From sequence record NC_055733.1: a stretch of DNA of 64,000 nt; one strand, 5' to 3'. The translations under genes were made by a program, and so were the position numbers. Shown here piece by piece: positions 1 through 64,000 of the stretch (positions are counted from its first letter, which is position 1; each line of letters starts with the position of its first letter). Below the pieces are notes generated by a model. It was not told the origin of the DNA and made no database searches. It worked only from the letters and a program-made list of their open reading frames with translations.

Positions 1-2199
1 TTATTTTGCGACTTCTACGATGTTTTTAGCGATTGCATCTTTCAGGTCATAGATCTGATTGAGATACCCAATGATCAGAGGGTTATTCTTCTCAAATTCG
101 CGAACTTTCGCATAAGCGCGGTCAGTTGCTTCCTTAACGAGTTTGGATACAACTTCGTTAAGAGTACGTTGTTTGGCGTCTTTCAAGTCGGAACGAGAAT
201 CACGAACCAACAGCAGGAATTCACCGATATCGCTACGTTGACCATTATGACCACACAGATCGTCAGTCAGCGGCTTAGTGATTGGGTTAGATGCCAAACG
301 GTTGATCCAACGCTCATTCACAGTAACACCGAAGTGATCCATAGTGACTTTGCCCATCTGATCCACAACATAATCGGTAACCATGGACTCGTTAAACTGC
401 TCGATATTCTTGTTTTTATCTGCCCGTGCCCAGTGTTGGGACTTGAAGACATAAACAGTTTTACCTTCCAGTTTAGACCAAGTTTTAATGATTCGATCAT
501 TGAACGTGGTAACGGTTTTCCAGTTATCGTATTTTTCGCGAGTCTTGCCGTTTTTCAGAGTCTCGGTAGTGATCGTCGGAGTAGCAATCTTGAGGTAGCC
601 ATATTCATGGGCACACCAGATAACATCTTTCAGATCATCGATATCTTCGACATACATCTGGACTTCGGATGTAACGCCGTTCTCGTATTTTACAACGTTA
701 GTTGCCTTACCGGTACGCTTCTTAGGCTGAATAAAGCCTTTGTCCTTCATTTCTTTCAGAACTTCCGCACGTACTTTAGACAACAGAATGACTTTACCGT
801 CTTTCATCCGAGTTGGGAAATATTTCAGGTATTCGACCATGTTTTCGCGATTCGCTTTTCCAACGGTAATGCTTTTCGGATCTTTCTCGTCAACCTTTGC
901 GTTGGAGAATACATCAAAAACGAATGCTCCTTCAACTCGGAATTTGTTCAGACGATCAAGTCCGTACATAACTTCGGCAGCACCGGTTTTTAGATCGTTG
1001 ATAATCACCGGGCGGAAACTTGAGCCAAAGCTAATATCTACGCCGTTTGACCAACGCTGTTTAACCTTACGAACAGTACCAGCACCAACACTCGCACGAA
1101 CGATAGGAACATCTGTATGCGGACGAGTATATGAACTCAGTTGTGCTTTCCACTGCTCGATAGTTTTCTTGCGGAACACACGCTTTTGAATCATACGTTG
1201 CCATACTTCGGCAGGGAATCTGCCCATCATATGCGAATGCAGCTCACGAATATCTTTGCATTTTTTGAATGCGTCGTCAATCTCTACTTCGTGAACTTTG
1301 TTCAAAAGTTTCATCCGCTTATCGATTGACGCGATGGTGTCCGGATCCAATGACAGTTCTTCACGGCTCGGAGTCATATCCAGTTCGCCAATTTCAAAGC
1401 GAACATAATAAGTCTTACGAGCGGCATACAACCCAATCATGGTGTTGTTCCAGTATTCAGCCGGAATCGGATACACTACACCACCCATAACAGCGAATAC
1501 GCCGTTGCCGTGCTGTGAGTAGTAATTTCCGTCAATCTTGCAAATACCGTCTTTGTCAAACTCAAGGTAGTTTACCGTGATCGGCTTGCCAATGAAACGA
1601 GGACGATACTCACCAAACGAACAGAATACGCGCTTGGCTTCTGCTTCCCAAGTATTCATGTCGTTAGACACGGGAACAGTAACTTCAACGCCAGTGTGTT
1701 CGGAAGAATCTTCCTCATACATTTTCATGATATTCGGTTCGCCGTTTTTCATGAATGCACTGAAAATCATTTTCTTGCCACCGAACCAAGAAGTAACGGT
1801 GAAAGTATCAGTGTATGCAAACGGAGATTTACATCCCAAGCCGAAACCACCAATTTCATCGTTACTGTTGGACTTGGTACTTGCAAAGTAAGTGCAGTAA
1901 AGTCCGGTAACATCTTCCTCACTCAGACCAATACCGTAATCACGGACGCTGAATTGTTGATTCAACATGCTCGGAAGAGTAACGTCGAAAGTCTTACTAA
2001 CTTCTACGCCAGTTCGTTTCAGAGCGATGTGGCCATCTACGGCGTTGCAACACAGTTCGCGAATGATCGCACGTTGCTTGTATTTGTACAAAGAGCTGGA
2101 CAGAATCTTGAATGCCTTTGCACTCGCCAGAATCTTAAAGCCAGAACTTTGATCTGCCGCGCTTCCGTAAATCTCGGTTTGTTCTTGATGAATTTTCAT
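1..2199 (-). CDS. rIIA: rIIA membrane-associated protein (GHKL-type N-terminal domain)
   Basis: N-terminus ILASAKAFKILSSSLYKYKQRAIIRELCCNAVDGH, VRDYGIG and GGFGLGCKSPFAYTDTFTV match T4 rIIA; 732 aa; next to topoisomerase as in T4. Confidence 0.93.
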   Translation of the reverse strand: MKIHQEQTEIYGSAADQSSGFKILASAKAFKILSSSLYKYKQRAIIRELCCNAVDGHIALKRTGVEVSKTFDVTLPSMLNQQFSVRDYGIGLSEEDVTGLYCTYFASTKSNSNDEIGGFGLGCKSPFAYTDTFTVTSWFGGKKMIFSAFMKNGEPNIMKMYEEDSSEHTGVEVTVPVSNDMNTWEAEAKRVFCSFGEYRPRFIGKPITVNYLEFDKDGICKIDGNYYSQHGNGVFAVMGGVVYPIPAEYWNNTMIGLYAARKTYYVRFEIGELDMTPSREELSLDPDTIASIDKRMKLLNKVHEVEIDDAFKKCKDIRELHSHMMGRFPAEVWQRMIQKRVFRKKTIEQWKAQLSSYTRPHTDVPIVRASVGAGTVRKVKQRWSNGVDISFGSSFRPVIINDLKTGAAEVMYGLDRLNKFRVEGAFVFDVFSNAKVDEKDPKSITVGKANRENMVEYLKYFPTRMKDGKVILLSKVRAEVLKEMKDKGFIQPKKRTGKATNVVKYENGVTSEVQMYVEDIDDLKDVIWCAHEYGYLKIATPTITTETLKNGKTREKYDNWKTVTTFNDRIIKTWSKLEGKTVYVFKSQHWARADKNKNIEQFNESMVTDYVVDQMGKVTMDHFGVTVNERWINRLASNPITKPLTDDLCGHNGQRSDIGEFLLLVRDSRSDLKDAKQRTLNEVVSKLVKEATDRAYAKVREFEKNNPLIIGYLNQIYDLKDAIAKNIVEVAK

Positions 2200-2270
2200 T
2201 GTTTACTCTCATAGTTGGCATAATATATTCCTCACATAACATCAGAAAGTGGCTGATTTCAGCCACAGTT

Positions 2271-2558
2271 TTATTTGAACGCTGCGAAAGTTGCTTCGGC
2301 TTGTTTCTTGAAAACCCAGTCCAGAAATTCTGCCTCAGTTTTCAACTCACTCAACATAATGCCATCATAAGTGCTGTTGGCCCATCTGTCAAATGTTTTT
2401 TCGTGCTCGCTGATCTCAAACATGCCATCGCAAGCAACACGGAATCGAAACAGACCGTTTTTAGAAACTGGATAAAACTTATCCCACTTCCGGTCTTTAC
2501 CAATCTTTAGCCAAGCTTTCTTGCACCAGTGCTTATACTGTTTAGGTAGTTTTGTCAT
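2271..2558 (-). CDS. hypothetical protein (95 aa)
   Basis: Tightly packed minus-strand ORF followed by hairpin gtggctg-aaat-cagccac. Confidence 0.7.
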   Translation of the reverse strand: MTKLPKQYKHWCKKAWLKIGKDRKWDKFYPVSKNGLFRFRVACDGMFEISEHEKTFDRWANSTYDGIMLSELKTEAEFLDWVFKKQAEATFAAFK

Positions 2559-2869
2559 TACAGATACTCGTCAAACCAACGCTCGCCCAGCTCTTCCAAA
2601 TCGACTTCGTAACCGAAGATCAAATTCAGATTCGCGGTTTTGTGGGTAATCTCGCTAGTCTCTTTCAGGGATTCGCGGAACTTCTTGACTTCTTTTTTCA
2701 CGGTATGCAGAACTTTGATTTCGTGTTCTTCACAATACACTTCCCATTCACCGAACTTTTCATCGATGAACTTGATAAACTTCTCACGGAGAAAAGTCAT
2801 CTTGCCGATTTTAATGCACGGGCTGATTTTCTTAGAGATATCGCCCAAATTCTTAGTCAGATTACCCAT
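2558..2869 (-). CDS. hypothetical protein (103 aa)
   Basis: Overlaps both neighbours in operon fashion. Confidence 0.7.
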   Translation of the reverse strand: MGNLTKNLGDISKKISPCIKIGKMTFLREKFIKFIDEKFGEWEVYCEEHEIKVLHTVKKEVKKFRESLKETSEITHKTANLNLIFGYEVDLEELGERWFDEYL

Positions 2870-3345
2870 TGTTGATTCAACACCTTTTTAGAAGCTTTAT
2901 TAGCCATACGACGGTTATTATAACGCTTGTCGCCCGTTACTTCAAGTCCAATCCACTTAGGAAGCGGGAGAATTTCTTCATTTTCGTGAGCAATCTCAAT
3001 CTCTGCAAGCTTAAACCCTTCATAGGGATAGCTCTGGAACTCGTCCATTTCGATCTTATGCTTACCATGCTGATAGACGCTACGTTGTTTTTTCAACACG
3101 CCACCAACCGGAGCACGACGTTTGGCAAACTCATAGATGAACTTGGGAATACGTGTTTCCAGTTCAATCTTACTCATACCTTTACCGAACTTCATATTCC
3201 AGAAGTAGCTAGAAATACCGTGGTGTTGCTTACGGAAACGCAGCTTACCGAGATAAAACTGCTCGATCTCTAACCGACGAATCGGTTCATCTTCGATTAC
3301 TACGTCCGGATTTAACAGATACTTACGTTCAATTTCAAGTAACAT
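2857..3345 (-). CDS. CYTH / triphosphate tunnel metalloenzyme family protein
   Basis: N-terminal ExExK motif (LEIERKYL), IEQFYL, KQR, EMDEF, LAEIE and WIGLEVTGDKRYNN; SD GGAGAG upstream. Confidence 0.82.
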   Translation of the reverse strand: MLLEIERKYLLNPDVVIEDEPIRRLEIEQFYLGKLRFRKQHHGISSYFWNMKFGKGMSKIELETRIPKFIYEFAKRRAPVGGVLKKQRSVYQHGKHKIEMDEFQSYPYEGFKLAEIEIAHENEEILPLPKWIGLEVTGDKRYNNRRMANKASKKVLNQQWVI

Positions 3346-3372
3346 ACGCTCTCCTTTTCAAAGCATGGAACG

Positions 3373-3401
3373 ATTCTACACTTTGAAAAAGAGGGTGTCA
3401 A
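3373..3401 (-). promoter_or_regulatory. sigma70-type early promoter TTGACA-N17-TAGAAT
   Basis: Minus strand reads TTGACAccctctttttcaaagtgTAGAAT upstream of the CYTH gene. Confidence 0.75.
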
Positions 3402-3408
3402 CCCTCTT
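3385..3408 (-). terminator. intrinsic terminator after topoisomerase gene
   Basis: aagaggg-ttgaca-ccctctt followed by ttt on the minus strand. Confidence 0.65.
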
Positions 3409-5238
3409 CCTCTTCAAAAACGATATCATCATCGAAACCAAGCCATTTCTTGCGCTTGTGTTCGTCGTCGCCAAATAGCATTTCCAACATTTCGGCAGTT
3501 TGATCGTCGATAACAACTTGTTCCAACACGAGATTTTCAATACATTGTTTGTATTCGCAATCATCGCCCTCAACAGTCAAAGAACCCAGTCCTTTGATGT
3601 GTCGATGTGTCCACTTGCCGTCGAACTTCTTGGCTCTAAACTCGTCGCGAGAATAGCTCCAATCAGTCTTCTTGCCGTTTGTGCTGATATACTCAGGAGT
3701 CCGAACAATGTAAATTCGTCCTTGATCGAACCAATGTGGCCAATACTTGTAGAAAAACGCAATAGCCAACATAGCGATAGAACCCTTACCGTCTTGATCC
3801 GCGTCTGTCATGATAGCAATTTCGCTATATGCGGGCGCTTCTTTCGAACGGAGTTCTACGTTGAGAATACCAAGTAGATCTGCAATCTCTTTGTTTTTCA
3901 ACACTTCATGATCAGGCAAATTCCATACGTTCAGCATCTTACCACGCAGGGGATACGAGCCTTGTGTTTCTTCGTTGCGGAATCGAGTGAACGGACCAAT
4001 AGCCGAATCACCTTCTGCAAGGAACAACATAGTTTTAACTCTACCTAGACCAGCCGCTGCAACGTGTTTAGCTACGTTTGCTTTCTTTGCTTTCTTCTGG
4101 CTTTAGTTGCCGCGGCTTTATCTGCCGCTTCTTTCTTTGCCAGCGCAGACGCAATAATCGGGTCAATCACTTCTGGAGTTTTCAGAATCTTGCGAGCAAG
4201 AGCCTTATAATCCAAATTCATATGGTCACGAATCTGTGCCCATGGAGAACTCAGTCGCTCTTTTGTCTGACCGTCATACTTCGGCGCTACCAGATTACGA
4301 ATAAACAAGCCAATAAGCAAGCATTCTTTGATACGAGCCTTATTGATTTCGATCTTGTGCTGACGCTTGATCATCGGAATCAGTTCGTCGCTCAGAGAGT
4401 CCAACACGCCATAAACGTGATTACCACCCTGCTTTGTGTGAACACCGTTAACAAAGCTCAGTTGTCTGTATTCTTCGGAAGTCGCAAAGAACAAGCTAAC
4501 GTTTTCATCGTTGTGGCTTACAACATCACCAAATTGTGCAGCGAATTTGTTGAACTTACCTTCAACTTTCTTGCCGTTATACTTGAAAGTAATCTGCGGG
4601 AAGTTTACGGCAAGAGTCAACAGTCTGGACTGAATAACTTGCTCGAAATCTTCATCAAGCTGGAACACACCAAATCTGGTGAAATCAGGAACAAACGTTA
4701 CAGTCGTGCCCTTGAATTTACCTGCTTTAGTTGTGTAACTTACTTCATCCGCGTTGTTTGTGCAACGTACAGTTACGGTATTTGTGCCGTTACCGGTTTC
4801 ACCAACGAAACTATCAGAGAAAAAGTTAGTTAACGCGGATCCAACACCGTTTTTACCGATAGTCTTGCGATCTGCGGAGAAGTTAGAGCCAGCGCGAGCG
4901 CGAGTCCAAGCAGCAAGTGGCAACGGTACTTCAACACCTTCCGGAGTGACTACCATACCCTGAGGCAAACCACGACCGTTATCTTTCACTGATACCTGAT
5001 TGTCTTTAATAGACACTTCGATTTGATTGGCATGTTCGAAGTTAGTCCGAATTGCTTCATCCACACAGTTATCGATTACTTCATCCGTGATCTTGACTAG
5101 ACCTGGAATATAACCAATCGGAACAAACTTGCCATCCACAAGAACATCGTGAACCTCTAGGCTCGTACTCCCGATGTACATGTCCGTATTGATAAGGCAG
5201 TGTTCTTTGTCGGATAAAACTTTAAACTCTTGTGACAT
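3398..5238 (-). CDS. 39: DNA topoisomerase II large subunit (gp39+60 fused type), interrupted by an apparent 1-nt deletion near 4100
   Basis: ORF 4072-5238 carries the GHKL ATPase (DEVIDN, DNGRG, GKNGVG). ORF 3398-4030 carries TOPRIM (AEGDSA, PLRGK, MTDADQDG). The -1 frame supplies the expected linker KKAKKANVAKHVAA. Restored length about 613 aa. Confidence 0.93.
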
Positions 5239-5303
5239 TTATACCTCTTATATGTGGAGCACTTAGACTCCACATTATACACAAAAAATCGATTAGGTAA
5301 ACG

Positions 5304-5803
5304 TTAGATTACCTGTTTCTTCCACTTTTCGCTTTTGCTGATAATAGCATTAACGATCATTTCACGCGCTTTGTCGGCAACAAGTGCTTCATCTACCTTG
5401 GTACCTAGTTCTTTTGAAAGTCGCTCGTACAACTCAACGTAAACAAGGTCGACGCCGCTGATAATCAGATCTGCGATCTCACAATGCAGTGGCTCTGGGT
5501 GTTGCTTATGTGGCTTGTTAATCACGGTAGCCGCTTCACCAAGCTCTTCCGTACACTTGCCCAGTACATAGTGTTGGCTACGTTGTACATCTGCAATCTG
5601 AGACGTTTCCAACACTTTGGCGATGGGGTCAACTGACTTGAGATTTTGAGCGGCATTCCAGCCATTACCCAAGTATTCCAGCAGCCACCGCGAACAATGA
5701 AACGCTGTTCTTCGTTCAGATTTTCCCAGTTGTATGCTTTCTGAAATTCTCGCTCACAATCGATGCGATTCACAGGAGCAAGACGAACATCAAGTGGAAA
5801 CAT
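5304..5803 (-). CDS. MazG-like nucleotide pyrophosphohydrolase with N-terminal extension (apparent frameshift near 5690)
   Basis: KCTEELGE...CEIADL MazG acidic motifs in 5304-5672. The SD-preceded ATG at 5803 joins by a -1 shift (FIVR|RWLLEYLGNGW). Confidence 0.72.
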
Positions 5804-5805
5804 TT

Positions 5806-6009
5806 TTAACCCTTAATAAAAGCGTATGCACGTTTGTAGCTGGCAATGATACCGTCTACCCGAGATTCGATATCGATATCAGACGGAACACGCAGATCCA
5901 TGATCGCACGGAAGATAACTTCGCGTGAACTTTCGATCAGGTTGTACACAGTGCGATCCAGAGTGTCGATTTGTTTTTGTTCGAACTCAGTAAAAATTCT
6001 TTCTTCCAT
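5806..6009 (-). CDS. hypothetical protein (67 aa)
   Basis: TAATG coupling with the upstream gene. Confidence 0.7.
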   Translation of the reverse strand: MEERIFTEFEQKQIDTLDRTVYNLIESSREVIFRAIMDLRVPSDIDIESRVDGIIASYKRAYAFIKG

Positions 6010-6191
6010 TACAGTTCCTCGTTGTATTCAGTATATTCGGTGCCAGCGTCAGTAACGATTCGTTCTGCCAACGCTTTGCCGTCTTTGTCGTAAATTACAG
6101 TGGTCATTTCGCCGAAGTCATACGAAGTATGCTCAAATGCGCCTTCGACGGTAGCCAGGATTTCATTATAACGTACTTCGTTGATTTTCAT
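6009..6191 (-). CDS. hypothetical protein (60 aa, MKINEVRY...)
   Basis: ATG at 6191 with SD GAGG just after the dexA stop; the longer ORF-track start overlaps dexA. Confidence 0.65.
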   Translation of the reverse strand: MKINEVRYNEILATVEGAFEHTSYDFGEMTTVIYDKDGKALAERIVTDAGTEYTEYNEEL

Positions 6192-6193
6192 CT

Positions 6194-6874
6194 TTAGCCT
6201 CTTAAAATAGAATGTGGGTCTACATTGTCGCCAGTTGGCATTTCTTCTAGTCCCCAAGCATAACGCTTAGAGTAGATAAGCATAAGAACATCTTTTGCGG
6301 CGTCATGAATACTATCATGCTTCACGAATCCGTCAAGTGTTCCTTTCGGAAGTGGGCAAATAGTTTGCATTCTGGAGCACAAGTTTTGTTCAATTGCTGT
6401 TCTAATATCGCGTTGGCGAGAGAAGTTAACAGGTTGTTCAAAAATTGTATCATCTTGTTCAAGATACTCGGAAAGCATATCCTCGAATATCGTAAAGTCA
6501 AAGCTATTACCACGGCACCACGCGAGTGATTTCCAGTAGTCAACTTTGAAACCAGGACGTCTGATATAGTCAAAGAACTTTTCCATGCCGACGTTGATAT
6601 TAACATCATCCAAACTGGGTTTCAAGTTCTTTTTAGCATCTGGACTCTGATTCTTCCACCACTCGATTGTGGATTTCATTTTATGTCGATTTGACTGGGA
6701 TTTCAAGTCAAATTTGATCTTGATGCCACGGGACACAAGTTCTTGAAAGCTGGGAGGATTCTGAATATCCTCCCGATAAACGATAGCAGCTAGATCAATA
6801 ACTGTTGCGTTTGCTTTGTTGCTAAATGTCTCCATGTCGATGATATAATCATCGTACTCTGGAACTTGAATCAT
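6194..6874 (-). CDS. dexA: exonuclease A (DEDDh 3'-5' exonuclease)
   Basis: IIDMET, WCRGNSFD, RDIRT and HDSIHDAAKD motifs as in T4 DexA. Confidence 0.9.
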   Translation of the reverse strand: MIQVPEYDDYIIDMETFSNKANATVIDLAAIVYREDIQNPPSFQELVSRGIKIKFDLKSQSNRHKMKSTIEWWKNQSPDAKKNLKPSLDDVNINVGMEKFFDYIRRPGFKVDYWKSLAWCRGNSFDFTIFEDMLSEYLEQDDTIFEQPVNFSRQRDIRTAIEQNLCSRMQTICPLPKGTLDGFVKHDSIHDAAKDVLMLIYSKRYAWGLEEMPTGDNVDPHSILRG

Positions 6875-7356
6875 TTAACGCCAGAACTCCCGAATCCAGA
6901 TTCGCCGCGTTCGGTGTTACGTGAAAATTCAGAAACTTCTTTTAGCTCGAATCCCTTAACATACAGATGAAATACCATCTGCACAACACGATCACCCGGC
7001 ACGATAGCCAGATCGTCAGTTCCTTCGTTACGCAGCTTGATCATGATCTCGCCGTGATAGTCAGAGTCGATAACACCAGCGGTATTAGCGAGACGGACAT
7101 AATGCTTGAATCCCAGACCGGAGCGCGGCAGAATGCAGCCATAAACACCGATATCGAGAAACACATTTGCGAGTTGCAGAGCACCAATATCCATTTTCAG
7201 GCCAGACGGAATCACAATATCTTCGCCCGGTTTCAGAACTACAGTTTCACCGATAGCGGCTCGCAGATCGATACCAGCGGCTTCGGCAGATTTGAAAGCG
7301 GGCAGTTCCCACTCAGGCAGATAATGAGGCAGTCGGATTACAGGAATAACATTCAT
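6871..7356 (-). CDS. dut: trimeric dUTPase
   Basis: AGIDL, PRSG, GVIDSDYHGEI, RVVQ and RGESGFGSSG motifs I-V. Confidence 0.95.
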   Translation of the reverse strand: MNVIPVIRLPHYLPEWELPAFKSAEAAGIDLRAAIGETVVLKPGEDIVIPSGLKMDIGALQLANVFLDIGVYGCILPRSGLGFKHYVRLANTAGVIDSDYHGEIMIKLRNEGTDDLAIVPGDRVVQMVFHLYVKGFELKEVSEFSRNTERGESGFGSSGVK

Positions 7357-7994
7357 TCAGATTTTTCTCCATTTGCACTTATCTAAGTGTCTTCGTTTTA
7401 AGTTTTTATATTCGCCAACTTTATTACAATGTGGACATGTAACTACGTCAGACGGTTTGAATCCATTGCAATTTTTATGACAACGATTTATTACAATCCA
7501 TGACAACTCTTGTCTACAAACAATACAACAAGCCTTTGACTTCGGAACACCTTTTGTTGATTCCGATATCTTTTTTCTTTCCCAGTCAGCTCGAACTCTC
7601 CCGGTGACAGATTCGGCATGTTTTCTTATTTGTTCTGGTGTTTTTTGTGCGTCTTCCAATATCTTGGATTATTCTCGGATATCAGACGTTTGGTGTCATC
7701 GGAGTGATTTCTTCCACCGACACCACCTCTACATTTATTGTAGTAACGTGACGACTGGATTATTTCATCCGTAATAAGTTCGTTTTCTTTTTTGAACATG
7801 TCATCACGATTATTATATTCAAATAAAATCTCTTTTGTAAAGTTATTTTTCCCTAATTTCTTTAAATCTTTTTTAATTTCCACACCGGAACCCATATACC
7901 CGTCATCAATGTTATTGGTAGAATGAACCCCGATGTATTTTCTTCCGTCTATTTTATTTGTTATGCAATAGACTATGTTGAACTTTTTCTCCAC
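7357..7994 (-). mobile_element. free-standing GIY-YIG (Seg-like) homing endonuclease gene, frameshifted at an A6 run near 7645
   Basis: VYCITN...KYIG, YMGSG, E and YN catalytic motifs; C-terminal NUMOD3-like and CPHC segments in the -1 frame; AT-rich; GTG start inside the primase 3' end. Confidence 0.85.
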
Positions 7995-9010
7995 TTAGAT
8001 AGCCTTAGTTTTGCGGAAAGACCGGACACTATATTTGACTTCAAATAATCATGTATATCGTCAACGGAAACCCCCGCCTTTACCATATCATTTAGGTCTT
8101 TTTCATTTCTACCAAAATGATCCCATAATACCACTTTCTCGCCAGCGTCGATAAGCTTCTCCAAACGCTCTACCGTCTCTTTCGATCTCGGCTCGTTGTC
8201 TAGCACCCATACGCGCTTGCTCTTGAATGGAGCGTCGTTTAGATGCATGGAGCCACCGACGATAGCTAGAGAGTTTGGAATAAAAACACTGTCAATCGGA
8301 CCTTCAAAGTAAAAGACAGTTTTACTGCCGTCAACACGTTCAAGTCCATAAATTTTATTAGCTTGATCATCGGGCTTAACAGTCAGATATCGTTGATTCT
8401 TGTCAACATTACCCAATGCGCGTCCCTGAATACAGCTAACAGTTCCGTCTTGATTGTGAATAGGAATAACAAGTCGGTATTCACGATCAACGACCTTATA
8501 CGTCTCTGGCTTAATGTGATTGCTCAGAGCTTTCCAGTTGTCGGTGAAATAAAACAGTTTCAGTTTATCTTTCGGTATACAGCGATCAAGCATGTATCGA
8601 ACGACTGGATGATCTTCTCTCAGTTCGGATAGATTAACACAAAAAGGGAGATCAGAAACAACTTTTTTCTCTTTTTTCTCAAGTTTTGAACCAAGATTTA
8701 GATTGACTTCCTGGCGCTTTGGACGCTCGTTATCTTTGTACTTCTCTTTGATGTACTCACGGTATAATTCTTCGTGATACATCTGGAGATAGAGCGAAAA
8801 CGGCAACTGTTTGCCACAGTTGAAACAACCGTACCAAACTTGACCGTCTCGCTCATAAAACCAGCCACGCGATTTATACTTGTCTTTCTGCGAGTCGCCA
8901 CAAATGTGACAACGGAAGTTGTACTTGATTTCGTGTGCTCGACTGTGATCGGAAAACATCGGCAACACAAACGCGATCTGGTGTGCCATATGACGTTGTA
9001 GATAAAGCAT
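7973..9010 (-). CDS. 61: DNA primase
   Basis: Zn finger CHICGDS...CFNC, FEGPIDS and WVLDNEPR TOPRIM, KDLNDM; ATG at 9010 follows GGAG. Confidence 0.95.
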   Translation of the reverse strand: MLYLQRHMAHQIAFVLPMFSDHSRAHEIKYNFRCHICGDSQKDKYKSRGWFYERDGQVWYGCFNCGKQLPFSLYLQMYHEELYREYIKEKYKDNERPKRQEVNLNLGSKLEKKEKKVVSDLPFCVNLSELREDHPVVRYMLDRCIPKDKLKLFYFTDNWKALSNHIKPETYKVVDREYRLVIPIHNQDGTVSCIQGRALGNVDKNQRYLTVKPDDQANKIYGLERVDGSKTVFYFEGPIDSVFIPNSLAIVGGSMHLNDAPFKSKRVWVLDNEPRSKETVERLEKLIDAGEKVVLWDHFGRNEKDLNDMVKAGVSVDDIHDYLKSNIVSGLSAKLRLSKWRKSST

Positions 9011-9051
9011 AGTTTCTCCAAACAAAAATGCCCCAATTAAGGGGCATTGTA

Positions 9052-9519
9052 TCAGCTTTTCTTTTTCTTATCAATCTTTTTCGTCTGTCCAGCGCCCATA
9101 TCTGTAACAGAACCACTTTTCTCGCCAGTTGCGATCTTAGTAGCATCGCCACCACAATCACCGGAGACCATTTCGATCAGCTTGTGCAAATCGCTATCTT
9201 CTTCACACTCAACTAGCGGCATCCGAGATAGATCCGGCTCGCCATATTCTTTGATAACGGCGTTCCACCCCATCTTCACTGCCAATGCAGTCGTCCCAAA
9301 CCCACCACTAAATCGCTGAATTGTCTGTTTCAGACTTCTTACCATGCTATGAAACTTGGTATAATGCGATTTTTCTCTGGGAGTCTCAGGACGTCGCAAC
9401 ACGTTGCCTTGATCGTCAATGATACCTAGCTTATGCGCTTCCCACTTAGAGAAAGATTTCCCTAATAGAGTAGCTAAACGGTATGCGTAAACCGCATCCA
9501 TAATCGTCTTTGCACTCAT
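9052..9519 (-). CDS. conserved T4-like hypothetical protein (61.1-like)
   Basis: AYRLATLLGKSFSKWEAHKLGIIDDQGNVLR resembles the 61.1 family; sits between 41 and 61. Confidence 0.7.
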   Translation of the reverse strand: MSAKTIMDAVYAYRLATLLGKSFSKWEAHKLGIIDDQGNVLRRPETPREKSHYTKFHSMVRSLKQTIQRFSGGFGTTALAVKMGWNAVIKEYGEPDLSRMPLVECEEDSDLHKLIEMVSGDCGGDATKIATGEKSGSVTDMGAGQTKKIDKKKKS

Positions 9520-9535
9520 AACACCTCCAAACTCT

Positions 9536-9542
9536 TATTTAT
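9536..9542 (-). promoter_or_regulatory. putative gp55-dependent late promoter (ATAAATA)
   Basis: cATAAATA 17 nt upstream of the 61.1-like start, just after the gene 41 terminator. Confidence 0.55.
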
Positions 9543-9544
9543 GA

Positions 9545-9563
9545 AAAGGGGATTAAATCCCCC
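9545..9563 (-). terminator. intrinsic terminator after gene 41
   Basis: ggggat-tta-atcccc plus T-tract on the minus strand. Confidence 0.55.
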
Positions 9564-11009
9564 AATCAACCGCGTCGCTTGCATCATTCATCGCAGCAAG
9601 TTGTTCCATTTTATTCCGAGTGCTCATATCTTTGGCTTTCGCAACATTTTCCTTGTGTGTCGCTTGCATACGATCATTTGCATCATTCAGATTACCACCA
9701 AAATTACCTTCCGGCTCGGACCAACGCTGCTTGCTCTTGTCAACACAAAGATTGAAGCGTGAAAACTTGTTCTTATCGCCATAACGGGACTTGATCTGCT
9801 TCATCAATTGTTGGCCGATTTCGGCTAGTTCGTCTGTTTCCATAGCAGCAAGAATAAAGTCAGCAGTAGCAGCAAGACCAGCAGATTCAGCAATGTCTGA
9901 CATACTGATATCAGAACTATCCCAGCCACCACGAGTAGTTTGAGCAGCGGACCACACAACAACGTTATGCTCCACAGCAAAGCCACGCAGTTCCTCAGCG
10001 ATTGCTTTAACAAGCGTATAGCTATTCTCGGAATAAGCAGTCATACGCTTAGAGCACATGATACCGAGATAATCCACGATAACGATATCTGGCTTGAAAC
10101 CTTTCTTGATCTGCAAATCTGCCATCAAGTTGTTCAAGTGGTTGACGTTAGCCGCACCGGTTGGGAATTGCTTGACAACAAGCTTACCGCAGTTTTTCTG
10201 TTTCAGTGCGCCGAATCGACGCATAAAATCAGACTCAGAGATCAAGCCATCATCGATATCATCCAAGCTAACATCAAGCAAGTTGGCATCGATACGTTTA
10301 CCGCATACTTCTTCGCCCATTTCCATGGACACGTAAAGTACGTTATAACCCTGTAACAAATACTCACAAGCCAAGTGACACAGACCCAGAGACTTACCGA
10401 CGTTAACACCAGCAAGAATCAAGTTCAGTGTTTTACGCTCAACACCGCCTTTGGTGATTGTATTCAGAATGCGAGTTGTAAACGGAATCTTTTTAGCTTT
10501 CATCCGATAACTTTGGAATCGCGATTCAACATCATCAAAGTAATCGTGGCCGATTGCAATATTAAACGCAACAGCAAGAGCGTTTTTCATCAAATCGGGA
10601 ATAGCACCGATGTCGGCAATTCGTTTATCTCGTTCATCAAGAGGTTTAGCGTGATTCTCTTGAATTCGAATTGCTTCCGACAAAGCATTGTGCATCGCTC
10701 TTTCTTGACAATACTTCTCGGTTTCAGAAAGCAGCCAAGCGAGATCTTCCGGTACTCCAGTGAGTTCAGCGATACCAGCATATGCTTCGTCAAACTCAAC
10801 TTGCGCGATACCGGTTCGTTTCTCCAGTGCAATCACCAGCGCGTTATGAGTCGGAATAGTCTTGTATTCGTTGTAATGCTTTTGAATCAATTCGAAAATG
10901 ATTCGAATCGGTCCTCTCGGAAAATATTCCGATTTTAAGAACGGGAAGACTTGACGAAAGTATTCCTCAGAAACAAGGAGATTCGTGAGATAGATTGTTC
11001 GATTGACAT
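9553..11009 (-). CDS. 41: replicative DnaB-type helicase; true start probably ATG 11009 (MSIEQSILTNLL) with a 1-nt deletion near 10990
   Basis: AGVNVGKS Walker A, SMEM, IIVDYLG and SESAGLAATADF-like motifs. The restored N-terminus fits gp41 better than the ORF-track start. Confidence 0.93.
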
Positions 11010-11251
11010 TCACTACCTTCTTTGATTTGCGCTTGTATAGCGGCTTGAACATGTTTGAATAATTCATCTTTCATTATCTCTTCTTCACTATGGGGAGTGG
11101 ACCAGTCGATATGAACTTGTCCGTTAATATACGTTAGATCGTGAATATACACGATGAACGGATTGCCGTCAACAAGAATAACAAGCTCTTGCTTAACTGC
11201 TTTTAATGCGTCTTCTAGTACGTCTCGATAATTTCTTTCTTGGGCTTCCAT
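10967..11251 (-). CDS. 40: head vertex assembly chaperone
   Basis: QELVILVDGNPFIVYIHDL...HVQAAIQAQI resembles gp40; position between uvsX and 41. Confidence 0.8.
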   Translation of the reverse strand: MEAQERNYRDVLEDALKAVKQELVILVDGNPFIVYIHDLTYINGQVHIDWSTPHSEEEIMKDELFKHVQAAIQAQIKEGSECQSNNLSHESPCF

Positions 11252-11940
11252 TGGTGTCTCCGTTTGCTCTGATATTTCCAGCTCTTTTCAACAGATCGAC
11301 CTGCATTGTCCCACCAACGCTCTCGATGCATGAAAGCATCAACGAGACTGTTACGGCGAATCTGAGGAACATGAACATCGCACCACGGCTCAAGACACTG
11401 ACCATAGATACCGTCGTCGTAATACTCCATATCCAGCTCTCGCTCATAATCACTACAGCTGGTATCTTGTTTGCGCTTTGACTCGATATAGGCAAACATT
11501 TTACCGAAAATGTGACGATTGCGGCTACCATAAGCATGTTTACGAGCGCCACGATCATTCCACTGACGAGTCTTTGGCTTAACTTGTTTGTCGTATTCAC
11601 GCAAGATCAGAACAGGGTCAATCACTCTGTCCATGTCACCGAGAATGATACCAGCGCATGTAGAAAACCCTTTGAAAATATCAAACCAGCTTTCTCGTCC
11701 AGCAAAATTTTCTTTACGATACACAAGCCCAGTCAAACGATATCCGTCGTGAACGTGAAATCCGTTTTTATCGATGCCATCGCGAATCTCGTGGTAAAAC
11801 TTGGAGTAAGTACCAACGTGCAAATGAGTCCCGAATTTCCACAGTCGATTTGTGGACTTAACGAGATCGATAAGCTTGCCGTCTCTACGCTCACCGTTTG
11901 CAAACACAGCGGTGTGAACTTTTTGCAGATCGATTTTCAT
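11215..11940 (-). CDS. hypothetical protein (241 aa, basic C-terminus KSWKYQSKRRHQWK)
   Basis: Long ORF with SD GGAGAG; no recognised domain. Confidence 0.7.
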   Translation of the reverse strand: MKIDLQKVHTAVFANGERRDGKLIDLVKSTNRLWKFGTHLHVGTYSKFYHEIRDGIDKNGFHVHDGYRLTGLVYRKENFAGRESWFDIFKGFSTCAGIILGDMDRVIDPVLILREYDKQVKPKTRQWNDRGARKHAYGSRNRHIFGKMFAYIESKRKQDTSCSDYERELDMEYYDDGIYGQCLEPWCDVHVPQIRRNSLVDAFMHRERWWDNAGRSVEKSWKYQSKRRHQWKPKKEIIETY

Positions 11941-11997
11941 AATCTCTCCTTGATAAGATAGTACCAGATTATCAGAGTCTTACATAAAAGTAAATGG

Positions 11998-12753
11998 TTA
12001 AACGTATTTGACTTCTCCTCTTCTTCTCATTTCTTTCCATCGTCTATTTTTTATTTGGAATTTATCTCTAAGCTCCTTTACAGTATCATACATGATTCCG
12101 TTGTATTCAACCTTTCGAGACGAACCGTTCTTAGCTCCTAGTTTGGATTCGGATCTTCTTTTGCTATCGAATTTGACTTGCATGTTTTTACATCTAATAA
12201 GTCGTTTCTCTTTGGGCTCATTCATTCGTGCCGTTCTGGATTTTTCGGACTTGTTTGACTTGATTCTTTCGTTGTATTGCTCTGAAAGATTATTGGATTT
12301 TACATACCAGTCTATGCTTCTTCCGGCGGCACGGAATCCTAGGATGTCGGACGTTTTGGACTTTGATCCACAAACTAGAAATGTTTCCCAACAGTGCTTT
12401 GCCATTTCATCATAGGATTTATAATCTCTTTTCTTTGCCCATGCTTCCTTTATGTTGTCACTTTGGAGCAGTGAGACGTTTTTTCTTATCTCAGCAAATC
12501 TTTTATTTCCTTTATTCTTTGCTGCCCGTGTCATTATGTTTGCTGCAAACCAAAGTTCCCTAATGCCATATATCCTAGCAAGTAATAGATGCGCTATGTA
12601 GTGTTGTTCTGGTCGCATTTCAACTAGATTATCAGGATTGTCTAACCCTCCTATACATTTTGGAATAATATGATGCGTCTCAGTGTAAACACCCGCATTG
12701 TTTTGTGATTTGCACTTTTCTATTAGTTTATCATAAATGTTTTTGTAATTCAT
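11998..12753 (-). mobile_element. free-standing HNH (Mob-like) homing endonuclease gene
   Basis: ETHHIIPKCIGG-DNPDNLV-EQHYIAHLLL HNH motif; AT-rich; inserted directly after uvsX. Confidence 0.88.
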
Positions 12754-12781
12754 AAAATAAAAGAGGCTTTCGCCCTCTTCC
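12754..12781 (-). terminator. terminator / RBS-sequestering hairpin between uvsX and the HNH gene
   Basis: aagagggc-gaaa-gcctctt-ttatttt-ATG on the minus strand. Confidence 0.65.
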
Positions 12782-14008
12782 TTAATCTAAGTTATCAAAT
12801 AAACTATCCGCTTCTTCGGAATCCAGATCGATGTTTTCCAGATTTTCCAATTCATTTCCTTTTTCGGAAATTTTTCTACTAAGTTCAACTGGAAGTTCTG
12901 CCTTTCCGTCAAACAAGTCATCGATTTCTGCCATAGTTTCGTCATCGACTGTTGCCGCTTTTAGTTTGAAATGATCGGCAAATGCTTCTTTAAAAGGAGC
13001 ATGGCTGAACATAGGCTTCCAAAATTCGGAACAATCGGTATCAGCCCTTCTCCATTTTTTATCTTCTGTTACCAGCTCTCCCGTTTCTTTGTCCAAGAAC
13101 GCTCGACTGAACCAGCCATTTGACGGTTTGACAATAAAGCCGATATCAAGACCAACGTCAAGTAGGCCAGAATAGGTATTAATACCACCTTCAAACGTAA
13201 CGTTCACAGGAAGTTTGGATTTCTCTTTGATGAATCGGGACTTCTCAATGTTGATGATGAAGTTATAACCAAGCAACTCTGTTCCGTCTTTCTCTTGCTG
13301 CCGACCGATAATGAACACGGTATTAGCGGAATACATCGGACCGGTACCGCCGCTCATGATTGTTTTGCTGTAGGTCTCTTGGGTTTCGTATGTGTGGTTA
13401 ATTACAACCATAGGGATACCGATAGTGGTAAGATATGGAGTAATCATACGGAAACAACTCTTGATTTGTTTGGCTCGGCTCATGTCTTGTGCAGATTTCA
13501 AATCAATAGCATCTTGCAATTCTTTCTTGGACGCAACGTTACCAATCGAGTCAACAAAACAGATTACTTTATCACCTCGTTCCAGTGATTCCAAGTGTTG
13601 AATCGCTTCGAACTTCAATTCTTCGACGTCTTTGAACGGAATGTGTTTGACTCTGGAAGGGTCTACGCCAGCAGATTTAAAATAACCAGGGGTAGAGCCG
13701 AATTCGTTGTCAAAGAATAAACACACCGCATCTGGGTGTTTACGCAGATACGCAGATACCAGAACTAATCCGATGTTTGATTTAAAGTGCTTGGACGGGC
13801 CAGCAACTGCGGTGATACCAGGAGTAAGGCCACCATCCAGTTCTCCGCTAAGAGCAACGTTTAGAATTGGAACACGAGTTCTTACCATGTCACTAGCACC
13901 AAAGAAATCACTTTCCGATAGGACAGCAGCGTTTTTTGTAACACCAACTCCCATCATTCGGGCCATCATGCTAGTTTTTGGTGATGCAGTTTTAATACCT
14001 TTAGCCAT
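12782..14008 (-). CDS. uvsX: RecA-like recombinase
   Basis: AGPSKHFKS Walker A, FDNEFG, VDSIGN, MSGG and IEKSRF. Confidence 0.96.
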   Translation of the reverse strand: MAKGIKTASPKTSMMARMMGVGVTKNAAVLSESDFFGASDMVRTRVPILNVALSGELDGGLTPGITAVAGPSKHFKSNIGLVLVSAYLRKHPDAVCLFFDNEFGSTPGYFKSAGVDPSRVKHIPFKDVEELKFEAIQHLESLERGDKVICFVDSIGNVASKKELQDAIDLKSAQDMSRAKQIKSCFRMITPYLTTIGIPMVVINHTYETQETYSKTIMSGGTGPMYSANTVFIIGRQQEKDGTELLGYNFIINIEKSRFIKEKSKLPVNVTFEGGINTYSGLLDVGLDIGFIVKPSNGWFSRAFLDKETGELVTEDKKWRRADTDCSEFWKPMFSHAPFKEAFADHFKLKAATVDDETMAEIDDLFDGKAELPVELSRKISEKGNELENLENIDLDSEEADSLFDNLD

Positions 14009-14113
14009 TTTACAGTTTTGCCTCTATTTACAGTTTTAGTTTCGATTTCATAATCTCCATAAAGTAGTCTTCAATGTAGGGCTATTATCTCATAGCCCCG
14101 AATGTTTATAAAC

Positions 14114-16873
14114 TTACATATCACCGAAAAGATCGGAAAGACTAGATACTTTCTCGGTTTCCCAGCCAATCGCATTACAGATATTTTCGAGTGGCTTCAG
14201 GTAATGTTTTTGATACATGCCCATGAAATCGAGATATTTAGACAAATCAAGATCGAATTCATCTGGAATCTTGTCACCGCTAGGGAAAGCAAGTACCGGC
14301 GAATGAATATGATTCGGCTCTTTCAGCATCACGATCTGGATCTTCTCGCCACTTCGAATCATGTCAAGATTTCGCTGCTCTGCTACTTTGTTGTAAGCGA
14401 GTGCTCCCTTGATGTGCCCTGGACAACCTTTAACTGGTACCCAGTTGTTGTGATTCTTTTCGATGTTGTTTGCACTCGATACTGCCGCAATCTCTCGATA
14501 ATCGCGCTTGGGATACTCGGCCTTGACTTCCTTAACGTAGTCTTGCATTGCCTTCTCACCCTTAGTCAGGATCAGCTTGATACTCTTCTCCAGCGATTTA
14601 CCAGCGAATACCGGTGTGCTAGAACGTTGAGTTTCAATACCCATGATCTTCAACTTCGGAACAACGTTACCGTGTTCGTCAAGCTTGCGCTTACCTTCTG
14701 AGTCCCACACGTTAGCAGCATAACGCTTTTTCGCAGTCCAGAAAGCAGTATCAGCGATGATTTCTCGGTCCATGAACAGCTTGTGATCATAACACTGGAC
14801 ATATTCCGCGAGTTCGCGATAGCTTTGATCGATATACGGCTCGCATTTCTCTTTGGCGAACTTCGCAAGAAAATCTACCCAACGAATAGTTTCAATGTCG
14901 CCGACTTGAATACCCTTCTTCGCTGCCATGAGATTAACGAACTTTTCAAACGTCAAATAAATGGAGTCAGTATCGCCGTAAACGACATAATCGACGTCTT
15001 TGGTCTGACACAGCGCATTCATGTATTCATTCATCTTCCGCATGATCCAACGAATCGCAAATTGACCACTCATGGTAATCGCTTCGGCGTTTCGAACGTC
15101 ATAATAACGGAAGTGTTCGTTGCCCAATGCACCATAAAGTGAGTTGATAAGTACCTTACGTGCTTGTTGGTTAACGTTTTCGAGTTTCTCCATGAATCGG
15201 CAGTAATCAACGATGCCATGTAGAGATTCGTTGTTGAACGTTTTCAGATTCGCGACGAAATTATCAAACGCTTCTCCCTTAATAGAGAGATCAATGCCGT
15301 GTGCGTCGAACTCAATATTGGTATCTGCGATATTATTATCTTTGCGATCAACGATTGTATCCCAAGCGATTGTCGCAATCTTATCCGCCGTAAACTCTGC
15401 ATTCTTTGCGGCTTTACGTTGCAAGAACACTTTTTCGATTTCAGTCGGGATAATACCGCGTTTCTTTCTGGTGTAACGCATCCCGTTAGCAGCGAACGAC
15501 AGATCATCATTCGGAACTTGGAATTTCTTGTCAACAAGTCCCATGCCAACGATATCTGGCACCATACGGTCTTTCACGAAAATGCGAGGAACATCATAGC
15601 AATCAACAATCGTCTCTGGACTAATGTTCCAGCCCATGATCAAGTGTGGATACAGGGATGTTAAGTCGAAACTCAGAATCCAGCGATAAAACGCCGTAAC
15701 TGGGTCTTTAACAAACGCTCCCGCATACTTGACTTTAGAAGTACGTTTGTTTTCTGGCACAACAATTCCCTGTTCAATCAGACTGTTATGAATGATCGCG
15801 TCCCAAGTCTTCAAGGGACTAAAGGTGTTGTTATAGTTGATCTTTGCGTAATAACTTACACTTGTAATCAGAGCCATCAACGACAAACGAGCATCTAGTT
15901 TAACCAACAAATCAACGTCTCGGATAAGATAGTCGATATATCTCTGTGGGTTTTTCTGACTGAATGCCAAGTATGTTTTCTCGGTAAGCTCCAGCTTTTT
16001 CATGCCGAGTTCAACTTGACCGATGTAATCTAACTTGTAAGTCGGACGAGTCTTAAACGTGAATTTCTTGTAAGCTGCCATATAATCAAGACAAGCAATG
16101 CCAAGCAATTCATACGTCACGATCTCTTCGGCTTCTTCACCTTCGTCGTCGTCTTTGAAAACGGTACGCTCGATGATTTGTTCCCAAGGACTAAGCTTGT
16201 TCGCGTATACATCACCGAGGACTTTACGATACCGGTTTACGATATAACGCAAGTCGAACATTTCAGAGTTCCAACCGGAGAAAACATCCGGGGTGTTATC
16301 TCTAAAGAACTTGAGATACCGAATCAAAAGCTCGCGCTCAGACTCACAGAACACGTAATCCACACGATCTAAGATATCAACAACGTTACCCTTGTCGTCT
16401 TTATCAAGAATCGATTTTGCCTTGTCCCACGGACGGGTAGTAAACAGTGAATACCGTTTGCGTTTTGTGCTGTAGTGACAGATGCCGTCGATTTCCCAGT
16501 CACAGATATGGGGTTCAGGGAATGGTCCGTCAGTTGGGACCTCGATATCCACAAACGCAATATCAATTTGCTCATACTTGAACGAAACTGGACCGCTATA
16601 GGTGTGATACAGATATTGGAGAACAAAATCGTCCATGCCAAGTGGCTCGCGATTAATGTCTCTCATATCTTTCATCCAGCGTCTGGCATCGCCAATGCTA
16701 TCGAACTCAACTGCCGTCGCTGGCTTTCCGTAAATGTCTTTCAACTCTCCGTTATTGCTATGCTTGTACAGCGTTGGGCCAAAGTTAACTTTTCGACTTC
16801 GACTGATACCGTTATCATCGACATAACGTTCCAGAACAGTATTGCCTTGAATACATACGTTGGTATAAAACAA
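14114..16873 (-). CDS. 43: family B DNA polymerase (TTG start)
   Basis: Exonuclease motifs DIEV, GWNSEMFD, YLIRDV; polymerase motifs SFDLTSLYP, KVLINSLYG, YGDTDS; 919 aa, uninterrupted. Confidence 0.98.
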   Translation of the reverse strand: MFYTNVCIQGNTVLERYVDDNGISRSRKVNFGPTLYKHSNNGELKDIYGKPATAVEFDSIGDARRWMKDMRDINREPLGMDDFVLQYLYHTYSGPVSFKYEQIDIAFVDIEVPTDGPFPEPHICDWEIDGICHYSTKRKRYSLFTTRPWDKAKSILDKDDKGNVVDILDRVDYVFCESERELLIRYLKFFRDNTPDVFSGWNSEMFDLRYIVNRYRKVLGDVYANKLSPWEQIIERTVFKDDDEGEEAEEIVTYELLGIACLDYMAAYKKFTFKTRPTYKLDYIGQVELGMKKLELTEKTYLAFSQKNPQRYIDYLIRDVDLLVKLDARLSLMALITSVSYYAKINYNNTFSPLKTWDAIIHNSLIEQGIVVPENKRTSKVKYAGAFVKDPVTAFYRWILSFDLTSLYPHLIMGWNISPETIVDCYDVPRIFVKDRMVPDIVGMGLVDKKFQVPNDDLSFAANGMRYTRKKRGIIPTEIEKVFLQRKAAKNAEFTADKIATIAWDTIVDRKDNNIADTNIEFDAHGIDLSIKGEAFDNFVANLKTFNNESLHGIVDYCRFMEKLENVNQQARKVLINSLYGALGNEHFRYYDVRNAEAITMSGQFAIRWIMRKMNEYMNALCQTKDVDYVVYGDTDSIYLTFEKFVNLMAAKKGIQVGDIETIRWVDFLAKFAKEKCEPYIDQSYRELAEYVQCYDHKLFMDREIIADTAFWTAKKRYAANVWDSEGKRKLDEHGNVVPKLKIMGIETQRSSTPVFAGKSLEKSIKLILTKGEKAMQDYVKEVKAEYPKRDYREIAAVSSANNIEKNHNNWVPVKGCPGHIKGALAYNKVAEQRNLDMIRSGEKIQIVMLKEPNHIHSPVLAFPSGDKIPDEFDLDLSKYLDFMGMYQKHYLKPLENICNAIGWETEKVSSLSDLFGDM

Positions 16874-16891
16874 AATTACTACCTCTTGTCA

Positions 16892-16912
16892 GTGCGCCTT
16901 TCATGGGTCGCA
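16892..16912 (-). promoter_or_regulatory. putative gp43 autogenous translational operator hairpin
   Basis: tgcgacc-catgaaa-ggcgca stem immediately 5' of SD GAGG, the same position as the T4 gene 43 operator. Confidence 0.5.
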
Positions 16913-16958
16913 TCTTAGGTGAAACATTCATAATAAACCTCTCACAAAATGAAAGTTG

Positions 16959-16993
16959 ATTATAAATGCGCTCTTGATTGTTGTCAAGAGCGC
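16959..16993 (-). promoter_or_regulatory. perfect sigma70 promoter TTGACA-N17-TATAAT for gene 43, overlapping a 10-bp hairpin after regA
   Basis: -35 at 16982-16987, -10 at 16959-16964; stem gcgctcttga/tcaagagcgc at 16968-16993. Confidence 0.8.
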
Positions 16994-17001
16994 CGTTTGT
17001 A

Positions 17002-17370
17002 TTAAGAGCCGAACTTGTATTTGTGTACCAGAGTCCAGTTAGCTTTCTCTTTGTGAGAGATCACTCGGAAGAAGTTGTTCCCTGGTGCGTTGTGCTCGCT
17101 CACGATATCACACATTCCCCATTCTTTCAGCAACACCGCGATATCGTTACGACGGTCGATATCTTCTTGGCTGATTTCCACTTGACGGCCGTCGAGCTGG
17201 AGCAGTTCCTTGAAGTGAACGATGTAATACTTGCCTTGCTTTTGAAGAATGTGGCAGCTTTGATACAGTCGCTTTTCTACGTTGTTCGCGATACCGATGC
17301 GGGTCAGTGTTTCGCGGATTTTCAGGAAGTCTTCGTCTTTTTTCAGTTGAATTTGCAGCATCATTTTCAT
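17002..17370 (-). CDS. regA: translational repressor RegA
   Basis: FLKIRETLTRIGIAN, CHILQKQGKYYIVHFKELL and LVHKY. Confidence 0.96.
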   Translation of the reverse strand: MKMMLQIQLKKDEDFLKIRETLTRIGIANNVEKRLYQSCHILQKQGKYYIVHFKELLQLDGRQVEISQEDIDRRNDIAVLLKEWGMCDIVSEHNAPGNNFFRVISHKEKANWTLVHKYKFGS

Positions 17371-17379
17371 TATGTCCTT

Positions 17380-17961
17380 TTACCAAGATCGGATAGCGCG
17401 TTGAATTTTTTCGCGCTCAGTTTTAGTTGGGATAACAGTCAAGCAACGGGCGTTGACGTCATTAACGGTAGGAGAAAACATTTTCTTTAACCGTTTGATT
17501 TGTTCATCAGAAAAATAATCAATATATTCTCTGGCTCGTGGAATCGAGACTTCGTAATAATCAGAAACAAGGTATTCGAATACTCTTTGTTCCCAATCGT
17601 CCGTGAGTTTAGCGAACTTTACTTTCGGGAGACTACACTTCCGAACAGTAAAATAAAGGTAATCGTAATGCATCTGATCGCTAATAAACCCTTCCATAGA
17701 ATTCAGTTCAGAAGCATAACCACTCATGGTAACATGCTGGGACAGAGCATTGTTTATTGCATGTTGATCGTAATCAGAGAATCGATCAACTGTGCCGTGT
17801 CCCCGCTTCTGTGTAACGTTATCGATTATTTCGAACAGGGATTGTTCAGCCGGTACCTTAAACTGCTTGGCAAGCTCTTTTACAGCGTTCCAATCTCTGG
17901 AACGCCATGCAATCTCATGCTCGTTTAAATCTTCTTCGTCCATAAAACAGGCGAGAGACAT
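17380..17961 (-). CDS. 62: clamp loader small subunit
   Basis: MSLACF...WRSRDW..., YDQHAINNALSQH; synteny 44-62-regA. Confidence 0.9.
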   Translation of the reverse strand: MSLACFMDEEDLNEHEIAWRSRDWNAVKELAKQFKVPAEQSLFEIIDNVTQKRGHGTVDRFSDYDQHAINNALSQHVTMSGYASELNSMEGFISDQMHYDYLYFTVRKCSLPKVKFAKLTDDWEQRVFEYLVSDYYEVSIPRAREYIDYFSDEQIKRLKKMFSPTVNDVNARCLTVIPTKTEREKIQRAIRSW

Positions 17962-17962
17962 T

Positions 17963-18928
17963 TTATTTCCACTCCATTTCCATACTGAGATCAGCAAGTA
18001 GATCAAACAGATGAATTTCCATGTTCGGAATACCGTTAGCGTATTTCTGATTTTCGGCGATAAGCTTGATCATCACACGCAGAGAAGTCGGTTTAACTTC
18101 AACGAAAAGACGCTCATACAGTTTGGTGATAAAGCTATCGTAATCAACGGTAAACTTCGGAACAAGCGAACGAACATCACCGAGCTTTTTAGACTTGAGC
18201 ATGGTAACAACGTCGTTCATATCTTCGGTTGCTTGCGTGGCTTTAGTCAAAACACCTTCATCGATCTTACCTGATTTTGCATAACTATCAAGCATTGTGA
18301 TAGTGCCACGCAGATCAGGGAAGTTTTGTTTCACAAGAGCAGCGATAGCTTTACGAGATTCTACTACAACTCCTTCCATTTCGCAAATGGTTTCACACCG
18401 TACGATCATTTCTTTCATCATGCGGAGCTTGTCGTCCGCGGTAGGATTACCGAATTCAATCTGACGGAATCGAGATTTCAGTGGACCGGGAATAGCTTCT
18501 ACGTTGTTGCAAGTCATGATAACAGAACAGTTCGAGCTAAACGCTTCCATCCAAGAACGGAGTTCTTCATGAACAGCTTTCATGCCCTTGTTATCGCCTT
18601 CATCGATGATGATAACTTTGCCACCCGGCTTACGAGTCATGGTAGACGCAAACGCGGTCAGGTCATTACGCAGATCATCGATACGCAGTTTACCACCAGA
18701 GATAAACATAACTTCGGCATCGATCTCATTACAAAGAACCCGTGCCATTGTAGTTTTGCCAGTACCGGGGCTTTTGGAGAACAGCAGGATGTGGGGGATT
18801 CTGCCGGTCGCAACGATACCTTTGAAACGCTCGATATCAGCAGACGGAAGAATACATTCGGAAATCAATGCGGGACGGTACTTTTGTTCCCACATAAACT
18901 CTTTTGGATCGGTGATAGTCACAGTCAT
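17963..18928 (-). CDS. 44: clamp loader AAA+ subunit
   Basis: WEQKYRP, SPGTGKTT, IIDEGD and LKSRF. Confidence 0.96.
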   Translation of the reverse strand: MTVTITDPKEFMWEQKYRPALISECILPSADIERFKGIVATGRIPHILLFSKSPGTGKTTMARVLCNEIDAEVMFISGGKLRIDDLRNDLTAFASTMTRKPGGKVIIIDEGDNKGMKAVHEELRSWMEAFSSNCSVIMTCNNVEAIPGPLKSRFRQIEFGNPTADDKLRMMKEMIVRCETICEMEGVVVESRKAIAALVKQNFPDLRGTITMLDSYAKSGKIDEGVLTKATQATEDMNDVVTMLKSKKLGDVRSLVPKFTVDYDSFITKLYERLFVEVKPTSLRVMIKLIAENQKYANGIPNMEIHLFDLLADLSMEMEWK

Positions 18929-18993
18929 TTTATATGTCTCTCAGTGCATGGGTAAAACAGTTTGGAATAACTAGCATTCAAAACTATTCTAAA

Positions 18994-19014
18994 GTGGGGA
19001 GGTTGCCCTCCCCG
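18994..19014 (-). terminator. hairpin after gene 45
   Basis: ggggagg/cctcccc inverted repeat. Confidence 0.5.
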
Positions 19015-19021
19015 ACAGTTA

Positions 19022-19699
19022 TTAAGCAGTGTACTTGGATTTGGAGTCAATTGCAATGATATAGCTTGCAGTTGCACCCTTGAAACAGATTGCTCCTTCT
19101 TTTGCGATCATCACGGTATATTTGCCGTCGATCATCTTCATGTTACCAATCGCAACGATGAAATCAAAAGTAGCGTCGTCTCCTTCGAAGTCATCAGCAA
19201 TAGCAATCTCAAAGCTGTTGGAGTTGCTTTCGCCGCCGGTCAGACGAGCGATAATCTTACGACCGTCGTTGACAAAGTGCAGATCTACCAGGGACATAGT
19301 AGAGGCAGATTTGTCGATTTGTTTCAGTTGCTCGGCAGTAATCTCGAACACAACGGAAGCAGTTGGCATGGTCAGTGCTTTCTTCGGATGTGCGATAGTA
19401 CCGGCTTCTGCCATTTTGATTTTTGCCATAGCTTTGCCACCGGATGCATTCTTGATAGTGATATATTCACCGTCTTCGGTAACATCAGCAGGCAGACCAA
19501 CCATCGCAGCAACACCCAAGAATTCACCGAGGCTGTAGATTCGCAGCTCGCTATCTACGGTATCTTTGATGGTGCTTTCGGCATACAGAACGTTGTTCAC
19601 GCTCTTGGTGTTGACGAAAGTACCCGGTTTCAGTACCACAGACGGGTTAATTTTTGCGAAGTTAGACAGGATTTCTACGGTTTCTTTGCTCAGTTGCAT
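19022..19699 (-). CDS. 45: sliding clamp
   Basis: MQLSKETVEILSNFAKINPSVVLKPG resembles T4 gp45; synteny. Confidence 0.93.
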   Translation of the reverse strand: MQLSKETVEILSNFAKINPSVVLKPGTFVNTKSVNNVLYAESTIKDTVDSELRIYSLGEFLGVAAMVGLPADVTEDGEYITIKNASGGKAMAKIKMAEAGTIAHPKKALTMPTASVVFEITAEQLKQIDKSASTMSLVDLHFVNDGRKIIARLTGGESNSNSFEIAIADDFEGDDATFDFIVAIGNMKMIDGKYTVMIAKEGAICFKGATASYIIAIDSKSKYTA

Positions 19700-19735
19700 T
19701 TTATTTCCTCAGTTCAATTCAGTTAGATAGGTATA

Positions 19736-20044
19736 TTACGCTGCTTTCCACTCGGAGTAAACAAGAGCAGCGGCATCAGGGAAAAATTCTTCGAACTCGC
19801 GTTTGCAGTTCAGATTTTCGGTACGGAACTTCTGACTCAGACGAATCGCAGTTTCGATTACATCATCGTCAAATTCTTTGTAAATCTCAAAACGAACATC
19901 ACGTTCCAGACATTGCAGGCGATCATAGTCTTCCTGAGACATGAGTCGGACCCAGTTTTTACGAGCCAGATTCTGATAGAAGAAAGCCGCGCTCAGAGTT
20001 TTCAGGGAATCACCAGGGATAAAATCAATCATTTCGTACTCCAA
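19736..20044 (-). CDS. hypothetical protein (at the rpbA position)
   Basis: SD GGAG; no clear sequence match to RpbA by eye. Confidence 0.65.
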   Translation of the reverse strand: MEYEMIDFIPGDSLKTLSAAFFYQNLARKNWVRLMSQEDYDRLQCLERDVRFEIYKEFDDDVIETAIRLSQKFRTENLNCKREFEEFFPDAAALVYSEWKAA

Positions 20045-20213
20045 TCAGGTATGTAATGTAACGTTTCATAGAACGAGACAAGTGTTTTTGTTTCTTGTCT
20101 CTGTTGTCGTGCATTATACACGACTTGATCCAAAAGTAAAGTGCTAATAGACAAATAATCGGAAACATTATTGTCAGTATTATTCGGTCTATCATAGCTT
20201 CCATGCTATCCAA
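20025..20213 (-). CDS. small membrane protein
   Basis: Hydrophobic stretch IILTIMFPIICLLALYFWI. Confidence 0.55.
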   Translation of the reverse strand: MDSMEAMIDRIILTIMFPIICLLALYFWIKSCIMHDNRDKKQKHLSRSMKRYITYLIGVRND

Positions 20214-20368
20214 TGAGGATCAAAGTTGTTGATAATACGTGTCAATTGTTCTTCGCCAAATCTGGCTACCAACTGATTATACGTGACTTTGATCTCGTGG
20301 TCAATCCCTTTGTTTGATAGTACCCAGAATTCCACATCTGGGCACACGTCTTGTATGTTATCGAACAT
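20192..20368 (-). CDS. hypothetical protein, 45.2-like position (58 aa)
   Basis: ATG overlaps the gene 46 stop; SD GGAG. Confidence 0.55.
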   Translation of the reverse strand: MFDNIQDVCPDVEFWVLSNKGIDHEIKVTYNQLVARFGEEQLTRIINNFDPHWIAWKL

Positions 20369-22676
20369 TCTCCACCATCGTAGTAAAGCGACCTTGCTTA
20401 TGCATACGAATGTGGCGATTGAAACTGTCATCCATAGCGTCTTTACGATGCGAGATAACAATTATGTTGGACTTCATACTATCCAGCATTTTGTTGATTC
20501 CAACGATACCCATTTCATCACAGGATCCGTCGAACACTTCGTCCATGCATAGCAGGTTGATATTAACTCCACTAATCATACTGCTAACATCGCGCCATGT
20601 AAACAACAAACTGAGGTTGATTCTCGCTTTCTCACCTTCTGAGAAGGAAGCATAACAGAAATCTTCTCTACCACGAGATTTGATAGATTCGTTGAATCCT
20701 TCATCAAGCGCAAACACATAGTCGGCACCCAATGCTTTCAAATACTCGTTGATCTTCTTGTTAAACACAGGGATATATCGTTTAACAATGTGCGCTTTCA
20801 CGCCGTTGTCTTTCAACATATCGGCAACAATTGAACGATGATGAAGTTCAAGAACAATCTTAGCGATCTCGTCCTTCAACTCATTAGCTCGTTTAAGTGC
20901 TGCATCAACTTGAGAACGATCATACTCGGTAGCTTTCAAGTCGTCAATCTGTTTTTTCAAGTTTCTTGCGTTTTCTGCGGTAGTCTCATAGGACTCGGTA
21001 CCAGTAGCGATACTAGCTTTCAACGCTTCCACATTCGCTTTGTATTGTGCAACAGCCAGATTGTGTTTTGCAACACGTTCCGACTTCAAACGTTCAACTT
21101 CGTCTTCCAACTGAGACAGGCGATCTTCCAATTCGGCTTTGTTGTCTTTGAAACTGTCAATAGCCCAACGTTTTTCGTCTTCGAGTTTGCGCATATTGCG
21201 ATCATACTCGATTACCTGATTTGCGTGACTCAGGCGCATTTCCTCGATCTCTCGATCAATTCGACGGATCTCGGCTTCGTGCTGTTCGCTGATAGTACGA
21301 CACTGATAGGCATAATCTGCCGTCTGCTTTTCGTACTCACGGCGTTTACGCTCGTTTTCGTCAACAGTTGCCCGATATGCTTTGAGATCAATTTCGTATT
21401 GCTGTTCCTGTGCAGTCAGATCGGAAATAATCTGTTCTTGCTCAGAAATTTTAACATCAAAACTAGCGATTTCGTTATCGATTTCGGCAATGCGATCATG
21501 AGAATGCGTAGAGCAATCGGTGCCGCAAGTTGGACACTCACCACCTTTCTCAAAAAATTCTCGACGTCCAACGAGCTGGCGCTTATCCAGTTCGAATGCC
21601 ATCTTTAGCTGATTAGCTAGTTTCAGTTCTTCGCGAACGTTCACCACAGTCGGCTCAGACGCTTCCACGTACACCGGTTCCTCGGGAATAGGAACAGCGG
21701 CAGTCTTGTCAATCAGATCTTCTTGAGTTGGCTTAGAATCGCGCAACATCATTTCGTCATGATCCAATGCACATTCATGAGGCTGATCCAAACGCAGCAT
21801 AGCAATCTTGGATTGAATCTCGTCCAACTCTTCTTTGTGGGAAGATTGGAGTTCATCAATCTGAGAATTCAGATTAGCGCGTTTGTCTTCAACTTCTTGT
21901 GAATCGTCCTGCTCAATATACTCTGGCTCTACCAGAGATTCAAGCTCATTTTTATTTTTGGCAACACTTTCTTTAAACGCTTTCGCCTGATCTACCAACG
22001 AACGGAAGTTAGTGGTGAACATAGCGATCATGTTATCAGTCTGTTTTTGTTGCGCGGTAATCGACGCTTCGGCAGTTTGCTGTTCGCTTTCCGCGGAAGC
22101 TAGTTTTACGCGCAAAAGTTCAAGCTCGCCCTTCTTCTCTTTGATGATCCCTTTGTTGATCTTGTCCATGTCGCCTATAACGGAAACATCCAGAAGATCT
22201 TCAACGAGTTCGCGACGCTTACCAGCAGGCAGTTCCATGAACGGCTTATATCCAGCAGTGCCAAGAACGATGATCTGCTTGAAACTGTCGTAACTGATAC
22301 CAAGCAACTCGTTTTCAAAATACGATTGATATTCCGTCGCGCTTGCAACTTCTTTCAGCGGCTCGCCGTTCTTTGTGATTTTAAGAATGTTAGGCTTGAT
22401 ACCGCGCTCGATATGATAGCGATCTTTACCAACACTCAATTCACCTTCAACATGGAGACCCTTCTTGTTCTGAGAGTTCACCAGTTGCGCTTTTGTTACA
22501 TCACGAAACGCTTTGCCATAAAGCAGGAAAGTAAGTGCTTCGATAAAAGTAGACTTACCCGCGCCGTTAGTGCCAGTGACAAGCGTTTTCTTGTGTTCGT
22601 CAAGAGTGACGCGAATTGCCTTCGCGCCAACTGACATAATATTCTGGTATTTTACCCAGTGAAATGAAATATCCAT
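20358..22676 (-). CDS. 46: Rad50/SbcC-like recombination endonuclease subunit with extended coiled coil
   Basis: GTNGAGKST, CPTC zinc hook, FSEGE signature and CMDEVFD; 772 aa. Confidence 0.96.
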   Translation of the reverse strand: MDISFHWVKYQNIMSVGAKAIRVTLDEHKKTLVTGTNGAGKSTFIEALTFLLYGKAFRDVTKAQLVNSQNKKGLHVEGELSVGKDRYHIERGIKPNILKITKNGEPLKEVASATEYQSYFENELLGISYDSFKQIIVLGTAGYKPFMELPAGKRRELVEDLLDVSVIGDMDKINKGIIKEKKGELELLRVKLASAESEQQTAEASITAQQKQTDNMIAMFTTNFRSLVDQAKAFKESVAKNKNELESLVEPEYIEQDDSQEVEDKRANLNSQIDELQSSHKEELDEIQSKIAMLRLDQPHECALDHDEMMLRDSKPTQEDLIDKTAAVPIPEEPVYVEASEPTVVNVREELKLANQLKMAFELDKRQLVGRREFFEKGGECPTCGTDCSTHSHDRIAEIDNEIASFDVKISEQEQIISDLTAQEQQYEIDLKAYRATVDENERKRREYEKQTADYAYQCRTISEQHEAEIRRIDREIEEMRLSHANQVIEYDRNMRKLEDEKRWAIDSFKDNKAELEDRLSQLEDEVERLKSERVAKHNLAVAQYKANVEALKASIATGTESYETTAENARNLKKQIDDLKATEYDRSQVDAALKRANELKDEIAKIVLELHHRSIVADMLKDNGVKAHIVKRYIPVFNKKINEYLKALGADYVFALDEGFNESIKSRGREDFCYASFSEGEKARINLSLLFTWRDVSSMISGVNINLLCMDEVFDGSCDEMGIVGINKMLDSMKSNIIVISHRKDAMDDSFNRHIRMHKQGRFTTMVENVR

Positions 22677-23704
22677 TATGCTCCCTTACCGGAGTTTGCA
22701 ACTGCATAAAGCTCCTGAACATAGCCGCCAACGGACTTTTTATCGTCGTCGTCAATCGCTAGTCCAGTAACGTAGTCTTTCATTTGTTCGATAACTTTTT
22801 TCGTTTCGGTGATATCTTCAACATCGGAAGAGAAGCTATACACCTGTTTATGACGGAACTCATAGCACACGTTTTCGAATTGCGCCATGACAGCATCAAG
22901 TTTGTCATCGAACTCATAGATTACCAATTCTACGATCTTGTCCTTGCATTTGTCAATGACTTTCGGATCAAAATCTTTCTTGTAATCGATTCGCAGATGC
23001 CAGATATCGGGGTTAGCGACAAATTCCAGTTCTTTAGTATCAGTATCGAATACCCAGAATCCGCGAATCTCGTTGCAATCGCCCATAGTCAGGGTGTACG
23101 GTGTGCCGGTATACAATACATTGCCCTTACGGCTTGATGTGTGATAGTGGCCACTAATAACTTGCTTGTAGTTGCTCAGGAAGTCAATTGCTTCACCGGT
23201 AGACGGAATTCCCTTGTAGAACTCGAATCCGTCAAGCTCCCAGTGTCCAACGCAGTATTCGGAATCCGTCTCGGCGGCGTATTTCTCGATTGCTTCTTTG
23301 TTCTCAGAGCACTTCCACGGATACAGATCCCAAAGAGTATCACCAAACGCAACAGTGGTTGGCTTATCGATGATATGGATACCTGGTACATCATGAAACA
23401 TTTCGGTAACACTATTCGGCATGATCTTGTCTTTAAGATGCATATCGTGGTTGCCGATAATGATATACTCGTCTGTAAACGCATCCTGGTACATCGGACT
23501 AAGCACTTCGCGTTGGAACTTCATCGTCTCTTGCGAGAGACCAGCACGAACGTCAAACCAGTCGCCAGTTTGAATCAGCGTTTTGATATCGTGTTTCTTG
23601 GCGTAGTCGCACAGAAATTTGGAACCAAGATAGATAGCGTTTTGCATGTATGCGCTATCTTTTTGGGTTCCAACATGCTTATCGCCTTCAATGATAAGTT
23701 TCAT
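22676..23704 (-). CDS. 47: Mre11/SbcD-like recombination nuclease subunit
   Basis: GDKHVG, GDWFD, GNHD, GHW and SGHYH metallophosphoesterase motifs. Confidence 0.96.
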   Translation of the reverse strand: MKLIIEGDKHVGTQKDSAYMQNAIYLGSKFLCDYAKKHDIKTLIQTGDWFDVRAGLSQETMKFQREVLSPMYQDAFTDEYIIIGNHDMHLKDKIMPNSVTEMFHDVPGIHIIDKPTTVAFGDTLWDLYPWKCSENKEAIEKYAAETDSEYCVGHWELDGFEFYKGIPSTGEAIDFLSNYKQVISGHYHTSSRKGNVLYTGTPYTLTMGDCNEIRGFWVFDTDTKELEFVANPDIWHLRIDYKKDFDPKVIDKCKDKIVELVIYEFDDKLDAVMAQFENVCYEFRHKQVYSFSSDVEDITETKKVIEQMKDYVTGLAIDDDDKKSVGGYVQELYAVANSGKGA

Positions 23705-23731
23705 ATTATTTCCTCGTGAATAAGTATAGCT

Positions 23732-23760
23732 ATGATACATCAAGGTCAGCGAGTAGTCAA
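23732..23760 (-). promoter_or_regulatory. early promoter TTGACT-N17-TATCAT for gene 47
   Basis: Spacing and SD GAGG downstream. Confidence 0.65.
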
Positions 23761-23763
23761 CAT

Positions 23764-23881
23764 GTGCGCGGCACTTCGAGCGTAGCGAGACAAAACAAAA
23801 TCTCTTATAGATCTTTAATGAGAATCTATTTTGTCTTCCTTAAGGTAATCAATGAGTTAGCTTCGCGGTGGCTTGCCACTT
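23764..23881 (+). repeat. dispersed structured intergenic element, copy 1
   Basis: 23797-23866 is the exact reverse complement of 39880-39949; flanked by hairpins and GAGCGTAGCGA. Confidence 0.93.
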
Positions 23882-23890
23882 ACCATACGA

Positions 23891-23911
23891 AAAAGCCACC
23901 CGAAGGTGGCT
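23891..23911 (-). terminator. UUCG terminator after the P-loop gene (identical to 24533-24553)
   Basis: agccacc-ttcg-ggtggct-ttt. Confidence 0.85.
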
Positions 23912-24474
23912 CAAATGTCAAGCGTCTTAGCTTTGATGTATCCAGTTTGTTCGATGTACTGTTCCAACTCTTCTTTCGTCCACCGCTCTTTGTCAAGAGA
24001 AAGAACTTCCTTGATTTTTTCCTGATACTTCGTTCCCATAACGTCGTAATCTTTTCCGCATCGATTCTCATATCTCTGTCTTGCTAATGCTTCATCAATA
24101 GGAAACTCTACCAACACGAAATCGTATTTAAGTCGCTTATACTCAATAACAGGTTTATGGCCGTCCAAAATAACATACTCATATCCCATAGATTCGAGTT
24201 GTTCTAAAGAATATTGTAATGCACTATAAAATTGGACAGCAGGAGTTGTTTCGAAGCAATGATATGTATGATTTGAACTCCTACATTTCTTATTTCGATC
24301 ATATGCTCCTATTGCACAAATCTTATCGTTGAACTTGGTATAACTAACCGTTGCTCCTTTCGGAGAAGGACAATCTATTTTATTTCTTGCATCCGGATTG
24401 AATTTATCTACAAGCGAATACATATAGGTAGTTTTTCCTGCGCCAGGAATACCTAATAGCATTATTACTCTCAT
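23911..24474 (-). CDS. P-loop NTPase / nucleotide-kinase-like protein
   Basis: Walker A GIPGAGKT, hydrophobic VILDG and lid-like ARQRYENR; AT-rich. Confidence 0.75.
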   Translation of the reverse strand: MRVIMLLGIPGAGKTTYMYSLVDKFNPDARNKIDCPSPKGATVSYTKFNDKICAIGAYDRNKKCRSSNHTYHCFETTPAVQFYSALQYSLEQLESMGYEYVILDGHKPVIEYKRLKYDFVLVEFPIDEALARQRYENRCGKDYDVMGTKYQEKIKEVLSLDKERWTKEELEQYIEQTGYIKAKTLDI

Positions 24475-24502
24475 GATACCTCTTTTAGTTTTTCATAACC
24501 TA

Positions 24503-24532
24503 ATTATGGCACACTTTATTTGAATAGTAAAC
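24503..24532 (-). promoter_or_regulatory. early promoter TTTACT-N17-CATAAT
   Basis: Between the upstream terminator and the P-loop gene SD. Confidence 0.6.
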
Positions 24533-24553
24533 AAAAGCCACCCGAAGGTGGCT
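24533..24553 (-). terminator. UUCG terminator (identical to 23891-23911)
   Basis: aaaagccacccgaaggtggct on the plus strand. Confidence 0.85.
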
Positions 24554-24560
24554 ATATTTA

Positions 24561-24959
24561 TTAAAACATCTTCGCTATTTGTTGGATCGAGATATGGAAC
24601 ACCAGCTTCAATTTTTAACACATACGTGATATTTGTTGCTGTATCCAGAATTTCATCCTGCTTAATTGCTTCTTCAACGAGTTTATCACCGACAACAACG
24701 CGACGCTTGCCGTCATTCGTTGCTGGTTTAGCGAGAGCTCCTACCATATCGGCAGTATAGTCGCCAGCTTGCGGAAGAACGTTACCGTTTCTGTTATTGA
24801 ACGACGAAACGTTAGCAGGCTTAGTACCCTCTGCCAAAATACCAGCAACTCGTGGGTGTAAATTTTTGGATTTTAAACTGAGTGCCAACAGGAATACCAG
24901 TAGCAGCGTTCAGAGGAATCCATGCTTTACCAACAATCACGTTTGGGATTGTCTGCCAT
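24561..24959 (-). pseudogene. fibre/decoration-like gene broken by about 3 apparent +1 shifts (decay or assembly error)
   Basis: SD AGGAG and ATG at 24959. The pieces read MA|TIPNVIVGKAWIPLNAATGIPVGTQFKIQ|NLHPR...VSSFNNRNGNVLPQAGDYTADMVGA...YVLKIEAGVPYL; the last frame runs through the terminator. Confidence 0.55.
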
Positions 24960-24995
24960 TTTAAATCTCCTATGTTTTATGTTATTTAACAAAAC

Positions 24996-25020
24996 AAAAA
25001 GGGAGCCGAAGCTCCCTTTT
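24996..25020 (-). terminator. UUCG terminator after a-gt.4-like gene
   Basis: aaagggagc-ttcg-gctcccttttt. Confidence 0.8.
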
Positions 25021-25023
25021 TGT

Positions 25024-25419
25024 TTAGACAGAACACACTGGTGTCAGTGAAACTTTCTCAGTCTCGCTGGCAGCTTCTGGCTTGCTTTCTTTTACTTTCT
25101 GATATGCTTCCATTACTAGCTCGTCATAACGCTGTTTGGAACTCATCCAGAGCGATTCCAGAACGTCTCTAGCAATAGGCTTTTGCAAAGTCAGAACACG
25201 GAGTTTCTCGATTGCGTAGATATACCCGTCTTTGTTACATACATGCAGACATTCTTCCGCGTGTAGTCTCAGACGCTCAATCTCTTTCCGATTCTTGGCA
25301 AGATATTTCTTACTCTTCTTTTCTACCATAGATTTAATCGCGGCTTGTTCACGCTCTTTCGCTTCTTCGATTTCGCGTTGATCTTCGGCAATTACAGATT
25401 CAAGTTGTGTTTCAGTCAT
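25024..25419 (-). CDS. a-gt.4-like conserved protein
   Basis: KKYLAKNRKEIERL..HAEECL....GYIYAIEKLR resembles T4 a-gt.4; synteny downstream of 55. Confidence 0.75.
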   Translation of the reverse strand: MTETQLESVIAEDQREIEEAKEREQAAIKSMVEKKSKKYLAKNRKEIERLRLHAEECLHVCNKDGYIYAIEKLRVLTLQKPIARDVLESLWMSSKQRYDELVMEAYQKVKESKPEAASETEKVSLTPVCSV

Positions 25420-25646
25420 TTATTTTTCCATGTATAAGTGATAGTCAAACCATTATCCACAATAGATAATTCACCATGCTTTAATACCATACGGTTAGAA
25501 CGAATAGAAAGAGGATCAATAATCACCGGGATTCCAGATTCGAGCAATTTTAAATTTAGCATATAGGAAACTAGATCTAGTTCATAGTTTGACTCAATTA
25601 ATAAGTCGATGGGATTTATGGATAATGAGATATTATTCGCTATCAT
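25416..25646 (-). CDS. a-gt.5-like conserved protein
   Basis: YMLNLKLLESGIPVIIDPLS resembles T4 a-gt.5; synteny. Confidence 0.65.
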   Translation of the reverse strand: MIANNISLSINPIDLLIESNYELDLVSYMLNLKLLESGIPVIIDPLSIRSNRMVLKHGELSIVDNGLTITYTWKNK

Positions 25647-26154
25647 CTTCATCATCCTCAAGGAATGACAGTCCGCCGAGTTGCTTGGGTTTCTTGGGCT
25701 TAATTTTTCTATTAGCCTCAAACTCATTCGCTTTCGTCATCATGTCATTATAGAAGGCAACATCCACAAGTTTGGCCATGTCTTCGTCTTCGCCGTCATG
25801 AACATGTTCCAAGAAATATTTGTATTTAGCCGCTTCTTCCTGTTTCATGAATTTGATTCGATTGAAAAAGGCTCTGGCACAGATCATACTAATATATGCA
25901 TGTGGATTACTATAACGCTGGGTATCAAAATTCTTGCAATATCGCAAGCATACATCGATTGCCGCACCTACCATTGCTTCTTTCCATGTGTCGGTATAGC
26001 GATTAAATCGCCAATGATGCGTAAATCCTTCTGCGATCTTCATGATCGCTCCCCCGATAAATTCGGGCATTCTTTCATTTGGGTTTTCTTTTAACTTCTC
26101 TTTCCAAGCGACAAATGCCTGGTAAAGTTCCTCGTTATCAACATAATTTGCCAT
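25633..26154 (-). CDS. 55: late-transcription sigma factor gp55
   Basis: NYVDNEEL...WK, IGGAIMKIAEG, FNRYTDTWKEAM and NPHAYISMIC. Confidence 0.95.
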   Translation of the reverse strand: MANYVDNEELYQAFVAWKEKLKENPNERMPEFIGGAIMKIAEGFTHHWRFNRYTDTWKEAMVGAAIDVCLRYCKNFDTQRYSNPHAYISMICARAFFNRIKFMKQEEAAKYKYFLEHVHDGEDEDMAKLVDVAFYNDMMTKANEFEANRKIKPKKPKQLGGLSFLEDDEDDSE

Positions 26155-26216
26155 AAAGGTATACTTCCCTCGTTTGTTTACAAGAGAAGTATACTATGAA
26201 AAGTTGATATTATAAA

Positions 26217-27656
26217 CTAAGGACGAATTGTAGAAACCCAATCTCGGACCATTTTAACATGCTCCGGTTGTATAATGTCAAGCTTAAAATCCAATTTTCT
26301 GCACCAGCGATAGAACTTTCCTTGTTCTTCTTTTGACAACTCAAACATGGTGCCAAACGTGACTTTCTTCTTTCTTGGTGTAGTTTCTTTCTTACGCTCT
26401 TTGCGTTCTGGACCACTCACCATATGATCGGTATCAATCTTTGCCTCTGGTAGATATCTCGATTTCAGATATTCAGCGGCTCGCATATCTGGAACGATTA
26501 GCGTCACTTTCCATTTCGAATGCTGATTTCGAATATCGGTTCGCAAACAAAGCTGGAACACAGGCTCAAGATATTTCGATACCAGATAAGCGTCGATTAG
26601 TTTGTTTGTGTCCATATTATGGCAACTCGACAAGCATTTAAGCAACTCTATTTGCCATGGCATTGGGTTATAGCTGAATAACGCTACCGCAGTCGTATGG
26701 CTCATGTAACTATTAAGTCCATGTGGATTATAAGCTACTCTGTGCCCCACTTTCAGTGCCGCTCTATAGCTGTTCGTTGTATAGATGAACGGACTTATTC
26801 CAACCAAGTCGTAAACAACGTCCTTGACTTTGTTATAAACGCTTTCACCGTTGACGTCCTTATCTGCCGCATATCTAGACCATATGCCGTCATAAACGGG
26901 AATAATCTCAACTCGATTTGAGTTCGGATACTGAATGAAATCCAGCTTCTTCATTAGCGGACTTGTTTTAAACTTCCAGCCACAAAAGTCTTTGAGTACA
27001 ACTCCGGTAAACGTTTCTCTAAAGTTAGCACAAGCGATTGTGATCTTATCGAACTTGTTCCACTTTTGAGTTGTGCTATCATCGATGAAATATACCACAT
27101 TATCTTTGACGATAACGGGAATACCCTGCAACAACGAGCGAGCCAACGAGAAAACGGAGCTTGAAACAACATCATGACCATATAGACCGTCTGTTGCTAT
27201 CTTGTTTAGTTTTTCTCTATGATCTTCATCCAGCGTCATTCTACCGTCTTCGATCTTACAGTATTTTCCAATAAAGTCAAGGTTGTCCGTGAACTTTAAT
27301 TGATTCAACTGCACAAAATCAGGCACTTCGTCAATATACAATTCGTGACCACTCAGATCTTCATAATCTGGATATGTCAACAATGCGGCGTGAGTAATAA
27401 ACAACACTCGATAATTGCCAGCACTTTCTTTGATTACCTCAGCCACGCTTTTGCTTCTACTAACATGATCCGAGTCGATGATAATACTATCATTTTCTCC
27501 TCCCAAGTTGTTATAGAAGTCATAACTTTGTTGTGATAGTTGACAACTAATTGACGCAATCACACAAGGCTTTTTATTCTTTCTAACATGAGTCAGAATT
27601 GCTTTTGTCTTGCCAGCAGCAGGAACTGCCTGTAGAATCTCAACGTTTAATGCCAT
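26217..27656 (-). CDS. SF2-helicase-like / origin-binding-like protein (479 aa)
   Basis: Walker A AVPAAGKT, FITH, Walker B LYIDEVP, ACANF and FQLCLRTDIR; basic C-terminal tail. Confidence 0.72.
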   Translation of the reverse strand: MALNVEILQAVPAAGKTKAILTHVRKNKKPCVIASISCQLSQQSYDFYNNLGGENDSIIIDSDHVSRSKSVAEVIKESAGNYRVLFITHAALLTYPDYEDLSGHELYIDEVPDFVQLNQLKFTDNLDFIGKYCKIEDGRMTLDEDHREKLNKIATDGLYGHDVVSSSVFSLARSLLQGIPVIVKDNVVYFIDDSTTQKWNKFDKITIACANFRETFTGVVLKDFCGWKFKTSPLMKKLDFIQYPNSNRVEIIPVYDGIWSRYAADKDVNGESVYNKVKDVVYDLVGISPFIYTTNSYRAALKVGHRVAYNPHGLNSYMSHTTAVALFSYNPMPWQIELLKCLSSCHNMDTNKLIDAYLVSKYLEPVFQLCLRTDIRNQHSKWKVTLIVPDMRAAEYLKSRYLPEAKIDTDHMVSGPERKERKKETTPRKKKVTFGTMFELSKEEQGKFYRWCRKLDFKLDIIQPEHVKMVRDWVSTIRP

Positions 27657-27888
27657 TATCTACACCAAAAGCAATAGTATCGTACTCACGGAGAATAAAA
27701 GCAACCAGATGTTCGCGGAGAGCTTTCTTCATCCATGGAGTATCCTCTACGACTTTTGTAACTGCATCATGCATCCACTTTACTTGTTCGTCTAGCCAAG
27801 CTGGATCACAAGCGAATCCAGTTTTCTTGCGAGATTCAACGGCTTCAACGATTCTTGTATTGCAGATGTTTCCAAAAACGACGTTCAT
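27640..27888 (-). CDS. hypothetical protein (82 aa)
   Basis: SD GAGG; overlaps the start of the helicase-like gene. Confidence 0.65.
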   Translation of the reverse strand: MNVVFGNICNTRIVEAVESRKKTGFACDPAWLDEQVKWMHDAVTKVVEDTPWMKKALREHLVAFILREYDTIAFGVDNGIKR

Positions 27889-27963
27889 TTATTCACCTCT
27901 CGTTACTGTATAAGCACTATTCTTGCATAGAATAGGACTTTAGTCAACAAAAAAGGTTCTGAC

Positions 27964-28464
27964 TTACGCCAGAACCTTGTTCCAATACTTATAGTTCATC
28001 TTTCGTGCTGTCTTGTAGCATTCAGCGGGATGTAACGGTTGTTTGTGCAAACGTTTCGCGCTTTTGACTACTTTAGCCCAGCCGTCGGGACGAATGTAGA
28101 TCAGCCCTGCCCATTTAGGAACGTCATCTGGCGAAATGAGTCCTTCGGGTACTGCATACCAGAAATAGTTTGACATATCTCCGGCTTCCAACGCTTCTCG
28201 TTTCGTCTTGCGAGTCATCTTATGCGTTCGATACAGTGTGGGTTTCTCTAATTTTTCAAATATGCGAACAGACTTCTTGGCATCGGCTTTGAAATCTGCT
28301 TTACTTACCTTGATCTCTATTTCATCACACAAGCCACTCGGACGCAAGCAAAATAAATCTGCTTCGTTGTCATATAGCGTGTAACAATTTGGGACAATCA
28401 GATCATATCGTTTCTGAAATTCAGGTGTTCGTCCTATTGCTTTTTGTACGTCCGATTCAGTCAT
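27964..28464 (-). CDS. PD-(D/E)XK nuclease, MmcB-like
   Basis: EADL...DEIEIKVSKADF...NYFWYAVPEGL...WAGLI. Confidence 0.75.
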   Translation of the reverse strand: MTESDVQKAIGRTPEFQKRYDLIVPNCYTLYDNEADLFCLRPSGLCDEIEIKVSKADFKADAKKSVRIFEKLEKPTLYRTHKMTRKTKREALEAGDMSNYFWYAVPEGLISPDDVPKWAGLIYIRPDGWAKVVKSAKRLHKQPLHPAECYKTARKMNYKYWNKVLA

Positions 28465-28745
28465 ACCTGCTCCCCGTATTTTTGCTTGAAAGTCTCAAAA
28501 CTTCCTATCCACTTATCGTCAACGAATATCTGTGGATATTGCCGAGGAGAGGTATCTTTGCCTGCTCTAATTCGACATTCTTCAATAGCGGGTCTGTTAT
28601 ATGCAAACCCTATTTGATTTGAATCTCGAACTATAACCGGAATGAATGTATAATCGAGCCCATATGAGCGACAGAAATCAACGGCAGCAATACACCCAGG
28701 ACATTTGAATAAGTCTTCTGGTATGCCGTAGATTTCTATTTTCAT
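28461..28745 (-). CDS. nrdH: glutaredoxin
   Basis: MKIEIYG...CPGC and YPQIFVD, as in T4 NrdH. Confidence 0.85.
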   Translation of the reverse strand: MKIEIYGIPEDLFKCPGCIAAVDFCRSYGLDYTFIPVIVRDSNQIGFAYNRPAIEECRIRAGKDTSPRQYPQIFVDDKWIGSFETFKQKYGEQV

Positions 28746-29014
28746 GCGTTTTCGTTTACCCAGGCTTTCAGTTCTTCAAAGCCACCGATGTATTCACCAT
28801 CAGCGAATACTTGAGGCATAGAAGTAACAACAACACCATGCTCTTTTGCGCGGCGAGTTAGATCAGCTTTATTTGTTTTGTGTTCTTCTGTCTTACTGAT
28901 TTTTGCAATCGGCAGAAAAACATAGTCTACCATTCTGGTGTCAAGCAGACGCTTGGCATTCAGACAGGGTTTGCATTCGAGTTCGAGAGGATCGAAACCG
29001 TACACTTCCAGCAT
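28742..29014 (-). CDS. nrdC: glutaredoxin/thioredoxin
   Basis: VYGFD...CKPCLNAKRLL and MPQVFADGEYIGGF. Confidence 0.85.
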   Translation of the reverse strand: MLEVYGFDPLELECKPCLNAKRLLDTRMVDYVFLPIAKISKTEEHKTNKADLTRRAKEHGVVVTSMPQVFADGEYIGGFEELKAWVNENA

Positions 29015-29023
29015 TATTATTCC

Positions 29024-29407
29024 TTAAATTACTTGAGTAAAAGTTCGATTGATAATATCAAGTTGTTGCTCGTTGGTCAGAGCAGAGAAACGAACGGCGT
29101 AGCCTGAAACTCTGATTGTCAGATTCGGATATTGTTCCGGGTGTTCCATAGCATTTACCAGAGTTTCACGGGTGAACACATTAACATTGAGGTGTTGGCC
29201 ACCGTTCGGCTGATATTCTTTAACGATGTCGATTTCGCGAGTAACAGCGAGATCAACTTGATGTTTCACGGCAACATATTTAACGCTGCCAGCTTTTAGA
29301 ATTTCATCATCATGATAGCCGGGAGCACAAATAACTCGGATTGCATCTTCGGTAACAAATAGAATTGCACCACGCAAATGCCCGCTTAATACTTGAATTG
29401 CTTTCAT
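29024..29407 (-). CDS. grcA: autonomous glycyl radical cofactor (T4 vs.6-like)
   Basis: GGQHLNVNV...HPEQYPNLTIRVSGYAVRF. Confidence 0.92.
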   Translation of the reverse strand: MKAIQVLSGHLRGAILFVTEDAIRVICAPGYHDDEILKAGSVKYVAVKHQVDLAVTREIDIVKEYQPNGGQHLNVNVFTRETLVNAMEHPEQYPNLTIRVSGYAVRFSALTNEQQLDIINRTFTQVI

Positions 29408-29886
29408 ACATTCTCACTTATGTAAATGATGCGTTGATTACTGGACCCACGGAACTTTAAATCAACGTCTTTAAGTTCTTCAACGAATTTTCCGTCAACA
29501 AGAACGTCAATCAGTGAAGTAACTATAACATTCTTTTTAGACTCAAGTAAACATTCTTCTTTGGTATATCCTGTCCAGAGCCAAACAGTTTTATTCGGGA
29601 ACTCAGCACGAAACCATTTCAGAAACTCGATTAACGCATCCAGATTGCGCTCATACAACGGATCACCACCAAGCAGTGATATCCCATCACGCTTGATACG
29701 GGTATCGTTCATATCGCGTTCCACGAGCTTCCTTAGCTGAAACTCTTCTTCTGTCTTACCTTCCCATTTCCAAGTATTCTTTCCAAAGCAACCTTTGCAT
29801 TGGTGACTACATCCAGCAAGCCAAATACTTGCGCGAGTACCAGTTCCGTTTAATACATCTAACGACTTATAATCCAAGATCTTCAT
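29404..29886 (-). CDS. nrdG: anaerobic RNR activase (radical SAM)
   Basis: GCSHQCKGC, LGGDPL and FRGSSNQR. Confidence 0.95.
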   Translation of the reverse strand: MKILDYKSLDVLNGTGTRASIWLAGCSHQCKGCFGKNTWKWEGKTEEEFQLRKLVERDMNDTRIKRDGISLLGGDPLYERNLDALIEFLKWFRAEFPNKTVWLWTGYTKEECLLESKKNVIVTSLIDVLVDGKFVEELKDVDLKFRGSSNQRIIYISENV

Positions 29887-29904
29887 ATATTTTCCTTAAT
29901 AAGA

Positions 29905-29924
29905 AAAGGGGCTTTCGCCCCTTT
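29905..29924 (-). terminator. GNRA hairpin after nrdD
   Basis: aaaggggc-gaaa-gcccc-tttt. Confidence 0.75.
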
Positions 29925-29926
29925 AA

Positions 29927-32041
29927 TCACAAATGTTTACACCGCAACATAACTTCTTGTTGTTTCCCGTGGTTGAATGGACGAGCATTTACTTCTCCCA
30001 GATAACCACAAACACGACGAATAACGTTCATTTTCTTGTCGTCGTGATTGCCGCATTTCGGACATTCGTACCCTTTGGAAGTAGCAGTGAATTCGCCATG
30101 ATAGCCACATTCAAAGCAAACATCAACCGGAGTATTTGTTCCGTAATACGGTGTGTTCAGATAAGCATAATCCCAAACGTCTTCCAGCGCTTTCAGATTA
30201 TCTTTCATATTCGGATATTCACCGTATGAAATAAATCCGCCTGTACTCAGAGGAATAAATTGCTTTTCAAAATCGATCTTGTCATACGGATTAGTATTAT
30301 GACGAACGTCGAGGTGAAAGCTGTTTGTGTAATAATCTTTATCGAACACTTTATTTTCTGGATAACGTTCGCGATCAATCTTGGCGAAACGATAGCACAG
30401 ACTTTCGGACGGAGTGCCGTACAGACTAAAAGCGAGTCCAGTTTGTTCTTTCCATGCATCTGCCAGCTCTTTCATTCGTTGAAGAACAGAAACAGCAAAT
30501 ACTTGTTTTGATTGATTTTCCATGATGTGTTCATCGATACCACGCATCATAATTTCGGTGACTTCATGCAGACCGATATATCCAATACTCACGGAAGCGC
30601 GACCGTTATCAAACGCTTTCATGATATCATCATCTGGATTCAGACGTACACCACAAGCGCCTTCGACGTAAAGAATCGGAGCGACGCTGGCTTTGACTCC
30701 ACGCAGACGATCAACGCGAGCAATCAACGCTTGCTTAACAACTTCCATACGCTGTTCCAGAAGTTCCCAGAATCGCATATGATTGCCATTTGAATCGAGA
30801 GCGATTCGCGGCAGATTCAGAGTCACAACACCGAGATTATTTCTACCGTCGTGAACTTCATTACCGTTTTCGTCTTCCCAACGATGCAAGAAACTACGGC
30901 ATCCCATAGGGAATTTAAAGCTACCTGTGATTTCAACAACTTTATCATAACTCAGGATATCTGGATACATACGCTTAGAAGCGCACTCCAGTGCCAGTTG
31001 CTTGATTCGATAAAGCGGGTCAGTCGGCTTTAAGTTGTGTCCGTCTTTCAGAGCAAACACAAGTTTCGGGAACACCGGAGTGATACCCTCTTTGCCGAGT
31101 CCAGCTAATCGAACTTTCAAGATTGCTTCTTGAATCAGTTCGGCTTCCCAGCTTTCACCTAGACCAAATCCGAATGTGCAGAACGGGGTTTGGCCGTTTG
31201 CGGAGTGAAGAGTATTCACTTCGTATTCGAGACCCTGCATTGCATCATACACAGCTTTGCGAGTCTTTGCAATAGCATATTCTTTCGCGTCTGGAATCTT
31301 CCAATAGCGAGCTTCGTCCAAATGCTTTTCGTGAGTCATTTTAACATACGGTGCCAGCACTTCGTCAATGCGATTGATTGTGTTACCGCCATAAATGTGA
31401 CTTGCCACTTGTGCAATAATCTGAGCGACTACAGCAGCAGCGGTAGAAATGCTTTTCGGAGTTTCAATTTGTGCATTACCCATACGGAATCCACGTTCTA
31501 ACATGCCTTTAACATCAATGAGCTGGCAGTTAAACATCGGGAAGAACGGTGAATAGTCAAGATCGTGGAAATGAATCCAACCCATTTCATGTGCTTGCAT
31601 GACTTCGACAGGCAGATAATGCTTTGCAAAATGCTTGCTAACAATACCAGCTACCAGATCGCGTTGAGTAGGGATTACCTTAGCGTCTTTGTTGGCGTTT
31701 TCGTTCATGATTGATTCGTCGGATTGACGCATCAGGCCCATAATACGCTTTGTCATGTCAGAGTTAAGATCGCGGGCAACATCACGATCATATCGATATT
31801 CGATATAAGCGCGAGCCACAGCAGGATAGCGAGATCTCATTAGGGTATCTTCTACAGTATGCTGGATTTCTTCAATCGTTACTGTAGAGCGTCCAATGAG
31901 CTTACGAACAACAGCCTCGGTAGCGTGTTGCGGGAAAGTCATATCATTGATGCCGATTGACTTGAGGGAATTGGTGATTGCGGTTTCAATAAAAGAACGA
32001 TCAAAATCAACGATTCGACCGTCGCGTTTTTGTACTTGCAT
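29927..32041 (-). CDS. nrdD: anaerobic (class III) ribonucleotide reductase
   Basis: ATP cone, PMGCRS, NLGVVTLN, CFEC/CPKC and RRVCGY; no intron. Confidence 0.97.
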   Translation of the reverse strand: MQVQKRDGRIVDFDRSFIETAITNSLKSIGINDMTFPQHATEAVVRKLIGRSTVTIEEIQHTVEDTLMRSRYPAVARAYIEYRYDRDVARDLNSDMTKRIMGLMRQSDESIMNENANKDAKVIPTQRDLVAGIVSKHFAKHYLPVEVMQAHEMGWIHFHDLDYSPFFPMFNCQLIDVKGMLERGFRMGNAQIETPKSISTAAAVVAQIIAQVASHIYGGNTINRIDEVLAPYVKMTHEKHLDEARYWKIPDAKEYAIAKTRKAVYDAMQGLEYEVNTLHSANGQTPFCTFGFGLGESWEAELIQEAILKVRLAGLGKEGITPVFPKLVFALKDGHNLKPTDPLYRIKQLALECASKRMYPDILSYDKVVEITGSFKFPMGCRSFLHRWEDENGNEVHDGRNNLGVVTLNLPRIALDSNGNHMRFWELLEQRMEVVKQALIARVDRLRGVKASVAPILYVEGACGVRLNPDDDIMKAFDNGRASVSIGYIGLHEVTEIMMRGIDEHIMENQSKQVFAVSVLQRMKELADAWKEQTGLAFSLYGTPSESLCYRFAKIDRERYPENKVFDKDYYTNSFHLDVRHNTNPYDKIDFEKQFIPLSTGGFISYGEYPNMKDNLKALEDVWDYAYLNTPYYGTNTPVDVCFECGYHGEFTATSKGYECPKCGNHDDKKMNVIRRVCGYLGEVNARPFNHGKQQEVMLRCKHL

Positions 32042-32071
32042 TTTGTTTCCGTTGTGAGTGTGTAGGAAAAG

Positions 32072-32093
32072 AAAAACGAGTCTCTCGACTCGT
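32072..32093 (-). terminator. hairpin upstream of nrdD
   Basis: acgagtc-gaga-gactcgt-ttttc. Confidence 0.7.
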
Positions 32094-32163
32094 TCTTATA
32101 GTAATACTATTTATGTCGGTAATAAACTTAGCCGAACAAAGAAAGTAACTCGGTATCTTCTTT

Positions 32164-32250
32164 TTAGAAAATTGCTGGAGCAACAACGCCGAAAAGAATT
32201 CCCAGGATTGCAACAACAACAATCAATTCGATCAGAGTAAAGCCTTTCAT
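32164..32250 (-). CDS. 28-aa type IV prepilin N-terminal-like peptide MKGFTLIELIVVVAILGILFGVVAPAIF
   Basis: G|FTLIE motif with Glu+5; ATGA coupling to the upstream gene's stop; not in the ORF track. Confidence 0.75.
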   Translation of the reverse strand: MKGFTLIELIVVVAILGILFGVVAPAIF

Positions 32251-32510
32251 TTCAGATCCTCACATTGAGTAATGAGTTTAAAACCTTGTTTACGAACAAT
32301 CGAACGAGCAGCACAGAAAGCACCGAACTTGCTCTTTGCTTCTATGTTCATGATATCAGAGTCAAATTCAGATGTGTTCATATCATAGAACACCATACCA
32401 AACATACGGTGCGCGAAATCTTTGTTTTCTGACGCCATAGCCTCTCCGTTTGCAGCAACATAAGCTTGCTTAGTTTGTTCGTTCTTAAAAACCCGAATTT
32501 GGTATTTCAT
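32247..32510 (-). CDS. hypothetical protein (87 aa)
   Basis: SD GAGG and its own early promoter near 32537-32566. Confidence 0.7.
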   Translation of the reverse strand: MKYQIRVFKNEQTKQAYVAANGEAMASENKDFAHRMFGMVFYDMNTSEFDSDIMNIEAKSKFGAFCAARSIVRKQGFKLITQCEDLK

Positions 32511-32580
32511 GATTTGTTCCTCTCGTTTAGATGTGTCCATATTATCAGAACGATACCAAGTGTCAACACATTTTGGAAAT

Positions 32581-32604
32581 AAAAAATCCGCCCGAAGGCG
32601 GATT
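32581..32604 (-). terminator. UUCG terminator after nrdB (same stem as 43803-43824)
   Basis: atccgcc-ttcg-ggcggat-ttttt. Confidence 0.85.
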
Positions 32605-32607
32605 CTG

Positions 32608-33738
32608 TTAAACTTCTAGTTCTTCAAAGAAACTATCATCGAGAGTTGAATCAACTTGTCCGATCAGATAGCTAGACAACTCAGCCTCTTGGGCAGCGAC
32701 TTGAACGGAATCACTATTCAGCCACTTGCGAATCCACGGAAGAGGGTGTTTCATGCTGGTATTCAGTTCTTCCGGTGCAGGAAGACCAGCAGAGCGCATA
32801 CGGCTTACAGTCAGATAATCGATGTAATCCAACATGCTAGATAGACTCAGGCCAGGAATAGTAACATTACCAAGCAAGTCTCTTGCCCAGTCTTTCTCTT
32901 GTTCGGCAACTTCCAAGAAGATTTGTACCGCTTTGTGTTCGAGACGTTTAGCAATCTCATACATTTCGGTATCATCTTCTGCATTCTGCCAAGCACGGAT
33001 CAGATACTGGGTGCCTTTCAGATGAAGCTGTTCATCACGCGCAATCAGACGCATAATCTTAGCATTGCCTTCCATGATACCGCGTTCAGCGAACGAGAAG
33101 GTGCAAGCAAAGCTAACATAAAAACGAATTGCTTCCAAAGCGTTTACGGCGTGCATTGCAAGATACAACGCTTCTTTGACCTTGGTCAGTTGTGCAATTC
33201 GCAACTCCGGAGAGAATACGGGCTGTGATACCAGATCGTATGTTTTCAACTCTTTGATCAGATTATCGTAATACTGAGTTACAGAAGTGGCACGTGCCAT
33301 GATCTTACTGTCAAGCAGAATCTTATCAAACACAGCAGACGGATCAACATAGATATTCCGCATGATGTGAGTATAAGAACGGCTATGAATTGTCTCACTA
33401 AAACTCCAAGTAGTGATCCAAGTCTCAAGCGCAACATCGGACACGATTGGCAAGAATACCAAGTTAGGTGCGCGACCCTGCACGGAGTCAAGCAGACTTT
33501 GATATTTCAGATTCTGGGTGAAAACATGCTGTTCGGCTTCACTCAGTTGATTGTAGTCGATTGCATCTTTGGACAAATCCACTTCTTCGGGACGCCAGAA
33601 AAATGAGAGCGAACGTTCCGTTAATTTATCAATCGCTGGGTGTTTTACTGTTTCATATCTGGCTAATCCCATTGCTTCGCCCAAGAACAACGGAGCTTTC
33701 ATATGATCAACTACATTTTTATTAAATACGGTATCCAT
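32608..33738 (-). CDS. nrdB: class Ia RNR beta subunit
   Basis: FFWRPEEV, LDSVQG, ETIHSRSY, EAIRFY and RDEQLH; no intron. Confidence 0.97.
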   Translation of the reverse strand: MDTVFNKNVVDHMKAPLFLGEAMGLARYETVKHPAIDKLTERSLSFFWRPEEVDLSKDAIDYNQLSEAEQHVFTQNLKYQSLLDSVQGRAPNLVFLPIVSDVALETWITTWSFSETIHSRSYTHIMRNIYVDPSAVFDKILLDSKIMARATSVTQYYDNLIKELKTYDLVSQPVFSPELRIAQLTKVKEALYLAMHAVNALEAIRFYVSFACTFSFAERGIMEGNAKIMRLIARDEQLHLKGTQYLIRAWQNAEDDTEMYEIAKRLEHKAVQIFLEVAEQEKDWARDLLGNVTIPGLSLSSMLDYIDYLTVSRMRSAGLPAPEELNTSMKHPLPWIRKWLNSDSVQVAAQEAELSSYLIGQVDSTLDDSFFEELEV

Positions 33739-33753
33739 TTTTATTCCTTGTTA

Positions 33754-33771
33754 TAGGGGCCGAAGCCCCTA
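33754..33771 (-). terminator. UUCG hairpin between nrdA and nrdB
   Basis: taggggc-ttcg-gcccct. Confidence 0.6.
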
Positions 33772-33786
33772 GTGATAGACTTGATA

Positions 33787-36021
33787 TTAGACCTTGCACG
33801 TCTCGCATTCGGAAGAAGTATCTTCTGTGCCGTCTGCGCCGTCGCGAGTATTAGAATAATACAGTGATTTAACACCATGTTTCTGTGCTCTTGACATATC
33901 TTTCAATACGACTTTCATCGGGATCTTCTCACCCGGATACACAGCAGGATCATAATAAGTATTCGCACTAATCATTTGATCCACAAACTTCTGCATAATA
34001 GCTACAATGTCCAAGTAACCCTTCATGCCGCGTTTAGTCATCTGCCAAGCTGTTTCATACTCGCTACCAAGCATGTCTACCTCAGGCACTAGCTGATTAA
34101 ACACACCATCTTTTGATTGCTTGGTACTCACTAGGCCGCGTGGTGGCTCAATACCGTTTGTGCTGTTGGTGATCTGTGAACTACTCTCACATGGCATAAA
34201 TGCGCTTAGAGTATCGTTTCGCAATCCGTGCTTTTTGATCTCAGAACGTAGCCATTCCCAATCCATTTTCAGATCATTCGGAACGATATTATCAACGTTT
34301 TTGTTATACCAGTCAATCGGCAGCAGGCCATCAGCCCATTTTGTCTTATGATGCCACTCGTTTGCACCGCGTTCTTTCGCCAGCTCCATAGACGCTACCA
34401 AGTTCGCAAACTGCATCATTTCCATGGTGCGGTGAACAAGCTTGTTTGCATTGCCGCTAGAGTAGTTAACAAAATTCTTCGCCAAGAAATAAGCAAAGTT
34501 TGTTACACCAATACCCAATGCGCGACGCTTCTTAGCTGCCAGTGCTTGAACAACTGGATAATCCTGATAGTCAAGCAAGTTATCGAGTGCGCGAACAGCA
34601 GCACGAGCCACGTTTAGGAAGTCTTCATAACCCTCAATTGCACCGAGATTATATGCTGCTAAAGTGCAGAGCGCCACCTCCCCGGACCCGTCTTTCTTGA
34701 CTGGGTATGTGGGCAAGGCAATTTCAATGCAAAGGTTGGACTGTCGAATCGGCTCTTTGTACGGAGTAGCCGAGTTAACGTTATCAACGAACATCGGATA
34801 AATGCGACCGGTACCAGTTCTTTCTTGTGCGAACAGATTGAACAACTCAGAGGCTTTGATACGCTTCTTACGACACCAAGGTTCATTTTCCAACATTTCG
34901 TACATTTCTTTGAACTTCACTGGATCAGAATAGAACAGATTGTAAAGCTCGCCGTTTTGAACGTCCGGACTAAAGAGCGTGATATAGTCGTCATTTTTCA
35001 GACGCTCGAAAAACAGCTTGTTGATTTGGATACCGTAGTCAAGCTGACGAATTCGATTTTCTTCCACGCCCTTGTTGTTTTTCAAAACAAGGATTTTTTC
35101 AACTTCAAGATGCCACATCGGATAGTAAAGAGTAGCAGCACCGCCGCGAACACCACCCTGTGAGCAACTTTTTACCGCAGTCTGGAAATGTTTCCAGAAC
35201 GGAATAATACCAGTGTGACGAACTTCACCACTTCGAATGCGAGAGCCTTCGGCACGAATAGCGCCACCGTTGATGCCGATACCAGCTCGTTTGCTGATAT
35301 AGTCAACGATTGAACTTGCGGTAGCGTTAATGCTATCGAGTTCATCACCACATTCAATCTTGACGCATGAGCTAAATTGACGAGTCGGAGTACGAACACC
35401 AGCAAGAATCGGCGTCGGTAGACTCAGTTTGCCCAAAGAAGTTACGTCATAAAAGTTTTTAACTTTAGCAATTCTATCTGTTTTTTCGTCTTGGTGCAAG
35501 CACATTGCAACAAGCATATACAACATTTGCGGGGTTTCGTACAATTCGCCTGTACTGCGATCTTTCGCCAAATACTTTTCTTTGAATTGCATTACACCAG
35601 CATAAGCCAGATTAAAATCGCGTTCATGTTTGATATAGCTATTCAGCTCATTAAATTCTTCGTCTGTCCACTTAGCGGCAAGATCTTTATCATAGATGCC
35701 GTCTTGTACCAAGTCCAGAGTGTGTCGTTTCAGATGAATCGGATCAAACTGATTATAAACGTCTTTGCGAATAGCGTACATTTGCAGACGAGCAGAAACA
35801 TATTGATAATCAGATTGTTCAATAGAGATTCGATCCGCCGCAAACTTGATTGCCAGCTTTTGAATGTCTTTTGTACTCATGCCGTCAGTGATTGAAGGCA
35901 TAATACCACTCATGATTTCGTTTGGATCGATTCGAGTTCCAGCGGTGGCGAACCCAAGAATTTTCAACAGCTTGTTGGAATCAAAATTCTCAGTTATACC
36001 ACTTGATTTTCTTACCAGCAT
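33787..36021 (-). CDS. nrdA: class Ia RNR alpha subunit
   Basis: ATP cone, PTP, FSSC, SNLCIEI, NSTNGIEP, SLYY and C-terminal CETC. Confidence 0.97.
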   Translation of the reverse strand: MLVRKSSGITENFDSNKLLKILGFATAGTRIDPNEIMSGIMPSITDGMSTKDIQKLAIKFAADRISIEQSDYQYVSARLQMYAIRKDVYNQFDPIHLKRHTLDLVQDGIYDKDLAAKWTDEEFNELNSYIKHERDFNLAYAGVMQFKEKYLAKDRSTGELYETPQMLYMLVAMCLHQDEKTDRIAKVKNFYDVTSLGKLSLPTPILAGVRTPTRQFSSCVKIECGDELDSINATASSIVDYISKRAGIGINGGAIRAEGSRIRSGEVRHTGIIPFWKHFQTAVKSCSQGGVRGGAATLYYPMWHLEVEKILVLKNNKGVEENRIRQLDYGIQINKLFFERLKNDDYITLFSPDVQNGELYNLFYSDPVKFKEMYEMLENEPWCRKKRIKASELFNLFAQERTGTGRIYPMFVDNVNSATPYKEPIRQSNLCIEIALPTYPVKKDGSGEVALCTLAAYNLGAIEGYEDFLNVARAAVRALDNLLDYQDYPVVQALAAKKRRALGIGVTNFAYFLAKNFVNYSSGNANKLVHRTMEMMQFANLVASMELAKERGANEWHHKTKWADGLLPIDWYNKNVDNIVPNDLKMDWEWLRSEIKKHGLRNDTLSAFMPCESSSQITNSTNGIEPPRGLVSTKQSKDGVFNQLVPEVDMLGSEYETAWQMTKRGMKGYLDIVAIMQKFVDQMISANTYYDPAVYPGEKIPMKVVLKDMSRAQKHGVKSLYYSNTRDGADGTEDTSSECETCKV

Positions 36022-36058
36022 TAAAGCTCCGTTGTGTTATGTGTTGGAGGAGAGTTTC

Positions 36059-36087
36059 ATTATACAACAATCACGGTTGATGTAAAC
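36059..36087 (-). promoter_or_regulatory. early promoter GTTTAC-N17-TATAAT for nrdA
   Basis: Matches the T4 early-promoter consensus. Confidence 0.75.
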
Positions 36088-36231
36088 AAATTACATCTTT
36101 AGTTTCAAAGAAAATCCCTCATCTGCGGGATTGTTATTTAGATTTGATTGTAATGATTATCACCAAATGTCATTACATTTAGCCAATGACGAGCCAGCTC
36201 AATCCTAGCATCATAATATTTTACATTCTTA

Positions 36232-37131
36232 CTATAGCATACCGCATTTTGAGGACTGGTATCGTCTTTGATGCCAATTAGTTTTCGCGATTTTCATCAC
36301 ATTTTCGATTACTTTCAGCCAATGACGAGCCAGCTCCAAACGCGCCTCATAGTATGAGGTATCATACTTCATCAAACCGTGAGCTTCGTCCTTAAACTGT
36401 TTGATTGCTTGATCTCGCTTGTGATCTTCGATTGTGTAGTGTTTTGCGCGAGGATCCGGCATGAAGTTCTTAACTTCATCATTATCAAGCATGATGATGT
36501 AACCTTTCCAACCACTCCAATATTTGTAGTCTTGAAGCAAGTATTCATCGTTCAACTTTACTTTGATCATTTCACACAGACCTTCCTTGAGATGGTCGCG
36601 AGTGATTTTACCAGAGATTACATCGCGCAAAATTTCGCGAGATTCTTCCCAGTCTTGGCGATTATATACATAATGACGAACCAAATCGTTCATTTTATCC
36701 TGACGTTCAATAGCATCACAATATTCGGATTGAAGTTTAAGAATGTAGCGCAGCCAGTGACGAGCCAGTTCCAGGCGAGCTTCCCAGTATCCGTCGTTAC
36801 CAACTTCGTCTTCTTCGTGATATTGTCTGATTGCCTCTTTCAGAGGATCTTCCATTTCATCCGGATTGCCAATGATAATACAGTGACCTTCCCAACCACT
36901 AAAGAATTTATAATCGTCCAGTGTACCAAGACTACACAAATCGATGCCACCTGCTCGGGAGCCAGTTACATAACAGAGACCGATTTTACACTCTTCACGG
37001 GTAATGCTACCGTCGATTACGGCTTGCAGTTTTGATTTTGTTACGTCGAAACGTGCTTTGTTCTTGACGTAGTGTTTAACAGCTTCGGAAACCATCGGGT
37101 CGTTGATGATGCGAGTTTGCAGTTCGTTCAT
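36232..37131 (-). CDS. hypothetical protein with an internally duplicated ~135-aa domain (possibly extends to 36138)
   Basis: Two copies of V(K/R)HYV...I..G.ITR...GLC...DYK..SGW.G..I...Y(W/Y)EARLELARHWL; a third ELARHWL lies in the +1 frame. Confidence 0.8.
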   Translation of the reverse strand: MNELQTRIINDPMVSEAVKHYVKNKARFDVTKSKLQAVIDGSITREECKIGLCYVTGSRAGGIDLCSLGTLDDYKFFSGWEGHCIIIGNPDEMEDPLKEAIRQYHEEDEVGNDGYWEARLELARHWLRYILKLQSEYCDAIERQDKMNDLVRHYVYNRQDWEESREILRDVISGKITRDHLKEGLCEMIKVKLNDEYLLQDYKYWSGWKGYIIMLDNDEVKNFMPDPRAKHYTIEDHKRDQAIKQFKDEAHGLMKYDTSYYEARLELARHWLKVIENVMKIAKTNWHQRRYQSSKCGML

Positions 37132-37184
37132 AATGTATTCCTAGTTTATGTTATGTAGCTATATTAGCGGGTTCGCGAGTTGTG

Positions 37185-37355
37185 TCAATTGGTTTCGGAA
37201 AGAAATTTGATATCTTCTTTTGCGTCTTCAATGCGAAGATATTCACCACGTAGAACACTGTCCATTACCATAGCAGTAGAGCGTTCATTTTTGTCCTTGC
37301 TCTTGAGCATAGCGTTAATCTTTGATCTGATTTCAAATGCTTCTTCTAGTGTCAT
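37185..37355 (-). CDS. hypothetical protein (56 aa, MTLEEAFEIR...)
   Basis: SD GAGG; below the ORF-track cutoff. Confidence 0.55.
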   Translation of the reverse strand: MTLEEAFEIRSKINAMLKSKDKNERSTAMVMDSVLRGEYLRIEDAKEDIKFLSETN

Positions 37356-37411
37356 GGTATTATCCTCTAAAACAATAAAGCCAGTCTACATGGACTGGCT
37401 GTTATGTCAAA

Positions 37412-37906
37412 TCAATTATGAAGTTTTTTCATCATTTTTGGAAATTCCTTGTTGAACACTTTGCAGAGTTCTGCCTTAGTCATTCCTTCATTATACGCGA
37501 ATCCATATCGTTGCAGTTCTGCGATCATCGCTGGCTTATCTTGGCGAGCGAATCGCTTTTTAGTATCAGGAACAAGTTTCGGGTGTATGTCGTTTTTGCT
37601 GCTATCTTTTTTCAGATAAGCCAACAACGCTTCCAGATACTCGATGTAATCGATACCACGTCCTGCTAATCCAGAGCGCATAAACTCATGGCGAGTTCGT
37701 CCTTCAGACCCGTTGCAGAGATTACAAAGCAGACCGCGCACACGACCGGCTTGTGGTCCGTCTAGTTCGTGATCGTGATCCAAATGATTCTTGTTGATTT
37801 CTTTGTCTAGTTCGCGTTTGCAAATCGGACAAATTCCATTTTGAGCATGATACAGTTTTTCTTTTGCGAGATCATAAGTTTTGGGAGTTAGGAGCATTAG
37901 AGTCAT
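37412..37906 (-). CDS. 49: recombination endonuclease VII (Holliday junction resolvase)
   Basis: CPIC, HLDHDHEL..P.AG.VRGLLC..CN..EG. Confidence 0.96.
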   Translation of the reverse strand: MTLMLLTPKTYDLAKEKLYHAQNGICPICKRELDKEINKNHLDHDHELDGPQAGRVRGLLCNLCNGSEGRTRHEFMRSGLAGRGIDYIEYLEALLAYLKKDSSKNDIHPKLVPDTKKRFARQDKPAMIAELQRYGFAYNEGMTKAELCKVFNKEFPKMMKKLHN

Positions 37907-37935
37907 TCCATTTTTGATAGTATGACTCTATTTAG
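37900..37935 (-). promoter_or_regulatory. late promoter CTAAATA plus start-codon-sequestering hairpin for gene 49
   Basis: GAGTCAT...ATGACTC 7-bp stem includes the ATG; the promoter abuts the 5' arm. Confidence 0.7.
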
Positions 37936-37948
37936 CGATTACAGGTGG

Positions 37949-38530
37949 TTATCTACCCATTTTCAGGACTTGATGCGTTTCGATATATTTGATGTTTGAT
38001 TTCACCATTTTACCGTCTTTGTGCATATACCAATTGCCGTTTTTGTCATAAGCATAGATTAGCCCAGTCTGACCCATAAACAGCATTGCATTCGATGATG
38101 GGTTATTGGTAAACGATGTATAACTAATGATTCCACCTTGTTCCATAAATCCCTGAACAAATCCCATGAATCGAGTAACAACACGACTCGGCGGAATACC
38201 GTTTTCTTGACTCATAATCCGAAGCGGGAAATTGCGCCCAATCGCAATTTCTTTCTGCCGTTTTGCATCGGCACCTACCCAGATTTTGTCGTCTTTCAGT
38301 ATCAGATTGATCGGACTCGAATACTCATTATTGATCCAGTTATCACGGGTCAGATGATGAAACTTAGCAGTAACATCCATATCACCGATTGTCATGAAAA
38401 ACGTGGCAACTTTTGATTTCGGATCAAACTCAACAAGTCGGCAGCGTTTGCTTTTGATGATAGTATAATCACCAACGCACAACTCTCGGTATTGATCTTC
38501 TGGCTTTGCGATTTCTTCAATTACAAACAT
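37949..38530 (-). CDS. hypothetical protein (193 aa)
   Basis: SD GGAG; long ORF. Confidence 0.7.
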   Translation of the reverse strand: MFVIEEIAKPEDQYRELCVGDYTIIKSKRCRLVEFDPKSKVATFFMTIGDMDVTAKFHHLTRDNWINNEYSSPINLILKDDKIWVGADAKRQKEIAIGRNFPLRIMSQENGIPPSRVVTRFMGFVQGFMEQGGIISYTSFTNNPSSNAMLFMGQTGLIYAYDKNGNWYMHKDGKMVKSNIKYIETHQVLKMGR

Positions 38531-38575
38531 TAATCATATCTCCATGGCAAATCGAGTACATGTTCCAGACTACCG

Positions 38576-39046
38576 TTATTGGTAGAGTTGAACGGCTTCA
38601 TAATCGCCAGATTCAACAGCGATAGCATAGTGCGCCATGCCTTTGTTGTCAATCAAAATCAAACAAGGATCTGCTTCTATGATACCAATTCGCACACCCT
38701 CAACTTTAGAGCTGGTTTTATCCCATAGCAGTGTGATCCCAGTTTCGGCAACAACTTTCACTTCATCAACAAAATCGCCAACATTGATCACACTGCGATT
38801 GGTATAGAAAAGCTCACCATTTTCGATTGTATAGTCGGACATATGAATTAGATACATCGGGCGACCAATCGGATCTTTTGCATTGCGCCAGCGTCCATTT
38901 TCAAACACGAGTTCGGAATAAGCGATTTCTCCGATTGTGATCTTGATTGAGTTCGATGTTACCTCAGTCAAAACACCTTGCAGTCCTTTTACACGAACAA
39001 CATTGCCGATTTCAACTTTTTTCTTGTCTTCTGAATAACGAAACAT
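38576..39046 (-). CDS. hypothetical protein (156 aa)
   Basis: Operon packing. Confidence 0.7.
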   Translation of the reverse strand: MFRYSEDKKKVEIGNVVRVKGLQGVLTEVTSNSIKITIGEIAYSELVFENGRWRNAKDPIGRPMYLIHMSDYTIENGELFYTNRSVINVGDFVDEVKVVAETGITLLWDKTSSKVEGVRIGIIEADPCLILIDNKGMAHYAIAVESGDYEAVQLYQ

Positions 39047-39047
39047 G

Positions 39048-39605
39048 TTAACCCCGATATTGATTGACTACACAGATATGGGTATTGTTAATGAACATAC
39101 GACCTTCCGAGTCCGGTTCTACAAAGTAGAGTGTTTGTCCAGTTGCAACAATAACACGCTCTTTACCGTCTTCTGTTTTTACCACGATAGCGTTTTTCTC
39201 GCCACGACTTGGATTGAAAATGATCTCGTTTTTAGACATACCAAACGAGCCAACAGCAATTACCGTGCCCTTGTAATAGGTAGAGTCCACACAGAAGCCA
39301 ATCTCTTCGCCAGCAGCGATTGGCTGCTTTATGCCGTAATCATACAGCATACCGAGACTCATTCCATAGCGTGAGTTCATACCGCTACCAGAAACAGTGT
39401 AGCCATGATCTGAACTATGACAGGTATAACGATAGGACTTGGAACTCAGTTGATAGAATTCCATTTCTATTTTTTCACCGGTTTCGCTATCAGTCAAGTA
39501 AACTTTCTTTCCTTCGATTTTGTTGATAGTCAACAGTTGATAACGTCCGAAGCCAATAACATCACCAACAGTAAGACGTTTAGGATTAACAATTTTACAA
39601 ATCAT
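39048..39605 (-). CDS. hypothetical protein (185 aa)
   Basis: ATGA coupling to the upstream ORF. Confidence 0.7.
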   Translation of the reverse strand: MICKIVNPKRLTVGDVIGFGRYQLLTINKIEGKKVYLTDSETGEKIEMEFYQLSSKSYRYTCHSSDHGYTVSGSGMNSRYGMSLGMLYDYGIKQPIAAGEEIGFCVDSTYYKGTVIAVGSFGMSKNEIIFNPSRGEKNAIVVKTEDGKERVIVATGQTLYFVEPDSEGRMFINNTHICVVNQYRG

Positions 39606-39775
39606 TTGTTCATTCTCATTTCACGTTTAAGGCGTTCGATGCGCTGCTTAATAGCAACACCGTCAGGAGTACACACAGAAGCACCGGACGCGGTATGGAT
39701 CTGCATAGCATAAGCATTGATTTTGATCATCGGCTTGTACTTCATACGATTCATAATACGTTTCAGGTAGTTCAT
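39602..39775 (-). CDS. hypothetical protein (57 aa, MNYLKRIM...)
   Basis: SD GGAG; promoter TTGACA-N16-TATACT upstream. Confidence 0.6.
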   Translation of the reverse strand: MNYLKRIMNRMKYKPMIKINAYAMQIHTASGASVCTPDGVAIKQRIERLKREMRMNK

Positions 39776-39862
39776 GATGTTCTCCGTAGTTGATAATTGG
39801 AGTATAGCGATTGGATTCCTACTGTCAAACATTATTTCGATCAAATAGTAATCTACTCCAGA

Positions 39863-39989
39863 AAGTCGCGCCAGCGACTGCGAAGCTAACTCATTGATTA
39901 CCTTAAGGAAGACAAAATAGATTCTCATTAAAGATCTATAAGAGATTTTATTTTGTCTTTGTTCGCTACGCTCACAAGTGCTGGCGCAC
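39863..39989 (-). repeat. dispersed structured intergenic element, copy 2 (inverted relative to copy 1)
   Basis: 70-bp core identical to 23797-23866; equivalent terminal hairpins. Confidence 0.93.
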
Positions 39990-40073
39990 GTTACCAGCGA
40001 TTCTATGATCTTCTAATACGTTCATATCAGTATACCGTAGGAATCGCTGGTACGTTGATCCACAGCGTTTGGC

Positions 40074-40532
40074 TTAATACCTGAGATTGAATCGAGTCAA
40101 TACTATGTTCGAAGTCTCATGGTCCAATGTTACTTGATACCAACGTCCGCTCTCGGTACAAATATGGCTATGGCCGATTTTGCAATTCGGACTAGCCCAA
40201 CTCAGAGTATTGCTAATTCCCTGATCTGTTCTATCTGAACTCATTTTGATCAGCACATTTTTGCCGGTGTTTACTATGCATCCAGAGCTGATAAAATCTT
40301 TGTCAAACTCTTCCGGTGTGATCTCGATATCAATCATACGGATAAAGCGCATAGGAAGACGTACCACTGTGTCCTTTAGATTAACGTCAACAAAGTATTC
40401 GTTATAACGAGTCGCTTCCAAAACGCGATTGGTTAGCGAATAGTGATAGAGTTCCATCACCTGATACTTGTCAAGTGCAGGACGTGCCTTGAACTCATAG
40501 AAATCGATCATGTTGATTATTTGTACTATCAT
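40074..40532 (-). CDS. hypothetical protein (152 aa)
   Basis: SD GGAG. Confidence 0.7.
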   Translation of the reverse strand: MIVQIINMIDFYEFKARPALDKYQVMELYHYSLTNRVLEATRYNEYFVDVNLKDTVVRLPMRFIRMIDIEITPEEFDKDFISSGCIVNTGKNVLIKMSSDRTDQGISNTLSWASPNCKIGHSHICTESGRWYQVTLDHETSNIVLTRFNLRY

Positions 40533-40547
40533 TTATTTCTCCAATGA

Positions 40548-40567
40548 AAAAGGGCCCGAAGGCCCTT
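40548..40567 (-). terminator. UUCG terminator
   Basis: aagggcc-ttcg-ggccc-ttttt. Confidence 0.8.
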
Positions 40568-40570
40568 GTT

Positions 40571-40789
40571 TTAAATTTCACTCAAATGCATACCGTGAAT
40601 CGCATCAACTTTAGTGCCGTCTTGCAACACGATATCAAAATAGTTATCAGCACAAGCACAAATGATGGTTACATGTTCACCGTACACTTGCGCTTTCAAC
40701 AGTTTACCGAACACTTCATCGCCGTAAGCGAATTCCCACTCAGATGAATCCACTTGGTCCAGTTTAACGATTTTTGCTTTGGCTTGCAT
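40571..40789 (-). CDS. hypothetical protein (72 aa)
   Basis: Own promoter cassette and SD GAGG. Confidence 0.7.
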   Translation of the reverse strand: MQAKAKIVKLDQVDSSEWEFAYGDEVFGKLLKAQVYGEHVTIICACADNYFDIVLQDGTKVDAIHGMHLSEI

Positions 40790-40843
40790 GATATTTTCCT
40801 CAGTTGTTTGGCTTCAATGAGGATATAATAACAGGACCAAAAA

Positions 40844-41197
40844 TCAGTGCAAGCACTTTTTCAGAAAGTGATGATGTTTTTGCTTGTTGAAAGTATAGCC
40901 AAACTCAGGACGAGCCACGATGCCTTCAAACAGCGCGGGTTTCTTTGCTACCACAACAACATCATAGCCAATCAGTTCGCGCTCGGCATTGATATTCGGG
41001 ACCTTGATTTCACGTTCCACAAATTGATGAACAACAACACCATGAATAGTCTGAAACAAAGAACCAGTAACAGTTTTCTTGATCATCGCTGGGATAGTGA
41101 AAATCTCTTTGATCCGAATACCTTCGATGTGACCATTAGCGATCATTTGTTGATAGACGGCCAGTGATGCTTTCATATCTTGAATCTTGATAAACAT
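40844..41197 (-). CDS. hypothetical protein (117 aa)
   Basis: SD AAGG. Confidence 0.65.
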   Translation of the reverse strand: MFIKIQDMKASLAVYQQMIANGHIEGIRIKEIFTIPAMIKKTVTGSLFQTIHGVVVHQFVEREIKVPNINAERELIGYDVVVVAKKPALFEGIVARPEFGYTFNKQKHHHFLKKCLH

Positions 41198-41215
41198 AAT
41201 ATTTTCCTTAAACAA

Positions 41216-41521
41216 TCAGTTGCGATAAAGTTCGGATTTGATGTCGTTCATAACTTGATTCTTGACATCCTCGTTGATATTGAACTCGATTTCTTGAATC
41301 AGTTCAATAAATTTAGACGGGATATCTTCAAACATGATACAGTTCAGCTCAAAGCTATAGCCGTTTTCTGTCTCTTCGATTTCAAACTCGGTCTGTTGTT
41401 CAGCGTGATAGAAGAACACATGGAGACCGTGAATGCCAACAAGTTCATAGAGGTAATCACTTTCATCAGACGAAACATATGCCTCGATGTTAATACCGAA
41501 ATCTTTGATACGCGCTTTCAT
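41216..41521 (-). CDS. acidic hypothetical protein (101 aa)
   Basis: TAATG coupling. Confidence 0.65.
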   Translation of the reverse strand: MKARIKDFGINIEAYVSSDESDYLYELVGIHGLHVFFYHAEQQTEFEIEETENGYSFELNCIMFEDIPSKFIELIQEIEFNINEDVKNQVMNDIKSELYRN

Positions 41522-41904
41522 TATCGACCTTCTTTGCAAGAAATGAAACCGTATATGCCGAGTTTAGAACCCCGGGACATTGCATCTTGCCAGTTGCTTA
41601 CATGACCACGAACATACTTTGAAGCAGCTTTCCAACCGTTAGCTTTCAGAATGTCACCGGTTTCCATGTTCACAAACCAGACAACGCTACGAGTAGATTG
41701 ATTTGCATAGTCAGCACGGAAGATTCTTGCATTCTTTTTGCCGAATTCAACACCGTAAACATAACGAGAGATATTACCGTCTACCAGACGCTGGGCATGG
41801 TCTTGCTCATAACGCTTGTAGAAGTCCGGAACACTGATATTAAAATAAACGTGATTTGAAAACTCGTTCATTTCTTTTACCATTTGCTCGATTGCTGCTT
41901 TCAT
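41521..41904 (-). CDS. hypothetical protein (127 aa, GDILKANGWKA motif)
   Basis: Promoter/stem-loop cassette and SD GAGG. Confidence 0.7.
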   Translation of the reverse strand: MKAAIEQMVKEMNEFSNHVYFNISVPDFYKRYEQDHAQRLVDGNISRYVYGVEFGKKNARIFRADYANQSTRSVVWFVNMETGDILKANGWKAASKYVRGHVSNWQDAMSRGSKLGIYGFISCKEGR

Positions 41905-41983
41905 GATGTTTTCCTCAGAGTTTGTTTTGTTTCGATGTGGACATATTATCATGTCCACACCTAGCGTCAACTACTTTTTCAAT

Positions 41984-42556
41984 TTATTTTTCGATGCCAG
42001 TGGTATCATAATTGTGATCTAGTGTGTTGAAAAACGCTTTTGTCATTTCTCGCATTTCCTCGTTATGCAGAGGACAATCACGATTGATACGCTTGAAAAT
42101 TTCACCGGCTCGATTCTCTGGACAAGTACAATGCGGCAGATTGTGTTTGTGGAAAGACGAATCGATATCAAAACCCCAGAGAGATTGCAATTCGTATTCG
42201 ATATCCCGAATCCAGCCAAGATGTTCGGCAATTCGTTGTTTTTGTACTAATTGACCAACGGTACCAACATTGTAAAGTTTCTCGTTTTTAAGTTGCTTTA
42301 CATGGATATCCCGATAGTGTTGTAATTGATCGATTTTGAGAATCGTTTCATCCGAAAGACCCCGAGAGATAGCCAGATCCAGATTGACGGTAGTATGACG
42401 CTGTTTGATAGCGAGTTCCCATTTCTCTACCATGAATGCAATAATCTTTTGCGCATTCACTCGATCTTTCGCTTCAAACGCGCCGAGAAGTTTCAGCGCG
42501 TCTTTTTGTGCAAGTTTAATGCGGAGTTTATCCGCATCAGTTATCAGTTTTTTCAT
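41984..42556 (-). CDS. hypothetical protein with HCTC...CPLH motif (190 aa)
   Basis: SD GGAG; putative Zn-binding residues. Confidence 0.68.
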   Translation of the reverse strand: MKKLITDADKLRIKLAQKDALKLLGAFEAKDRVNAQKIIAFMVEKWELAIKQRHTTVNLDLAISRGLSDETILKIDQLQHYRDIHVKQLKNEKLYNVGTVGQLVQKQRIAEHLGWIRDIEYELQSLWGFDIDSSFHKHNLPHCTCPENRAGEIFKRINRDCPLHNEEMREMTKAFFNTLDHNYDTTGIEK

Positions 42557-42779
42557 TGACAAACTCCATAAATTCTTTTTCGTACCCGCGATTGATAGCG
42601 AATGATACCACATCTTCACCGCCAGCTACCATATGACGACGCACGGATTCTAAGAAGTAATCAAACTCACTGAATCCATGAGAACTTTGCATTTTCAGAT
42701 GCCAGTTGATCTTTTGATCCAACTCTTTCAAATTGATTGTATGATGTTTCCAGTGAAAAACTCGACTTTGATTTTTCAT
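42537..42779 (-). CDS. hypothetical protein (80 aa)
   Basis: SD GGAG. Confidence 0.6.
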   Translation of the reverse strand: MKNQSRVFHWKHHTINLKELDQKINWHLKMQSSHGFSEFDYFLESVRRHMVAGGEDVVSFAINRGYEKEFMEFVNEKTDN

Positions 42780-42833
42780 AATGACTCCGCTTTGTTTCTG
42801 GGACCAATATAACATGATCCCAGATAGAGTCAA

Positions 42834-43715
42834 TCACTTTTTACCAACATACCAAGCGAATACGCTATGAAATGCGGAGCTTGCACTCTTACCACCGCGA
42901 GCTTCATACTCGGCAATAAACTTCACGCGATCCCGAATCCCTTCTTCCCACAGCGCGTTAGCAAGTTTAGACGGACGGTGACGAACAATTTCACCACTCG
43001 GAGCAACATAACGCTTTTTACCGTCTCCAGTATCAACAACTTGAGCAGCTACTTTCTTACCAACAACTTTAGCAGGAACTTTGATTTCGACTTTGTTTTG
43101 CTTGACTTCTACCTTCTGATTAACAACAGTAACAGTAGGAGCAGCTTCACCCTTACGAGTCGGCACATAAGTCAGCATGGATTTATCTTGCGGACCAACA
43201 TAGTCGAACGGCTTGATTGGGTGATTACCTTTCCGAGTACGATAAACATGACCTTTCTGGATGTTATCGTGAATTTTTTTAGTAACAACAACTTTTTGAC
43301 CAGCAACACCGTAAATGTGCTGATTAACAGGAACTTCCAGATCATGGTAAGTGTTACCGCTGCCGCCCAACATTTTGTGAATGTATTTCCAACGAGCGTC
43401 GTGTCCGCTTTTGCCGCGTTGTACATAATCAACAATGTGAGCAACTTCGTGGCTTACGGTTTCGTCAAGCAGATGCCACCAAGCTTTCTCGCTCATGATC
43501 ATCATGTTAACGTTGAAATTCAGTTCATACTTGCGGTTGAAGCTGTAGCCTTGCATCATTGCGCGACCAGCAGAACGAGCGCGGAGAGTGAACTTTACTG
43601 CCAAATTCTTACCAATCACGAGGTCAACACCGAACAGATCGTTGGCTTTTTTAACTTCGATTTCTACCCGGGCTTTGAGTGCTGCGATTGCTTGATCTTT
43701 CAGATTCAAAGTCAT
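42834..43715 (-). CDS. SprT-like zinc metalloprotease with C-terminal extension
   Basis: AGRA, TVSHEVAH and GHDARWK SprT signature. Confidence 0.85.
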   Translation of the reverse strand: MTLNLKDQAIAALKARVEIEVKKANDLFGVDLVIGKNLAVKFTLRARSAGRAMMQGYSFNRKYELNFNVNMMIMSEKAWWHLLDETVSHEVAHIVDYVQRGKSGHDARWKYIHKMLGGSGNTYHDLEVPVNQHIYGVAGQKVVVTKKIHDNIQKGHVYRTRKGNHPIKPFDYVGPQDKSMLTYVPTRKGEAAPTVTVVNQKVEVKQNKVEIKVPAKVVGKKVAAQVVDTGDGKKRYVAPSGEIVRHRPSKLANALWEEGIRDRVKFIAEYEARGGKSASSAFHSVFAWYVGKK

Positions 43716-43802
43716 GATGTTTTCCTCAGTTGAATTCGTTGATTGGCTTCAATGAGGACATAATATCAGGTAGATCCCAAACGTCAACAACTTTTTGGAA
43801 AT

Positions 43803-43824
43803 AAAAATCCGCCCGAAGGCGGAT
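43803..43824 (-). terminator. UUCG terminator (same stem as 32581-32604)
   Basis: atccgcc-ttcg-ggcggat-tttt. Confidence 0.85.
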
Positions 43825-43826
43825 CA

Positions 43827-44135
43827 TCATTTCTTTGTTGCTAGTTTCAGCAAATGTCTGAGTTGGGCGCTATCAATGTTGGTTTTGATTTGTTCAGCCA
43901 GATCCGCTGGATTTGCATCCGGTAGCGCATCAGCATACGCTTGATAAACATCATCAGCACTATCAAAACCACGATATCGCTTGATCCGACTTTTTGTGAT
44001 CGATTGCACCACAAATGATTCAAACTTATCACGATAGATACCACACCGAACGATGTTTCTATCCAAGAACAAAGCGACATTCATCAGAACATAGAAGAAA
44101 CAGAACGAAACAATATTTTTGATCTTGATTAACAT
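43827..44135 (-). CDS. hypothetical membrane protein (102 aa)
   Basis: SD AGGAG; N-terminal hydrophobic segment. Confidence 0.65.
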   Translation of the reverse strand: MLIKIKNIVSFCFFYVLMNVALFLDRNIVRCGIYRDKFESFVVQSITKSRIKRYRGFDSADDVYQAYADALPDANPADLAEQIKTNIDSAQLRHLLKLATKK

Positions 44136-44175
44136 ATTTCTCCTTAAAAGAAAAGAGGCTTTCGCCCTCTCTTGA

Positions 44176-45120
44176 TTACTGCATTTGTTTCAGGAACAGC
44201 GGAGCTTGACCGTTGCCCATCATAGTGAAGTTTGCAGGTACTTGACCGTTCCAACCGGTACCAGCTTTCTTCATTTCAACTTCTAGACGCTTCAACTCGA
44301 TGATCTGAGGAGTCAGAGAAGATGCCAATTTGGCGTTACCAATCGCGGTTTGTTCAGCCATGTAACGATCTGCATCTGCTTTCTGTTTTACACCGTCAGC
44401 ATAAGCTTTGGCTTGAACGAAAGTTTGGTAAGCAGCGGCTTCATACTTCGCTTTATCTGCGGCAGCTTGACCCTTAGCAGTTGCTTCGGTAGTCTGTGCA
44501 GCAGTGGTAGCGATTCGCAACTGGGATTTCTCAGCTTCTTCCTTCTGGATTCGATCTTGAGTTTGCAGAATTTGATTCTGAATTCGCGGATCGAAAGTTA
44601 CATCTTGTACCAGAACTTCTTGCAGAGTGATACCAGTGCCGGTCAGTGCTTCTTGCAGACGACGCTTGGTATTCTCTTGCATCGCGGTTACATTGAAGCT
44701 ATCAGCCAGACCACGGGAGTCAGCAATTTTACGGCCTTCGTCTTTGATAATGCTAGTCAGGAACTGAGACATTGCCTTATCAACAAACATTTCCATAGTA
44801 CCGTAGTTCTTTTTGATGAACGGGGTCTTGGAGTTGTCTACACGATACAACACGGTAACGTTGGCGGTACTGTTGAAACGGTCTTTAGTCGGGATCAGCA
44901 AGTTTTCTTTAACAAACTTGTTGTTCCGGGTATCGAAAGTATCAAATCCCATAAACGGGTTTACAAAGTGCAGACCTTCTTCCAGCGGACGATCTTGAAC
45001 TTCGCCCATCAGAGTACCGACTTTGGTAGTACCGGCGTCAACGATAGTAAAGCAGTTGGAACCGATAACGATAGCTACCAGAGCAGCAACACCAGTAATA
45101 CCCATTTTGAATTGATTCAT
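44176..45120 (-). CDS. SPFH / band 7 (prohibitin-like) membrane protein
   Basis: N-terminal TM, LEEGLHFVNPF, LQEVLVQDVTF and C-terminal coiled coil. Confidence 0.88.
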   Translation of the reverse strand: MNQFKMGITGVAALVAIVIGSNCFTIVDAGTTKVGTLMGEVQDRPLEEGLHFVNPFMGFDTFDTRNNKFVKENLLIPTKDRFNSTANVTVLYRVDNSKTPFIKKNYGTMEMFVDKAMSQFLTSIIKDEGRKIADSRGLADSFNVTAMQENTKRRLQEALTGTGITLQEVLVQDVTFDPRIQNQILQTQDRIQKEEAEKSQLRIATTAAQTTEATAKGQAAADKAKYEAAAYQTFVQAKAYADGVKQKADADRYMAEQTAIGNAKLASSLTPQIIELKRLEVEMKKAGTGWNGQVPANFTMMGNGQAPLFLKQMQ

Positions 45121-45465
45121 TTAAACATTCCTTTTATATTCTCCCATAACATCCAGATAGTTTTCGATGTTAAAAGCTGGGAGAGAGCAGCTTAGATTAG
45201 AACCACAGAAGTGATTCACCAGTTGATCGATAACATTGTCATTAAGACGGAAGTTATCAGCTTCATAAGTTTCCCAGGCATCACGTATCATTTGTTCGGT
45301 GACTGAGAAACAGAAATTGTTAACACCATACACTTTGATTTCAATCTCTTTACCGTCAAACAGAGCAATCAGATTTTGCACATTCGGGCTGGTAACCATG
45401 TTTGCGCGAGTTGCATTGTAGATACCACGAGCATTGATTTTAGCTTTTACAGTAACAAAGTGCAT
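45121..45465 (-). CDS. hypothetical protein (114 aa)
   Basis: Promoter cassette and SD GAGG. Confidence 0.7.
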   Translation of the reverse strand: MHFVTVKAKINARGIYNATRANMVTSPNVQNLIALFDGKEIEIKVYGVNNFCFSVTEQMIRDAWETYEADNFRLNDNVIDQLVNHFCGSNLSCSLPAFNIENYLDVMGEYKRNV

Positions 45466-45484
45466 AATGTATTCCTCATTCGTT

Positions 45485-45534
45485 ATTTGATAGAGCCATT
45501 ATCGCATGGCTCTTAGCGGTAGTCAACAACTTTT
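45485..45534 (-). repeat. 50-bp promoter/stem-loop cassette, copy 1
   Basis: Identical to 45844-45893; contains TTGACT -35 and an 8-bp stem agagccat/atggctct over the -10. Confidence 0.9.
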
Positions 45535-45821
45535 TATTCGGCTTTACAAATCATTTTGAGTTGCATAACCTTTTCAGAATCACCAGCACCAGACAACCAA
45601 GCGGTGTGATCCCATTGCTCAGTGATAGAAGCGTTGGTAAACATCTTAGAACGAGACAGGTCGCGCTCGATTGCTTGCAGTGTGCCAACGTAGTCGGAAG
45701 TAACAACAATCATGTTATTGCCTTCACATTTACCATCGAAGTTAACGATGATTTGCACATTACGAACAGAGTATTTGCGAGTTGCGAACAGTGCTTTGAA
45801 TTCAGCGGCTACGTTTTTCAT
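45534..45821 (-). CDS. hypothetical protein (95 aa)
   Basis: Flanked by the two identical cassettes; SD GAGG. Confidence 0.7.
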   Translation of the reverse strand: MKNVAAEFKALFATRKYSVRNVQIIVNFDGKCEGNNMIVVTSDYVGTLQAIERDLSRSKMFTNASITEQWDHTAWLSGAGDSEKVMQLKMICKAE

Positions 45822-45843
45822 GATGTATTCCTCAGTTGTCTTG

Positions 45844-45893
45844 ATTTGATAGAGCCATTATCGCATGGCTCTTAGCGGTAGTCAACAACTTTT
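45844..45893 (-). repeat. 50-bp promoter/stem-loop cassette, copy 2
   Basis: Identical to 45485-45534. Confidence 0.9.
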
Positions 45894-45896
45894 AAA

Positions 45897-46310
45897 TCAA
45901 TCTTCGTAATAATCGTCCATTTCGAGTGGGTAATCCATTCCCCAATCCCATGAGATATTGGATTCAAACTTGATGCCGGTTTGTTTGCACAGTTCACAGT
46001 AACGATCTGCGGTACGCTTGTTGTAGAATGCGCGATGTTTGTTGTACCCGTTCTGGCGTTCTACGTTACAATCCAACAGACTGAAACTATTCAATGCCCG
46101 CAGAGTATCTTGGATTGCTTGAATTTCGCCGTTGCTGTATACCATACGACACGGAACAAACAGAGAATCGGATTTTGAGCCATCAACATAAGTATGGCGC
46201 TCGGGACGACCGGTAATCAGATATTTGGTAACAAAAGAGTTTTCGCCAAGTGCGCTTACATAATAAACAGTCTTACCAGCTTTCAGATTCTTAACAGTTA
46301 CCTTTTTCAT
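45897..46310 (-). CDS. hypothetical protein (137 aa)
   Basis: SD GAGG. Confidence 0.7.
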   Translation of the reverse strand: MKKVTVKNLKAGKTVYYVSALGENSFVTKYLITGRPERHTYVDGSKSDSLFVPCRMVYSNGEIQAIQDTLRALNSFSLLDCNVERQNGYNKHRAFYNKRTADRYCELCKQTGIKFESNISWDWGMDYPLEMDDYYED

Positions 46311-46313
46311 GAT

Positions 46314-46589
46314 TTATTCCTCATAGTTTTTGATTGATTTGATAATGCTTTCTATGAATTCCAGATCCGTGTCTTCGAAGATAGTTGGCTCCATGTTATC
46401 AGTAACGTCATTGTAATAATGAACAGTATAACCGAAAACTTTGGTATAAACAACTAACATTTTCGAAACCGGCATTCTGATATAAACAGAGTTGCTAGGA
46501 AACGCTATCGATTTGTAACCATTGTATCCCAACGATTTAAAGAAAGCAACCAGTTTTTCGCATTTTCTTTCTTTAATGAACTCAAACAT
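46314..46589 (-). CDS. hypothetical protein (91 aa)
   Basis: Promoter cassette and SD GAGG. Confidence 0.65.
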   Translation of the reverse strand: MFEFIKERKCEKLVAFFKSLGYNGYKSIAFPSNSVYIRMPVSKMLVVYTKVFGYTVHYYNDVTDNMEPTIFEDTDLEFIESIIKSIKNYEE

Positions 46590-46656
46590 GATTGGTTCCT
46601 CTCGTATTGATTGTGGCTATAATAACAGGTATAGTCACACTCGCAAGCACTTTCAA

Positions 46657-46887
46657 TTAATCCAAATAAATTTTTGGACCGTAGTGTTCGAATCCCTCGG
46701 TAATCAAGAATTCACATTCTTGTCCTTCTCGCAATTCGTCATGGACATAGGTACCAATCCATGACCACTGGCCAGTTTCACTTCGTACCGGCTTTGTTTT
46801 GCACACAAATCGAAACACAGAAAATCCGCAGCATTCAACAAACGGAGTACCGACTTCCAGTTTCTTTACATTATCCAGACTACTCAC
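46657..46887 (-). CDS. hypothetical protein (76 aa)
   Basis: Overlap coupling with the upstream ORF. Confidence 0.6.
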   Translation of the reverse strand: MSSLDNVKKLEVGTPFVECCGFSVFRFVCKTKPVRSETGQWSWIGTYVHDELREGQECEFLITEGFEHYGPKIYLD

Positions 46888-47119
46888 CTAAAAACCCCTT
46901 CTTGTCCAATACTTTACAAGCTTTACGGACGGCTTCAACGTTTTCCGAAATGATTTCATCGTGTCCGTACACCGCAACATGACGCATCACACGGTCCATG
47001 CAGCCGGGCAGATTGTTGTTCCAAATCGCGGATACCGGATCTACCAACGGACGATCTTTCAAGAAAGTCGCCAGCATGATTTTGTTAACGTGATCTTTAG
47101 TTTCTTGCCAATAACTCAT
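46880..47119 (-). CDS. hypothetical protein (79 aa)
   Basis: Promoter cassette and SD GGAG. Confidence 0.65.
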   Translation of the reverse strand: MSYWQETKDHVNKIMLATFLKDRPLVDPVSAIWNNNLPGCMDRVMRHVAVYGHDEIISENVEAVRKACKVLDKKGFLGE

Positions 47120-47185
47120 TGCCAATCTCCTTGTTTCAATGTGGATATATTAACAGGTTGATTCCAGTTTGCAAGCACTAAAACG

Positions 47186-47210
47186 AAAAAAGCACCCGAA
47201 GGTGCCTTTT
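47186..47210 (-). terminator. UUCG terminator
   Basis: gcacc-ttcg-ggtgc-tttttt. Confidence 0.8.
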
Positions 47211-47769
47211 ATTTTACGAATACAACATCAGTCAAGCTTTCGCCCAACACGGTTTCAGCTTCTTCAATCCAATCAGCGGATTCAACGCTTTCATAAAAAT
47301 CATCCACGCTTTCGAAAATAGCTTGTTTCTGTCCCATTTCCGTGCGCTTCTTAGACTGAAATCCACCTGTTCCCTTAGGATAAACAGTAGCGATCTCTAT
47401 CTGACGATTGCGAACACGCCCAGCGACGCTGATATCCATGCTCTTAGAATGAAACATGAATTGACCGTTTCGAATTTTTTCATCTTCAACATAATGAGCA
47501 ATCTTCCGATAAAATGCTTTCCAGTCTTCTGGTGTAACATCATTTCGGCGTTGTGCTGCACGTGCCTGCGCATGAATCGAACTCATGAAATCATAGACCC
47601 CAACTTTCATCTTGGTAGCCAATTTAGATCTCTTTGAGAGTTCGAACTCCTGTTCTTTAGTCAATTCAACAACTTGATTTTTGCTATAAACAGGCTTCTT
47701 TTGATCCTTTTCTAGTTGTTCCTCGCCGGGCATATGAGACTCGGCTAGAAAATCAGCCAGTGATTTCAT
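47209..47769 (-). CDS. putative internal head protein (capsid-targeting-like N-terminus)
   Basis: MKSLADFLAE|S resembles T4 IP MKTYQEFIAE; late-promoter-like motif upstream. Confidence 0.55.
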   Translation of the reverse strand: MKSLADFLAESHMPGEEQLEKDQKKPVYSKNQVVELTKEQEFELSKRSKLATKMKVGVYDFMSSIHAQARAAQRRNDVTPEDWKAFYRKIAHYVEDEKIRNGQFMFHSKSMDISVAGRVRNRQIEIATVYPKGTGGFQSKKRTEMGQKQAIFESVDDFYESVESADWIEEAETVLGESLTDVVFVK

Positions 47770-48010
47770 CTTTATCCCTCTTGATTCGTTTGCGTAGCAT
47801 GATATCCACTACAATAAGAACAGCAATAACCGCGCCAAAATACATCGCAAACGGACCGTCACTTTCGATAAAAGTATCGGTAATCCAAGCTTGACCGGCA
47901 GCGAATAACAGAGTTCCTAGCAATAGTTGCCATAGTGTGCAACAAAGTTTTTGAAAGAACTTGATATCGAATCCAGCCAACGCCCTTTTCAACTCTTCAT
48001 CTTGATTCAT
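47753..48010 (-). CDS. two-TM membrane protein (85 aa)
   Basis: Two hydrophobic helices; SD AGGAG. Confidence 0.68.
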   Translation of the reverse strand: MNQDEELKRALAGFDIKFFQKLCCTLWQLLLGTLLFAAGQAWITDTFIESDGPFAMYFGAVIAVLIVVDIMLRKRIKRDKDEITG

Positions 48011-48029
48011 TTTTGATCTCCTAAAACTG

Positions 48030-48036
48030 TATTTAG
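48030..48036 (-). promoter_or_regulatory. putative late promoter CTAAATA
   Basis: Same motif as upstream of gene 49. Confidence 0.55.
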
Positions 48037-48058
48037 AAGAGAATCGATTTTGTTTCCT

Positions 48059-48205
48059 CTATAACACTCCGATTTGACTCAAATAAACCATTAAAACGAT
48101 AGCAACAGAAAAACCACGAGTAAATCCATTGCCGAATATAAAACAAACAGCAAGCAATGATACAACAATGACTTCCACCGCTTGATCGCTAATGATTATT
48201 TGCAT
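48059..48205 (-). CDS. small hydrophobic protein (48 aa)
   Basis: MQIIISDQAVEVIVVSLLAVLFIFG...; below the ORF cutoff. Confidence 0.5.
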   Translation of the reverse strand: MQIIISDQAVEVIVVSLLAVCFIFGNGFTRGFSVAIVLMVYLSQIGVL

Positions 48206-48303
48206 TGTGTTAGACTCAGATCGTTGATTCCCATTCCCATTGTGATGATGATTACCATAACAAACATAGCAACCAGAAAACGGATTGTCCTGTCTTCATG
48301 CAT
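48196..48303 (-). CDS. small hydrophobic protein (35 aa)
   Basis: MHEDRTIRFLVAMFVMVIIITMG... Confidence 0.45.
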   Translation of the reverse strand: MHEDRTIRFLVAMFVMVIIITMGMGINDLSLTQCK

Positions 48304-48307
48304 GATG

Positions 48308-48635
48308 CTATAAAATATTGCAATCAGGGAAACAGATGCGATTAAAGTTGACATTACAGAACTCCAGTTCAATTAACTCGTAATCATCGGCAGTCTTACG
48401 CTTGATATCGTAATCAGACGGAGACGGATTATCAATGCCAGAGTTATACCACTCAACTGATTTTTTGTGATGAATCACGTTTTCAAAGATACTGCGATCT
48501 GATGAAATGAACGGAACAGAACACAGAAAATCGAAATCAGCGGTTACCGAATTGCAGAACTCCGCATTTCCGTTTGCGGTAGTGGAGATACCAAGCCACA
48601 TATCTTTCTTTTTTGTGACGCATTGCATAGAACAT
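48308..48635 (-). CDS. hypothetical protein (apparent extra A in the A6 run near 48612)
   Basis: The SD-aligned ATG at 48635 gives MFYAMRHKK|KDMWLG after a +1 correction. Confidence 0.6.
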
Positions 48636-48691
48636 GATATTTTCCTCTCTAAAAGATAGGCTCATTCTACACGAACGAGCCTAGTTGTCAA

Positions 48692-49027
48692 TCAAATCAG
48701 ACCAAGAATTTTCTTTTCTTCGTCACTCAGTTTTGCGAGTGCGGCAGCTTTCTTCTCGTTGTTGATTTTGATTTCGTAGTCTTCGCGCTTGCGAATGACT
48801 GTGATCCGATCTTTAACGAGGAAGCTGAATTCTTCACCGTCGATATCGAATGTCAGAACATCTTTTGCACCAGAGTAGCAAGCGCCGTTACCACCGTACC
48901 AACCCTTTCCTTTAGATAGTTCTAAACCCAAAGACTCGCTAGTGGAGTAGCAGAACACAGCAGAGCGACGTTCGTCGGTAGATATGGTGATTTCGTATGC
49001 TTTTTCTTTTTTCATTTGTACAGTCAT
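48692..49027 (-). CDS. hypothetical protein (111 aa)
   Basis: SD GAGG; C-terminal ALAKLSDEEKKILGL. Confidence 0.7.
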   Translation of the reverse strand: MTVQMKKEKAYEITISTDERRSAVFCYSTSESLGLELSKGKGWYGGNGACYSGAKDVLTFDIDGEEFSFLVKDRITVIRKREDYEIKINNEKKAAALAKLSDEEKKILGLI

Positions 49028-49034
49028 ATTAACC

Positions 49035-49223
49035 TCACAGATATTCAGTTGCACTTGCGATTTCGTTGCCGTTCAGTTTGATACTGATTTCCAATGTCAC
49101 ATCGTTATAATAACCGTGACGGCGATTCATTGAAATATCGAGATTTGATTTCAGGTATTCTTCTACCTTGTCTTCGATCTTCTGTTCCAACTCTTCTTCG
49201 CTGATATTAATCATTTTGCTCAT
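49035..49223 (-). CDS. hypothetical protein (62 aa)
   Basis: Operon packing. Confidence 0.6.
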   Translation of the reverse strand: MSKMINISEEELEQKIEDKVEEYLKSNLDISMNRRHGYYNDVTLEISIKLNGNEIASATEYL

Positions 49224-49391
49224 TTTACCAGTTGTCCTTTTCACCTACGATATCACAAATGTATTCTGAATCTTTGGCGATTACTTCGCCGTTCTACTTC
49301 GAGTTTGCCGTTGGTAGCACTCATTGGGACTTCCAGCTTTTCTTTCAGATACGCTTTAAGTTGTTCCAGTATATCTGAACTCAAACTGTTG

Positions 49392-49882
49392 TCAACTGAT
49401 TTTTCCACAATTTTTATGCTCTTTACATTGCGTTGTTGTGTAGCCGTCAAACACAGAACGAGCACGATAATAGTCCTTAGCTGTGAATCCGTTCACACTA
49501 TCAACGTGAATGAAATTTTGCTTTTGTGACTCCAACATGTCGTCGTCATCGTCAACAATCACATAATTCTCACATTCTTGATGTTTGTTCAGCCACTCTT
49601 GAATCAACTCTCCGCGATTTTCACCAACAAGATCTCTTGTTTTGAAATCCTCATGTAAGCATTCGGGAGGGAATCCTGCCATAGCAAGTTGATCCTTCAC
49701 CATCTGCAAATCACATCCAAGTCTCCAAGTGCTACTGTATACCACTTTCAAACCGTAGTCAACGATTAGTTGGATAAAAGCTTTACAGCTCCTATGTCTA
49801 CCATTTGTCCGTATTTCAAGTAACTGCTATCGCTATGAAATACTCCGTCAACATCGAGAAACAATACACGGCATTTTTTCAT
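49392..49882 (-). CDS. HAD-family phosphatase (RNA-repair-like HAD type), apparent 1-nt deletion near 49775
   Basis: FLDVDGV motif I, VVYSSTWR, RGELI..WL and YVIVDD; ATGA-coupled to the methyltransferase. Confidence 0.8.
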
Positions 49883-51126
49883 ACGTCAAGAGTCCACATC
49901 GTATCTTTCAGCCAATCTGGATACTTTCTACCGTCGCTGGTGTCAGTCTCGTCTAATGTGTTGCAATAAGCGATTTGATTTTCGATTTGAGTTCGGTATT
50001 CCTCTCCCAAAATCTTCACCAATCGCTCTATGGCAGCGTTTCTATTGTCCAGCATATACTCACAAGCGTATATACGAGAAACGATTGTACCAGCGTTCTG
50101 GCCTGCTTCCAGCATACGTTTCACGATACCTTCGAGTATGTTACCGTCACCGCATGAAGGCTCAAAGAAAGTCGAACTGGAATCCGGATCATCTATGTCG
50201 GTATGATCCAACATCTGATTTACGAGTTCAATCGGAGTGAAAAACTCGGCAGTTTTCTTCTGACGATCTCTATCAATCTTATCGGTAAACATCCTGGTAT
50301 CACCAACGACTTGCGTTTTGTGACGCTTACCGCCATAGTAATCTTCGATTACTTCTGGAACCCTAGATTTGATATCAAGCATATCGAATTTTTCGAATAG
50401 CTCGTCATCTGTCCAACGCTTCGTCATGTCTACCCATGGAATTGCATGTAGCTCTCCACTATCTAGGTGAACATTCATCTTATACAGAGAAAGCATGAAT
50501 CTTGCAAAGTCCGTTTTCAGATAAGCAATAAAATTCTCTGCCTCTTCTAATGTCTTGAATGCGAAATTAGTGCCACGTTTAGGCATTTCCGTAGTTGGAA
50601 TGTAGTCAACTGGGAACATGGTAAAGAAGTCTGAATTAAAGCGTTTGCCAGCTTCTGGCGGGTGTCCTCTAACACTTGCTATAGTGACGTAGTGACTCGC
50701 ATCACTAACTTCACCAGAGCAGGCATGATGCGCTACAGACTGAATTGGAAATCTGTCATACAGTTTAACACACCAATCGCCAATCATATTCAGACGATTG
50801 ATAGGCAGTCTAGCGTCATAGTAGCCAGACACATTAATCAGACCAGCTTTCATTGTTTTGTCAATAACGGTTATACTAAGCGGAGTCAAAAACCCGGCTT
50901 TGAAAACGGCATTACCGTCAAACAGATGAACACTTGTTGTATATGTTTTCATGTTGTCGAGTAGTTCGGCAACTCGTTTTGTTTGTCGCGTTGGCTTTCT
51001 GTTAATAAAAGGTCCAGACGGATGCACAGCGATAGTAACATCACATTTCTTTACACCTAAGTTAACAAAGTCAACGTGCAAACCAGCACTATATGGCGGG
51101 TTTGCAATCATATAATCAAAGTGCAT
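49879..51126 (-). CDS. amino-DNA methyltransferase, circularly permuted (IV-TRD-X-I order)
   Basis: N-terminal IANPPY; C-terminal EFFTP, FEPSCGDGN and YACE. Confidence 0.85.
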   Translation of the reverse strand: MHFDYMIANPPYSAGLHVDFVNLGVKKCDVTIAVHPSGPFINRKPTRQTKRVAELLDNMKTYTTSVHLFDGNAVFKAGFLTPLSITVIDKTMKAGLINVSGYYDARLPINRLNMIGDWCVKLYDRFPIQSVAHHACSGEVSDASHYVTIASVRGHPPEAGKRFNSDFFTMFPVDYIPTTEMPKRGTNFAFKTLEEAENFIAYLKTDFARFMLSLYKMNVHLDSGELHAIPWVDMTKRWTDDELFEKFDMLDIKSRVPEVIEDYYGGKRHKTQVVGDTRMFTDKIDRDRQKKTAEFFTPIELVNQMLDHTDIDDPDSSSTFFEPSCGDGNILEGIVKRMLEAGQNAGTIVSRIYACEYMLDNRNAAIERLVKILGEEYRTQIENQIAYCNTLDETDTSDGRKYPDWLKDTMWTLDV

Positions 51127-51811
51127 GAGTGCTCAGACGTTCTCCGTATTCGCGATCCATGCCGTATTCTTTTGCTATCTTCATAATAGCGATGTTCATT
51201 TTTACCAGCTTATCACGTTCCACGATGTAATCATTCATCATTACATCGAGTTCATGAGATTGGCGACGTCTGATCTCCGATTCAATTTGTTTGATTTGAA
51301 GTTTCAAGATATCGGTAGAAACTTCTTTGATATCCTTTTCCACTTTAGCAATGATCTCCGGTTTCTGTTGCTTAGGCTGTTTTTGTAGCAGATCGATTTT
51401 GCGCTCAGGAATTCGAACGTTCATCTTGAATCCATATTCGGTGCGCTTTGCTGCGAAAGGAGAAAATGCTTTCATTTGTTCGATCATTTTGTCCACAATC
51501 GACTGACTACCACGGCTGAACTCAAACTCAACGATATTAACAACGATGCCTTCGCCAAGTTTCGTTACATTAACACCCATCAACTCCGGGCACTGACCGT
51601 CTTCAATATACGCGCCAAACAATTCGTTTAGATGCGCTTTGCTGAATGAGCGGCTACCGATCATCGATTCTGTATAGCGTCTGATGTTTTTGCGGAACTT
51701 CGCTGGGTCGATATCGACTTTAGTTCCAGCTGGCTTGGAATGGGTTTCGCAAGCAATATTCAGGAATTTGTACCACTGATTACGCGCAACTAGCTTCCGT
51801 TTTTCGTTCAT
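51116..51811 (-). CDS. hypothetical protein with C-terminal coiled coil (231 aa)
   Basis: SD GGAG. Confidence 0.7.
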   Translation of the reverse strand: MNEKRKLVARNQWYKFLNIACETHSKPAGTKVDIDPAKFRKNIRRYTESMIGSRSFSKAHLNELFGAYIEDGQCPELMGVNVTKLGEGIVVNIVEFEFSRGSQSIVDKMIEQMKAFSPFAAKRTEYGFKMNVRIPERKIDLLQKQPKQQKPEIIAKVEKDIKEVSTDILKLQIKQIESEIRRRQSHELDVMMNDYIVERDKLVKMNIAIMKIAKEYGMDREYGERLSTHAL

Positions 51812-51839
51812 GATATCTCCTATAAGAGGGCCGAAGCCC

Positions 51840-52040
51840 TCAAATGTCAAACAGTGATGCAAGTCCTGGATGCTGTGGGAACTTCACATGTTTGGTGTTT
51901 TTGTCAATTGCCAATCCGGTTTGTTTAACAAACGCATCGAACTTTTCTTTAGAAGCAAAACGAACTTTGATCGTCCGTTTGCCACTCTTCATTTTCTCGA
52001 TTACGTGTTCCGGTGCGGCATCTGGGTTAACATATGCCAT
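51840..52040 (-). CDS. small protein related to the glycosyltransferase N-terminal domain (66 aa)
   Basis: IKVRFASKEKFDAFVKQTG..I..NTKHVKFP versus IEFEFDNNDDVAEFSKLAD..L..KTKSIWWP; TAATG coupling. Confidence 0.65.
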   Translation of the reverse strand: MAYVNPDAAPEHVIEKMKSGKRTIKVRFASKEKFDAFVKQTGLAIDKNTKHVKFPQHPGLASLFDI

Positions 52041-53239
52041 TATTCTTCCTCGTCGTTAGCGTCTTGTTCGGACGCTTTGATAGATGTTAGCACCATTCCG
52101 TATTCATTGCAACCTTCCGGAATAACATTTTTCAGTTTCAGACGATTAGAACGATACGGTGCATAGTCTACCCAGTGGTGCCAGCGACCGTTCATCCACT
52201 GCAATCTGGCAACGTCTGGATGCATGTCCACAATCATTTGCGACTTAGGCAGAGTACCTTCTTTTGAATAGAAAGCTTCTGTGTTACCGCCTGCCATCGC
52301 TTGAGTAACGAGTTTACCAGTCAAGAAAGCGTTATATTGAATCGTGCAATGACCGTCTTTCAAAACACGCAGGCTCAAATCGGTATCTTCGTTATAGCGA
52401 CCTCTCCAACGATACGGGATATCATTGAGAATCAACAGAGTGCTATAAATCCGACAGTTTTGAACGAACGGAGGCAACGACTCTTTCGGCACAGCAAAGA
52501 AGCGATAATGCGGACCAGCGATATAGACGTTTTCATAACGATCAACGTGATCTTCCATAGCACGGAAGATCGCGCCACTGTTAACGATTGTGCGCTTGTT
52601 TCCGTCAAGACGGAAGAAGTGTTGTTGGTTATCGTCCATTACCCAGTGACGCTTGAACCCCATTTTCATAGAGTGTTCCCAAGCAAAGTTACGAGCAGCG
52701 CCTGGACCCTTGCTTCGAGTGTTACCGAGATTATCAAATGTATCATATTCGTCAAGATATTTCTGATCAAGAATGATAACGGTCACATATTCATGATCAA
52801 CGCGGCTGTTATATTCTTCGAATTGAGATTCTTCTACAACGATATAATGCTTGACTTTCATACGCACCAAACTATCGGAAGTCAATCGCTTTTCCCATCG
52901 GGATTTTGATACGATGTAAATCGGATATTTTGGCTGATTCAAATCGGTGTAATCAGATACATACCGAATCACGGAGTAATCGTCTGGACCTTTCTTCGGC
53001 CACCAAATGCTCTTTGTCTTGTCACTTAACGGCAAGTCTGCGAGCTTAGAAAACTCGGCAACATCATCGTTATTATCGAACTCGAATTCAATCTCGGCAT
53101 AAGCGTCGATGATATCTTTCGGCTCATAGTGTGGCATTTGCTGCCAGTGGTCCCATGGATTATCTTCGTTGGCATATCGCTCATTGCGATAAATCAAATT
53201 GCCATCTAAGTCTCTTGTTTTTTCTACTTGTTTGCGCAT
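52040..53239 (-). CDS. GT-A fold glycosyltransferase (TET-associated/GREB1-like family)
   Basis: PIYIVSKSR, GAARN, HWVMDD, YSTLLILN, YNEDTDLSLR and GGNT. Confidence 0.8.
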   Translation of the reverse strand: MRKQVEKTRDLDGNLIYRNERYANEDNPWDHWQQMPHYEPKDIIDAYAEIEFEFDNNDDVAEFSKLADLPLSDKTKSIWWPKKGPDDYSVIRYVSDYTDLNQPKYPIYIVSKSRWEKRLTSDSLVRMKVKHYIVVEESQFEEYNSRVDHEYVTVIILDQKYLDEYDTFDNLGNTRSKGPGAARNFAWEHSMKMGFKRHWVMDDNQQHFFRLDGNKRTIVNSGAIFRAMEDHVDRYENVYIAGPHYRFFAVPKESLPPFVQNCRIYSTLLILNDIPYRWRGRYNEDTDLSLRVLKDGHCTIQYNAFLTGKLVTQAMAGGNTEAFYSKEGTLPKSQMIVDMHPDVARLQWMNGRWHHWVDYAPYRSNRLKLKNVIPEGCNEYGMVLTSIKASEQDANDEEE

Positions 53240-53301
53240 GTTCTTTCCAATAATGAAAACAGTGATATAAGGATATCACCGTTTCCGTGTTTTGTAAACA
53301 A

Positions 53302-54081
53302 TTAGAATGTTAGTAGGCTTTCGCGAACTTTGTTAATTTCTTCCGTAAGTGCTTTTGATTCTTTTTCATACTTGGCACGTTCGGATTGGAGCTTTGCAAT
53401 TTCTTGATCCACATTTCGTTGCTTTTCTTCCAGTAGACGAATGCGATCAAACTTGGAGCCATAGTTCAGTTCGAGGAAACGATTCACTTGAATCAAGTAT
53501 TGGCGTTTCATTTCGTTTTCGCTAACCGGAGGGCGAGCTGAGGTAATTGTTTGTTCTTGTTTCACAGTTTCTTCCTTTTTGAAGGGTTTCACCAGATCTG
53601 CGGCAACCAAAACTTTGTTTTCTTGCTTGAGATAAGGCATCATCGGCAGCGGCTTGAGAGTCTTTCTATCGGGAGACAAAAAGATCTTGGACTCGATTTG
53701 AACAACACCGTTAACGATCTCGGCATATCCCAGCTTAACAAGATTTGATTCTGCCATATGAGAGATAGTTTTAGATCGGATTACCATACGAATACAAGCA
53801 AACGACGTAAACTGATTGATGTTTCTCATAACAGAAGCGGAGTCCCACACTACCGATTCTCCACCAATAGCAATGTTAAACTTTTGTTTGACGTTATCGT
53901 CTTTGTCGAGTCGATCAGCTTTTCTCACATGACCCGCGGTATAATGATTATACACGCGAATTGTTTTACCGTCAACGGTAACGTTTTTGAAAAAGATGTG
54001 ATTCAGAATCGCCCGGCAAGCATTGTGTACCTTGATCTCCGCTTTCATCTTATTCCGATTAGATTTTACTTGACTACTCAT
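53302..54081 (-). CDS. srd: Srd-like protein
   Basis: FFKNVTVDG, IRMVIRSKTISHMA, FLSPDRKTL and a C-terminal coiled coil align by eye with T4 Srd as recalled. Confidence 0.65.
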   Translation of the reverse strand: MSSQVKSNRNKMKAEIKVHNACRAILNHIFFKNVTVDGKTIRVYNHYTAGHVRKADRLDKDDNVKQKFNIAIGGESVVWDSASVMRNINQFTSFACIRMVIRSKTISHMAESNLVKLGYAEIVNGVVQIESKIFLSPDRKTLKPLPMMPYLKQENKVLVAADLVKPFKKEETVKQEQTITSARPPVSENEMKRQYLIQVNRFLELNYGSKFDRIRLLEEKQRNVDQEIAKLQSERAKYEKESKALTEEINKVRESLLTF

Positions 54082-54959
54082 TACGCTTCCTTAAAGCTAT
54101 ATTTGTCTAGGATCTGAGTCATGATAGTGATTTTCGGTTGCAAAGTCAACATCACTTCATGATATTCCGCGTCTGCTTGTTGTTGTTCAGCGATAGCCAT
54201 GTCCAGTTGCGCTTGTGCTTGTGCTACCAGTTGTTTAGCAGTTTTCACATTAACGGCTTTATTCGAGCGAACACGATCCAGCTTCTGGAGTTCAGCAAAT
54301 CCTGGCAACACTTTTTCGAGGTCGATATCAAAAACATCTTGACGAACATCTTCTTTCTTACTCATTTCGTCCAATGTTTTTGCGTTTTCTTTCCGAGTAT
54401 CTTTGTACATGATATCGTGTCCAATAGACTTTTTATCGGTACGCGGTAGATAATCTTCTCCAACTTTTGACTCAGGAACCGGAATAATGACGCGGCACTT
54501 GTATTCGAACGGGTCGCAATGCCACACGCGCATACCAGTTTCACCGTCTCGAAAACTCCAGTTTTCCATAGAGAAGTGTTTGCCGATTTTAGATTCGAGC
54601 AACTTTCTCGGAACTTCGCACTTGAAATAAAGCGCGATTTGGTTTGGAGAAATTACTCGATACTGCCAACCCGCAGTTTGTAGACCAGGCCACATTGCAC
54701 CAAGCTTTTCGAACGGACGATATTTGCCGTCGTTGTTATTGTACATAGACTTGGTAAACGCGGTATGAGATCCGAACATCCGAATGAATGCGGAACCAAT
54801 GCGAACGAGATTTGTACTAGAGAACAAGTTACCCTCAAGGATTCGGGTACGAGTTTGACCGTCCACAGTCACGTTTTCGCAGAACAGATTTTGTTCCATG
54901 CGGATAAGAAAGTTCTTGAATTTCTTATCTTTGAATACTAATTTACGACCTTCTTTCAT
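54081..54959 (-). CDS. hypothetical protein sharing the N-terminal NVTVDG motif and C-terminal coiled coil with Srd
   Basis: LFCENVTVDGQT; TAATG coupling. Confidence 0.65.
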   Translation of the reverse strand: MKEGRKLVFKDKKFKNFLIRMEQNLFCENVTVDGQTRTRILEGNLFSSTNLVRIGSAFIRMFGSHTAFTKSMYNNNDGKYRPFEKLGAMWPGLQTAGWQYRVISPNQIALYFKCEVPRKLLESKIGKHFSMENWSFRDGETGMRVWHCDPFEYKCRVIIPVPESKVGEDYLPRTDKKSIGHDIMYKDTRKENAKTLDEMSKKEDVRQDVFDIDLEKVLPGFAELQKLDRVRSNKAVNVKTAKQLVAQAQAQLDMAIAEQQQADAEYHEVMLTLQPKITIMTQILDKYSFKEA

Positions 54960-54961
54960 TA

Positions 54962-55186
54962 TTAAGCCTCCGCTTTGATATAGCCAACGATATCAGAGAA
55001 AGTAACAGACTCCATACCAACCCCGATTTTATCATTAACACTATACACCGTGCCATAGTCTTCATCTTCGCGCTGTGATACAATGAAAACCTTGCCGTTT
55101 TTCATATGAACTTCCATATCATTCTGATTAGACAGATCCAAGTTGATGTATTGAACAGTTTTGATAGCGGAGATTTGAGCCAACAT
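54962..55186 (-). CDS. hypothetical protein (74 aa)
   Basis: SD GAGG and promoter upstream. Confidence 0.65.
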   Translation of the reverse strand: MLAQISAIKTVQYINLDLSNQNDMEVHMKNGKVFIVSQREDEDYGTVYSVNDKIGVGMESVTFSDIVGYIKAEA

Positions 55187-55227
55187 GGTGTATTCCTCGT
55201 TTCGTTTGATGTAGCTATATTATCATA

Positions 55228-55746
55228 TCAATATTCTACGTCAAGCACTTTTCTAGCGTGATCCACATTTTTTACACATCGGATTAGTTCACCAATCTTG
55301 TCTTTCTTGATAACAAGCGTAGTAAAGTCGCCGTCGCTATTCATATCAAAGATTATGTTTTGTTTTGAAGTTCTAACACCAAGCCGAGAGTTCTTGATCT
55401 TCATTCTGCCAACTTGTATGTTAGCTGATTTAAATCTGGACTCGGTAACAATAGAATCAGAACGTTTCATGAAATTAACAAATCGATCATGATCCTCTCG
55501 CTTAGGCAACTGGAACCAAACTTTCTTATTGAAATTCTCAGTTACCTCCATAACAGTCGTATGATCTTTGATATAAAAAGAGATTGTATAAAACTGATTT
55601 ACACATACACCAGAACAAGCAACGACTTCCTTATTACCGGCGTTTAGTCTTGAATAGAACTCTTGGTCACTCACAATAGCAGCGTTGGCAGATGTTACTG
55701 CCAACGCGATTGCAAGATTACTCCAGAGATTCGTCGCATTCTTCAT
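55228..55746 (-). CDS. exported protein (signal peptide)
   Basis: ...LAIALAVTSANA| signal-like N-terminus. Confidence 0.65.
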   Translation of the reverse strand: MKNATNLWSNLAIALAVTSANAAIVSDQEFYSRLNAGNKEVVACSGVCVNQFYTISFYIKDHTTVMEVTENFNKKVWFQLPKREDHDRFVNFMKRSDSIVTESRFKSANIQVGRMKIKNSRLGVRTSKQNIIFDMNSDGDFTTLVIKKDKIGELIRCVKNVDHARKVLDVEY

Positions 55747-56044
55747 ACAGAACGGATTCATCACAGATTACCTCGTCTTCATTGGTACCGTCTTCTACTT
55801 GATCCGCAGTGCTATTCTGCATAGCATTCATGAGCATCATAGTAGTTACTACGTTAGAAGCAGTGTTGGTGTGAACGGCTGCATTGCTCACAGTAGCAGG
55901 ACGAGACACCGGAGCACTAACAGGACGCGATACAGTCATCGGTCGGCTGATAGTCATAGGACGACTCATACTAATAGCGGCATTAGCAAATTCAACAACA
56001 CACAGGCCAGCAAACATCATAACAGCAATAACAGATTTTTTCAT
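55718..56044 (-). CDS. exported low-complexity protein with SRP(M/V/A) repeats
   Basis: MKKSVIAVMMFAGL...ANA|; SRPMTISRPMTVSRPVSAPVSRPA. Confidence 0.65.
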   Translation of the reverse strand: MKKSVIAVMMFAGLCVVEFANAAISMSRPMTISRPMTVSRPVSAPVSRPATVSNAAVHTNTASNVVTTMMLMNAMQNSTADQVEDGTNEDEVICDESVLYEECDESLE

Positions 56045-56158
56045 TTGAACCCCAGAAATATTACACACAAAAACATCATAAACATTTGAATAAACGTTTC
56101 CACTTTCTTAATTCTCTTGCCAGAATTCTAAGAAAGTGGGGACAATCCCCACCCGTTT

Positions 56159-56395
56159 TTAATCTACTTTTCTGATAACGTAATGATAGCCAAGCATTTT
56201 CAGTTTATTTTCGAAGTTGCACCCTTTCTTGAAATCACCGTCGATTGTGTGAATCGCGTTGTAACCAATAACATGTCCTACTTTAGAACGAATCGGCTCA
56301 ATGGTCATGATTGCACCTGCCATAGACAGTTTGAAATCAGCGGTGATATCGATGTAACGTGCAGTCGGAACAACAACAGTAAACACATATTTCAT
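56159..56395 (-). CDS. hypothetical protein (78 aa)
   Basis: SD AGGAG. Confidence 0.62.
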   Translation of the reverse strand: MKYVFTVVVPTARYIDITADFKLSMAGAIMTIEPIRSKVGHVIGYNAIHTIDGDFKKGCNFENKLKMLGYHYVIRKVD

Positions 56396-56459
56396 AACAA
56401 TCTCCTCATCAGAAAGTGGAGTCATTATCTATGGATTACCAACAGCCGTCAACAACTTT

Positions 56460-57002
56460 TTATCGAAAATCCGAAACTTTTGACTGATTCACGCTTTGAT
56501 CTTGTTCTACCGCGGCATTCATCTGAGAGCAGCCTTGCAGCATCATATAAGGATTGGTATGCATTAGATTAGAACCAATCGCAACTCCTTCCTCGAATCC
56601 AGCTTGAACTTTAGCGGCATCATAGTTCGGATTCTTTTTCGCTTCTTCAATCATTCGAGTTCGGAACACGTTGTAATAAGCATTGTTGCTCATACGCGCT
56701 TGGGCACACTTACTGGTAATTCCAAGACCGCGACCGATGTTATATGAGAATGATTCGGCTTCTTGCTTGGCAATATTATCATCGATTCGCTTTTGATCTT
56801 CTACTGCCCAAGCTTTATACTCAGCTTCTTGTTTGTTGCGGATCTCGCGCTCTTGCAAATTGATAGCCAGTTGCTTGTCTTGCTCTTCCAATTGCTTGAG
56901 ATAAACTACCTGTTGGTGTTGAGCGTCGATATCATACTGATCGGACGGCATAGAAGCGCAACCAGTCAACATAAGTCCAGCGAGAATAATCAAACGTTTC
57001 AT
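56460..57002 (-). CDS. lipoprotein
   Basis: Lipobox LTGC after MKRLIILAGLM. Confidence 0.78.
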   Translation of the reverse strand: MKRLIILAGLMLTGCASMPSDQYDIDAQHQQVVYLKQLEEQDKQLAINLQEREIRNKQEAEYKAWAVEDQKRIDDNIAKQEAESFSYNIGRGLGITSKCAQARMSNNAYYNVFRTRMIEEAKKNPNYDAAKVQAGFEEGVAIGSNLMHTNPYMMLQGCSQMNAAVEQDQSVNQSKVSDFR

Positions 57003-57322
57003 TTTGCACCTACACAGTTAGCGAAACTACGAAAATTCACGTTATCAAGTTCTACCATAACGCGATCATTTTTCAACACAACATCTTGGCCGGATTTGCT
57101 TGCGATCTCTTCTTTACTCATTTCAAAGAATACATGAGTCGGATCAACCGGATTAAACGGGTCGGTACCATAATCAGTAACAGCTACACCAGATTTGGTG
57201 CCAACAGTTGCATACGAAATCAGGGTATGGCTTTCTTTGTCATGTTTAACAAAAGTCTGGCACTCAATATGAGCAGCATTTACACTGATAGAAAACAAAG
57301 CAAGGATAATCAATTTTTTCAT
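56999..57322 (-). CDS. exported protein
   Basis: MKKLIILALFSISVNA| signal peptide; two Cys. Confidence 0.72.
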   Translation of the reverse strand: MKKLIILALFSISVNAAHIECQTFVKHDKESHTLISYATVGTKSGVAVTDYGTDPFNPVDPTHVFFEMSKEEIASKSGQDVVLKNDRVMVELDNVNFRSFANCVGAK

Positions 57323-57447
57323 TTTGTTTCGCGACCCACTAACGATAGCTCTAAGAATGCCCCCATTCACCTAGCACAAACAATTAATTTAAGTTAAAAA
57401 TTAGTGTAAAGAAAAGAGCTACCGTTAGTGGGTCCCGTCTCCCACTG

Positions 57448-57981
57448 TTAGTTCAGATAAGTCGTTGCAGTTGATACGCAATCAGCAACCATGGAACTCA
57501 TGTCTTTGATATCAACGGCATAGCCACCAATCAAAGATGTGTCGTCTTGAACACCGATATAAACTTCTTTGGTAGCGTATTTTTCGACGCTTGCGGTTAC
57601 ACCGTTGGAAGATTTGTATTCGTGCTGATAAAATTGATCGTCAACAAGTTCAGAAACATCACCAGCGGCAACGAGTTTGATTTGACGCGCAAACTCAACG
57701 GCAGTATCTTTGCCCATCGCAGAGAACATAGGCATAACTGCTTGTTGTCCTTCGAGCATATACCCGATCATAACAACAGTGTTTGATTTCAGATTCACGC
57801 CGATGCCGAGTTGTTCTGGACCAGCTTCTCCTTGAAAATCGATAGTACAAACGTTGGCACTATGTTTTGTTGATAGTTGTGCTTGAACTTCGTCCATAGT
57901 CAGTTGGGTGAAGTTTTCAGCGGGAGAGGCATTCGCTACACAAGAGAAGCCGAGAAGCATTGCAAGTAATGTCTTTTTCAT
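57448..57981 (-). CDS. exported protein
   Basis: MKKTLLAMLLGFSCVANA| signal peptide. Confidence 0.75.
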   Translation of the reverse strand: MKKTLLAMLLGFSCVANASPAENFTQLTMDEVQAQLSTKHSANVCTIDFQGEAGPEQLGIGVNLKSNTVVMIGYMLEGQQAVMPMFSAMGKDTAVEFARQIKLVAAGDVSELVDDQFYQHEYKSSNGVTASVEKYATKEVYIGVQDDTSLIGGYAVDIKDMSSMVADCVSTATTYLN

Positions 57982-58001
57982 GATAATTCTCTTTAGTTAG
58001 G

Positions 58002-58322
58002 TTATTTGACTATGGTAATCTCTTTTGCCACATCAGTCAATGTATTTTTGAAATTTTTTGCGATTTCGAGTTCAGTTTCACCAAATACTTGGACGATTTG
58101 CCACATGTAAATGGTATCAAAATCGGAAGTCTCATGAGAATAAACACTTCTCAGAACTACCCAGTGATCCGAATATTTGTATTCAGGCGAACCCCACCTA
58201 TGACTGATTCGTTGACGTTTAGTAGCAAACGCAACAGCATAAGCACCGCGAGGAACAGGACCTTGGTATGTGCTATCACTGATATCATATTGTTCATCCC
58301 TAAAATAATATTTCATAATCAT
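58002..58322 (-). CDS. hypothetical protein (106 aa)
   Basis: ATGA coupling. Confidence 0.68.
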   Translation of the reverse strand: MIMKYYFRDEQYDISDSTYQGPVPRGAYAVAFATKRQRISHRWGSPEYKYSDHWVVLRSVYSHETSDFDTIYMWQIVQVFGETELEIAKNFKNTLTDVAKEITIVK

Positions 58323-58780
58323 TCCTCAAATGTAAGAAGTGTGATAACTCGATCATCTTGGCGAATGATTCGAACGTCGTCGGGAGGATTTTTAACATAT
58401 TCCCGAATCTCATTTTGTAGTCTATCGGTGAACATACCATGACGATTAGCCCAACGGATTTTCATCATATCACTATCAGTAGGACAATAATAGCCATATT
58501 CTAGTTTAATCTGTTCTTCATCAAACTTGTAGTTTCGAACTCGCTCCATATAACGAACGAGAAAATGATCCGACAGATTCAAGCATCCAACAGTTCGCCA
58601 CGTATTATAACAAAAGTTATCTTTTATTCTTCCGTTAGCCCAGTCACCCGGCAAAACAGTTCGTTCCACGCTGTTCAGAATGCGGTGGCTTTCTGCGATA
58701 CAATCATTAATTCGTTGAATTTCTTGATTGATTTTCAGAACTTTTGCCGGGCGTACCCTTCTCAGTCTACGCCCTTGCAT
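58319..58780 (-). CDS. hypothetical protein (153 aa, LSDHFLVRYMERV toxin-RNase-like motif)
   Basis: The S.H...R..ER pattern is weakly reminiscent of RelE-like folds. Confidence 0.6.
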   Translation of the reverse strand: MQGRRLRRVRPAKVLKINQEIQRINDCIAESHRILNSVERTVLPGDWANGRIKDNFCYNTWRTVGCLNLSDHFLVRYMERVRNYKFDEEQIKLEYGYYCPTDSDMMKIRWANRHGMFTDRLQNEIREYVKNPPDDVRIIRQDDRVITLLTFEE

Positions 58781-58782
58781 AC

Positions 58783-59370
58783 TTATTTCCCAATATAAAA
58801 GTCAATTGCTTTATGCGGGTCAAAAAAGATTTTAACTCCGGCATCCGATACATCACATTCATTGCCGTTGTCAGTTCTTTTAAAATAATGCCGAGTTTCG
58901 GTATGATCGCAATACCAAGTCTTACCGTCGATCTCTCGCGTTTCTCTAGTATTGTTACTATACACTTTATGATCCCTAATTTCAATAGGCATCTGTCTGA
59001 TTTCGTTATGATAGAAAACCGCATATTTGAGTTCTACCGTTGAATCCATACGAAGCAAAACAGATTCATACTTGGTCAACTCCATGTTATTGAGTCGATT
59101 CGCGTATGCCATTGCCTCATGTTCGGTGTTAAACACACGATTGACATTATACGGCTCATAATGAGCACCTTCCATGGTGATATTAAAATCACCGTAGAAT
59201 ATTTCTCGAAAGCTACCGGTTCCTGTTAGCTGAATTGTAGTCTTTCTGTCATGAATCGCAACAACTTTACCAGATACACACGACGCTACCAATCGATCAT
59301 TCTTTTTCACAACAGAAATGGCATACAATGTCTTTTCATATTGGATTTGTGATTTCTTTGTAACTAACAT
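58783..59370 (-). CDS. hypothetical protein (195 aa)
   Basis: SD GAGG. Confidence 0.68.
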   Translation of the reverse strand: MLVTKKSQIQYEKTLYAISVVKKNDRLVASCVSGKVVAIHDRKTTIQLTGTGSFREIFYGDFNITMEGAHYEPYNVNRVFNTEHEAMAYANRLNNMELTKYESVLLRMDSTVELKYAVFYHNEIRQMPIEIRDHKVYSNNTRETREIDGKTWYCDHTETRHYFKRTDNGNECDVSDAGVKIFFDPHKAIDFYIGK

Positions 59371-59426
59371 GATGATTCCTCTTGTTTTTGACAATAGGCA
59401 CTCGTTGGAGTGCCCATCAGCAACAC

Positions 59427-60065
59427 TTAGATCAAATCAAACACGCTTACAACTTTCTTGGCAAACACCGGAACTTCGGTAACACGGAGAGTTTTCATGA
59501 TTTCACGAATGGTCTCTTCGGTAGCTGGTACCATTTTGCCGTTGTTTTCAACGTAGAACTCAGAAGCGTCGAAACCAGACGCTTGTGCGATCTTGGTTTC
59601 AATTTTGATATGTTCTACCGGTTTAACAGCGACCGGAGCAACGACTTCCATTTTCACATTAGCCATAGGGAATTCATGACCGATATATGGGAAGCTCTTA
59701 GAGAACTCGATTGCGCCACCAGTGAAATTCTCTACTTTCGGAGTAAACGCACCACTACGAATGATATCCAGATTCATGACTTCGGTAATCTGAGTTTCAC
59801 CCAAGTTGTTCAGAGTCTTTGACACAATGTAGCCAACAGAAACAGAAGAGTTCGGGCGACGAATAGCAAGACGGCGATAGCAGCCAGTTGAATCCATATA
59901 CCACATCGCACCGATAGTATAAGTAGGATATACTTTGTCGATAGTGCCAGGAGTGTTACCTTTGGATTTACCCAGACCGGTAACTTTACCAAACACGCCA
60001 GCAAACTTACCAGCAGTTACCATAACCAGAGTGCCAACTTTGTGTTTGTGATTTACGTTTTGCAT
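59427..60065 (-). CDS. KOW-motif-containing hypothetical protein
   Basis: VGTLVMVTAGKFAGVFGKV; own promoter cassette. Confidence 0.65.
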   Translation of the reverse strand: MQNVNHKHKVGTLVMVTAGKFAGVFGKVTGLGKSKGNTPGTIDKVYPTYTIGAMWYMDSTGCYRRLAIRRPNSSVSVGYIVSKTLNNLGETQITEVMNLDIIRSGAFTPKVENFTGGAIEFSKSFPYIGHEFPMANVKMEVVAPVAVKPVEHIKIETKIAQASGFDASEFYVENNGKMVPATEETIREIMKTLRVTEVPVFAKKVVSVFDLI

Positions 60066-60170
60066 TTTTAATCTCTCAGTTTGTTTCGATGTGGATATAT
60101 TAACAGGATGATTTTGTCTGTCAACTACTTTTTTCGACAATGGACACTAATTAAAGTGCCCATTAGCAAA

Positions 60171-60591
60171 TTACGCAGTAACGAAATCGGCGATGATACG
60201 CGGATTAGCAATGTGACCGCTCAGTTTCCAGATAGAAACGGTTTCTGTAGGATTCTTGATCTTGTGCTCACGCGCTACTTCCATAGCCTGCTTGTCGGTC
60301 ATCGGACTCATAAACACGCTTTGACCGTCGGCTTTGGTGATCTGAACAATAGAAGTCAGTTTACCTTGTTTGACACCAACACCAATATCACTCATGATTT
60401 GTTTGGCTTCGGTATCGCTAATCTCGTCCAGAGACTTGACACTCAGATAAACACGCTTGCCATCAATGCGCAGAACACCGGAACAAACACCATCACGCCA
60501 GGTATAGTCTTCCATCTTGCAACAGCGCATGATGTTTAGATTTTACGTTGTTAACACGTACCATACCACGATAAGAAGTTTTTACAGTCAT
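60171..60591 (-). CDS. hypothetical protein (possible +1 shift near 60510)
   Basis: The SD-preceded ATG at 60591 stops after 32 aa; the 119-aa ORF continues in the +1 frame. Confidence 0.55.
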
Positions 60592-60599
60592 TTTTCACC

Positions 60600-60752
60600 T
60601 CAGATAAATTTAAATGTTTTGAATTCTTCTTGACTCAGTTGCACTACCATATCTTTTTCGATACAGAGATTTGAATACAGGTCCAGTTTATCAGCTTTCA
60701 CCAGTATGTCAATGATTTTATCGAACTTTTCTTTTGCCAAACGAATAGTCAT
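60600..60752 (-). CDS. hypothetical protein (50 aa)
   Basis: TAATG coupling. Confidence 0.5.
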   Translation of the reverse strand: MTIRLAKEKFDKIIDILVKADKLDLYSNLCIEKDMVVQLSQEEFKTFKFI

Positions 60753-61015
60753 TACATGTCCTCCAGAATAACAATCTCGCGGTCTTTCGGGTTTGCGTCA
60801 TAGTCAAAGAAAGACATTTTACCGTCTTTACGAACAGTCAGATAACCCAGATGATTATCAACTTGCTCGATTGTGTAGCCGTTTTCTTTCAGGAACATCA
60901 CCACTTCTTGGTGCGCGTGAGTGCGACCACAACCAGTCCAGTCAATCACAGCAGCTTTGGCACCAGAGTTAGTAGAAACAAACAGAGCGTTGCGAATGTT
61001 ATTCGGATTAAACAT
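60752..61015 (-). CDS. hypothetical protein (87 aa)
   Basis: Promoter/stem-loop cassette upstream. Confidence 0.65.
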   Translation of the reverse strand: MFNPNNIRNALFVSTNSGAKAAVIDWTGCGRTHAHQEVVMFLKENGYTIEQVDNHLGYLTVRKDGKMSFFDYDANPKDREIVILEDM

Positions 61016-61078
61016 GACGATTTTCTCTCGTTGTTGTCTTGATGTGGCTCATTATACAGTAACAAGCCACACAGTCAA

Positions 61079-61438
61079 TCACTTTTTGGAAGATTTCACG
61101 AGTTTTGGATTATAGTGCCAAGAGTTGATTTTCTTGCCGTTAAGCACGTAATTGCCAAACTCGATGCCATGAGTTTCCAACATATACTTGATATTTGCAT
61201 CTGTTTGTTTGAACACTTCTCGGACATTGCGCTCCCAAGTCTCAATCCAGCGAGTTTTCGAAGTCTCGTTGGTCTTGTCGTCCTTGCGATCAAACATGTC
61301 CAGATATTCGTTAAACTTAGAGTTCGACCGAAGTTGATCTACCATGTCGTTGTTGCTGAATTTCAGAAACGGAATCCGTTTGATTTCGCAAATAGCATAC
61401 AGTTCAACGGCAGCTTTTACGCTCATTTTATTTTTCAT
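61079..61438 (-). CDS. hypothetical protein (119 aa)
   Basis: ATGA coupling. Confidence 0.65.
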   Translation of the reverse strand: MKNKMSVKAAVELYAICEIKRIPFLKFSNNDMVDQLRSNSKFNEYLDMFDRKDDKTNETSKTRWIETWERNVREVFKQTDANIKYMLETHGIEFGNYVLNGKKINSWHYNPKLVKSSKK

Positions 61439-61914
61439 TTCGAAGTCTCCACAAGAACTTTCATACCGGCTGGAACAGTAACTACCAGGCAATCACGATA
61501 CATACGGGTTGTCGGCAAAGACATTTCTTCCTTATCGAACAGTTTGGACAAGTCATTCTGTTTTGACTCCTGTTTCATGGTCCAAGCTTCACCGTCGTGG
61601 AAAATTCCTTGTTTGTTGAATTTTATCTTCGATGTGGCAGGACGCAGCAACTCACGAACTATTGATTTCCAACGAGGACGACGGTCAACTTGATTAGGAT
61701 TTTTTGGATTTGGACCAGTGATTAACATCAGGTCAGGACACCGATTAAGTGCATCAACGAACACCGGGTCTCGCTCAAGTACACCATACATCATTGTTGG
61801 AGTAACCCTTTTAGTTTTTACCAATGACAGAAATACAGTCATAATATAGGTCTTGATTTCATTCCGCACATCACTGGAAACAGTTGGATGTCGATTTTTT
61901 AAAACTTGTGTCAT
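61435..61914 (-). CDS. hypothetical protein (159 aa)
   Basis: SD GAGG. Confidence 0.68.
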   Translation of the reverse strand: MTQVLKNRHPTVSSDVRNEIKTYIMTVFLSLVKTKRVTPTMMYGVLERDPVFVDALNRCPDLMLITGPNPKNPNQVDRRPRWKSIVRELLRPATSKIKFNKQGIFHDGEAWTMKQESKQNDLSKLFDKEEMSLPTTRMYRDCLVVTVPAGMKVLVETSK

Positions 61915-61916
61915 TA

Positions 61917-62066
61917 TTAACCTCTTACGTTTTTAATTACAGATGAACCGATATCAGCGATTGTGCCAATCACGGCGATAAGTAGAATGATTATTCCAAC
62001 ACAGAAACCCAGGAGTGTCAATGCAATATATGCCCAGTTTTCCATAATCCAGTGAACAATTGACAT
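61917..62066 (-). CDS. single-TM protein (49 aa)
   Basis: MSIVHWIMENWAYIALTLLGFCVGIIILLIAVIG... Confidence 0.55.
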   Translation of the reverse strand: MSIVHWIMENWAYIALTLLGFCVGIIILLIAVIGTIADIGSSVIKNVRG

Positions 62067-62073
62067 AAAAGAA

Positions 62074-62415
62074 TCAAGCATTCAAATGCTCCTTCAAAAC
62101 TCGAATATGTTCAGGACTAAGTCCACGAAGACTCTTCTTAACTTCTTCCAGTAGATTATGATCTCGATTTGCGCTTTCGTCAACAACAACCTTATAAGAT
62201 TCACCAAAAGATTTTGTAACTTTCACTCCGTTAGCTTCTTTCATATGATCCGCATTGAGGATCTCTACCGGTTGAAAAGTATAGGTGTAATACGGATTCT
62301 TTCCCTGCAATAACAGAAGACTTACAATCCGCTTGATCTCTCCGCTATAAACACCAAGCTGACGAACGGAGCGACCTTCACAATCGCCCTCAGTTGAAAC
62401 ACGATACGTTGCCAT
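62074..62415 (-). CDS. hypothetical protein (113 aa)
   Basis: SD AGGAG; STEGDCEGRS motif. Confidence 0.68.
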   Translation of the reverse strand: MATYRVSTEGDCEGRSVRQLGVYSGEIKRIVSLLLLQGKNPYYTYTFQPVEILNADHMKEANGVKVTKSFGESYKVVVDESANRDHNLLEEVKKSLRGLSPEHIRVLKEHLNA

Positions 62416-62424
62416 GATAACTCC

Positions 62425-62622
62425 TTAGATTTTGAATTTCACACATTCCGACCCGTGAATCACAATCACAGTTTGACGACGACGCCAGAATTGGTACCAT
62501 TTCACCTTAGCATACTCGGCCATTTGCATTACCTCTTCAACTGACGCGGAAGTAACGGAAATTTCACCGTTTGGCAGAGTCATCATAACTTGATCATTCA
62601 CGATTTGCAGATTCATAATCAT
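62425..62622 (-). CDS. hypothetical protein (65 aa)
   Basis: SD GAGG. Confidence 0.6.
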   Translation of the reverse strand: MIMNLQIVNDQVMMTLPNGEISVTSASVEEVMQMAEYAKVKWYQFWRRRQTVIVIHGSECVKFKI

Positions 62623-62772
62623 TTCCTCAATTAAGTTGATTCAGAGCACTTGACAGGGCTTCGGCATACGCTATTGCAAATCCCATCATCATTATAAAGA
62701 ATGCGACTTTCATTTTGTTTGTCCGATTTCGTCTTGACGTGGACATCATATCAGGATGTCCACGAGTGTCAA

Positions 62773-63273
62773 TCAAATATCGAAAAGATTTTCTAAAGAA
62801 TTTTGCTTTACTATGCCACGAGCTTCTAACAGCCAGTCTGGATATTTTCTACCCTCGCTGATATCAGTGTGATCGATTGTGTTACAATACGCAATGTTAT
62901 TCAGCGCAATATCTCGGATTTCATCTGTCTGCCAATCACTGGTTAGATTGAGTTCAGCTAATAACGCTCCAATTCGAGCTATAATCGCTTCCCAGTTATC
63001 TCGCATATACTCACAAGCATAAACATCGGAAACAGCTTGGATCGCGTTGGACCGAGTTACGCCGGCTTTCTTGATCTTACGCTCGATAACTCTAACAACA
63101 AAATTACCGTCGCCAGCAGCAGGCTCAAACATGGTAACGCCGAGATTATCCACGTCCGATACCATATCAATCATATGATCAACGATATGAATAGGAGTAA
63201 AAACTTCGTCGGTTTTCTTTTGTCGATCACGACTGATTGGACCAGTAAACGTTCTCGCATCATCTTTTATCAT
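62773..63273 (-). CDS. SAM-binding half (motifs X, I-III) of a split amino-DNA methyltransferase
   Basis: RDRQKKTDEVFTP, FEPAAGDGN, YACEYM and IAYCNT...GRKYPDWL; paralogous to the C-terminal third of 49879-51126. Confidence 0.85.
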   Translation of the reverse strand: MIKDDARTFTGPISRDRQKKTDEVFTPIHIVDHMIDMVSDVDNLGVTMFEPAAGDGNFVVRVIERKIKKAGVTRSNAIQAVSDVYACEYMRDNWEAIIARIGALLAELNLTSDWQTDEIRDIALNNIAYCNTIDHTDISEGRKYPDWLLEARGIVKQNSLENLFDI

Positions 63274-63285
63274 AATTATCTCCAA

Positions 63286-63308
63286 AGAAAAAGGGGCCGC
63301 AGCCCCTT
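63286..63308 (-). terminator. intrinsic terminator-like hairpin between the two methyltransferase halves
   Basis: aaggggc-tgcg-gcccctt-ttt. Confidence 0.7.
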
Positions 63309-63312
63309 TATA

Positions 63313-63999
63313 TTATCGTACCAATTCAGCAAAATCAACCGGAATTGCATTTCTTTGTTCTTCGGTGATGCCAAAATGGTTGAACAACTTTTCATCGTCC
63401 CAAGACTGGGTGAAATCAAGCCACGGAATGGATTTCAACTCACCTCGGTGTAGATTTCCGTTCATTTTCAGCGTTGCCAGACACGAGCGAAAAAAGAGTG
63501 TTTTGGTATACGATAGGAAATTGTCTGCCTCTTCCTTGGTAGAAAATTCCCAAGATAACCAGCTATTGTTAGTCAGTCTTGAATCCGATACTACCGCATT
63601 TGTAAATCGTTTCCATAGAGTACATACGAACCATTTTCCATTTTTGTATTCCGGTTCGTTATCTCCATTCATATACTTATGATCATCAACGCTATCCGCG
63701 AACGTGATATTATAAAATGGAAGAAGCCATTCGCCGTACATGTTTACTTGATCTATCGTTTCGGCTGTGTATTTTCCATGTTTTGCAATAACTCGAACGC
63801 GATCCAACTTCGTGAGCTTATTGATATAGGTAATTCCAACCGGAGACGAAATATCAGCAGAGAAACAATCAAATCCGATATATTCCCATGAGCAGTCATA
63901 TTTGGAAACATATGTTAGAAATGCCTTGGCATCATTAGAACGACGAACTTCCTTTCTGTTTGTGATTGTGCTACACGGATGAATAGCAACAACGCGATC
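63313..63999 (-). CDS. catalytic/TRD half of the split methyltransferase (5' end beyond the window)
   Basis: Frame open to the window edge: DRVVAIHPCSTITNRK...FSTKEEADNFLSYTKT...LKMNGNLHRGELKSIPWLDFTQSWDDEKLF; paralogous to the N-terminal two-thirds of 49879-51126. Confidence 0.82.
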   Translation of the reverse strand, partial: DRVVAIHPCSTITNRKEVRRSNDAKAFLTYVSKYDCSWEYIGFDCFSADISSPVGITYINKLTKLDRVRVIAKHGKYTAETIDQVNMYGEWLLPFYNITFADSVDDHKYMNGDNEPEYKNGKWFVCTLWKRFTNAVVSDSRLTNNSWLSWEFSTKEEADNFLSYTKTLFFRSCLATLKMNGNLHRGELKSIPWLDFTQSWDDEKLFNHFGITEEQRNAIPVDFAELVR

Positions 64000-64000
64000 T

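Follow-up and report, generated by a model that had tools for sequence, protein, structure and literature searches.

A dispersed non-coding palindromic element of T4-like Aeromonas phages: evidence for one ancient, positionally fixed family

Short non-coding palindromic elements are dispersed through the genomes of T4-like Aeromonas phages, and sequence comparison makes us highly confident that they constitute one family that is specific to these phages, ancient and fixed in position. With equally high confidence we conclude that the copies are homogenised within each genome and are occasionally inverted or tandemly duplicated in place. By analogy with the Correia and BIME elements, we tentatively favor a role as a cis-acting boundary module that separates transcription units. 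The searchable literature yielded no account of the family.

The window analysed here comprises 64,000 nucleotides, bases 1-64000 of the T4-like Aeromonas phage Ah1, and contains two copies (Table 1). The original prediction had described positions 23797-23866 as the reverse complement of 39880-39949; on recheck, this identity is exact (70/70) and maximal, with 0 bases gained further either way, and an inverted repeat of 98 nt at 92% is obtained if mismatches are allowed (23779-23876 vs 39870-39967). Both copies contain GAGCGTAGCGA as well as GCTTCGC, the reverse complement of the GCGAAGC previously noted on one strand. The 5' hairpins are present as claimed, and the compensatory change reported between the 3' hairpins is confirmed as a double compensating change (23868-23879 vs 39865-39878). 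In copy 1, the left terminal module adjoins the early promoter of gene 47 at its -35 element and pairs with the right terminal module in the fold, the palindrome (24% GC) ranks within the lowest 0.5% of the genome's 50-nt windows, and the terminator of the upstream gene Ah1_00028 sits just beyond the right end. In copy 2, the right module is an inverted repeat of its left module (GTGCGCCAGCAC vs GTCGCGCCAGCGAC). Each copy occupies intergenic DNA adjacent to an early promoter on the - strand, in agreement with the earlier description, and since all annotated genes of the region lie on the - strand, the two copies are oppositely oriented relative to transcription.

Table 1. Coordinates of the two element copies and of neighbouring signals in the Ah1 window
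Feature	Position	Strand	Remarks
Copy 1, left terminal module	23764..23789	+	GTGC-GCG-GCAC at 23764-23774; mini-hairpin module GAGCGTAGCGAG at 23778-23789
Copy 1, 49-nt A+T-rich imperfect palindrome	23788..23836	+	AGACAAAACAAAATCTC / GAGAATCTATTTTGTCT flanking variable apex
Copy 1, 11-nt spacer	23838..23848	+	Sequence varies, length constant (gap-free alignment, 30 copies)
Copy 1, predicted IHF box AATCAATGAGTTA	23847..23859	+	Exact fit to consensus WATCAANNNNTTR
Copy 1, right terminal module	23860..23879	+	GCTTCGC; hairpin GTGGC-TT-GCCAC; inverted counterpart of left module
Gene 47 early promoter TTGACT-17-TATCAT	23732..23760	-	Fires away from copy 1 left end
Ah1_00028 intrinsic terminator	23893..23912	-	C(UUCG)G-type hairpin and T run; repeat family D3
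Copy 2, left terminal module	39962..39989	-	GTGC-GCCA-GCAC at 39978-39989; GAGCGTAGCGAA at 39962-39973
Copy 2, 49-nt A+T-rich imperfect palindrome	39910..39958	-	GC 22%, lowest 0.2% of windows
Copy 2, predicted IHF box AATCAATGAGTTA	39887..39899	-	Consensus match
Copy 2, right terminal module	39865..39886	-	GCTTCGC; hairpin GTCGC-TGGC-GCGAC
Copy 2, right-flank extension TTTCTGGAGTAGATTACTATTTGATCG	39838..39864	-	Common to most copies
Ah1_00050 early promoter TTGACA-16-TATACT	39801..39828	-	About 36 nt past copy 2 right module, firing away

The family extends well beyond the window. Eight copies were found in Ah1, eight in Aeh1, seven in PX29, seven in phiWae14 and six in phiAS5 and, judged by the orthology of their flanks, they occupy the same seven intergenic loci in phages of three genera. 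All seven loci are filled in Ah1, Aeh1, PX29 and phiWae14, and phiAS5 lacks the copy at locus 1 only. For PX29, BLAST reported just three places and nhmmer recovered all seven. The occurrence of more than 30 copies in five independently sequenced genomes contradicts the suggestion that the duplication might be a misassembly or a product of chance. Empty sites were sought in the whole genomes of Aeh1, phiWae14 and PX29, and none was found. Rearrangement in place was nevertheless evident: loci 2 and 4 are inverted between lineages with collinear flanks (one of these is the window's 39.9-kb copy), Ah1 and Aeh1 carry a tandem duplicate, and modules are mosaic among copies. An imperfect direct repeat of about 20 nt, seen by eye, flanks the 218.6-kb copy of Ah1, where no empty site defines the junctions.

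A search of 185,579 bacterial and archaeal species genomes with the core pattern gave 0 matches, and in IMG/VR the 34-nt pattern of invariant columns matched these phages only, with zero false positives. One metagenome match of the strict invariant pattern lies inside a terminase ORF and is attributed to chance, as are all 40 loci retrieved with a short A/T-rich pattern intended for distant relatives.

The architecture of the family, which we regard as very probably correct as described here, is that of an intergenic element of about 116-200 bp with no credible ORF. Terminal inverted repeats of ~20-25 bp, which are themselves GC hairpins with GNA-type loops, enclose the core. Taken alone, the per-copy alignment scores of these repeats are weakly significant; a shared end motif, A(C/T)(T/C)GCG-hairpin-GCTA(A/G), is however present at 29 of 30 right ends and 24 of 30 left ends, and the 5-bp terminal stems are maintained through double changes (GCGGC/GCCGC, GCGAC/GTCGC, GCGCC/GGCGC). 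The central 49-nt imperfect palindrome is 76-80% A+T; its GC content of 20-24%, against a genome mean of 42%, places it in the lowest 0.1-0.5% of 50-nt windows. To the right, most copies possess an extension of ~30 nt with a Shine-Dalgarno-like GGAG. This GGAG was inspected by eye for the RegB cleavage consensus, GGAGRAYARAA (PMC3014915), and does not fit it.

Alignment of the core of 30 copies required no gaps and consists of invariant blocks around the spacer, with the apex triplet of the hairpin as the most variable part. The unpaired positions CTTATA, CTTTAATGA and CAA...TTAGC are invariant. The flanking intergenic DNA, unlike the core, changes and carries indels. A core that is gap-free and largely invariant in three genera bears out the selection that had been proposed, and the proposal of gene conversion also holds, as lineage-specific changes are common to the copies of one genome; in PX29, one symmetric change affecting the two palindrome arms recurs in every copy. 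Two motifs emphasised earlier are not family-wide. The CS-6 motif TAGCG(A/T) occurs on either strand in 14 of 30 copies, the majority carrying GCGTAGCC, and GCGAAGC is found in 11 of 30. What the family has in general is a GC hairpin whose loop is of GNA type.

One end of the element always adjoins an early or late promoter that fires outward. The left end is separated by about 3-30 nt from the promoter, which is of the early class and directed outward at loci 1, 2 and 4; at loci 3 and 6 and, in PX29 and phiWae14, at locus 5, the promoter is a late one, also directed outward, with the motif CTAAATA, which was validated as late. In elements lying the opposite way, 25-45 nt separate the right end from an early promoter downstream of it. 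The arrangement at locus 1 is the same in Aeh1 and PX29, and in phiWae14 a GTTTACA -35 is directly beside the core. A scan of both window copies found promoters only outside the element, and the view that the element is neither an ordinary promoter nor an ordinary terminator is borne out: the structure is genuine, present in several copies and maintained by selection. Three further promoter candidates were rejected. An internal reverse-strand promoter (TTGATT-N18-TAGATT) seemed conserved on inspection by eye, but its -35 is the complement of the IHF box and its -10 becomes TAGATC, losing the key final T, in most PX29 copies; an inward-reading promoter in the right flank has no consistent site; and a late promoter in the apex (TATAnATC) would coincide with the most variable triplet and departs from the true late motif, CTAAATA.

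We tentatively interpret the element as a cis boundary module similar to Correia and BIME elements, a reading that we consider possible rather than probable. Correia elements bring together inverted repeats and a conserved core with promoters at their ends, IHF binding and RNase III action (PMC2649163; PMC2229807). The candidate IHF site is the invariant box CAA-N4-TTAGC, which fits the IHF consensus WATCAANNNNTTR (PMC10380432), itself a short one. None of the 30 copies departs from CAA-N4-TTA, although the bases at the four N positions differ, and a T-rich palindrome arm lies 12-20 nt upstream. Exact matches to WATCAANNNNTTR were found in 22 of 30 copies (8/8 in Ah1, 8/8 in Aeh1, 4/7 in phiWae14 and 2/7 in PX29); the remaining eight, mostly from PX29, have a degenerate box (TTCAA or TACAA). 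Genome-wide, Ah1 has 33 such matches, eight of which fall within the elements, that is, within 0.37% of the genome.

The folding potential of the element is similarly compatible with a boundary role. The element ends pair with each other when either window copy is folded to minimum energy; the reverse-strand z-scores are -2.8 to -5.3. Within the 49-nt stem, 90.6% of the alignment cells are paired on the reverse strand vs 84.4% on the forward strand, with 10 vs four further pair types and G-U pairs at seven stem positions on the reverse strand. This asymmetry is confined to the stem; for the whole element the mean difference in folding energy between strands equals that of genome-wide control windows, and a whole-element asymmetry was therefore discarded. 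The long stem shows compensatory changes in PX29 and uncompensated mismatches in the phiAS5 and phiWae14 copies.

In the proposed mechanism, binding of host IHF to the box would bend the DNA next to the palindrome, which melts easily, immediately upstream of whichever promoter, early or late, adjoins one end. Read-through RNA from the upstream unit would fold into a hairpin of ~20 bp closed by the paired ends, with the reverse strand as the better-folding one, and this hairpin might bring the upstream message to a stop, process it (e.g., through RNase III) or render it more stable, and shield the promoter that follows. A boundary module alone explains neither the strong conservation of the 75-nt core, including its unpaired positions, nor the even spacing of the loci (P = 0.0016). 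Conserved core and even spacing together point to a sequence-specific partner or a genome-scale role.

It is rather unlikely, in our judgement, that the elements are instead dispersed origin-like sites, at which the A+T-rich palindrome would serve as a DNA unwinding element aided by an IHF bend and provide seven starts of replication or recombination-dependent replication. The GC/GNA hairpins on the displaced (reverse) strand might then stabilise the open state or load a T4-type primosome, and, by comparison with the baculovirus hr regions, the sites might double as promoter-proximal enhancers. An origin was also among the inferences of the original prediction, and its circumstantial side has stood. 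With respect to A+T content the palindrome belongs to the top 0.1-0.5% of 50-nt windows, and next to it is an IHF-type box, a placement known from oriC (PMC10380432). The flipped loci indicate independence of orientation, and the strand-biased wobble pairing fits the folding of one displaced strand. The spacing of the seven loci is also far more regular than in random placements (CV 0.28, P = 0.0016; minimum-gap P = 0.014), but this is one post-hoc statistic and shared synteny makes the phages a single observation. T4 origins consist of a promoter and an A+T-rich element of ~100 bp, with 5-7 per genome, and the sites described here are likewise promoter-adjacent; T4 origins, however, have no common motif and require a promoter that reads into the unwinding element (PMC3016281), whereas the promoters here point outward, a conserved inward promoter is absent and the internal candidate is lost in PX29. 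This is the part of the origin claim that did not stand. Nor was an initiator or helicase partner found: the 479-aa protein encoded at 26217-27656, which had been called helicase-like, has no domain in Pfam or NCBIfam and belongs to a PHROG family of unknown function, and a helicase partner at 26.2-27.7 kb is not supported.

If the element acted at the RNA level only, it would be an intercistronic hairpin in read-through transcripts, serving as an RNase III-type site, an attenuator or a 3'-end stabiliser. This we consider unlikely, even though the terminal hairpins and the long stem in PX29 show compensatory changes, the z-scores reach -5.3, and G-U pairs give the better fold to the reverse strand, the one that has mRNA sense at most of the ancestral loci. 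At locus 2 of PX29, moreover, the 3' hairpin is followed by ATTTTTT and resembles a terminator. Several observations oppose this reading. Orientation varies among lineages and loci, some unpaired positions are invariant, and the spacer, though variable in sequence, is fixed in length. In all four genomes that carry the locus 1 copy, a strong terminator precedes the element, and little read-through RNA may therefore arrive there. The genome-wide even spacing is also unaccounted for. The structured RNA considered in the original prediction gained no support: a search of the window with Rfam 15 gave nothing at gathering thresholds and, in permissive mode, one sub-threshold match (16.3 vs 37.8 bits), and no dedicated RNA-gene promoter was found. 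The window contains no tRNA or tmRNA.

Quite unlikely is that the elements are binding sites for a phage protein, for which Ah1_00232 is the best candidate; it would contact the conserved core of every copy, whether as a regulator, a nickase partner or a former homing apparatus. At the 136.7-kb copy, the homologue of the right flank present in most copies supplies the Shine-Dalgarno and ATG of this gene (ATG-AAC start) in 4/4 genomes examined. The 201-aa product has three conserved Cys/His zinc-ribbon-like modules, matches the PHROG profiles "endonuclease" (8e-11) and "HNH endonuclease" (1e-4) by aligning to the middle part of these much longer profiles, and shows a relationship to phage HNH endonucleases in their non-catalytic part. 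Its full-length homologues are confined to element-carrying phages, yet adjacency and co-distribution are weak arguments, as many genes without known relatives are distributed alike. The symmetric arm changes in PX29 could reflect co-evolution with a binding protein, and gene conversion explains them equally well. A DNA-binding fold was not confirmed, the structural model (pLDDT 54) being too poor to use and no match being obtained among solved structures.

In anatomy, the MITE-like alternative raised in the original prediction fits best, as the elements are small and non-coding, have terminal inverted repeats, are dispersed in both orientations, include a tandem duplicate and have mosaic modules. 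That they are functionless relics of a selfish MITE, dispersed through homing or a transposase since lost and tolerated thereafter, is nonetheless distinctly improbable. Each of the three genera has all seven loci occupied, and insertion polymorphism was not found; target-site duplication was not detected either, though no empty site defines the junctions. Strong purifying selection acts on the core against changing flanks, the compact genomes of T4-like phages shed useless DNA, and MITEs are very rare in viral genomes (PMC11602168).

A small RNA or protein gene in each copy is very improbable indeed: tiny ORFs are annotated over three copies in the Aeh1 record and an ATG in the hairpin opens a frame (MRIYFVFLKV...), but this ATG has no preceding Shine-Dalgarno, the 11-nt block varies at all codon positions in a manner that is not codon-like, frames end at differing points, neither strand has a conserved promoter and no Rfam match exists, so that the frame was rejected and the Aeh1 ORFs are probably spurious annotations.

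Repeats with inverted-repeat ends are reported in only ~0.01% of viral sequences (PMC11602168). The element described here is not a transient passenger, being held at the same seven promoter-adjacent sites in three genera of large lytic phages, and its core is better conserved than many of the proteins of these phages. Such retention and conservation imply a function in cis, one for which T4 biology has no name. Should the element be a boundary or IHF module, it would add a host-factor-dependent layer to T4-type control of transcription. Should it mark origins, it would provide T4-like phages with their first family of origins that is multi-copy and defined by sequence, the origins of such phages being described elsewhere as motif-free (PMC3016281), and origin choice in these phages would become directly testable through a defined sequence. 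In practical terms, phages of this group can be recognised cleanly by the 34-nt invariant pattern.

Among known systems, the baculovirus hr regions and the palindromic origins of herpesviruses are likewise repeated imperfect palindromes, dispersed around a large viral genome and adjacent to promoters, and have been proposed as both enhancers and origins; the analogy is a functional one only, between unrelated viruses and hosts and with no sequence relation. The T4 origins oriF and oriG are ~100 bp long, A+T-rich, easily unwound and promoter-adjacent, and 5-7 of them in T4 compare with the seven loci here (PMC3016281), but they share no motif among themselves and have the promoter directed into the A+T part, whereas the promoters of the phage element point away. 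The PeSL cassettes of RB49/phi1-type phages are likewise repeated intergenic stem-loops combined with early promoters, located at boundaries of variable blocks and prone to recombination (PMC2839356). A PeSL has a promoter and one stem-loop, is always directed with transcription and occurs about 50 times per genome, in contrast to the present element, which has no conserved promoter, has inverted-repeat ends and an A+T-rich palindrome, and occurs in both orientations in 7-8 copies. Ordinary PeSL-like cassettes are also present in the window.

The BIME-1 (RIP) elements of E. coli, two inverted REP hairpins around an IHF site, offer a further parallel: a GC-rich palindromic unit, a segment with the IHF consensus and an inverted GC-rich unit are arranged in the same way and lie extragenically at the ends of transcription units. 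The terminal hairpins may be REP-like in style. BIMEs differ in that they have no counterpart of the large A+T palindrome, and the terminal module is not a host repeat as far as a scan with its 18-mer can tell, which gave 16 chance-level matches, none of them in Aeromonas. The Correia elements (CREE) of Neisseria are also comparable. They are bacterial, number hundreds per genome, are polymorphic among strains and have TA target duplications, whereas the phage family belongs to lytic phages, has 6-8 copies and shows no empty sites; a sequence relation between the two is not established. In both, a short, non-coding, intergenic element with terminal inverted repeats round a conserved core lies in either orientation, with promoters at or near its ends and an internal IHF-type site, predicted in the phages, and in both a transcript would form a long hairpin, which in the case of CREE is a substrate of RNase III (PMC2649163, PMC2229807).

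The stretch matches Aeromonas phage Ah1 by megablast (MG250483.1; Straboviridae, Cinqassovirus), a T4-like phage with a 221,116-bp genome; the stretch is bases 1-64000 of its record, and every gene annotated in the window lies on the - strand. The inverted pair described in the original prediction is borne out: 23797-23866 and 39880-39949 are exact reverse complements (70/70, with a mismatch bounding each side), and a repeat finder that allows mismatches gives 98 nt at 92%. The hairpins, GAGCGTAGCGA and GCTTCGC recur in both copies as described, as does the double change between them (GTGGC/GCCAC vs GTCGC/GCGAC). The 23.8-kb copy is flanked by the terminator of Ah1_00028 and the gene 47 early promoter, and the 39.9-kb copy by Ah1_00051 and the Ah1_00050 early promoter.

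What can be regarded as secure is the architecture: a palindromic element bounded by terminal inverted repeats, carrying an IHF-type box and with fixed places at seven loci next to promoters. A BLAST search of the assembled Ah1 genome with the element revealed eight copies of a 75-nt core, and Aeh1 has eight at the same positions and in the same orientations. Seven were recovered by profile search in phiWae14 and seven in PX29, where BLAST gave only three places; phiAS5 has six. According to tblastx of the flanks, the copies occupy the same seven loci in every genome, and in Ah1 and Aeh1 a second copy stands in tandem between genes 54 and 26. No empty site was found, all loci being filled in all lineages with the sole exception of locus 1 in phiAS5. 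In IMG/VR, a 34-nt pattern of invariant columns hits exactly 29 copies in four of these phages and nothing else; the core pattern has no match among 185,579 species genomes, and the terminal hairpin 18-mer matches at chance level, with none from Aeromonas. The sole metagenome match sits within a terminase-like ORF and was set aside as chance. Given that these searches yielded nothing beyond chance elsewhere, the family is confined to three genera, Cinqassovirus, Angelvirus and Chrysonvirus, of T4-like phages that infect Aeromonas. A description of it was not found in the searchable literature. According to one survey, MITEs occur in only ~0.01% of viral sequences; Aeromonas is absent from its main text.

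Positions of the element copies and of neighbouring features (window coordinates unless a sequence segment is named; L005 and L007, Ah1; L021, L024 and L025, Aeh1; L026-L028, other relatives)
Feature	Position	Strand or orientation	Remark
Element copies, Ah1	23.8, 39.9, 78.2, 107.8, 108.0, 136.7, 173.5, 218.6 kb	both	all intergenic
IHF-type box AATCAATGAGTTA	23847-23859; 39887-39899		exact match to consensus WATCAANNNNTTR
Apex GATC, window copies	23809-23812; 39934-39937		
Early promoters at left end	locus 1, all genomes; locus 2, phiWae14, phiAS5; locus 4, PX29, phiWae14, phiAS5		
Late promoters (CTAAATA) at left end	loci 3 and 6, all genomes; locus 5, PX29, phiWae14		
Aeh1fORF01c	L021 49489-49671		overlies element copy
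Aeh1hmmORF04c	L024 37049-37153		overlies element copy
Aeh1fORF03c	L025 30599-30766		overlies element copy
Ah1_00232	L005 36038-36643	opposite strand	201 aa
Ah1_00028	23911-24474	-	
Region right of 23.8-kb copy	23911-25020; L021 22534-32100; L026; L027		gene content differs in four genomes
Hairpin directly after Ah1_00051	39994-40050	-	CCAGCGATTC-N37-GAATCGCTGG
Sister hairpin	Ah1 218.70-218.79 kb (L007)		GGAGCGATTC(C)...(G)GAATCGCTCC
Sister hairpin, in a relative	L028 1634-1700		
MobE gene, Ah1	11998-12753		between uvsX and Ah1_00017
MobE gene, Aeh1	L021 42447-43160		splits nrdA
nrdA, Ah1	33787-36021		intact
Split-gene places, Ah1	3398-5238; L005 8154-9141, 22095-23080, 46478-48090		single genes in Aeh1, PX29
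PeSL-like cassettes	32531-32603, 43752-43824, 45480-45539, 45839-45898, 47131-47207, others		repeat families D1-D3, D5, D6

Thirty copies align over 84 nt of core with zero gaps. The invariant columns (AGA.AA.A.AAA.T..CTTATA...CTT..ATGA..AT.TA..TT.TCTT) are followed by eleven freely varying positions, constant in number, and then by (A/T)(T/A)CAA-NNNN-TTAGC. The initial 49 nt are an imperfect palindrome, made up of two 17-nt arms, a 3-bp inner stem and a variable apex; with a GC content of 20-24% this segment falls within the lowest 0.1-0.5% of 50-nt windows of a genome with 42% GC. The apex of this A+T hairpin is GATC within AGATCT in all eight Aeh1 copies and both window copies, and GATC is lost from four of the eight Ah1 copies (ATA, TAT, AAT; 108.0, 136.7, 173.5 and 218.6 kb); avoidance of a restriction or methylation system that recognises GATC might account for this loss. 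The IHF consensus is matched exactly in 8/8 Ah1, 8/8 Aeh1, 4/7 phiWae14 and 2/7 PX29 copies, the others having TTCAA or TACAA; CAA and TTA are constant and the four N positions vary. Ah1 holds 33 consensus matches against ~16 expected, and 8 of them lie within the elements, which make up 0.37% of the genome. By its sequence fit to the consensus, the box is a candidate IHF site. The element is not credible as an ORF, despite tiny ORFs annotated over three Aeh1 copies, which are probably gene-finder artefacts.

Beyond the core, the two ends of the element are inverted repeats of each other, as with TCGAAGACGGCGACGCCAGTCGCTA opposite TCGAAGATCGCGGCGTAGCCGCTA at locus 8 of phiWae14. From the outside inward they read A(C/T)(T/C)GCG, a GC hairpin and GCTA(A/G), in 29/30 right and 24/30 left ends. 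The terminal stems vary by copy with pairing always kept (GCGGC/GCCGC, GCGAC/GTCGC, GCGCC/GGCGC, or GC-GNA-GC mini-hairpins), and their loops are mostly GNA or GNNA. TAGCG(A/T) and GCGAAGC, both singled out in the original prediction, are each present in under half of the copies. When either window copy is folded to minimum energy, its terminal modules pair with each other and enclose the long hairpin (z-scores for the reverse and forward strands: -2.8 and -0.9 at 23.8 kb; -5.3 and -3.8 at 39.9 kb). Most copies carry a ~30-nt extension past the right end, TTTCTGGA(A)G...TACTATTTG(A/T)AC, which at the 136.7-kb copy supplies the Shine-Dalgarno sequence and ATG-AAC start of Ah1_00232 in 4/4 genomes examined.

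There is moderate evidence for a role of the element in single-stranded form, whether as RNA or as displaced DNA. Non-Watson-Crick cells of the long stem are mainly A-C on the forward strand, equivalent to G-U on the reverse (23 cells vs 2). On the reverse strand 90.6% of cells are paired, with 10 further pair types (reached by 13/500 shuffles) and a covariation of 0.129, compared with 84.4%, 4 (447/500) and 0.070 on the forward strand. In 26/30 copies the 49-nt hairpin is stabler when formed by the reverse strand; across the element as a whole, the strand difference in folding is the same as in random genome windows. In their ancestral orientation, the copies at loci 1-5 have the reverse strand as the mRNA-sense strand. 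The stem is not kept strictly, as is evident from mismatches in phiAS5 and phiWae14 that lack compensation.

The orientation has changed in place twice, with collinear flanks both times: at 39.9 kb, Ah1, Aeh1 and PX29 differ from phiAS5 and phiWae14, and at 218.6 kb, Ah1 and Aeh1 differ from PX29, phiAS5 and phiWae14. Copies within one genome have lineage-specific substitutions in common. All seven PX29 copies read AGAGAAGATA...TATCTTCTCT where Ah1 has AGACAAAATA...TATTTTGTCT, a difference of two double pair-preserving changes (C-G to G-C, A-T to G-C), and tail and terminal-module types are mosaic among copies. The shared substitutions and mosaic modules indicate that the copies undergo gene conversion or co-evolve with a binding partner, or that both processes are at work. 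Comparison of Ah1 with Aeh1 shows a near-invariant element, whereas the adjoining intergenic DNA has substitutions and indels.

A candidate binding partner, and nothing more, is Ah1_00232, encoded between neck genes 14 and 15 and kept beside the locus-6 copy in all lineages at 60-92% identity. It has three Cys/His zinc-ribbon-like modules and matches the PHROG profiles 'endonuclease' and 'HNH endonuclease', aligning in the middle of much longer profiles; its relationship is with the non-catalytic portion of phage HNH endonucleases. Full-length homologues in a database of 5.8 billion proteins came only from element-bearing phages; the structure model is of poor quality. The 479-aa neighbour, earlier taken for helicase-like, has no recognisable domain. 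The element matches no Rfam family and the window contains no tRNA. In PX29, genes 13 and 14 are separated by a gene for a Seg-like GIY-YIG endonuclease. The MobE HNH homing endonuclease gene lies between uvsX and Ah1_00017 in Ah1 and within nrdA in Aeh1; therefore it has moved between close relatives. The split core genes of the Ah1 record (60_1/60_2, 54_1/54_2, 8_1/8_2, 23_1/23_2, wac_1/2) are frameshifts or sequencing errors.

The left end of the element adjoins a promoter directed away from it; the gene 26 late promoter of Ah1 and Aeh1 lies ~130 nt past the element end, and in reversed elements the right end precedes an early promoter by 25-45 nt. CTAAATA precedes 8/27 late genes and ATAAATA 2 more, against a background of 0.014 per 70 nt, which makes the late-promoter calls sound. 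On its other side the element meets the 3' end of the gene before it, which often has a terminator of its own. The hairpin after Ah1_00051 and its sister, found beside the 218.6-kb copy and that copy's phiAS5 and phiWae14 counterparts, may represent a second conserved structured element at gene 3' ends. The 23.8-kb copy is at the edge of a hyperplastic block, where Aeh1 has ~8.5 kb with three large ORFs (ORF025c-027c) missing from the others. The PHROG label of Ah1_00028, 'clamp loader of DNA polymerase', looks doubtful; in Pfam the protein shows only weak similarity to a kinase-like P-loop, at its N terminus. Distances between neighbouring loci among the seven are 16-45 kb (CV 0.28). For seven points placed at random on a circle of 221 kb, P is 0.0016 for a CV this low and 0.014 for a minimum gap this large, a single observation because the phages are syntenic, and one noticed post hoc.

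Since Neisseria Correia elements and E. coli BIME-1/RIP elements are the closest known things, we tentatively favor a domesticated boundary module of the Correia/BIME kind, which would act in cis at the DNA level and, once transcribed, as a hairpin RNA. Such a module leaves the even spacing and the depth of core conservation unexplained; both would be explained, along with the A+T content and strand-biased pairing, if the copies were origin-like sites. We nevertheless consider such sites unlikely: the sole testable defining feature of T4-type origins is a promoter directed into the unwinding element (PMC3016281), and no conserved sigma-70-type promoter is found within the element or directed into it. 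An internal promoter candidate fails in PX29 and was ruled out. As to the boundary module, the nearest phage precedent is the PeSL cassette (PMC2839356), which is different and simpler; PeSL-like cassettes, a C(UUCG)G-type terminator hairpin and then an early promoter, are frequent in the early region. Correia elements combine inverted repeats, a conserved core and end promoters with IHF binding and RNase III action (PMC2649163, PMC2229807).

Follow-up and report, generated by a model that had tools for sequence, protein, structure and literature searches.

Textbooks present the alpha, beta and gamma classes of DNA methyltransferases as a standard example of circular permutation; arguments about the route leading to it have so far drawn mostly on old families that have diverged strongly. 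Genes in pieces are also familiar from T4-like phages, for example nrdA of phage Aeh1, which is split by mobE. Gamma-class enzymes such as M.TaqI, CamA and the BREX protein PglX (Pfam families N6_Mtase, PF02384, and Eco57I, PF07669) have the linear motif order X, I-VIII, recognition domain. In the beta class (M.PvuII, M.RsrI, EcoP15I Mod type; N6_N4_Mtase, PF01555) the order, as given in PMC7544214, is IV-VIII, recognition domain, X, I-III. Two kinds of model for the permutation of DNA methyltransferases are described in PMC3320104: one relies on duplication (Jeltsch 1999), the other on fission and fusion, or cut-and-paste (Bujnicki 2002). Two further kinds of enzyme invite comparison, the Type IIG/IIL enzymes (MmeI, Eco57I) and the GIY-YIG/T5orf172 homing endonucleases (T4 Seg proteins, I-TevI, T5orf172 genes of ICP1); T5orf172 is a GIY-YIG subfamily with modular DNA-binding domains (PMC10448857).

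The window, i.e. the whole stretch of 64,000 nucleotides analysed here, comprises bases 1-64000 of Aeromonas phage Ah1 (MG250483.1). The Ah1 genome contains a fused, half-swapped gene of adenine methyltransferase type (Ah1_00077) and an unfused, two-gene relative, Ah1_00104 and Ah1_00103, which we call the cassette. We consider it likely that Ah1_00077 encodes a fused and permuted gamma-type methyltransferase and the cassette an unfused nuclease-methyltransferase pair of the same clade. All features that an earlier note had described for the two loci were confirmed where it had placed them.

The fused gene and its joint

Ah1_00077 is a single ORF of 415 amino acids (49879-51126); the gene and all features within it are on the minus strand. 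Its motifs follow each other in the order IV (NPPY, residues 9-12, nt 51091-51102), TaqI-like recognition domain, short linker, X (FFTP, residues 295-298, nt 50233-50244), I (EPSCGDGN, residues 322-329, nt 50140-50163), II (YACEYM, residues 353-358, nt 50053-50070) and III (IAYCNTLD, residues 385-392, nt 49951-49974). Residues 1-264 (50335-51126), delineated by secondary structure, Foldseek and alignment with the relative P0027, contain beta4 with motif IV, beta5-beta7 and the TaqI-like recognition domain, and end with ...IEDYY. Residues 286-415 (49882-50271), recognised by motif positions and by Pfam, PHROG and PDB profiles, contain motifs X, I, II and III and a conserved GRKYPDWL tail. Intact cofactor motifs, X (FxTP), I ((D/E)PxxGxG), II (acid after beta2) and III, were found in this C-terminal part and in the small protein of the cassette.

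Ah1_00077 is genuinely a circularly permuted amino-methyltransferase of the gamma lineage, as the earlier note had proposed. The permutation call is based on two-block BLASTP and on profile matches, not on Foldseek TM-scores. Unpermuted P0027 matched Ah1_00077 as two blocks in swapped order (residues 1-249 against 115-359 of P0027, E 9e-29, 31% identity; residues 283-392 against 4-114, E 6e-10), and in the solved gamma enzymes matched by profile motifs X-I precede NPPY. The class label of the note, gamma, holds for the lineage, but formally the fused gene has its motifs in the beta-class order. The linear order of Ah1_00077 is identical to the beta-class order, IV-VIII, recognition domain, X, I-III, whereas its motifs and recognition domain are of gamma type. 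Membership in the beta class by sequence was considered and rejected: there was no PF01555 match at E<=1, and all sequence and structure matches were gamma-type. Ah1_00077 is an independent, much younger origin of the beta-class motif order. It shares with the gamma class the FxTP, (D/E)PxxGxG and NPPY motifs, a TaqI-like recognition domain after the catalytic strands and the best structural and sequence matches; it departs from the gamma-class order in carrying the N-half (X, I-III) at the C-terminus.

The whole protein matched PHROG 11371 (E 1e-203) and its C-terminal part (286-415) PHROG 21201, 'DNA methyltransferase' (E 1.8e-42). The same part gave PDB profile matches to PacII M and to motifs X-I of BseCI and TaqI. 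Pfam N6_Mtase matched residues 286-341 (E 5.5e-4) with 19.8 bits, under the gathering score of 20.4. In the Pfam profile search no DNA-methylase model scored above threshold for the fused or the small Ah1 protein: the gathering thresholds of the gamma-class families N6_Mtase and Eco57I were not reached, the scores of the Ah1 proteins being slightly below, unlike those of typical class members, and Eco57I was weak in the relatives. NCBIfam gave merely weak partial matches (Alw26I-family, MADS2, HsdM), which were far under the cutoffs and were not used for naming.

The AlphaFold2 model of Ah1_00077 is one compact protein (pLDDT 93.2, pTM 0.90) with the strand order b4,b5,b6,b7...b1,b2,b3. The best Foldseek matches were CamA, PglX and M.TaqI (CamA and TaqI with E 6.5e-4 to 2.6e-3), and a TaqI-like fold of the catalytic and recognition domains was found by Foldseek in the models of both Ah1_00077 and Ah1_00104. 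The TM-scores for Ah1_00077 were low (0.36) because sequential alignment cannot follow a permutation; they are as expected of a permuted protein and not positive proof of fold identity. In the proposed arrangement the chain would start at beta4 (NPPY) and run through beta5-beta7 and the recognition domain into a short flexible linker, after which the motif-X helix and beta1-beta3 (motifs I-III) would pack onto beta4 and complete the cofactor site; this packing of the C-terminal half is predicted from pTM and pLDDT only. Ah1_00077 is probably an active, single-chain enzyme of the gamma lineage (TaqI/Eco57I-like) that uses SAM to methylate adenine N6 in DNA.

The joint and linker, residues 265-285 (50272-50334), are the sole low-confidence stretch of the model (pLDDT 55-69). 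Comparison of the junction with the termini of the free proteins showed that it consists of about 11 bridge residues after DYY, followed by what was the N-terminal segment of a small protein. Fused proteins read ...IEDYY, about 11 residues, then D-T-R-x-F-T...RDRQKKT..FFTP; free large proteins end with ...IPDYY and free small proteins begin with M..ARTFT..RERQKKT..FTP. The joint keeps the usual C-terminus of the large proteins (DYY) and the usual N-terminus of the small ones, it was therefore made by end-to-end gene fusion. Ah1_00077 would thus have originated by in-frame fusion of two neighbouring genes, one for motif IV and the recognition domain, followed by one for X-I-II-III.

The two-gene cassette

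The earlier note had seen an unfused relative of Ah1_00077 with the same gene order in the same genome, and this is indeed what Ah1_00104 followed by Ah1_00103 represents. Similarity to the fused protein is well above chance for both the large protein Ah1_00104 (31% identity over 255 aa, E 1e-32) and the small protein Ah1_00103 (49% over 146 aa, E 2e-38). The recognition regions differ, as the note had stated, with 31% identity between the fused and the large protein, so different specificities are plausible. Its description of the pair as the same two halves had to be abandoned, since Ah1_00104 has a complete, degenerate Rossmann fold of its own plus a T5orf172/GIY-YIG-like domain.

Ah1_00103 (62773-63273, minus strand, ORF of 166 aa) is the small subunit. 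It consists of a cofactor-binding half on its own, in which motifs X, I, II and III are all intact (VFTP, EPAAGDGN, YACEYM, IAYCNTID). It matched PHROG 21201 (E 1.4e-76) and scored 17.6 bits against Pfam N6_Mtase (cutoff 20.4).

The window holds only the 3' part of Ah1_00104, residues 317-545 (63313-64000, minus strand), as an ORF open to the window edge. The full protein is more than the N-terminal half, with 545 aa (63313-64950 in the record) and about 290 extra N-terminal residues. Outside the window lie a T5orf172-like domain (residues ~22-116), a degenerate motif I, VLVVEAVEF (record 64225-64251), and motif IV (residues 300-303, record 64042-64053). The note had expected NPPY beyond 64000; motif IV is there, but it reads NPPF. 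NPPY or NPPF is invariant across all large proteins aligned. Ah1_00104 has the gamma-class motif order, its cofactor motifs are not intact: VVEAVEF stands at motif I, and Ser/Thr replaces the motif II acid after beta2. According to the AlphaFold2 model the protein forms a complete Rossmann fold by itself, in which motif I is decayed, and the pseudo-half fills the beta1-beta3 position, which counts against the small subunit supplying the cofactor site. The best Foldseek match was full-length M.TaqI (E 1.4e-6, TM up to 0.51 over ~410 columns); small complete methyltransferases, e.g. Dim1 and KsgA, were also returned. The N-half of Ah1_00104 is homologous to the N-parts of canonical-order relatives that share the degenerate motif (E down to 1e-10).

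The match of the N-terminal domain to Pfam T5orf172 is weak (E 0.0021, 19.0 bits, cutoff 20) and was seen in only one of six Ah1-type large proteins. Y24, Y28, K45, G47, R57, H91 and E111 (the latter in E111-W-F) are invariant across six relatives, and the predicted elements (E22-27, H29-39, E41-49, H54-62, E72-78, H87-96) follow the beta-beta-alpha-alpha-beta core pattern of the GIY-YIG type. In phi-ST2, PSD9 and KpV477 the large protein has a LEM-3_GIY-YIG domain scoring 37-59 bits, above the Pfam cutoff of 27. Ah1_00104 is homologous to these three in its pseudo-half and IV-recognition part (hhalign 99.6%). The N-domains, T5orf172 in one kind of large protein and LEM-3-type GIY-YIG in the other, gave no hhalign alignment with each other. 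The predicted layout of Ah1_00104 would be a T5orf172/GIY-YIG-type nuclease domain, a helical linker, a decayed N-half, an intact NPPF and a recognition domain. Ah1_00078 (51116-51811), which lies upstream of the fused gene, was considered as a missing N-terminal extension of the large subunit and rejected, as it showed no similarity (best E 0.37).

The cassette would most likely be a two-subunit nuclease-methyltransferase. In the proposed division of labour Ah1_00103, as the sole carrier of intact cofactor-binding motifs within the cassette, would bind SAM, and the large protein would be responsible for base flipping, DNA recognition and cleavage.

Between the two genes there is a gap of 39 nt with the terminator-like hairpin mentioned in the earlier note (63290-63309, minus strand; an 8-bp GC-rich stem plus T-run), followed by GGAG and the ATG at 63273. 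Taken alone the hairpin is statistically unremarkable (1 found vs 0.9 expected, fold z-score -1.6). The independent isolate avDM12-TAAL has the same stop, hairpin, ribosome-binding site and start, and the relatives L014 and L015 have different hairpins at the same position. This recurrence is the only argument for a possible function of the hairpin.

Among sequenced phages the cassette itself is present in two, Ah1 and avDM12-TAAL, with distant equivalents in T4-like phages of Vibrio, Klebsiella and Shigella. Its site is variable: it is empty (228 nt) in PX29 and contains an unrelated ORF of 242 aa in Aeh1. The order large gene then small gene was found at eight independent loci (Ah1, avDM12-TAAL, phi-ST2, PSD9, KpV477 and the metagenomic loci L007, L014 and L015). 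Both genes are under purifying selection, the codon differences between Ah1 and avDM12-TAAL being 21 synonymous and 9 nonsynonymous in the large gene, and 5 and 1, respectively, in Ah1_00103.

The Type IIG/IIL enzymes resemble Ah1_00104, whose single chain likewise unites a gamma-type fold and a recognition domain with a nuclease domain, which in Ah1_00104 is a predicted one. Unlike in these enzymes, the predicted nuclease of Ah1_00104 belongs to a different superfamily, GIY-YIG/T5orf172 instead of PD-(D/E)xK, and the cofactor motifs of the chain are decayed with the intact half encoded apart. The large protein resembles the GIY-YIG/T5orf172 homing endonucleases in its layout, in which a linker connects a (here predicted) nuclease domain at the N-terminus with a modular part for DNA binding, and the cassette shares their sporadic presence and absence among close relatives at one variable site in T4-like genomes. 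It differs in using an entire methyltransferase-like fold, with invariant NPPY/F, for DNA binding, and in having an obligatory small partner gene. The similarity to genes in pieces such as Aeh1 nrdA/mobE lies in an enzyme encoded by two adjacent genes that need reassembly, with an extra ORF between the halves in the relative L006; the Ah1 pair, however, has no intervening endonuclease gene, its predicted nuclease domain being inside the large protein. Compared with the gamma class, the cassette is unusual in encoding the N-half as a separate protein while the large protein retains a decayed copy. It constitutes a widespread, unstudied phage module, in which a predicted nuclease domain is coupled to a methyltransferase-like reader whose cofactor site has decayed. 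Its role, whether attack on host DNA, exclusion of rival phages, homing or self-protection, would inform on phage-host and phage-phage conflict, and it might yield a new sequence-specific enzyme.

Relatives and the route to the fused gene

A word-indexed protein search returned 10 matches each for the fused and the small protein, and only the query itself for Ah1_00104; exhaustive phmmer was needed to find further relatives, and it brought the family to about 1650 members. Seven fused proteins, five large subunits (including that of Ah1) and two stand-alone halves form one clade with a support of 100/99. The monophyly of the fused proteins has moderate support (76/96). In the small-module tree the C-parts of Aeh1-type fused proteins group together (100/99) within the free small subunits, and the 65-type fused C-parts (P0006, P0012) are basal. 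In view of these basal C-parts, fusion from free small subunits is only the presumed direction of change, and one or more fusions may have occurred. The relatives P0027 and P0009 are unpermuted, ordinary gamma-class members, and 1100-1400-aa Eco57I-type proteins are also among the relatives. Of 90 longer relatives, 42 have a conserved Met exactly 8 residues before NPPY; 24 of 50 short relatives start with this Met.

Clean two-half splits, in which the pair has exactly one motif set, are represented in this clade by the loci L012 and L006, one for each gene order; the Ah1 cassette is not such a pair. In L012 the small gene comes before the half-protein gene, with overlapping stop and start; in L006 the half is followed by an ORF of 244 aa and then by the small gene. 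The 244-aa ORF had no Pfam or PHROG support. To the eye it looks HNH-like (D-x-D-H...N-L...N motif), which we regard as a lead only.

The evidence favours a route in which a canonical gene would have gained an extra, trans-acting N-half, its original N-half would have decayed and then been deleted, and the two remaining genes would have fused end to end. The pseudo-half of the large proteins is common to canonical-order outgroups, hence the pseudo-half state is ancestral in the clade, and the cassette is an unfused same-clade relative of Ah1_00077, probably in an older and more complex state. All states predicted by the permutation models (canonical; extra N-half with the original decaying; halves in both orders; fused permutant) occur in this one family. 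The redundant state is, however, two genes (or an N-terminal fusion, P0067) and not a tandem in-frame duplicate, and the route combines features of both models. A young permutation has thus been caught in one well-supported clade with its canonical, redundant, split and fused forms all extant. Owing to these surviving forms and to the two former ends visible at the joint, the route is testable at the bench. If the nuclease-methyltransferase reading is true, this family is the first natural series with every intermediate of circular permutation.

Alternative readings

The earlier note had proposed fission followed by refusion, i.e. that a gamma-class gene was cleanly split into the heterodimer encoded at 62773-64000 and a paralogous copy was fused again in the opposite order, the two loci being snapshots of before and after. 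We consider this unlikely. Permutation by fusion is the part of the proposal that stands; clean splits in the same clade, in both orders, and the two termini kept at the joint agree with it, and the conserved Met before NPPY would ease a break there. However, Ah1_00104 is not a half but a complete fold with a degenerate motif I and an additional nuclease-like domain, the pseudo-half region is shared by large proteins and canonical-order outgroups, and the loci are only 31% and 49% identical. They belong to one clade, but the cassette is an indel that Aeh1 and PX29 lack, and hence no local duplicate, which speaks against a recent in-genome duplication; horizontal acquisition is the more likely origin as judged from the genomes compared. 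Gain of an extra N-half, decay, deletion and fusion accounts better for these observations than simple fission and refusion. Besides the main reading given above, we hold two further readings of what the cassette does to be possible, each tentatively and to a similar degree. It may be an undescribed kind of phage nuclease-methyltransferase, in which a GIY-YIG/T5orf172 nuclease would be aimed by a decayed methyltransferase acting as reader, and the half-Rossmann subunit would switch on, protect or complete it by displacing or pairing with the decayed half; Ah1_00077 would then be a remnant left after the nuclease and the decayed half were shed. Or it may be mainly a mobile, selfish nuclease similar to a homing endonuclease or a restriction enzyme, with the methyltransferase part merely reading sequence and the small protein serving as an accessory (SAM-dependent control, or protective methylation with another partner). 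The latter is consistent with the order of GIY-YIG-superfamily domain, linker and DNA-recognition module, as in GIY-YIG/T5orf172 homing endonucleases (PMC10448857), with the sporadic distribution and variable site, with nuclease-type residues that are invariant where the cofactor motifs have decayed, and with the model of Ah1_00104, which has no vacant beta1-beta3 position. On the other hand, a protein that served only as a scaffold for DNA binding would not need the NPPY/NPPF that is invariant in all large proteins, the small gene always follows directly downstream and is under purifying selection, and very close kin of the small protein pair with half-proteins lacking an N-half or form the fused enzyme, where they must complete the fold.

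Rossmann enzymes with NPPY/NPPF also methylate adenines of rRNA or glutamines of proteins. A substrate other than DNA (RNA, protein or small molecule) is nevertheless very improbable for the proteins studied here. Foldseek did return Dim1/KsgA and METTL5 for Ah1_00104, METTL5 was also a sequence-level match for the NPPY strand, and Pfam offered no DNA-methylase model over threshold; but the region following the catalytic strands aligns with M.TaqI and CamA over 320-410 columns, DNA-recognition domains included, the nearest sequence families are Eco57I, N6_Mtase, PacII M, BseCI and type I HsdM, long Eco57I-type proteins are among the relatives and DNA nuclease domains are found fused to the large proteins. 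Finally, the gap at 63273-63313 might be an artefact of sequencing or the fused gene an assembly misjoin, as the note had allowed, or the split could reflect the decay of a pseudogene. This is largely refuted and hardly credible. A HAD gene next to the fused gene is truly broken (49766-49882 and 49392-49751), so gene decay does occur in this region, and the large gene of KpV477 is broken into pieces of 381 and 110 aa, with the 110-aa piece between the larger one and the small gene, while that of PKO111 is intact. The organisation of the Ah1 cassette is, however, identical in avDM12-TAAL, an independent isolate from another country that differs mostly by synonymous changes, the same two-gene layout recurs in distant phages and metagenomes, and the fused form, with its confident fold, is intact in more than 25 records of Aeromonas T4-like phages.

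The permuted methyltransferase Ah1_00077

Window coordinates are identical to those of record MG250483.1 (bases 1-64000) of Aeromonas phage Ah1 (Straboviridae, Cinqassovirus), in which all genes of both regions are annotated as 'hypothetical protein'; in RefSeq one gene of the second region is named 'DNA methyltransferase'. The ORFs, motifs, similarity blocks and gap hairpin listed for the two loci in the earlier note were all found.

The fused ORF (49879-51126, minus strand) encodes a protein of 415 aa. Its N-terminal sequence is MHFDYMIANPPY, thus the protein begins at motif IV, and FFTP, EPSCGDGN, YACEYM and IAYCNTLD are located near the C-terminus. In the AlphaFold2 model (61-sequence alignment, pLDDT 93.2, pTM 0.90) the first strands are b4 (residues 3-8), b5, b6 and b7, followed by the recognition domain, a low-confidence linker (265-285), the motif-X helices, b1 (320-322), b2 (352-356) and b3 (385-387). 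The best Foldseek matches of the model were the gamma-class enzymes CamA, PglX and M.TaqI, with low TM-scores, as expected when a sequential aligner is used with a permuted protein. Against the 382-aa P0027, a relative without the permutation, the fused protein aligns as two blocks whose order is swapped: residues 1-249 correspond to P0027 115-359 (E 9e-29) and residues 283-392 to P0027 4-114 (E 6e-10), with motif III directly on one side of the break point and Met-Lys-Phe-Asp, the start of b4, directly on the other. The family profile matches the solved gamma enzymes PacII M, BseCI, HsdM and TaqI, in all four of which X-I precedes NPPY in the chain. The swapped match and the profile matches bear out the proposal that the gene is a gamma-lineage circular permutant. 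No similarity to the beta-class family PF01555 was found in the Pfam search, and the beta-type motif order of the fused protein is, judging from the sequence comparisons, of independent origin.

Because all cofactor and catalytic motifs are present in a confident single fold, the fused protein is most likely an adenine N6 methyltransferase whose recognition domain determines the target sequence, as predicted from motifs and fold. Such methylation would protect or mark the phage DNA.

The two-gene cassette

The second locus consists of the large gene Ah1_00104 (545 aa, 63313-64950 in the full record) and the small gene Ah1_00103 (166 aa, 62773-63273, minus strand), whose product has the same four motifs as the C-terminus of the fused protein. 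In BLASTP comparisons the fused protein was 49% identical to the small protein (146 aa, E 2e-38) and 31% identical to the large one (255 aa, E 1e-32). The large ORF, which lies upstream of the 39-nt gap, reaches the window edge still open. The prediction that motif IV would follow past base 64000 proved right as to position (~45 nt beyond the window), but the motif is NPPF (residues 300-303) rather than NPPY, and it is preceded by ~290 further residues. Residues 24-120 have a weak match to T5orf172 (Pfam, E 0.0021), which PMC10448857 describes as a subfamily of the GIY-YIG homing endonucleases of phages, whose DNA-binding parts are modular. Residues ~208-292 resemble a methyltransferase N-half, with VVEAVEF in place of the glycine loop and Ser/Thr in place of the motif-II acid; we call this region the pseudo-half.

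The AlphaFold2 model of the large protein (pLDDT 87, pTM 0.73) has an N-terminal alpha/beta domain (22-116), then long helices, then a Rossmann fold in which b1-b7 are all present and canonically ordered; pLDDT exceeds 90 across 220-290. Its best structural match is full-length M.TaqI (Foldseek, E 1.4e-6, TM up to 0.51), and the small complete methyltransferases Dim1 and KsgA match likewise. The complete fold and these matches indicate that the large protein is not a half, thus the description of the second locus as two separate halves has to be abandoned. The Tyr, Arg, His and Glu of the nuclease-type domain are invariant, and so is NPPF.

Intact cofactor motifs occur in the cassette only in the small protein. 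Our best guess is that the small protein would complete the cofactor fold with the large protein, since its close relatives must do so for half-proteins that have no N-half. By the same analysis the cassette would, as a best guess, be a nuclease-methyltransferase of two subunits, for which type IIG enzymes, or a homing endonuclease whose reader is methyltransferase-derived, are loose parallels. In the model of the large protein the b1-b3 position is already occupied by the pseudo-half; the small protein might either displace it or bind elsewhere. In the full-text literature searched we found neither the permuted gamma-lineage family nor the large-plus-small cassette described. The finding is also of value as a pointer to this unstudied, putative nuclease-methyltransferase cassette.

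The gap (63274-63312) contains a hairpin with an 8-bp GC-rich stem and a T-run, then GGAG and ATG. It is not an artefact, a possibility that had been raised: between avDM12-TAAL (Philippines) and Ah1 (Russia) the stop, hairpin, ribosome-binding site and start are all identical, and the codon differences are mostly synonymous (21 synonymous and 9 nonsynonymous in the large gene, 5 and 1 in the small gene). GC-rich hairpins of differing sequence separate the genes in three diverged large-plus-small loci (window 63274-63312, L014 3841-3913 and L015 1908-2014). In L007, phi-ST2 and PSD9 the large and small genes overlap or lie end to end. Possibly the hairpin determines in what ratio the two proteins are made.

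Relatives and the route to the fused gene

When 1.84 billion representatives were searched exhaustively with phmmer, 1653 relatives were obtained at E<=1e-3. The best 150 of these included 9 fused permutants, 41 motif-IV-starting proteins (260-320 aa), 55 canonical-order proteins (340-470 aa), as well as 500-650-aa forms and giants of 1100-1400 aa. Some canonical-order proteins have an intact motif I (P0027, P0064, P0134, P0039), and many have a degenerate N-half of the 'ILVLFNLEF' type, the same as in the Ah1 large protein. An HMM of the Ah1-type pseudo-half matched the N-parts of the degenerate canonical proteins with E down to 1e-10, thus the pseudo-half is inherited and not a chance resemblance. 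The metagenomic single chains P0067, P0083 and P0094 contain, in this order, an intact X-I-III half, ~150 residues, a motif-I-degenerate N-half, NPPY and the recognition domain, hence intact and decayed halves coexist in one protein. The decayed half has disappeared from P0113, which belongs to that clade, and is the only one of the two in P0120.

A large gene followed by an adjacent small gene was found in Ah1, avDM12-TAAL and the metagenomic loci L007, L014 and L015, and, with overlap, in Vibrio phage phi-ST2 (552 and 167 aa) and Shigella phage PSD9 (499 and 160 aa). In Klebsiella phage KpV477 (381, 110 and 153 aa) the large gene is in two ORFs (381 and 110 aa, L003 1520-3005), probably by frameshift or decay; in the related phage PKO111 it is intact, encoding a 495-aa GIY-YIG protein (BFVD). 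Beyond their N-domain, the large proteins of phi-ST2, PSD9 and KpV477 share homology with those of the Ah1 type (hhalign 99.6%, E 1e-24). The phi-ST2 pair (L004 3476-5159) sits directly upstream of genes annotated as 6-pyruvoyl-tetrahydropterin synthase (QueD-like) and QueC, which belong to 7-deazaguanine DNA modification.

Clean splits occur in two loci. L012 has the small gene in front, overlapping the gene for a 261-aa protein that starts at motif IV. L006 has a gene for a 262-aa motif-IV-starting protein, next a 244-aa ORF (1543-2277) and last the small gene. The 244-aa ORF, in which an HNH-like D-x-D-H...N-L...N is visible by eye, had no match in Pfam or PHROG; it may encode a homing endonuclease that caused the split or now separates the halves. 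Family-wide, a Met precedes the Asn of NPPY by exactly 8 residues in 42 of 90 longer relatives, and this Met is the start codon in 24 of 50 motif-IV-starting proteins, including Ah1_00077 (51124-51126). It could be a ready-made internal start easing gene splitting, or alternatively a source of mis-called short ORFs in metagenomes.

The tree of the IV-recognition module unites seven fused proteins with five large subunits (including that of Ah1) and two stand-alone halves in a single clade (100/99); inside it the fused proteins (76/96) and four large subunits (98/94) group together, each among themselves. A further fused form, P0099, branches elsewhere and is independent of these. In the X-I-III tree the Aeh1-type fused C-parts form a clade (100/99) adjoining the free small subunits of Ah1, L006, L007 and L012, and rooting on canonical N-halves places this clade among other free small subunits. 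We consider the joint decisive. In the fused proteins it reads ...IEDYY, ~11 residues, D-T-R-x-F-T...RDRQKKT..FFTP; free large or half proteins end in ...IPDYY, and free small proteins start with M...ARTFT...RERQKKT..FTP. As the joint retains both termini, the sequences argue that Ah1_00077 originated by end-to-end, in-frame fusion of an IV-recognition domain with a downstream small gene. Because the pseudo-half is shared with the canonical outgroups, we infer that the large-plus-small arrangement is the older state in the clade, and that the N-terminally shortened and fused states are derived. The earlier interpretation is partly supported: permutation by fusion stands, and a simple fission into two halves followed by refusion fits less well. 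Permutation of DNA methyltransferases and two models for it have long been established (PMC3320104); the main value of Ah1_00077 is that its permutation by gene fusion appears young and traceable.

Genomic sites of the two loci

The cassette lies between homologues of Ah1_00102 and Ah1_00105 (flanks: window 62616-62773, record 64950-65058). This site is hypervariable: it is empty in PX29 (228 nt), Aeh1 has in it an unrelated 242-aa ORF for which neither Pfam nor PHROG gave a match, and Ah1 and avDM12-TAAL share the two-gene cassette of 2.2 kb. Unlike the cassette, the fused gene is present in Aeh1, PX29, phiAS5, 65, CC2 and many others. In the Aeh1-like phages examined, namely Ah1 and phiAS5, its surroundings are conserved: TAGT glycosyltransferase, a 66-aa gene, a ~231-aa gene, the methyltransferase and a HAD gene. 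The TET-associated glycosyltransferase (Pfam TAGT, E 9e-45; 399 aa, 52040-53239, minus strand) is two genes upstream of the fused gene; PMC8056088, following Iyer et al. 2013, lists its Aeh1 counterpart as a presumed glucosyl transferase that modifies DNA, with the base unspecified. The HAD-family (HAD_SAK_2) gene, directly downstream, is in two ORFs in Ah1 (49766-49882 and 49392-49751, minus strand). The phiAS5 gene, ORF0214 (161 aa), is intact, and the two Ah1 pieces align with its residues 3-35 at 94% identity and its residues 43-160 at 83%. From this comparison the disruption of the HAD gene looks genuine, whereas the methyltransferase split is conserved. A predicted near-consensus sigma-70-type promoter (62745-62772, minus strand; TTGACA, 16 nt, TATGAT; 11 of 12 positions matching, the -10 preceded by TG) adjoins the stop codon of the small gene and precedes the genes that follow.

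Follow-up and report, generated by a model that had tools for sequence, protein, structure and literature searches.

A TAGT-family glycosyltransferase and its small partner with a clamp-type tail in an early-region gene mosaic of Aeromonas phage Ah1

In the T4-like Aeromonas phage Ah1 (Straboviridae), five adjacent genes that had been proposed to form one DNA-hypermodification pathway are a mosaic of separate modules, in which only a TAGT-family GT-A glycosyltransferase (GT) and a 66-aa protein encoded directly behind it travel together, always translationally coupled. The explanation we favour, tentatively and at a little under an even chance, is that of independent accessory modules of the early region, with the GT and its partner performing clamp-tethered, replication-coupled DNA glycosylation.

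The window analysed comprises bases 1–64000 of the 221-kb Ah1 genome. All five genes exist at the coordinates originally predicted and lie on the minus strand. The overlapping stops and starts are equally real: the start of the 66-aa gene shares 1 nt with the GT stop (TAATG), the genes for p231 and the methyltransferase MT415 overlap by 11 nt, and the start of the HAD gene joins the methyltransferase stop through an ATGA. The features discussed below are the following:

52040–53239, minus strand: TAGT-family GT-A glycosyltransferase (GT), 399 aa; Pfam PF20691, phrog_842
51840–52040, minus strand: 66-aa partner, paralogous to the N-terminal module of GT, with a clamp-type tail; proposed clamp adaptor
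51826–51841, minus strand: hairpin GAGGGC-UUCG-GCCCUC, beginning within the partner stop codon
51116–51811, minus strand: p231, 231 aa, lineage-specific, no family match
49879–51126, minus strand: MT415, 415-aa permuted amino-methyltransferase with NPPY and motifs X-I-II-III
49392–49882, minus strand: HAD-family phosphatase, PF18143, split into two ORFs in the Ah1 record
62773–63273, minus strand: gp103, stand-alone half-methyltransferase with motifs X-I-II-III and the tail SLENLFDI
63313–64000, extending to 64950 beyond the window, minus strand: gp104, large subunit of the split methyltransferase, with NPPF and the recognition region
19022–19699, minus strand: gp45 sliding clamp, annotated in both records; proposed dock for the 66-aa partner and gp103

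The predicted GT-A assignment holds, and Ah1 GT is a bona fide member of the TAGT family. Residues 105–317 match the Pfam TAGT profile PF20691 (E = 9e-45; 153.6 bits, cut-off 27.5; profile positions 1–204 of 205 covered), phrog_842 is matched with E = 6e-68, and homologs number more than 7600. R114, D202-D203-N204 and E284-D285 are invariant across 40 homologs, the third Asp of the family DDD motif being Asn204 (DDN) throughout the Ah1 GT subfamily. The catalytic domain starts at residue 105 and is preceded by an N-terminal extension, about 100 aa long. An AlphaFold2 model (pLDDT 89, pTM 0.88) retrieved GT-A enzymes in Foldseek, namely GnT-I, ColGalT1, SpsA and Rv1525.

The absence of an oxidase or hydroxymethylase, noted originally for the window, extends to the whole 221-kb genome. 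Queries with T4 gp42, gp56, alpha-GT and beta-GT (tblastn) matched only td, at 23% identity, which is the sole ThyA of Ah1 and a canonical one, passing the ThyA equivalog model and keeping the residues equivalent to D169 and N177. No TET/JBP or other dioxygenase is annotated anywhere in the genome (an annotation check, not a per-ORF profile scan). Aeh1 likewise lacks gp42, gp56, alpha-GT and beta-GT (Petrov 2010). The genomic association of TAGT enzymes with genes that supply hydroxymethyl or hydroxy pyrimidines (TET/JBP, a gp42-type ThyA homolog, or a primary alpha- or beta-GT) is thus not found in Ah1, and since each known route to such bases is missing from the genome, the acceptor must be non-canonical, in line with the original prediction. 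For the same reason it cannot be gp42-made hydroxymethylcytosine; no chemically plausible hydroxyl acceptor on Ah1 DNA was identified, which, like the DDN motif, counts against DNA glycosylation.

Two known systems illustrate how Ah1 departs from precedent. The T2/T6 beta-glucosyl-HMC-alpha-glucosyltransferase shares with Ah1 GT the PF20691 family, the GT-A fold and a place in a T4-like early region, but it acts on glucosyl-hydroxymethylcytosine supplied by gp42 and alpha-GT, and Ah1 GT differs from it in the additional N-terminal module, in DDN instead of DDD and in its dedicated small partner; the T-even gene was not retrieved at E = 1e-10. The TET/5mYOX-associated GT-A enzymes resemble Ah1 GT in fold, in the R...DD...ED pattern and in their predicted post-replicative action on DNA. 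These enzymes, however, use 5hmC made by a C5-methyltransferase and a dioxygenase (Pyle et al. 2023 preprint; Burke et al. 2021), whereas in Ah1 an NPPY amino-methyltransferase adjoins, there is no dioxygenase, and methyltransferase and GT are not co-inherited.

The small partner is a real gene, functionally tied to GT, as had been predicted. Without exception, in the Aeh1-type phages, in POP12 and in five independent metagenomic lineages alike, it follows GT immediately downstream and overlaps it by 1–4 nt. BLASTP detected no similarity between the two proteins, and their relationship emerged from profile comparison alone, in which hhalign, run with the partner family against the N-termini of the GTs, placed partner residues 18–59 on GT residues 44–85 (95.3%, E = 2.3e-8). 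By this alignment the 66-aa protein is paralogous to the N-terminal module of GT, repeating a beta-alpha unit of about 40 residues and followed by a C-terminal tail, a relationship described here for the first time. Because the homologous GT segment (residues 46–55) has no strand partner in the monomer model, physical pairing of the two modules is just a guess.

The tail of the Ah1 partner, GLASLFDI, sits at the extreme C-terminus and has the form of the tails of gp45 clients, a terminal hydrophobic peptide (S/T/G)L-x-x-(L/F)(F/L). It should be noted that this motif was defined after the tails had been seen and that the peptides are short and differ among homologs, some of which end in SLDFLF, GLDDFM, DISKLFL or DITSILFG, others in DLFELG, DIFSLT or ELNFIEN; five of nine partner tails, although hydrophobic, fail a strict regular expression. 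Three partners (P0123, P0125 and P0126) have SLDFLF as their last residues, compared with SLDFLFG in T4 gp43. Partner tails also resemble the polymerase tail of their own phage, both in Ah1 (GLASLFDI vs SLSDLFGDM of gp43) and in POP12 (GLDDFM vs SLDSIFGDF). Scanning all 562 Ah1 ORFs of at least 60 aa for the tail motif gave ten matches, among which the real genes are gp43, gp33, the partner, gp103, gp119 and gp26; of replication or transcription genes, the scan otherwise picked up just the clamp clients gp43 and gp33. Only two Ah1 genes end in LFDI, gp103 being one.

In T4, the C-terminal LDFL motif of gp33 and gp55 binds gp45 (PMC9690074), gp55 carrying SLDFLYEAND. At its extreme C-terminus the partner has, like gp43, gp33 and gp55, a hydrophobic (S/T)LDFL(F/Y)-type peptide; those three proteins are replication and transcription factors, whereas the Ah1 carriers are accessory subunits of DNA-modifying enzymes, a class for which clamp-type tails are not reported in the literature searched. 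The 66-aa protein probably hooks GT to the gp45 replication clamp. It would pair with the N-terminal module of GT and its tail would bind gp45, so that GT would be tethered to clamps remaining on newly made DNA and would transfer sugar in step with replication, as has been suggested for the T4 alpha-glucosyltransferase. According to PMC13216743, which cites Sommer 2004, T4 alpha-GT co-purifies with gp45. Both would then be DNA sugar transferases riding on the sliding clamp, but the T4 enzyme, a GT-B-fold protein, binds gp45 directly and has a C-terminus that is not LDFL-like, whereas in Ah1 a separate 66-aa subunit is proposed to supply the contact.

MT415 and p231 would make up a second module. 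MT415 contains FDYMIANPPY at residues 3–12 (NPPY at 9–12) and motifs X and I (EFFTP...EPSCGDG) at residues 294–330 (EPSCGDG at 322–328), in the order motif IV (NPPY), target-recognition region, motifs X-I-II-III. These two segments align to residues 270–281 and 164–211 of 7vru in reversed order, which shows a true circular permutation and bears out the permuted NPPY methyltransferase of the original prediction. Motif I and the motif IV (D/N)PP(Y/F) of amino DNA methyltransferases are present; PADLOC MTase_II matches with E = 9.5e-6, and PF02384 (N6_Mtase) gives 19.8 bits, short of its cut-off of 20.4, which the CC2 ortholog passes with 29.3 bits. MT415, a circularly permuted amino-methyltransferase, is probably of the N6-adenine type. 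With the gamma-type N6-adenine methyltransferases (HsdM 7vru; Eco57I/TaqI-like) it shares FFTP, EPxCGxG and NPPY, but unlike them it is permuted (IV ... X-I-III) and falls just below the Pfam cut-off.

Beside MT415, Ah1 encodes a split version of the enzyme in two polypeptides, gp104 and gp103. The former is 31% identical to MT415 residues 1–251 (E = 1e-32) and the latter 49% identical to residues 276–406 (E = 2e-38), alignments that make MT415 their fused paralog; the two-gene layout also occurs in phi-ST2 and KpV477. The C-terminus of gp103, SLENLFDI, is of the same type as that of the 66-aa partner, and among 12 homologous small subunits LDF/EDF-type tails are found in about eight by eye and in six with a stricter regular expression. 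Half-methyltransferases of other T4-like phages also end in such tails.

The HAD phosphatase, of a kind widespread among T4-like phages, would be the third module. Its predicted family stands (PF18143, HAD_SAK_2, E = 2.4e-14; phrog_1818 also matched), the C-terminal piece scoring 54.3 bits (cut-off 27.5) and the DVDG motif lying in the N-terminal piece. What the original prediction overlooked is a frameshift that breaks the gene in the Ah1 record into 49766–49882 and 49392–49751. Alignment with Aeh1 and avDM12 traces the break to one A lost from an AAA run next to 49769; the gene is intact in Aeh1, avDM12, PX29 and phiAS5, and contigs from four metagenome runs all have an extra base after 49769. 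A sequencing error is likely, since the Ah1 record also splits gp23, gp8, gp54 and wac. The HAD sugar-phosphate phosphatases of the RB69 and DLP3 arabinosylation clusters share the HAD fold, DxD and the acidic motif IV, but the Ah1 family is spread over 310 phage records regardless of any glycosyltransferase, and no further sugar-nucleotide synthesis genes lie near it, unlike in RB69 and DLP3.

The original prediction took all five genes for one pathway, in which the methyltransferase and p231 would create or mark an acceptor base, the HAD enzyme would supply or trim the sugar donor, and GT with its partner would add the sugar. The adjacency of the genes on a single strand and the overlap of their stop and start codons speak for it, as do the five-gene order kept in Ah1, Aeh1, avDM12, phiAS5 and phiWae14 and the service of HAD phosphatases in sugar-donor synthesis in RB69 and DLP3 (PMC13326640), but three of the five genes are not co-conserved with the others and a single pathway is very unlikely. 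In PX29 and AsFcp phages HAD, MT415 and p231 are retained, but an ATPase-GNAT gene occupies the place of GT and the 66-aa gene; conversely, POP12 and the metagenomic T4-like contigs L009, L016–L018 and L051 have GT and partner without the other three. In phage 65 a distance of 70 kb separates GT from the methyltransferase, CC2 encodes the methyltransferase alone, and most of the 310 records with the HAD family, including RB16/RB43, Slopekvirus and KVP40-like phages, lack an Ah1-type GT. The closer identity of Ah1 p231 to that of PX29 (90%) than to that of its congener Aeh1 (76%) points to separate histories, and an NPPY methyltransferase makes N-methyl groups, not glycosyl acceptors, in a genome without an oxidase. 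Methyltransferase, phosphatase and p231 are separate modules and not steps of one pathway.

Two further explanations concern the GT–partner pair itself. GT might act on an acceptor that is not DNA (a protein of the virion or replisome, the host envelope or a small molecule), its TAGT likeness reflecting shared ancestry only. This would suit a genome that makes no known hydroxylated base, and the closest solved folds are protein- or glycan-directed GT-A enzymes, at low TM-scores of 0.34–0.39. Moreover, in Vibrio phage 1.076.O (48 kb, lambdoid) the same GT subfamily lies in the head module, between the portal and head-morphogenesis genes, in a genome with no clamp, no GT partner and no annotated base-hydroxymethylating enzyme, so that DNA is not a proven acceptor for this subfamily; and in L051 transferases of the GT-B and Anp1-like kinds come after GT, an arrangement seen in glycan-building clusters. 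We nevertheless consider a non-DNA acceptor rather unlikely: all characterised members and relatives named in the literature consulted act on DNA (the T2/T6 enzyme, 5mYOX-associated GT-As and, as structural kin, JGT), the GT gene sits in the early region of a phage whose 64-kb window shows no late promoter motif, and the partner's clamp-type tail, of the kind used by a DNA methyltransferase subunit, would put GT on DNA. That tail also lowers the odds of the protein or capsid acceptor of the original prediction, which keeps some probability. It is also conceivable, if unlikely, that the 66-aa protein is a chaperone, inhibitor or decoy of the GT N-terminal module and that its C-terminus has another role or none, as the varied tails, several failing the strict motif, and the unpaired strand in the GT model would allow. 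Against this stand the exact match to the T4 polymerase tail in one lineage, the likeness between partner tail and polymerase tail within Ah1 and within POP12, the independent acquisition of the same kind of tail by an unrelated family of DNA-modifying subunits, and the fact that partners with enough genomic context (Aeh1-type, POP12, L009, L051) belong to T4-like phages with a known or expected gp45 gene.

Clamp-tethered glycosylation of DNA by GT and its partner allows a broader, rather doubtful generalisation: T4-like phages without hydroxymethylcytosine (the Aeh1 group, POP12 and many uncultured ones) may glycosylate DNA on an undescribed acceptor through an enzyme in two parts, whose adaptor of 60–75 aa tethers the transferase to gp45, and split adenine methyltransferases may share the principle of a detachable clamp tail. 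If true, the sliding clamp would be a general tool-belt for phage DNA-modifying enzymes.

The remaining protein, p231, has no match in Pfam, NCBIfam or PADLOC. Its N-terminal half is globular, its C-terminal half coiled-coil-like. Confined to Aeromonas T4-like phages, it is lineage-specific and fast-evolving, identity to the Ah1 protein falling to 30% in phiAS5; metagenomic relatives are strongly diverged at p231, and only four related clusters occur among 1.84 billion representatives. The hairpin upstream of it is invariant in Ah1, Aeh1, avDM12 and phiAS5 between varying flanks, with a folding z-score of merely -1.95. The element recurs between nrdA and nrdB (33757–33768) and, with one mismatch, between gp104 and gp103 (63294–63305), giving three matches against 0.06 expected.

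The locus consists of five consecutive minus-strand genes, which the original prediction had proposed and which coordinates together with Pfam and phrog matches bear out.

Genes of the locus in Aeromonas phage Ah1

52040-53239, minus strand: GT, TAGT-family GT-A glycosyltransferase, 399 aa (Pfam TAGT PF20691, E 9e-45; phrog_842)
51840-52040, minus strand: partner of GT, 66 aa, its start sharing one base with the end of the GT stop codon (TAATG)
51116-51811, minus strand: p231, 231 aa, 28 nt beyond the partner gene
49879-51126, minus strand: MT415, NPPY methyltransferase, 415 aa, overlapping p231 by 11 nt
49392-49882, minus strand: HAD phosphatase gene, ATGA overlap with the MT415 stop, split in the Ah1 record

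This 4-kb locus matches Aeromonas phage Ah1 (MG250483 / NC_055733; Straboviridae, Cinqassovirus) with 100% identity and in unchanged coordinates, which makes the window bases 1-64000 of the Ah1 genome. At the DNA level, the nearest relatives of Ah1 across the locus are avDM12-TAAL (94%) and Aeh1 (89%); PX29 and AsFcp match the HAD-methyltransferase-p231 portion only, and phiAS5 and phiWae14 the 66-aa-GT portion only. The window carries genes on its minus strand only, and its 64 kb contain no T4 late-promoter motif TATAAATA, against 2.6 expected by chance, which fits a region of early or middle transcription alone. PADLOC returned no match for GT, its partner, p231 or HAD.

The observation itself is confirmed, the pathway interpretation only in part, and the five genes do not form one unit. 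PX29 and AsFcp retain the HAD-MT415-p231 order, and the position of GT and its partner is taken by a protein whose N-terminal half is P-loop/ABC-like and whose C-terminal half is a GNAT acetyltransferase:

L007:7428-8606, syntenic to window 51840-53239: PX29 gp085, a 392-aa P-loop/ABC-like ATPase and GNAT fusion

Alternative modifying enzymes seem to be swapped in and out at the GT/partner locus. GT and its partner occur without MT415, p231 and HAD in Pectobacterium phage POP12, a 167-kb T4-like contig and several more viral contigs; phage 65 carries GT at 108 kb and an MT415 homolog at 180 kb, while CC2-type phages carry the methyltransferase without the other locus genes. Phage records with a HAD homolog number 310; among them are RB16/RB43, Slopekvirus, Cronobacter and KVP40-like phages without this GT, and such a wide distribution disfavours a glycosylation-specific role for the phosphatase. 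All these distributions go against a single five-gene unit: co-conservation, whose absence was to count against the original prediction, breaks down for MT415, p231 and HAD and persists for the GT-partner pair. Phage early genes, though tightly packed and translationally coupled, may belong to different pathways.

GT belongs to a subfamily of more than 7600 homologs; its full-length members have about 100 extra N-terminal residues, which the shorter forms of about 290 aa lack. R114, D202-D203-N204 and E284-D285 are invariant in 40 diverse homologs; this is the R...DD...ED pattern of phage GT-A DNA glycosyltransferases, whose published active site reads R...DDD...ED(Y/F), but with Asn at the third position. 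A PDB sequence search with GT gave no match, and its AlphaFold2 model adopts a GT-A fold (pLDDT 89, pTM 0.88), the closest solved structures, all distant (TM ~0.35), being GnT-I, ColGalT1, LARGE1 and SpsA.

Homologs of the partner are always encoded directly downstream of GT, with an overlap of 1-4 nt or a 1-nt gap. BLASTP detects no similarity between the two proteins; profile-profile comparison alone reveals their paralogy, aligning partner residues 18-59 with GT residues 44-85 (probability 95.3%, E 2.3e-8), so the partner is a free-standing copy of the N-terminal beta-alpha module of GT. When the GT N-terminus was searched against the Atlas, the one lead, a cluster of 75 aa titled "clamp loader subunit family", stayed below threshold (score 0.77). 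By tblastn, an N-terminal module of this kind matched other glycosyltransferases only, which gives no backing to the idea that some phage methyltransferases have one like it at the front. The GT of phage 65 (L044:3300-4496), which has no separate partner gene downstream, contains an extra partner-like block (ILIRFDNDVDLKLF...) before the TKSIWFP block of its N-terminal extension. Vibrio phage Kuja (Ackermannviridae; L013:5788-8476) encodes two TAGT paralogs in tandem and no partner; close to their C-terminal ends the two have a similar SYLEE(N/K)(F/Y)L motif, which could be a clamp-type tail joined straight to the enzyme.

Past this module, every partner bears a short hydrophobic tail.

C-terminal tails of the partner proteins

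Ah1 and Aeh1: GLASLFDI
phiAS5: GLASIFEI
POP12: GLDDFM
three clusters of the 167-kb lineage: VSLDFLF
further lineages: DISKLFL, DITSILFG, DLFELG, DIFSLT

The T4 DNA polymerase ends in SLDFLFG, and T4 gp55 contains SLDFLYEAND. Binding of the T4 polymerase tail to the sliding clamp is established, as reported by Berdis 1996 and by Shamoo and Steitz 1999. Both gp33 and gp55 bind the clamp, gp45, through a C-terminal LDFL motif (PMC9690074). The partner tail resembles that of the polymerase of its own phage, the polymerase C-termini being SLSDLFGDM in Ah1 and SLDSIFGDF in POP12. Scanning all 562 Ah1 ORFs of at least 60 aa for the tail motif gave 10 matches (1.8%), among which gp43 (the DNA polymerase), gp33, the partner, gp103, gp119 and gp26 are real genes; this is a consistency check and no test, since the motif was composed after the data were seen. 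The 119-aa gp119 (Ah1 71878-72237, L004) ends in SVDFFKETE and overlaps the start of gp118 (70928-71881), an RlaP-family nucleotidyltransferase, and judging by sequence the two may represent a further case of an enzyme next to a small clamp-tailed protein. In contig L009 and in POP12, too, there are RlaP genes close to GT.

That no oxidase or hydroxymethylase is visible in the window had been noted originally, and this extends to the rest of the genome, covered by annotation over the whole 221 kb and by tblastn over the first 213 kb, the final 8 kb by annotation only. With T4 gp42, gp56, alpha-GT, beta-GT and Dam as queries, the sole tblastn match was gp42 against the td gene (23% identity); gp56, alpha-GT, beta-GT and Dam had none in the first 213 kb. 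By NCBIfam, td qualifies as a thymidylate synthase, scoring 289 bits against the equivalog cut-off of 108, and it retains the catalytic PCH together with the Asp and Asn equivalent to E. coli D169 and N177, residues that distinguish true ThyA from 5-hydroxy-dCMP synthases and dCMP-specific enzymes (PMC13326640). No dioxygenase is annotated across the 221-kb genome, and Aeh1 has been listed among phages without genes 42 and 56 (Petrov et al. 2010). The classical substrates of the GT family are therefore missing in Ah1, and the proposal of a non-canonical acceptor stands. No restriction-digest or nucleoside data on Aeh1-type DNA turned up in the literature searched.

It is tempting to propose that the partner tail docks on gp45 clamps remaining behind the fork, that the partner retains GT via pairing of the two homologous N-terminal modules, and that DNA would in this way be glycosylated while being made. 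T4 alpha-glucosyltransferase co-purifies with gp45 (PMC13216743). The acceptor of GT may, however, be a protein or glycan. The main counter-evidence to glycosylation at the clamp comes from a 48-kb lambdoid Vibrio phage, where a member of the same GT subfamily is flanked by portal and head-morphogenesis genes; this phage lacks both clamp and partner, and no hydroxymethylase is annotated in it. In a JGI T4-like contig (L051, 4800-12213), TAGT and partner are followed by GT-B (Glycos_transf_1) and Anp1-like transferases, which suggests that this phage assembles a multi-sugar chain. The Vibrio phage context and these additional transferases keep a protein or glycan acceptor in play beside clamp-directed DNA glycosylation.

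A solitary TAGT homolog, without alpha- or beta-GT, was recorded in 288 of 753 TAGT-bearing phages and its function left undefined (PMC13216743, 2026), so the orphan status of such enzymes was already known; in the literature searched, neither the partner nor its paralogy to the N-terminal module nor the clamp-type tails had been reported. Ah1, Aeh1 and phiAS5 form a cultured and sequenced group in which GT cannot use the classical hmC substrate, offering a handle on the solitary TAGT, and the partner hints at the place and time of GT action. The testable core is the GT-adaptor pair within a phage making no hydroxymethylcytosine. If DNA is indeed the substrate, the route would count as a new kind of hypermodification, with a bearing on restriction/CRISPR evasion and on the aquaculture use of Aeromonas phages; if the adaptor binds gp45, the known phage-clamp clients would be extended to DNA-modifying enzymes.

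The circular permutation proposed for MT415 is real: FDYMIANPPY (motif IV) lies at the N-terminus and EFFTP...EPSCGDG (motifs X and I) near the C-terminus, and the motif blocks align in reverse order to the adenine methyltransferase 7vru. With every SAM-binding and catalytic motif intact, MT415 is predicted from sequence to be, most likely, active as an N6-adenine DNA methyltransferase; its Pfam score is slightly below the cut-off, and that of the CC2 ortholog above it. Two genes at the window end match its two portions:

63313-64950 (past the window end at 64000), minus strand: gp104, large subunit, upstream of gp103, with NPPF and recognition region; matches MT415 residues 1-251 (E 1e-32)
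62773-63273, minus strand: gp103, small subunit, 166-aa half-methyltransferase (motifs X-I-III); 49% identity to MT415 residues 276-406

MT415 is accordingly a fused paralog of this split enzyme, and the literature searched held no report of such a split and fused permuted methyltransferase pair. The two-gene layout recurs in Vibrio phage phi-ST2 and Klebsiella phage KpV477, where the large subunit has an N-terminal LEM-3-like GIY-YIG nuclease domain. The gp103 tail, SLENLFDI, makes it the only Ah1 gene besides the partner with an LFDI end; the small subunits of phi-ST2 and KpV477 have the tails GLASFFD... and NLDFFFE, and further homologs TLDFLGI, NLEFLF, SLEDLLG, SVEDFFE and SIEDFW. Taking the partner and gp103-type tails together, clamp-type tails occur on small subunits of two unrelated T4-like DNA-modifying systems.

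An intergenic hairpin, GGGC-UUCG-GCCC, is present in three copies in the window (0.06 expected):

51826-51841: after the 66-aa gene
33757-33768: in the nrdA/nrdB gap
63294-63305: in the gp104/gp103 gap

The copy at the 66-aa/p231 junction is unchanged in four phages. Its interpretation as an operon boundary is rejected because the same element separates gp104 from gp103, which must act together; it probably serves to stabilise mRNA or to tune expression.

The HAD gene is present as predicted, but its split in the Ah1 record had been overlooked: the N-terminal piece (49766-49882) holds the DVDG nucleophile motif and the C-terminal piece (49392-49751) matches PF18143. One A is missing from an AAA run (AAA to AA) at 49766-49770. 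The gene is unbroken (161-163 aa) in Aeh1, avDM12, PX29 and phiAS5, and the additional base after 49769 is there, without exception, in contigs of close Ah1 relatives from four independent metagenome runs; a sequencing run of the Ah1 isolate was sought and none found. Sequencing error is the likelier cause, since the record also breaks gp23, gp8, gp54 and wac; with gene 60, likewise split, these suggest that the Ah1 assembly contains several indel errors. A PDB sequence search with the HAD protein gave only armadillo-repeat matches, judged spurious.

Finally, p231 is a fast-evolving protein found solely in Aeromonas T4-like phages, conserved in its N-terminal half and coiled-coil-like in its C-terminal half. 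An exhaustive HMMER search of 1.84 billion representative proteins yielded four related clusters, one further cluster being discounted as a coiled-coil artefact; the ESM Atlas gave no usable match (best score 0.51), and gp081 and gp082 show weak N-terminal resemblance (E 0.03 and 0.2). Identity to the phiAS5 protein is 30%, compared with 92% for GT and 70% for MT415, and Ah1 p231 is nearer to that of PX29 (90%) than to that of the congeneric Aeh1 (76%), which points to recombination within the cluster. By its sequence divergence, p231 is a diversification hot spot. At window 51250-51700, metagenomic relatives with 99% identity across the methyltransferase diverge from Ah1 at dozens of positions and by indels.
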